Source: Candidatus Iainarchaeum sp.
GTDB taxonomy: Archaea; Iainarchaeota; Iainarchaeia; Iainarchaeales; CSSED10-239
Direction: 5' to 3'
Length of the DNA: 6,138 nt
NCBI GenBank assembly: GCA_028693335.1
Contig: JAQUVR010000039.1
Location: 1-6,138, forward strand
The notes beneath the pieces are model-generated. The model ran no database searches and was not told the DNA's origin. It saw nothing but the letters and a program-made list of their open reading frames with translations. Of the stretch, positions 1 to 6,138 are shown piece by piece. Within the stretch, counting starts at the first letter, position 1, and the number at the start of each line of letters is the position of its first letter. The position numbers were made by a program, and so were the translations under genes.

Positions 1-3000
1 TTTCATAAGCATAGATTGCAAATCTAAATTTGCCAATTTTATCAGCACCCTCAAAAGCAGGATCTACTTCTTCTAGTGAATCATCTAAGGTTGGATAGAA
101 CTCTATTTCCTTATAGATCTGATCTCCGTTTTCTAACCTTTCATAGATCTCACTCTCTTTTGGGACTGTAAACATTATTGGTTTTTTTCCTGCTTGTTCT
201 GGCCAAATGGTTTCATTATATTTACATACAACTGTTGCAATATAACTAAAATTAATTTTATTTCTTCCTGGCCATTTTCCATTACATTTTAATTTAAATT
301 CATAATAGTCTCCATTGTCTACAGTTGTTACAACAGAATCACAATCAGAATCTGATAAAGTCTTATACTCACCTGAATCTCCATCAGATTTTCTTTCAAA
401 ATGCGTGTATACATTATATGGTTCCATAAATCCAAGGCCAGTACACTTTGGTATAGATGTATTCATATGTTTATCGGACGCTAATTTACCATTTGTGACC
501 CACACAACTTTTCTATTATAAACATAATTTTTTGAACCGGTGATATCAAAAATATTAATATAGCTTTTCTCTATATTATCATTACCAATAATTATTGTTT
601 TATTTAATCCATCTATTGGCAAATTATAAATTTCTGACACATCTAATACTTTATCAACGATATTTAGATCATAATCACTACCAATTGGCGCAACAATAAA
701 TAAAATTGATGCCGCCAATAAAACAGCACCAGCAATCATCCAACCAACACCAACAAAAACAACTAATCCTGCCAAAGCAGGGATCATACCAACTATAAAA
801 CCACCAGCAAATACCGCTGTTGCTGTACTTCCAATTAATTGAGACCAATCTTCGGTTGAATTTTTCATTTTTGATTTTTCATTAAATAACATTTTACCAA
901 TTGCACTACCATTTGGATCATTATTAATTGGATTCATAAAACTGCTAAATCCAGTATACCCAGAAACATATTCAGCATAATCCCAAGGAGTTGTATTAGT
1001 ATCTTTATTTAACAACTTAACAGTTGGACTTCTGTAAACTCCATCAGTATTCTTTGTAACCTGAATAAATGGATCTTCCATATATAACAAATCTTGAACA
1101 TTAACTTTTAATTTCTTTTCAACAGTAGCACCAGACATTGGTATTCCTTGAACACTTAATGGTTTTATTTTTACTAAAATCACATAACCACCAGGAACCT
1201 CTGGTTTAACAATTCCAACATCTTGAGATGTTTCTCCAATATTAAAAGAAACTTTGTTTTGAGAAACTCCTGTCATGTTTGTATAATTTAATGCTTGACA
1301 TCCAGCATATTCTTTATACTCTCCACAAAAAGTAACTTCAAATCTTGCTTTATCAGAACAATTGTTTTTTAGAGTAAATGTTTTTGGATCACTCATATCA
1401 TCAATTGTTTTTTCAAATGGAATTACTAATTGATTATTTATTTTTTTACCATTTTCAAAAAACTCAATACAATCTGCAATCTGTAAAACAGATATATCTG
1501 TTTTTAGAGCAATTTCTTTTGATCTATTTACATAAGTTAAACCATTATTTGTTTCTATTTGTGCATTAATATAGATCTTTGATTTAATATCTGCAAACTT
1601 AGCACCATAAGAATTATATCTTAATGTTGCTCTATAAATTCTTGGTCTTGGTTCAATATTTGTAATTATTGTTTGATAAGATCCTTCTGATAATGTTACG
1701 CTTTTATCCTCAATTCTTAAAGTATAATTACCATATCTATCTCCATCTTGAGAGATCTTTGCTCTTATATTTTTTAATGTAACCTCTTGTTCATCATTTC
1801 CTTTTGCTACACAATTATTAATAATATTAAAACTAATTTCTTGTTGACCATTGCCAGAAATTATTGTTTGCCATGTATCTGGCGCACCCTCAATAGTTAA
1901 ACAATCATCAACATCAACACCATCTCCAACAGACACTTTAATATTTGTTGGAATCTCAAAATTGAAATTTGAAGTTGAACCAACTCTTGAAACTCTTGCA
2001 GAGATTGAACCAATGACATTTATTGTTTCAAAAAGATCTGTTGTTTGAGTTGGACTTGCTTTAATTAATAATTCTTTTTCTCCATTTGCAGGAATTACAA
2101 AAGAATCATTTACAACTTGTGAATTTAGATTATTTAATGTTAGTGAAATATTTACAAACTCAGAATTTGTAAAAGAAAAATCACTTGGTAAAAATGATTT
2201 TAAAACAAGATCATAGTTTGTTTTATTTTTTAGAGTTACTCTCTCAATCTTTCCATCAACATTTGTTTTGTGAACATTTATAATTAATGGATTTTCTAAA
2301 GTAATTAATGAATTCTCTTTTCTTGCCTCAATAACATCCTCAGACACAATTATTTCTACTGGTGTTGCATAATACATTGCTTTTTGAATTTCAATAATTA
2401 TTTTTTCATTAACATATAATGCTGGCATATTTATTTGAGCAACACCCTCTTGGTTAGTTCTATATATTCCAGATGTTACTGTGTGTGTGTTATTTCCTAT
2501 TTTTTGATAAATATTAACAATACCATCAACAACAGGATTACCTTGACTATCCCTTGCAGAAACAGTTAGAACAAATGGTTCTCTTGGAACAATATTTTGT
2601 GGTTCATAATAAATATTAAATTGATATTGCTTGCTTACTCCAACAGTTATTGCCTTATCATAAACAATTGCTTGATTTGCTAATATTCTGTGATTTAATT
2701 TAGTTGTGCCTATTGATATTGGAGTCAATTCTAGATTTACGGCAAGACGATCATAAACATTTATTTGAGGAATAACTAAATAATCAGTATCCTCTGGAAT
2801 CTTGTGTCTTGGTGTTGATTGTGTTCCTCTTGTTTGATTTATTAATCCTGATAAAGAATATTTTTTTATGTCAATTGCTTGTGCAAGAATTTCAGTAGAA
2901 GAAGAACCGCTTTCAATATTTTTTATTGAAAATCTTGCTTGTGAGTAACTATTGCTTTTTGCATTTGTTATTGTGTAGTCTAACTTATAATCTTTGTTAA

Positions 3001-5398
3001 CCATTGTAGAAATATTTAAAGAAGAAGTTAGATCTTCAGATAAATTTTCAGACAAATCAATTAATTGACCAGATATACAAAAACTATCATCACAAAGTTG
3101 CTCTGCATCAATATAATATATTTTTTGCTCTCTAAAACCAGTATTGTTAGTAGAAGAATATCCTAAGTAAAAGACAGGAACTGCTTGACCTCTTGTTGCA
3201 GTTGATACTTGAACTGGAACTGTTATTTCATAAACACCATTAGGCATAGAACTATAATAAATATTTGCAAGCTTTGCTGGCGTGCCTGATGGGATTGGAG
3301 AATCATAAGCGTTTTCTGATTCATAATAGGTTATTTGTCCAAGATTTTGTGTAATTGGTCTAATAAACACAAAATCATCATTGACATTTTCAGCACCACC
3401 AATAATAAATTTAAATCCAAAGTTTACATTGTTTCCTGTATTTGGAGAAACAACTCTAAATTTAAAGTTATATTGCTTATTTTGTGATAATGATTGTACT
3501 TCTCTATCATTAGTTACATCAAAAACTCCAAGATAATCAATTATTGGCAAATTGTTTTCTTGTGATCTATAAAGTACAATTTCTTTGTTTGTTGTTTGGT
3601 TTTTTAAAATTGGTATTAAGTTTGTATAATAATCTAAATATCCTTCTTTACTTATTTTTAAATAAACAATTTTATCTGCTTTCAATTGTCTAGAATAAGT
3701 GCCAGTATTGGTAGAAGAATCAGAACCTAAAATTGTTCCATCTGAATTTATTATGGTTATTTGTGCATTTGAAACAACATCTGTATATGTGTTTTTAATT
3801 GTTAGATTAATAGTTCCATTTCCAATAATAACATTAACAGATTTATTACTATCTGTTGGAGGTGTGTGATTAAATCTTTCAGATTCTCCATCAACAACAG
3901 ATTTTCTTAATTTAATAAAGTAATTTCCTTTTGGAACATTCTCAAATGTTGCAGATCCATTATTATCTGTAAGTATTGGATCAAATCTTGCATCAATAAA
4001 TCCAGTATTGGCATCATAAATTAACAACGTTGCTCTATTAACAGATAAATTATCTTCATCTTTTGCAACAATATTTATTTTTGCAACATTACTTTCAGTT
4101 ATTTTTTCTAAAAATACAGTGTATTCATTTATATTTGGACTAATTAATCTGGAAGCGTTTATATACTTTTTTGCATTAACAACAATAGTATAATTTTTAT
4201 TATTTTCAATAACAAAATTTACTCCACCAGCAGCATATGCTCTAACATCTTTTGTTAGATTTCCATCTTCTAATATCTTAACAATAATTTCTTCTTCTAG
4301 ATCTATTATTTCTGAAGAGTTAAGTAGATCTTTTACTATGACTTTTATTTCTCTTGTAACAATAGTAGTATCAATAACATCTCCATCATTTGGATTTATG
4401 TTGTTTGCTGTTGCTGAAACTAATATAACACTTTCAGTTAATTTATCTTTTTCTACAGTTATTCTTTGCTCTGCTGATTGATATCTTCCTCTAATATCAT
4501 TAGTAGAAACAATGTATTCTCCAACTTCTAAATCTTTAAAATAAACAGCACCAAATGGTGTTTCTTTTGTTGAAACAGGATTAATTGTGTCTTCTTCTTT
4601 AAATATTCTAACTTCTATTCCATCTAAAATATTTGTTCCACTTTTAACAAATATTTTTGCTTCTCCTTTTCCTAAACTTAATTGTTCACTTAATCTATCA
4701 ATTAACAATTGATTTTGGTTTTCAGATAATAAAATATTTTGTGCAAAATAAGTACTTGATGATGCACTTGCAATAATCTTTCCACAATTAATTGGAACTT
4801 CTAAAGTTATCATTCCTTCTGTTGATTGAGAAGCTGTTGGTGTTATTACTTCATTTGTATTTTCACAAGTTATTGTAAGTGCTACATTTTCTTTTATTAA
4901 TTCTTTTGTTTGGCTATCTATTAACATTAAGCTTTTTGTATATTTTTGTGGTAACTGGTATATTTCTAATGTTATTCTGTGTTCTAATTGATTAGGATCT
5001 ATTGACACAACTGTTCTTTTATAACCAGTTCTTTCTAAAAAAAAATCATATAATTTTTTTGAATCTAATGATATTATTGCTTTACCAGTTCCATCTGTTT
5101 TTATTTCTATATCTCTATTCTCTATAACATCTTTAATTATAAATGAAAAATTAACTAATATATTTCCACTATTATCTGCTAACTTAATAACAACATCATT
5201 ATATGTTGTTTTTTCTTTTATTGATGATAATGGATTAAATATAAAAAATAAAATAATCAAAACAACTAAAATAAAAACAAAAAAAGAAGTTAATGGATTT
5301 TTTTTATCAAGAGGACCAGTTAATGATTTAATTGGTAATCTTTTATTTATTTTTTCTAAAAAGTTTTGATAGTTTTCTGCAAATTTTGACATAGCCAT
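1..5398 (-). CDS. Giant (>=1,799 aa, C-terminus beyond the window) membrane-anchored multi-beta-sandwich surface protein; putative adhesin-like; no named family recognised
   Basis: I scanned plus-strand triplets in the register 2-4, 5-7, and so on. There is no tta/cta/tca (reverse-complement TAA/TAG/TGA) anywhere from 2 to 5458. The first upstream in-frame stop is TAA at 5459-5461. The ATG at 5396-5398 lies 8 nt downstream of TAAGGATGT (5407-5415), an 8/9 match to the canonical Shine-Dalgarno UAAGGAGGU. There is no stop before position 1, so the C-terminus is outside the window. Codon bias is uniform (TTA Leu, AGA Arg, AAA Lys, CCA Pro, GTT Val). Translation starts MAMSKFAENYQNFLEKINKRLPIKSLTGPLDKKNPLTSFFVFILVVLIILFFIFNPLSSIKEK and reaches the window edge at ...GADKIGKFRFAIYAYE. 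It is absent from the supplied ORF track, apparently because it has no stop inside the window. Confidence 0.9.
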   Translation of the reverse strand, partial: MAMSKFAENYQNFLEKINKRLPIKSLTGPLDKKNPLTSFFVFILVVLIILFFIFNPLSSIKEKTTYNDVVIKLADNSGNILVNFSFIIKDVIENRDIEIKTDGTGKAIISLDSKKLYDFFLERTGYKRTVVSIDPNQLEHRITLEIYQLPQKYTKSLMLIDSQTKELIKENVALTITCENTNEVITPTASQSTEGMITLEVPINCGKIIASASSSTYFAQNILLSENQNQLLIDRLSEQLSLGKGEAKIFVKSGTNILDGIEVRIFKEEDTINPVSTKETPFGAVYFKDLEVGEYIVSTNDIRGRYQSAEQRITVEKDKLTESVILVSATANNINPNDGDVIDTTIVTREIKVIVKDLLNSSEIIDLEEEIIVKILEDGNLTKDVRAYAAGGVNFVIENNKNYTIVVNAKKYINASRLISPNINEYTVFLEKITESNVAKINIVAKDEDNLSVNRATLLIYDANTGFIDARFDPILTDNNGSATFENVPKGNYFIKLRKSVVDGESERFNHTPPTDSNKSVNVIIGNGTINLTIKNTYTDVVSNAQITIINSDGTILGSDSSTNTGTYSRQLKADKIVYLKISKEGYLDYYTNLIPILKNQTTNKEIVLYRSQENNLPIIDYLGVFDVTNDREVQSLSQNKQYNFKFRVVSPNTGNNVNFGFKFIIGGAENVNDDFVFIRPITQNLGQITYYESENAYDSPIPSGTPAKLANIYYSSMPNGVYEITVPVQVSTATRGQAVPVFYLGYSSTNNTGFREQKIYYIDAEQLCDDSFCISGQLIDLSENLSEDLTSSLNISTMVNKDYKLDYTITNAKSNSYSQARFSIKNIESGSSSTEILAQAIDIKKYSLSGLINQTRGTQSTPRHKIPEDTDYLVIPQINVYDRLAVNLELTPISIGTTKLNHRILANQAIVYDKAITVGVSKQYQFNIYYEPQNIVPREPFVLTVSARDSQGNPVVDGIVNIYQKIGNNTHTVTSGIYRTNQEGVAQINMPALYVNEKIIIEIQKAMYYATPVEIIVSEDVIEARKENSLITLENPLIINVHKTNVDGKIERVTLKNKTNYDLVLKSFLPSDFSFTNSEFVNISLTLNNLNSQVVNDSFVIPANGEKELLIKASPTQTTDLFETINVIGSISARVSRVGSTSNFNFEIPTNIKVSVGDGVDVDDCLTIEGAPDTWQTIISGNGQQEISFNIINNCVAKGNDEQEVTLKNIRAKISQDGDRYGNYTLRIEDKSVTLSEGSYQTIITNIEPRPRIYRATLRYNSYGAKFADIKSKIYINAQIETNNGLTYVNRSKEIALKTDISVLQIADCIEFFENGKKINNQLVIPFEKTIDDMSDPKTFTLKNNCSDKARFEVTFCGEYKEYAGCQALNYTNMTGVSQNKVSFNIGETSQDVGIVKPEVPGGYVILVKIKPLSVQGIPMSGATVEKKLKVNVQDLLYMEDPFIQVTKNTDGVYRSPTVKLLNKDTNTTPWDYAEYVSGYTGFSSFMNPINNDPNGSAIGKMLFNEKSKMKNSTEDWSQLIGSTATAVFAGGFIVGMIPALAGLVVFVGVGWMIAGAVLLAASILFIVAPIGSDYDLNIVDKVLDVSEIYNLPIDGLNKTIIIGNDNIEKSYINIFDITGSKNYVYNRKVVWVTNGKLASDKHMNTSIPKCTGLGFMEPYNVYTHFERKSDGDSGEYKTLSDSDCDSVVTTVDNGDYYEFKLKCNGKWPGRNKINFSYIATVVCKYNETIWPEQAGKKPIMFTVPKESEIYERLENGDQIYKEIEFYPTLDDSLEEVDPAFEGADKIGKFRFAIYAYE
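2..685 (-). other. Post-hairpin domain of the giant protein (aa 1572-1799+), four cysteines, unassigned fold, continues beyond the window
   Basis: The sequence IGSDYDLNIVDKVLDVSEIYNLPIDGLNKTIIIGNDNIEKSYINIFDITGSKNYVYNRKVVWVTNGKLASDKHMNTSIPKCTGLGFMEPYNVYTHFERKSDGDSGEYKTLSDSDCDSVVTTVDNGDYYEFKLKCNGKWPGRNKINFSYIATVVCKYNETIWPEQAGKKP... has Cys at aa 1652, 1686, 1705 and 1725. It also contains an acidic Asp/Ser-rich loop, SDGDSGEYKTLSDSDCDS. Confidence 0.5.
686..829 (-). other. Charge-free Gly/Ala-rich hydrophobic segment of ~48 aa (aa 1524-1571); probable transmembrane hairpin
   Basis: STATAVFAGGFIVGMIPALAGLVVFVGVGWMIAGAVLLAASILFIVAP contains no charged residue. It is long enough for two helices with a tight VGVGW turn and has small-xxx-small motifs such as G1533-x3-G1537. 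Acidic sequence flanks it on both sides (NSTEDWSQ upstream, GSDYDLNIVD downstream). Because of its GCN/GGN codons it is locally the most GC-rich stretch in the window. Confidence 0.65.
1079..2311 (-). other. Three consecutive ~135-150-aa modules sharing a (V/F)TLKN strand (aa ~1030-1440); CARDB/PapD/ASH-like beta-sandwich candidates
   Basis: VTLKN occurs at aa 1054-1058 (nt 2225-2239), VTLKN at aa 1206-1210 (nt 1769-1783) and FTLKN at aa 1341-1345 (nt 1364-1378). Spacing is 152 and 135 aa. Each motif sits in a context of the form 'x-(V/F)-T-L-K-N-x-(polar)3-5-hydrophobic strand', for example ERVTLKNKTNYDLVLKS and KTFTLKNNCSDKARFEVTF. That is the hallmark first-strand motif of CARDB / choice-of-anchor-D / ASH-type folds. 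Modules 2 and 3 carry 2 and 4 cysteines respectively. Confidence 0.45.
2339..2638 (-). other. Bacterial-Ig-like (Big/invasin-type) beta-sandwich module (aa ~921-1020)
   Basis: The sequence VSKQYQFNIYYEPQNIVPREPFVLTVSARDSQGNPVVDGIVNIYQKIGNNTHTVTSGIYRTNQEGVAQINMPALYVNEKIIIEIQKAMYYATPVEIIVSE contains the pattern 'x-L-T-V-S-A-x-D-x-x-G-N-P-V-x-x-x-x-V' plus 'T-N-x-x-G-V-A'. That pattern resembles Big_1-type domains. Recognised by eye only. Confidence 0.45.
3563..5209 (-). other. Tandem array of about six divergent carboxypeptidase-regulatory-like / Ig-like beta-sandwich modules (aa ~64-612)
   Basis: Units of about 70-90 aa recur. Each has alternating-hydrophobic strands, a central T-(D/N/K)-x-x-G-x-hydrophobic turn and a distal G-x-Y-hydrophobic strand. 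Examples: TDGTGKAIISL (aa 101-111); TKETPFGAVYFKDLEVGEYIVST (278-299); AGGVNFVIENNKNYTIVVNAKKY (390-412); TDNNGSATFENVPKGNYFIKL (477-497); TNTGTYSRQLKADKIVYLKISKEGY (563-587). This pattern is typical of CarboxypepD_reg-type domains. The assignment rests on motif recognition only, and there is no nucleotide-level repetition. Confidence 0.5.
5231..5293 (-). other. N-terminal signal-anchor transmembrane helix of the giant protein (aa 36-56)
   Basis: LTSFFVFILVVLIILFFIFNP is 21 uncharged, strongly hydrophobic residues. It follows a 35-aa tail containing 7 Lys/Arg (KINKRLPIKS...DKKNP). By the positive-inside rule the N-terminus is cytoplasmic and the rest of the protein is external. I see no signal-peptidase or pilin-type cleavage motif. 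Confidence 0.7.
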
Positions 5399-5406
5399 AA
5401 TTAATA

Positions 5407-5415
5407 ACATCCTTA
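5407..5415 (-). promoter_or_regulatory. Shine-Dalgarno ribosome-binding site of the giant gene
   Basis: The minus strand reads TAAGGATGT, matching UAAGGAGGU at 8 of 9 positions. An 8-nt spacer (TATTAATT) separates it from ATG 5398. The ATG embedded in this motif (5408-5410) is in frame, but it is more likely part of the SD than a start codon. Confidence 0.6.
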
Positions 5416-5416
5416 A

Positions 5417-5429
5417 ATATATATATATA
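5417..5429. repeat. (AT)6A dinucleotide repeat between the promoter candidate and the SD
   Basis: atatatatatata is read directly at 5417-5429, which is 19-31 nt upstream of ATG 5398. Confidence 0.8.
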
Positions 5430-5444
5430 ATTTTTAAAGATAAA

Positions 5445-5473
5445 AAGATATTTAAAGGTTACTAATCAATCAA
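5445..5473 (-). promoter_or_regulatory. Candidate promoter of the giant gene (readable as bacterial -35/-10 or as an archaeal TATA box)
   Basis: The minus strand reads TTGATT (5468-5473), a 17-nt spacer, then TATCTT (5445-5450), which resembles a sigma70-type promoter. The same stretch contains TTTAAATA (5449-5456), matching the archaeal TATA consensus TTTAWATA. That box would place a transcription start near 5424-5428, upstream of the SD. I cannot tell which model applies, and AT-rich spacers produce such matches easily. Confidence 0.35.
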
Positions 5474-5477
5474 AGTT

Positions 5478-5507
5478 AAAAAATTAAGAAATAGAAAAAA
5501 AAAGAAA
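5478..5507 (-). terminator. T-tract terminator candidate for the upstream gene (no convincing hairpin)
   Basis: Directly after the TAA stop, the minus strand reads TTTCTTTTTTTTTCTATTTCTTAATTTTTT, which contains a T9 run and a T6 run. I could not find a GC-containing stem. The signal therefore looks more like archaeal oligo-T termination than a classical bacterial intrinsic terminator. Confidence 0.35.
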
Positions 5508-6138
5508 TTAGTTTTTAATACAGCCTTCTGTTTCGCTATCTAATCTCTTTATTACTTCATTTGTTAAATCATCAGAAATTGCTTTAGGATTATAATAAAC
5601 TGATAATTTTGTTGCACTTGGTGAAACACATGCTTTTTTTTCTGATACTAAATTATATATGTCTTTTAAAGATTTAATATCATTTACTAAAGCATTCCTA
5701 AGTTCAACACTTTCTGATGCACTCATTAATGATACTTGTTGATTTGTGGATGATCTTTGACTTAAAATATAGAAATATGCTTCGTCATCTTTTGAATCAA
5801 TTACAAGTCTACTAATACCATCAACTGCTTGACCTGTTTTATAGTTTGTTGGTGTGTAAAATATTGTATATAACCAAACATTACCATATCTATTAATCTC
5901 TTCCTTTGGCCATTCAACACCATAACTAAATCCTTGGCTTTGTGTTGTTGGTGCTAATCTTGATTCAGTTGCAACAATATCTCTTGTTCCTAAATATCTT
6001 TCAAGTTGTGGAACTCCTTCAAAGTCTCTACAATTTGCAAAACCTGTCCAATAGGTTAAAACATTTCCAGTGTTTGCAATTATTCCGCCTTCGTTTGGTG
6101 GAGATCCAAGTGATAGTTTGTAGAATGCAAGTGCATTA
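5508..6138 (-). CDS. Hypothetical protein, C-terminal >=209 aa (N-terminus beyond the window); family not recognised
   Basis: The frame of the listed 72-aa ORF (5508..5726) stays open upstream of its ATG all the way to 6138, with no tta/cta/tca in the register 5511-5513 ... 6135-6137. Translation: ...NALAFYKLSLGSPPNEGGIIANTGNVLTYWTGFANCRDFEGVPQLERYLGTRDIVATESRLAPTTQSQGFSYGVEWPKEEINRYGNVWLYTIFYTPTNYKTGQAVDGISRLVIDSKDDEAYFYILSQRSSTNQQVSLMSASESVELRNALVNDIKSLKDIYNLVSEKKACVSPSATKLSVYYNPKAISDDLTNEVIKRLDSETEGCIKN*. The TAA stop is at 5508-5510. No SD-like motif precedes the internal ATG at 5726. Codon bias matches the neighbouring gene. Confidence 0.8.
   Translation of the reverse strand, partial: NALAFYKLSLGSPPNEGGIIANTGNVLTYWTGFANCRDFEGVPQLERYLGTRDIVATESRLAPTTQSQGFSYGVEWPKEEINRYGNVWLYTIFYTPTNYKTGQAVDGISRLVIDSKDDEAYFYILSQRSSTNQQVSLMSASESVELRNALVNDIKSLKDIYNLVSEKKACVSPSATKLSVYYNPKAISDDLTNEVIKRLDSETEGCIKN

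Follow-up and report, generated by a model that had tools for sequence, protein, structure and literature searches.

A truncated archaeal reading frame points to a family of giant, predicted anchor-stalk-head surface proteins in Iainarchaeota

The stretch of DNA analysed here (6,138 nucleotides, hereafter the window) was preliminarily described as carrying an uninterrupted minus-strand reading frame of at least 1,799 codons that leaves the window at its left edge. This raises the question whether so long a frame is a real gene and, if so, what kind of protein it encodes and for what purpose. The available data are compatible with a model, which as a whole we consider probable if by no means assured, in which the initial 72% of a gene lies in the window; this gene, located on the chromosome of an archaeon of the Iainarchaeota (formerly Diapherotrites; DPANN), would encode a single-chain surface protein of ~2,500 residues.

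Translation of the window bears out the open frame. Specifically, the minus-strand frame 5458..2 runs through 1,819 sense codons uninterrupted, and no in-frame stop lies between 2 and 5398. A six-frame count, which gives 1,820 codons as the longest open run of this same frame, finds 18 stops in it over the entire window and 110-233 stops in each of the remaining five frames, and a TAA at 5459-5461 closes the long frame on the upstream side. With stops expected at 9.2% of codons from base composition, 1,819 stop-free codons would arise by chance with P ~3e-77. The giant frame is missing from the supplied ORF list because the list leaves out ORFs that run off the ends of the source. The earlier statement that nothing longer occurs elsewhere holds for that list, whose longest entry has 72 aa, but this strand holds another gene cut by the window edge, with 210 codons from 6137 to a TAA at 5508-5510, which had gone unmentioned.

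That the long frame is an artefact, be it of chance, of a chimeric assembly or as a pseudogene, has practically negligible probability; nothing in its favour was found, and the sole oddity is a jump in divergence near aa 1500. Beyond the chance calculation, the same full-length gene with its neighbours is present in independent assemblies from four sources (Logan, JGI, ENA and NCBI), in which the orthologues measure 2,484-2,519 aa and gene order is shared. Alignment to orthologues stays colinear through the junction region, and dN/dS is well below 1 on either side of the jump (~0.1 over aa 1-1500 against the orthologues at loci L001 and L007). The window gene is under purifying selection, and the lengths of its orthologues agree with the prediction that the protein exceeds 1,799 aa. 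At the jump itself, identity to L001 and L007 falls from 94-100% (aa 1-1500; dS 0.03-0.31) to 64-87% (aa 1501-1800; dS ~0.6), and aa ~1500-1799 may be read as a mosaic or hypervariable region.

The proposed start, the ATG at 5398, is likewise corroborated, as orthologues open with MAMSKF, MAGLTF or MSFSEKYQ at the equivalent position. It is one of three in-frame ATGs (5410, 5398 and 5392, or codons 17, 21 and 23 of the 5458..2 translation), of which the one at 5410 was ruled out as the start, a TAA directly following the equivalent ATG in the L002 orthologue. The 'strong' Shine-Dalgarno sequence described for this start was overstated: an AAGGA is present and is kept in an orthologue of 69% protein identity, but the motif is short and its spacing to the ATG long (11 nt). 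The conserved TATA-like box TTTAAATA would better suit an archaeal promoter; box, AAGGA and ATG are all kept in L001, L007 and L002.

Sequence comparisons assign the protein to an unnamed Iainarchaeota family of giants with a predicted anchor-stalk-head architecture, which includes proteins of Forterrea and AR10. The window protein is 92% identical to P0001 (2,518 aa), 69% to P0002 and P0003, 43% to P0004 and P0005 and 34% to P0006, six proteins of 2,484-2,518 aa, the comparisons being colinear over the full length at 97-100% query coverage. The closest relatives carry the names Candidatus Iainarchaeum or Diapherotrites (DPANN), and the 90% cluster includes a member designated 'Candidatus ainarchaeum sp.'. 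The lineage is abundant in samples such as SRR11845627 and JGI 3300077563. The family comprises 543 representative clusters, mostly of 2,300-3,100 aa with a head domain at the extreme C-terminus and with 'hypothetical' as the annotation of nearly all, and 212 loci were confirmed in GTDB species genomes. Titles of the 75 kept loci, which include AR10 and Ca. Forterrea as complete genomes, read nearly all Iainarchaeum, Diapherotrites or 'archaeon'; members occur across the phylum Iainarchaeota, with at least two copies in 58 of 82 loci. Every public copy that was looked up is labelled 'hypothetical' or with a single generic domain name, and an NCBIfam scan of the window protein returned no family. 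A viral origin finds no support, as neither the giant nor any of three neighbours had a match in PHROGs.

The predicted order of parts is a short cytoplasmic tail, an N-terminal anchor, a beta-sandwich stalk of ~1,450 aa, a Gly/Ala-rich hydrophobic segment and a Cys-containing C-module of ~940 aa, most of which lies beyond the window (Table 1).

Table 1. Features of the 6,138-nt window, listed in the direction of transcription; aa numbers refer to the window protein unless stated otherwise.
Feature	Position	Strand	Basis or remark
3' end of upstream gene, last 209 codons + stop	5508..6138	-	Translation; secreted C-module-only paralogue of ~970 aa
Intergenic region	5399..5507	-	Oligo-T 5495-5507, TATA-like TTTAAATA 5449-5456, (TA)n 5417-5429, AAGGA 5410-5414; roles inferred
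Partial CDS, codons 1-1799, of predicted giant surface protein of ~2,500 aa	2..5398	-	Leaves window at left edge; stop-free frame, orthologues and purifying selection
N-terminal tail, ~36 aa, predicted cytoplasmic	5291..5398	-	Motif F.E.YQ.F.EKIN.R.PIK..T.P.DKK.P; invariant columns of alignment A1
Predicted N-terminal membrane anchor TSFFVFILVVLIILFFIF	5237..5290	-	Hydropathy peak 3.2 at aa 32-62
N-module, predicted beta-sandwich 'stalk', aa ~62-1500	899..5215	-	Paralogy to separate '1827-aa' cluster protein
SpaA/prealbumin-like beta-sandwich, aa 254-321	4436..4639	-	PF17802, E=4.3e-6, 27.2 bits (cut-off 23.1)
CarboxypepD_reg beta-sandwich, aa 529-609	3572..3814	-	PF13620, E=5.9e-11, 43 bits (cut-off 32.3)
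Big_1/MG4-like beta-sandwich, aa 938-1002	2393..2587	-	PF17789 E=0.013, PF02369 E=0.021; weak, below Pfam thresholds
Strongly diverged stretch, aa ~1500-1799	1..900	-	Identity and dS against L001/L007
Gly/Ala-rich hydrophobic segment, aa 1521-1576	671..838	-	Hydropathy 1.8-2.6
First ~223 aa of C-module, Cys-containing	2..670	-	Aligns with P0001 aa 1576-1784; rest, including ~480-aa head, beyond window

The N-terminal parts recur well beyond the window. The tail motif is also found ahead of the anchor in paralogues '1827' and '2218', 93 of the family's 97 complete giants have the anchor, and BLASTP aligns the N-part of the giant with L002_1827 (window aa ~395-1418, or aa ~294-1454 of the L002 orthologue) at E ~1e-36 to 1e-38. 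Pfam support in the stalk consists of three stretches, one of them sub-threshold; two matches (SpaA and CarboxypepD_reg) exceed the Pfam thresholds and several are weak, leaving ~1,100 aa with no Pfam match. The PF13620 match clears the gathering threshold, which names one domain and is silent on function. Since searches of the window for tandem repeats with a period above 12 nt and for long direct repeats came back empty, the stalk is not an array of near-identical repeats.

Between stalk and C-module lies the hydrophobic segment. It holds no charged residue, is 27% Gly+Ala and may be read as a two-helix hairpin or a membrane-interacting segment. An equivalent, at ~aa 1450-1600 just ahead of the C-module, is present in 61 of 97 giants, and in the 69%-identical P0002 and P0003 the segment is deleted with both flanks intact. 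That it is a signal-peptide relic of a fused C-module gene was considered and set aside: in N-module-only paralogues a Gly/Ala-rich segment follows the last homologous domain too, and the position of the segment is conserved among very distant members.

Hydropathy scans and comparative logic suggest that N-module and C-module both lie outside the cell. This placement draws on the classic Sec signal peptides of complete standalone C-module proteins, the segment deletion with intact flanks, the conserved Cys columns of the C-module (aa 1652, 1686, 1705 and 1725 in the window), the excess of N-glycosylation sequons (32, compared with 23.2 +/- 4.1 in shuffles) and the finding that no giant (0/116) has a hydrophobic stretch in its last 60 aa that might serve as a C-terminal anchor. 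An odd number of membrane crossings by the segment would put the C-module of segment-bearing orthologues into the cytoplasm, in conflict with the signal peptides that the standalone paralogues carry. The suggestion that a protein of this size would be a surface or interaction protein finds support in the N-terminal anchor, the beta-sandwich Pfam domains and these signal peptides.

A head domain is expected in the window protein, though outside the window, at the end of the ~720 codons (~2.2 kb) that would follow, because orthologues with 92% identity to the 1,799 aa encoded here carry one. It corresponds to the last ~480 aa of the C-module, and its AF2 model reaches a pLDDT of 86.4 and a pTM of 0.83; the entire 943-aa C-module, modelled with a 5-sequence alignment, has a pLDDT of 41 and one credible beta-sandwich stretch only. 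The head fold has no Foldseek match at E<=1e-3 in PDB or BFVD, the head has no match to Pfam or PDB sequences, and neither the full-length profile (A1) nor the head profile (A4) gave anything usable against PDB sequences. A Pfam scan of 44 head-domain proteins returned four unrelated single matches only. As modelled, the head is a confidently predicted domain without detectable known relative, and its invariant polar residues among 44 diverse members include R198, N246 and D326 (alignment A4 numbering).

The genomic setting adds a further dimension to this architecture. The giant gene lies within a conserved co-directional tandem cluster of paralogues, in which one neighbour pair corresponds to the giant split in two, with an anchor+stalk protein (1,729-1,945 aa) in front and the C-module behind it as a secreted protein (~970 aa). 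Beyond the giant, L001 and L007 have genes of ~600 aa and ~710 aa. The upstream fragment in the window is 98% identical to the upstream gene of L001 and 83% to L002_980, the equivalent C-module-only paralogue being the upstream neighbour in L001, L002 and L007; it comprises the end of a head domain paralogous to that of the giant, with 27% identity to P0001 (aa 2353-2497). The coexistence of split and fused versions suggests that stalk and head work together. In AR10, the paralogue cluster adjoins PolB and MetAP. Members of the family, usually in tandem copies, occupy several percent of a tiny genome.

What such a protein might do can be put forward as a model in which the Iainarchaeota giant is an anchored stalk-and-head surface protein for attachment to a host or partner, a reading that we favour on balance. 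The N-terminus would lie in the cytoplasm and the first helix would anchor the chain in the membrane of the producing cell; the beta-sandwich array would form a stalk, reaching tens of nm if it consists of ~15 domains of ~95 aa (an estimate); and the C-terminal head, held outside the cell, would bind a ligand on another cell or surface. Head binding would thereby attach a reduced-genome symbiont, as its lifestyle is presumed to be, to its host or partner, and the internal hydrophobic segment would re-anchor the chain as a two-helix hairpin or engage a membrane. The family is probably used for cell-to-cell contact, and the label 'adhesin' is one that architecture and context suggest. Speaking against attachment, the head resembles no known adhesive domain. 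The host-attachment reading is also weakened because a free-living lifestyle has been proposed for some Diapherotrites, as quoted in PMC5905446.

Other functions have to be weighed against attachment. The giants could instead be structural components of the envelope (an S-layer or surface coat), the paralogues jointly building the outer coat of Iainarchaeota rather than binding cells. Their membrane anchor, enriched sequons and phylum-wide distribution, usually with several copies per locus, would agree with this, as would Ig-like beta-sandwich domains like those of many archaeal S-layer proteins (bioRxiv 10.1101/2024.05.28.596244). A length of ~2,500 aa, however, far exceeds the typical size of S-layer proteins, and divergent paralogues together with a hypervariable segment fit recognition better than a crystalline lattice. 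Characterised archaeal S-layer proteins moreover typically possess a C-terminal membrane anchor (TM or PGF-CTERM type), for which none of the 116 giants offers a candidate, and a coat function appears unlikely. Giant surface enzymes occur in other ultra-small or predatory prokaryotes, and the head might be a hydrolase (of glycans or cell walls, for example) that the long stalk displays for the breakdown of polymers or of a partner's envelope. The invariant polar head residues would be in line with catalysis, but there is no match to an enzyme family in Pfam, NCBIfam or PDB sequences, no fold match in PDB or BFVD and no recognisable catalytic motif, which makes an enzyme very improbable.

The hydrophobic segment invites a different proposal, namely that after head binding it enters the partner membrane in the manner of a fusion peptide or loop and creates a bridge or pore for metabolite uptake. 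Its charge-free, Gly/Ala-rich composition would permit this, as would its distance of ~1,450 residues from the giant's own anchor and the conservation of its position, over a length of ~40-55 aa, across proteins only 25-30% identical; host metabolites are needed by DPANN symbionts (PMC5905446). Yet the likeness to fusion peptides is one of composition only, the segment is absent from about a third of the members, close orthologues included, and the head, the only domain compared, has no Foldseek match in PDB or BFVD to viral or cellular fusion proteins (class I-III, fusexins). The same data are explained by a simple two-helix hairpin in the membrane of the producing cell, and membrane insertion is judged distinctly improbable. 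A long shot, too, is the idea that combines these elements into a host-contact machine specific to Iainarchaeota, with a stalk of tens of nm, a new-fold head that would recognise the partner, a charge-free Gly/Ala segment that would insert into the partner membrane and form a bridge or pore serving a metabolically dependent archaeon, and split and fused paralogues as interchangeable parts.

How DPANN archaea attach to and take up material from other cells is known mainly for a few cultivated pairs, and Iainarchaeota may or may not depend on a host. With a confident model and no known relative, the head is suited to expression, structural work and binding screens; additionally, the natural split/fused pair provides a handle on the interaction that it suggests between stalk and head, and the conserved hydrophobic segment makes the topology testable. 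Should the head prove to recognise partners, host range could become predictable from its variation in metagenomes.

Among known systems, bacterial fibrillar adhesins (Monzon & Bateman, as cited in PMC9704523) offer a close architectural parallel: a single chain attached at one end, a stalk, in the giant a predicted one, with Ig-like beta-sandwich types such as SpaA, Big and CarboxypepD_reg, a distinct domain at the far end, and an anchor opposite the tip, here a predicted N-terminal TM helix with no C-terminal anchor. The giant differs in being archaeal, in using an N-terminal TM helix and not a sortase motif or outer-membrane barrel, in a C-terminal tip with no recognised adhesive domain (Pfam, PDB, BFVD) and in the extra hydrophobic segment between stalk and tip. 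A Periscope protein was ruled out, the stalk domains being divergent, with no near-identical tandem repeats in the window. Archaeal Ig-like S-layer glycoproteins resemble the giant as secreted, probably glycosylated and beta-sandwich-rich envelope proteins, whereas the giant has no C-terminal anchor, is much larger, comes in multiple divergent paralogues and carries an unmatched head.

Literature searches on DPANN giant proteins and Iainarchaeota surface proteins returned an S-layer survey, one sentence on Forterrea and the work on SPEARE proteins, and nothing else. The SPEARE proteins of Nanohaloarchaeota (Hamm et al. 2019, PMC6642349) are mostly extracytoplasmic, membrane-anchored proteins of 3,000-8,500 aa with adhesion-type domains and a proposed role in host interaction; they bear serine-protease, laminin-G and cytoplasmic type III restriction-enzyme domains, and their anchor usually lies near the C-terminus. 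The window protein is similarly a giant, anchored and, by prediction, mostly extracytoplasmic DPANN protein, but no sequence relationship to SPEARE proteins was found, and their serine protease, laminin-G/adhesion and type III restriction domains are absent from the Pfam matches of the window protein and of full-length P0001.

[quoted passage not shown] The Forterrea genome (CP045477.1, locus L018) encodes a 2,466-aa homologue that shares ~40% identity in the C-module. Its neighbours on the two sides are a C-module-only protein of 964 aa and a paralogue of 2,147 aa, and we infer that this locus falls inside the 42-kbp region discussed in that paper. The Forterrea cluster and the window gene represent the same protein family and the same locus type, to which the present analysis adds the modules, the split and fused paralogues, the hydrophobic segment, a phylum-wide distribution and a head domain without known relative.

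The minus strand of the window carries 1,819 stop-free codons from 5458 to 2, closed upstream by a TAA at 5459-5461. A six-frame count finds 18 stops in this frame over the whole window and none inside the open run, and the remaining five frames hold 110-233 stops each and stay open for at most 45-210 codons. Base composition predicts a stop at 9.2% of codons, which puts the chance of 1,819 codons without one at ~3e-77. The uninterrupted frame over most of the window announced in the preliminary description is thereby confirmed, automated six-frame translation having returned no stop within it. It was also correct that the ORF track hides this frame: the list omits ORFs running off a source end, and hence contains none of more than 72 aa. 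A search of 5.8 billion proteins with the window part of the giant as query matched six clusters, all of them full-length relatives of 2,484-2,518 aa (identities 92, 69, 69, 43, 43 and 34%; query coverage 97-100%), in keeping with the earlier claim that the protein exceeds 1,799 aa. The relatives' contigs, assembled independently (Logan, JGI, ENA, NCBI), share the same gene order, and dN/dS in a codon comparison with the closest two loci, L001 and L007, is ~0.0-0.4, mostly ~0.1, along the whole frame. Constraint and full-length relatives in independent assemblies thus establish the frame as a real gene.

The orthologues' N-termini (MAMSKF, MAGLTF or MSFSEKYQ) coincide with the ATG at 5398, and the alternative ATG at 5410 was rejected, its equivalent in the related locus L002 directly preceding TAA. 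The start therefore lies at 5398, as first proposed, which leaves codons 1-1799 of ~2,500 inside the window. The "strong" Shine-Dalgarno described with it was overstated. Almost unchanged in L001 and L007 and well conserved in L002, the intergenic region has a sequence suggesting that the TATA-like box may be an archaeal promoter, AAGGA a weak Shine-Dalgarno and the oligo-T run a terminator. Exactly at the (TA)n run, L002 differs by 6 extra bases and substitutions.

Features of the window, and of cluster genes at the loci of relatives (L002, L005, L006, L007, L001) and of Ca. Forterrea multitransposorum (L018)
Feature	Position	Strand	Remark
3' end of ~970-aa secreted C-module-only protein, last 209 codons	5508-6138	minus	210-codon frame from right edge, TAA 5508-5510
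Oligo-T run	immediately past upstream gene's stop	minus	conserved
TATA-like TTTAAATA	5449-5456	minus	conserved in intergenic comparison
(TA)6-7 run	5417-5429	minus	between TATA-like box and start codon
AAGGA	5410-5414	minus	conserved; 11 nt ahead of ATG
N-terminal anchor	aa 32-62	minus-strand gene	strong hydropathy peak
SpaA/prealbumin domain	aa 254-321	minus-strand gene	Pfam, above threshold
CarboxypepD_reg domain	aa 529-609	minus-strand gene	Pfam, above threshold
Internal hydrophobic segment	aa 1521-1576, window 671-838	minus-strand gene	Gly/Ala-rich, no charged residues
C-module start	past hydrophobic segment, first ~223 aa in window	minus-strand gene	Cys-containing
Split pair (anchor-plus-stalk and secreted C-module genes)	L002 1431-9896; L007 1724-9891; L006 1-5211		
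Downstream ~2,136-2,220-aa paralogue	L002 21525-27455; L005 20634-26540; L007 21624-27560		
Two signal-peptide proteins	L002 17544-21504; L001 9494-13421; L018 13088-15517		between giants

The short tail ahead of the anchor carries a motif that recurs in paralogues. In the stalk, the Ig-like families Big_1, MG4 and Invasin_D3 scored below the Pfam threshold, and near-identical tandem repeats were sought in the window and none found. The N-terminal anchor, the beta-sandwich Pfam domains and Sec signals in standalone paralogues agree with the initial view of a surface or interaction protein. We infer that both modules lie on the same membrane side, outside the cell, since complete standalone C-module proteins bear classic Sec signal peptides such as MKYENKTKFLGIILMLTIMLSFVSIPVAA, the 69%-identical orthologues P0002 and P0003 lack the internal hydrophobic segment through a clean deletion with both flanks aligning (full-length alignment A1), a C-terminal hydrophobic stretch occurs in 0 of 116 giants, Cys columns are conserved along the predicted ectodomain, and N-glycosylation sequons are more numerous than in shuffles (32 vs 23.2 +/- 4.1). 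The internal segment would therefore make an even number of membrane crossings, or none.

A C-module profile, run with HMMER against all of 1.84 billion representatives, reveals a family of 543 proteins at E<=1e-3 (244 at E<=1e-30), publicly named "hypothetical protein" or "carboxypeptidase regulatory-like domain-containing protein". Members mostly fall into two size classes: 2,300-3,100 aa, where the profile matches the far C-terminal end, and 600-1,100 aa, which takes in standalone proteins and fragments. The N-terminal anchor is present in 93 of 97 complete giants and the internal hydrophobic segment in 61, invariably near residue 1450-1600, just ahead of the C-module; missing in the 69%-identical orthologues, yet kept in position in these 61, the segment is dispensable but recurrent. 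Behind it, distant members show a DPC...TH.L.DY(V/I)INL motif. The C-module is best conserved over its last ~460 aa, and every one of the 82 loci has the head domain, 58 of them with two or three copies within the ~20 kb covered. In the AlphaFold2 model of the last 478 aa of the 92%-identical orthologue P0001 (mean pLDDT 86.4, pTM 0.83; 44-sequence alignment), an alpha/beta N-terminal part leads into a beta-rich body. Foldseek returned no match to this model at E<=1e-3 in 350,542 PDB chains or BFVD (best TM-scores ~0.1-0.15), and neither a profile search of PDB sequences nor Pfam scans of each of the 44 members gave a consistent result.

All-against-all BLASTP within the cluster reveals the giant as a modular protein. 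A 1,729-1,945-aa neighbour is a paralogue of its aa ~300-1450; complete copies have the anchor, and the partial L006 copy is just an N-terminal fragment lacking it. Directly upstream, the ~970-aa protein is paralogous to aa ~1760-2464, so the window has parts of two related tandem genes; the right-edge frame of the second is absent from the preliminary description. With neighbours matching separate parts of the giant, one pair of adjacent genes is its split form; lying directly upstream of the fused gene, the two make a natural fission/fusion pair. The downstream 2,136-2,220-aa protein contains both modules, and a Lys-rich N-terminal extension of ~110-130 aa, predicted cytoplasmic, precedes its tail motif and anchor. 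The N-module-only paralogues have Cys-rich C-terminal extensions, which the fused giant lacks; the C-terminal part of one (L006 ~1-2220) contains ~11 tandem 'DEPV' repeats and then a Cys-rich tail. The two signal-peptide proteins of ~600 aa (closest 6 loci only) and 710-810 aa (15 loci) have no Pfam or PHROGs match.

A GTDB scan of one genome per species, with the C-module alignment as query, gave 212 confirmed loci, of which 75 were kept. Their titles are nearly all Candidatus Iainarchaeum, Diapherotrites or plain "archaeon", and Ca. Iainarchaeum andersonii is represented, as are the complete AR10 and Ca. Forterrea multitransposorum genomes; the closest relative's 90% cluster likewise contains NCBI's MDD3244741.1 ("Candidatus ainarchaeum sp."). 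Iainarchaeota are a DPANN group (kingdom Nanobdellati in NCBI taxonomy). Four loci bear odd titles (L072, L081, L033 and L060: two Micrarchaeota, one Thaumarchaeota, one Chloroflexi) and are probably mis-binned or mis-named contigs, not true occurrences beyond Iainarchaeota. In AR10 the cluster adjoins genes for family B DNA polymerase and methionine aminopeptidase, and no cluster protein matches PHROGs; the cluster is therefore chromosomal, not viral.

Compared with L001 and L007, aa 1-1500 are 94-100% identical (dS 0.03-0.31) and aa 1501-1800 are 64-87% identical (dS ~0.6), with dN/dS <0.5 either side of ~aa 1500; against L002, aa 1500-1700 hardly align (22-24% identity). Variability thus peaks at the stalk-head junction. 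The dS jump near aa 1500 suggests that the gene recombined with a more distant allele, which agrees with reports of recombination in Forterrea populations (PMC5905446). In window ~1-900 (aa ~1500-1799), protein divergence from the nearest relatives rises from about 3% to 15-35% and dS from ~0.1-0.3 to ~0.6, a pattern resembling a mosaic left by recombination or else a hypervariable junction.

The observation and interpretation of the preliminary description both stand, and the giant's gene, location and architecture are close to certain, and its function far less. A part in adhesion or cell contact, rated somewhat likelier than not, is the best-supported reading, and an envelope-structural role is its main rival. 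Insertion of the junction segment into the membrane of a partner seems quite improbable.

The Forterrea locus L018 encodes family members of 2,466 aa and 2,147 aa and a 964-aa C-module protein, and would be the region meant by Probst & Banfield 2018 (PMC5905446), who mentioned clustered large proteins with membrane anchors in Forterrea as likely to serve cell-cell interaction; beyond that paper no analysis of these proteins was found in the searchable literature. The giant is a new member of an uncharacterised phylum-wide family previously noted only in passing. The SPEARE proteins of Nanohaloarchaeota have a domain content unlike the giant's. In architecture the giant varies the stalk-and-tip theme of surface proteins, a logic it shares with bacterial fibrillar adhesins, which differ in having other anchors, opposite polarity and known adhesive tips.

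Follow-up and report, generated by a model that had tools for sequence, protein, structure and literature searches.

The window, meaning the whole 6,138 bp stretch of Candidatus Iainarchaeum sp. DNA that was analysed, contains parts of two genes, and all features described below lie on the minus strand. That strand carries the sole long ORF of the window. The ORF is open from position 5458 to base 2, where it reaches the window edge still open, and has in-frame ATG codons at 5410, 5398 and 5392. Counted from 5410, the start used for all residue numbers here, the window encodes 1,803 aa (2..5410). The gene call of a homologue with 92% identity to the ORF, P0001 (2,518 aa), begins at the equivalent of 5398 (MAMSKF). 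Going by P0001 the ORF is judged to continue for about 715 aa beyond the window, which gives a full protein of about 2,520 aa and rules out an ORF that ends just past the window as a conventional C-terminal anchor, a case raised in the initial annotation. Exact 48-mer DNA searches of viral, genome and metagenome contigs gave no contig from which the window could be extended. The upstream gene is represented by its 3' end of 209 aa (5511..6137, stop codon 5508-5510). This fragment is 98% identical to the neighbour gene in the near-identical relative L001 and matches the 3' end of a gene that is syntenic with those of 964-1,009-aa proteins. The tail of this fragment has homology with the subdomain at the very C-terminus of the giant protein itself (31% identity, E = 2e-11, P0001 aa 2353-2497).

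The N-terminal cytoplasmic tail of the giant protein (aa 1-38, 5297..5410) is K/R-rich directly before the anchor (KINKRLPIKSLTGPLDKKN); across the family the 15 residues preceding the anchor contain a mean of 3.0 K+R. The signal-anchor helix follows (aa 39-62, PLTSFFVFILVVLIILFFIFNPLS, 5225..5296) and has an insertion energy of -6.1 kcal/mol on a crude scale, in agreement with the signal anchor proposed earlier. In the family this helix repeatedly opens with related motifs (PLTSFF, [VI]PSF). The insertion energies were obtained with a Hessa-type scale, a position-independent approximation whose calibration comes from the eukaryotic ER and not from archaeal membranes. The external stalk region extends from aa 63 to about aa 1500 (911..5224). 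Two Pfam matches in the stalk are above cut-off, prealbumin-like SpaA (aa 258-325) and CarboxypepD_reg (aa 533-613), and several Ig-like or macroglobulin-like ones (Big_1, MG4, Invasin_D3) are below it. The beta-sandwich character that had been assigned to a region of about 1,470 aa is thus established for a part of it only, the rest being below cut-off or unmatched.

Positions 686-829 (minus strand) encode the 48 residues STATAVFAGGFIVGMIPALAGLVVFVGVGWMIAGAVLLAASILFIVAP, which correspond to aa 1528-1575. The same stretch was given as aa 1524-1571 in the initial annotation, a difference caused by the choice of start codon, and the composition described there is found again: there is no D, E, K or R, and G+A+V+I make up 62.5% of the stretch vs 28% of the whole protein. 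The full charge-free hydrophobic element containing it comprises 57 aa (aa 1522-1578, 677..847), as against a mean longest charge-free run of 26 aa in shuffles of the same protein. The element is situated about 60% along the chain of about 2,520 aa. By homology about 940 residues, forming several domains, lie downstream of it, so the idea of a protein pinned to the membrane at both ends is not upheld.

The element can be divided into two legs and a turn. The first leg (aa 1530-1553, ATAVFAGGFIVGMIPALAGLVVFV, 752..823) is Gly/Ala-rich, about 24 aa long and of marginal hydrophobicity, with an insertion energy of about +0.8 to +1.2 kcal/mol on the crude Hessa-type, eukaryotic ER-calibrated scale. 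It evolves fast, with 47% identity to P0001 and a 2-aa indel. The putative turn GVGW (aa 1554-1557, 740..751) is without positive charge, and G-P-x-G-W is found at this site in most members of the clade. In other subfamilies C-P-P-C-type motifs separate the two hydrophobic stretches of the element. The second leg (aa 1557-1575, WMIAGAVLLAASILFIVAP, 686..742) is 18-19 aa long, is predicted to be helical with low pLDDT, and has, taken as GW plus 18 aa, an insertion energy of about -1.7 kcal/mol on the same crude Hessa-type, eukaryotic ER-calibrated scale. By this estimate leg 2 has the hydrophobicity needed for a membrane span, and leg 1 is marginal. The length of leg 2 is nearly constant in the clade (about 18 aa), that of leg 1 varies, and leg 2 has a conserved G-W-x-x-x-G pattern. 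The dN/dS ratio is 0.07 for leg 2 (at dS of about 0.5) and 0.47 for leg 1 together with the linker; judged by codon comparison, leg 2 is under strong purifying selection.

In the AlphaFold models the pLDDT of the element is 26-48. Leg 2 is the only helix of the element in the first model, and the larger model, built from a 15-sequence alignment, has a helix, a break at FVGV and a second helix, at pLDDT <50. The pTM of the larger model, 0.71, is compatible with flanks that may pack together, the element leaving and re-entering one domain. Of the two helices suggested earlier, the second is, by its hydrophobicity, clearly able to span a membrane; the first is marginal, and AlphaFold confidence is low throughout the element.

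C-terminal sorting signals occupy the very end of the chain and consist, in this order, of a signature motif, a hydrophobic helix and a short basic tail. A signal of this kind (LPXTG/sortase; PGF-CTERM or PEF-CTERM/archaeosortase) was considered and rejected. There is no LPxTG, PGF or PEF motif in the window ORF or P0001, the chain goes on for some 940 residues beyond the element, the flank downstream of it is acidic, and none of the full-length homologues has a C-terminal hydrophobic or membrane helix. Profile searches against Pfam and NCBIfam did not match the element to any known sorting or anchor family. NCBIfam gave nothing for the window ORF, and for P0001, P0003 and P0010 only weak matches far under cut-off, none of them to a sorting-signal model. 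The earlier view of an internal element with no sorting motif and no basic tail thus stands. The window element is also unmatched by the Gly-zipper families of Pfam (PF13488, PF13441), the best match being DUF4064 (E = 0.057, 14 bits vs a cut-off of 32).

The segment just after the 48-residue stretch is acidic rather than basic (IGSDYDLNIVDK). The acidic flank after the element (IGSDYDLNIVDKVLD, 641..685) has a clade-conserved [AT]P-x-F-x-[SN]-D-Y pattern. In family-wide means, the net charge over the 15 aa that follow the element is -3.0, with 0.95 K+R, and over the 15 aa that precede it -1.0, with 1.6 K+R. The density of N-glycosylation sequons, 1.9 per 100 aa before the element vs 2.2 after it, was judged uninformative, the proteome being Asn-rich. 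A beta-sandwich domain follows the flank (aa 1579-1803, 2..676) and ends almost exactly at the window edge. Its pLDDT is 76-92, with a dip to 51-58 at a window-specific insert. Four Cys in this domain are invariant in an alignment of 22 homologues (aa 1656, 1690, 1709 and 1729; codons 443-445, 341-343, 284-286 and 224-226). The Cys-bearing domain noticed in the initial annotation is thereby supported, but it is only the first of several domains downstream. For this domain Foldseek gave generic beta-sandwich folds only, none at E <= 0.001.

A hypervariable or recombined block (289..888) spans the element together with the larger part of the downstream domain. Within the block the nucleotide identity to L001 is 62-77%, vs about 90-100% upstream. 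The divergence rises sharply from about aa 1500, just ahead of the element, and this step suggests a module boundary. The invariant Cys of the downstream domain and its variability from strain to strain suit an exposed, external domain. Both flanks of the element look external, since they are K/R-poor and acidic, the four invariant Cys lie downstream, and the flanking domains are intact where the element is absent.

DPANN archaea have tiny genomes, of which several percent are spent on clusters of giant surface-protein genes. By homology the window protein belongs to an uncharacterised family, newly defined here, that is all but confined to Iainarchaeota (Diapherotrites, DPANN). Its members begin with a signal anchor, continue with a beta-sandwich stalk and end in a conserved module of about 940 aa that had not been described before and has a C-D-A-T-Q motif; their genes lie in a conserved cluster of large genes. 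For the window protein itself the C-D-A-T-Q module is inferred from P0001 (92% identity), the window stopping just before it. An exhaustive HMMER search of a library of 1.84 billion proteins gave 70 family representatives. A word-index search with only the C-terminal 400 aa missed the family, which was recovered by the whole-ORF and exhaustive HMMER searches. The full-length collinear homologues have 2,337-2,518 aa, E values of 0 to 1e-42 and from 92% down to about 20% identity. Nearly all of the 72 genome loci are labelled Iainarchaeum, Diapherotrites, Forterrea or unclassified archaeon, the Forterrea orthologue being P0008 at locus L015. The genes are located in conserved clusters of giant surface-protein genes, in which the neighbour genes have no informative Pfam domains.

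No described family appears to share the layout of the protein, as had been supposed from the sequence of the window: Pfam, NCBIfam, a PDB sequence search and Foldseek gave nothing specific. The C-terminal module has no match in Pfam or NCBIfam, and when the C-terminal alignment was searched as a profile against PDB the matches were at chance level. In Foldseek searches (both models on PDB, the larger one also on BFVD) the matches were to generic folds of beta-sandwich, adhesin and phage-tail type with low TM-scores, the best being MSCRAMM adhesins and integrin leg domains. The nearest known counterparts are giant adhesins with Ig-like repeats on bacterial and archaeal surfaces (MSCRAMM/SpaA-type and Big_1/invasin-type stalks, and the 'large extracellular proteins' of Ca. 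Forterrea multitransposorum). These share their size with the window family, as well as beta-sandwich domains in series (prealbumin-like, CarboxypepD_reg and Ig-like), one membrane anchor placed at one end, and distal parts that are hypervariable. The window family differs in that the anchor is an N-terminal signal anchor, not a C-terminal LPXTG/PGF signal, and in the addition of the unmatched C-terminal module and of the internal hydrophobic loop at the junction of stalk and head.

The element is no constant component of the architecture: it is a variable insert at a fixed site, ranging from 0 to about 100 aa across the family. In the closest distinct orthologues, the syntenic P0002 and P0003 (69-72% identity; P0003 is present on nine contigs) the whole element is missing, with the flanks conserved, the ORF intact and the gene order the same. 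Altogether 66 of 122 long family members are without the element. A hydrophobic element at a fixed site is thus gained, lost and reshaped among close relatives, beside a hypervariable domain. Orthologues with and without it could serve as a natural experiment on how a translocon handles a marginal, putative hairpin between two very large external domains. The 56 elements present were classified by membrane-spanning windows on the crude scale; two such windows were found in three, one in 21 and none in 32. As only 3 of the 56 have two spanning windows, a constitutive transmembrane hairpin is not the function of all homologous elements.

The first alternative to be considered is that leg 2 alone is a single-pass transmembrane helix, which would place the stalk outside and the module of about 940 aa in the cytoplasm, as in a receptor. 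Leg 2 is the only clearly membrane-spanning part of the element and its sole helix in the first AlphaFold model, and the 21 family members with exactly one strongly hydrophobic window fit such an arrangement. The same C-terminal module is, however, kept without an internal hydrophobic segment in orthologues and many paralogues (the 66 of 122 long members mentioned above), so that a single-pass helix would require the module to work on both sides of the membrane. A single-pass helix with the C-terminus inside is expected to have a basic downstream flank; the flank found is acidic and K/R-poor. The invariant Cys of the downstream domain, and a short secreted paralogue that has the same module behind a signal-peptide-like N-terminus, also argue against a cytoplasmic module. 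The single-pass arrangement is accordingly regarded as very improbable. With conserved flanks in the element-free orthologues, and with no element in 66 of the 122 long members, the C-terminal module is probably on the same side as the stalk, after an even number of membrane crossings or none.

The element could also be a linker, hydrophobic or of low complexity, that is buried in an oligomer or in a contact between proteins, or else a site of internal processing, with no lasting role as a membrane anchor. The processing site might take the form of an intramembrane protease site or of a signal-peptide relic of a gene fusion. The wide length range, the Ala/Thr/Gly low-complexity runs of some variants (e.g. 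L016), the module boundary hinted at by the divergence near aa 1500 and the signal-peptide-like N-terminus of short paralogues would all agree with such an origin. The strong, sequence-specific purifying selection on leg 2 (dN/dS 0.07) and its G-W-x-x-x-G pattern do not, and the signal peptidase -3/-1 pattern after leg 2 is unconserved in the alignment as judged by eye, with no sign of cleavage. A linker or processing site is therefore considered improbable. Two specific forms were considered. Leg 2 as a cleaved internal signal peptide was rejected as a conserved feature, since the -3/-1 small residues by eye fit the window (P-I-G-S|D) and not most homologues. A signal-peptide relic of a fused head-module gene is not supported by BLAST, which aligns the short paralogue to the CDATQ module only, the signal peptide not being at the position of the element.

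The explanation tentatively favoured is that the element forms an out-in-out helical hairpin, or a re-entrant tether, in the cell's own membrane. A lineage-variable hydrophobic loop at a fixed site would join the stalk to the conserved C-terminal module of about 940 aa and enter the producer's own membrane during Sec-type translocation as a tight hairpin, with leg 1 (aa ~1530-1553), the turn G-V-G-W and leg 2 (W1557-P1575). Both flanking domains would remain outside the cell, and the loop would be a second membrane tether that keeps the C-terminal module close to the membrane. What the data show is the segment, its internal position, its gain and loss among orthologues, the outside-like flanks and the purifying selection on leg 2; that the loop is in a membrane, that leg 1 spans it, that the membrane is the cell's own and that the function is tethering are inferred. 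The element-free orthologues, the flank charges and the invariant Cys favour flanks on one external side, as a two-helix hairpin requires, and with it the earlier proposal that the domain after the element is again external. The turn-promoting residues between the two hydrophobic stretches, the near-constant length and low dN/dS of leg 2 and the helix-break-helix prediction also speak for a hairpin; the marginal leg 1, the lack of positive charge in the turn and the very low pLDDT speak against it. By established work on membrane insertion, a segment with the hydrophobicity of leg 2 should partition from the translocon into the membrane. If it does so, the downstream chain stays outside only if leg 2 pairs with the preceding leg. 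If the loop is only a second tether, it is a modest curiosity of membrane topology. A hairpin would mean that a stalk of about 1,470 aa comes back to its own membrane, which is a geometric oddity.

Helical hairpins are known from insertion studies of model proteins, in which a long hydrophobic stretch is split by a Pro/Gly turn, and hairpin proteins with a Gly-rich helix include subunit c of ATP synthase. The window element resembles these in a run of about 45-57 uncharged residues whose two hydrophobic stretches are separated by Gly/Pro/Trp or CPPC, in the combination of one Gly/Ala-rich leg with small-xxx-small spacing and one more hydrophobic leg, and in ends that are probably on the same side. 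It differs in that the putative hairpin lies between two very large external regions, the turn is uncharged, leg 1 is marginal, and orthologues dispense with the element.

A further possibility, on the unlikely side, is a membrane-active external loop comparable to glycine zippers and fusion loops, which would be translocated together with its flanks without stable integration in its own cell's membrane, and would then insert into or rest on another membrane, that of a host or partner cell, or rest on the outer face of its own. Such a membrane-active loop would, at the same low likelihood, help the head module to engage a target. A re-entrant loop, or one that inserts into a target membrane, had been named as a speculative alternative in the initial annotation, and either may apply. 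The 32 of 56 homologous elements that are too rich in Gly/Ala/Thr/Ser for a transmembrane helix on the crude scale agree with this. One subfamily has 24-aa elements such as FFGILGTYAALGAIAGGLLGGIFG, located exactly 176-178 aa upstream of the CDAxQ motif, with sub-threshold matches to Pfam Gly-zipper_Omp (E = 0.0025, 18.2 bits vs a cut-off of 25). Over the elements of other subfamilies the Gly-zipper profiles reached 18.2 and 15.6 bits, under cut-offs of 25 and 28.9. Conserved Cys stand on both sides of the loop in 18 of 123 members (C-x-W ... D-P-C), an arrangement reminiscent of those viral fusion proteins whose internal fusion loop is stapled by a disulfide. A Gly-rich motif (GLNPIVHGVLAGAFS) likewise precedes this C-terminal module in the short secreted paralogue, and the block around the element is hypervariable between strains. 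The 'large extracellular proteins' of the Forterrea genome are predicted to mediate interaction with other organisms (PMC5905446), which counts for an external loop, but host association is not established for most Iainarchaeota (PMC5905446), which counts against it. Leg 2 of the window, at about -1.7 kcal/mol on the crude scale, should not pass the translocon freely. An exposed hydrophobic loop of 57 aa has no predicted shielding and is unpacked in AlphaFold, Foldseek found no likeness to any fusion protein or pore-forming toxin, and the close orthologues P0002 and P0003 manage without the element.

Fusion proteins are recognized by three features: an ectodomain of characteristic fold (a coiled-coil trimer or the three-domain fold of class II), a fusion loop or peptide, and a transmembrane helix at the C-terminus. 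A viral or cellular fusion protein (class I, II or III; fusexins) was rejected, given the generic folds in the Foldseek searches of PDB and BFVD and the homologues without a C-terminal transmembrane helix. The element is similar to viral fusion loops or peptides and to glycine-zipper segments in being uncharged, Gly/Ala-rich and internal in a large ectodomain, with flanking Cys in some subfamilies; the weak, sub-threshold matches to Gly-zipper_Omp and Gly-zipper_YMGG concern only the elements of other subfamilies. In contrast to viral fusion proteins the flanks of the window element are beta-sandwich, not coiled-coil or class II/III folds, with no structural similarity by Foldseek, and unlike fusion loops the element is hydrophobic enough for integration into its own membrane. 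The hydrophobic hairpins of the colicin pore domain and the diphtheria toxin T domain are shielded within an amphipathic helical bundle. The window element is similar to such pore-forming toxin hairpins in that it may form an uncharged two-helix hairpin of about 40 residues able to insert into a target membrane; the window protein has no predicted helical bundle and no Pfam or Foldseek match to these toxins.

The most far-reaching form of an external loop is that it and its glycine-zipper-like and CPPC counterparts are used by a DPANN archaeon to insert into or fuse with the membrane of a partner cell, as an archaeal cell-cell contact or fusion element unrelated to known fusion proteins. This is rated as improbable. 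If the loop does act on the membrane of another cell, it would give a concrete, testable molecular handle on contact between DPANN archaea and their hosts. A device of this kind would adjoin a hypervariable domain on the head of a stalk of about 1,500 aa.

The window encodes part of a giant surface protein of the Ig-repeat kind, which has an unusual hydrophobic loop within its chain and a head module that has not been described before. The window (G+C about 28%) contains a sole long ORF, found on the minus strand from 5458 down to base 2 and open at the window edge. In-frame ATGs at 5410, 5398 and 5392 leave a margin of up to 6 codons for the true start; the called gene start of a 92% identical homologue is the equivalent of 5398 (MAMSKF). 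The single N-terminal signal anchor proposed in the initial annotation was confirmed at aa 39-62, behind a K/R-rich segment, with an insertion energy of -6.1 kcal/mol on a crude scale of the Hessa type that takes no account of residue position. At the start of this helix (window 5225-5310, aa ~34-62) the motif D-K-K-N-P-L-T-S-F-F is found in the window's clade and [VI]-[VIF]-P-S-F in most other family members. These shared motifs may represent a specific recognition or processing signal.

The core of the internal element, STATAVFAGGFIVGMIPALAGLVVFVGVGWMIAGAVLLAASILFIVAP, is encoded at 686-829 on the minus strand (aa 1528-1575, counted from the ATG at 5410). The uncharged, Gly/Ala/Val/Ile-rich character ascribed to it holds: there is no charged residue, G+A+V+I make up 62.5% compared with 28% in the whole protein, and the surrounding charge-free run is 57 aa, compared with a mean longest run of 26 in the shuffled protein.

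A search with the whole ORF gave 11 collinear homologues with 92% to ~20% identity, nearly all 2,337-2,518 aa long, and the element is present or lost among them. In the word-index protein search used, a query with the C-terminal 400 aa missed the 92% identical homologue that the whole-ORF query found, a false negative, and a negative outcome of this search is not readable as absence. The 92% identical homologue, P0001, has 2,518 aa; the giant protein therefore continues for ~715 residues beyond the window, rather than ending just past it as a C-terminal anchor, and ~940 residues follow the element. A hydrophobic helix at the C-terminus is lacking in all homologues, LPxTG, PGF and PEF motifs are absent from the protein, and none of the NCBIfam models for sorting signals matches. 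The element is thus not a conventional C-terminal anchor or sorting signal, as had been argued from the sequence.

Judged from the homologues, the site of the element is fixed, but the insert found there varies. Members of the window's clade have an uncharged Gly/Ala/Thr-rich segment, whose length ranges from ~13 to over 60 aa, a turn-like G-P-x-G-W (in the window GVGW), a hydrophobic stretch of near-constant length (~18 aa) with a G-W-x-x-x-G pattern and, after this second hydrophobic stretch, [AT]P-x-F-x-[SN]-D-Y. Two syntenic orthologues with 69-72% identity to the window protein (P0002 and P0003, the latter found on 9 contigs) have lost essentially the whole element although their flanks are conserved and the reading frame is unbroken, and the P0021 fragment also lacks it. 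Among 107 ORFs bearing the CDAxQ motif of the head module, a hydrophobic Gly/Ala-rich element recurs ~177-300 aa upstream of the motif in three types: GP-x-GW, CPPC/CVPC/CLPC between two hydrophobic stretches, and a 24-aa glycine-zipper-like form (e.g. FFGILGTYAALGAIAGGLLGGIFG). The end of the latter is always 176-178 aa before CDAxQ (L028, L066, L069, L070, L074, L044, L038 and other loci), and its score with Pfam Gly-zipper_Omp is 18.2 bits, below the cut-off of 25. Among 122 distinct long members, 66 have no element. A conserved C-x-W and D-P-C enclose the loop in 18 of 123, the content being hydrophobic or, in some members, charged. Variants of the C-P-P-C type in other subfamilies are CVPC, CLPC, CPAC, CGPPC and CPVC (L021, L022, L027, L029, L030, L033, L035, L051, L054, L068). 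These and the bracketing Cys could provide a disulfide or metal binding at the turn or loop base. By this comparison the window's element is one variant of a family-wide, dispensable variable loop. The initial annotation was right in what it observed, and its main interpretation is supported in part. The protein goes beyond the proposed layout of anchor, giant beta-sandwich stalk, Gly-rich hairpin and Cys domain, with a dispensable element at ~60% of roughly 2,520 aa.

The C-terminal module is kept in many members without an internal hydrophobic segment and is therefore on the same side as the stalk, so that the element crosses the membrane twice or not at all. The charges of the flanks agree with this placement: the mean net charge is -3.0 (K+R 0.95) in the 15 residues after the element and -1.0 (K+R 1.6) in the 15 before it, and K+R is 3.0 where the N-terminal anchor faces the cytoplasm. 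Four invariant Cys are present in the domain that comes next. A receptor-like topology with a single pass is very improbable, given the gain-and-loss pattern of the element, the acidic downstream flank and the Cys of the downstream domain.

Leg 2 (aa 1557-1575) has an insertion energy of about -1.7 kcal/mol on the same crude scale. In translocon-mediated insertion a segment of this hydrophobicity should partition into the membrane, and long hydrophobic stretches with a central Pro/Gly insert as helical hairpins. With leg 2 in the membrane and the downstream chain outside, the preceding leg must have brought the chain in, and an out-in-out hairpin is thus the most economical arrangement for the window's version; leg 1 (aa ~1530-1553) would take the chain in and leg 2 would lead it back out. 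Tethering to the membrane of the cell itself, by a hairpin or a re-entrant loop, is tentatively favoured as the best fit to the window sequence. Of the hairpin with external flanks first proposed, the location of both flanks on one side is supported (module kept without the element, flank charges, Cys), but leg 1 is marginal, at about +0.8 to +1.2 kcal/mol on that crude scale. The main weakness of the favoured reading lies in the homologous elements, most of which are too rich in Gly/Ala/Thr for transmembrane helices: on a crude scale 32 of 56 are weak, 21 have one membrane-competent window and 3 have two. This continuum of elements, and a short secreted paralogue in which the module is likewise preceded by a Gly-rich motif, leave room for a common function in membrane association or activity of the head, possibly on a partner's membrane, a reading that we consider rather unlikely. 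The significance of the loop is moderate, and would rise sharply if it proved to act on another cell's membrane.

In a model of window aa 1440-1803 (mean pLDDT 76, pTM 0.71) the element has pLDDT below 50; it is helical over aa 1543-1551 and 1556-1572 and broken at FVGV. That the pTM is high although 58 residues form an unstructured insert may mean that the two segments flanking the element pack against each other. In P0001 the C-terminal 1,139 aa, modelled from a 15-sequence alignment, form a chain of mainly beta domains (mean pLDDT 75), the element having pLDDT 26-40 and a helix at leg 2 only. Foldseek gave only generic beta-sandwich relatives with low TM-scores (MSCRAMM adhesins, integrin leg domains, phage tail proteins), no significant match for the domain after the element, and no fusion-protein or pore-forming fold.

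Compared with contig L001, a near-identical relative, nucleotide identity is ~90-100% over 1039-6138, mostly at least 94%, falls to 62-77% across 289-888 (aa ~1505-1710), a block that holds the element and the greater part of the next domain, and returns to 85% at 139-288. The dS rises from 0.13 (aa 1-1500) to ~0.6 (aa 1501-1803), and this jump at ~aa 1500 points to a recombined or long-diverged cassette; the block of low identity has the look of one that is recombined or hypervariable. Recombination has been reported for Forterrea, which such a cassette fits (PMC5905446). Within the block dN/dS, from few codons in each part, is 0.07 in leg 2, 0.47 in leg 1 and the linker and 0.39 in the first part of the following domain. 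Leg 2 is thus constrained in sequence beyond mere hydrophobicity, and leg 1 is, by the same few codons, free to vary provided that it is uncharged. That the element is a buried linker or a processing site is improbable in view of the selection on leg 2 and of the failed test of the element as a relic signal peptide. A window-specific insert of ~12 aa lies within KSDGDSGEYKTLS, near aa 1676-1688, and is lacking in P0001.

HMMER, run exhaustively against 1.84 billion representatives, found 70 family members, many of 2,300-2,600 aa. A scan of one genome per species found 72 loci, some of them in the complete Ca. Forterrea multitransposorum and AR10 genomes; nearly all carry the label Candidatus Iainarchaeum, Diapherotrites or unclassified archaeon. 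L056 and L070 come from MAGs labelled 'Thaumarchaeota archaeon' and 'Chloroflexi bacterium'; mis-binning of these contigs is more probable than a true occurrence outside Iainarchaeota. Pfam matches are confined to the stalk domains (CarboxypepD_reg, SpaA, Big_1, SdrD_B, MG-like); the C-terminal 940 aa have no Pfam, NCBIfam or PDB sequence match, and no published description of the family or of the internal hydrophobic element was found.

In Iainarchaeota genomes the family genes are found in a conserved, co-oriented cluster encoding a 964-1,009-aa protein with a mostly signal-peptide-like N-terminus, the giant protein (~2,480 aa), two proteins that in the closer relatives have roughly 600-800 aa and a signal-peptide-like N-terminus (in Forterrea their place is taken by proteins of 120 and 809 aa), a second giant of ~2,150-2,220 aa and, upstream, additional giant genes. 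No informative Pfam domain was found in the cluster neighbours. In L002 the giant and large secreted protein genes exceed 11,000 codons; the cluster is also conserved in L003, L015 and other loci among L005-L076, and two ORFs with the CDAxQ module per locus are frequent. In the window the 3' end of the upstream gene lies at 5511-6137 (stop at 5508-5510), on the minus strand like the giant ORF. It is 98% identical to the 3' end of the upstream gene of L001, the syntenic counterpart of the genes for the 964-1,009-aa proteins elsewhere. The terminal part of the protein fragment encoded in the window shows homology to the giant protein's last subdomain (31% identity, E = 2e-11). The short 964-1,009-aa proteins (e.g. 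L002:6996-9896 and L015:3005-5899) can be aligned to the giant protein's CDATQ head module and have their own Gly-rich motif, GLNPIVHGVLAGAFS, shortly past an N-terminus that resembles a signal peptide in three of four proteins examined.
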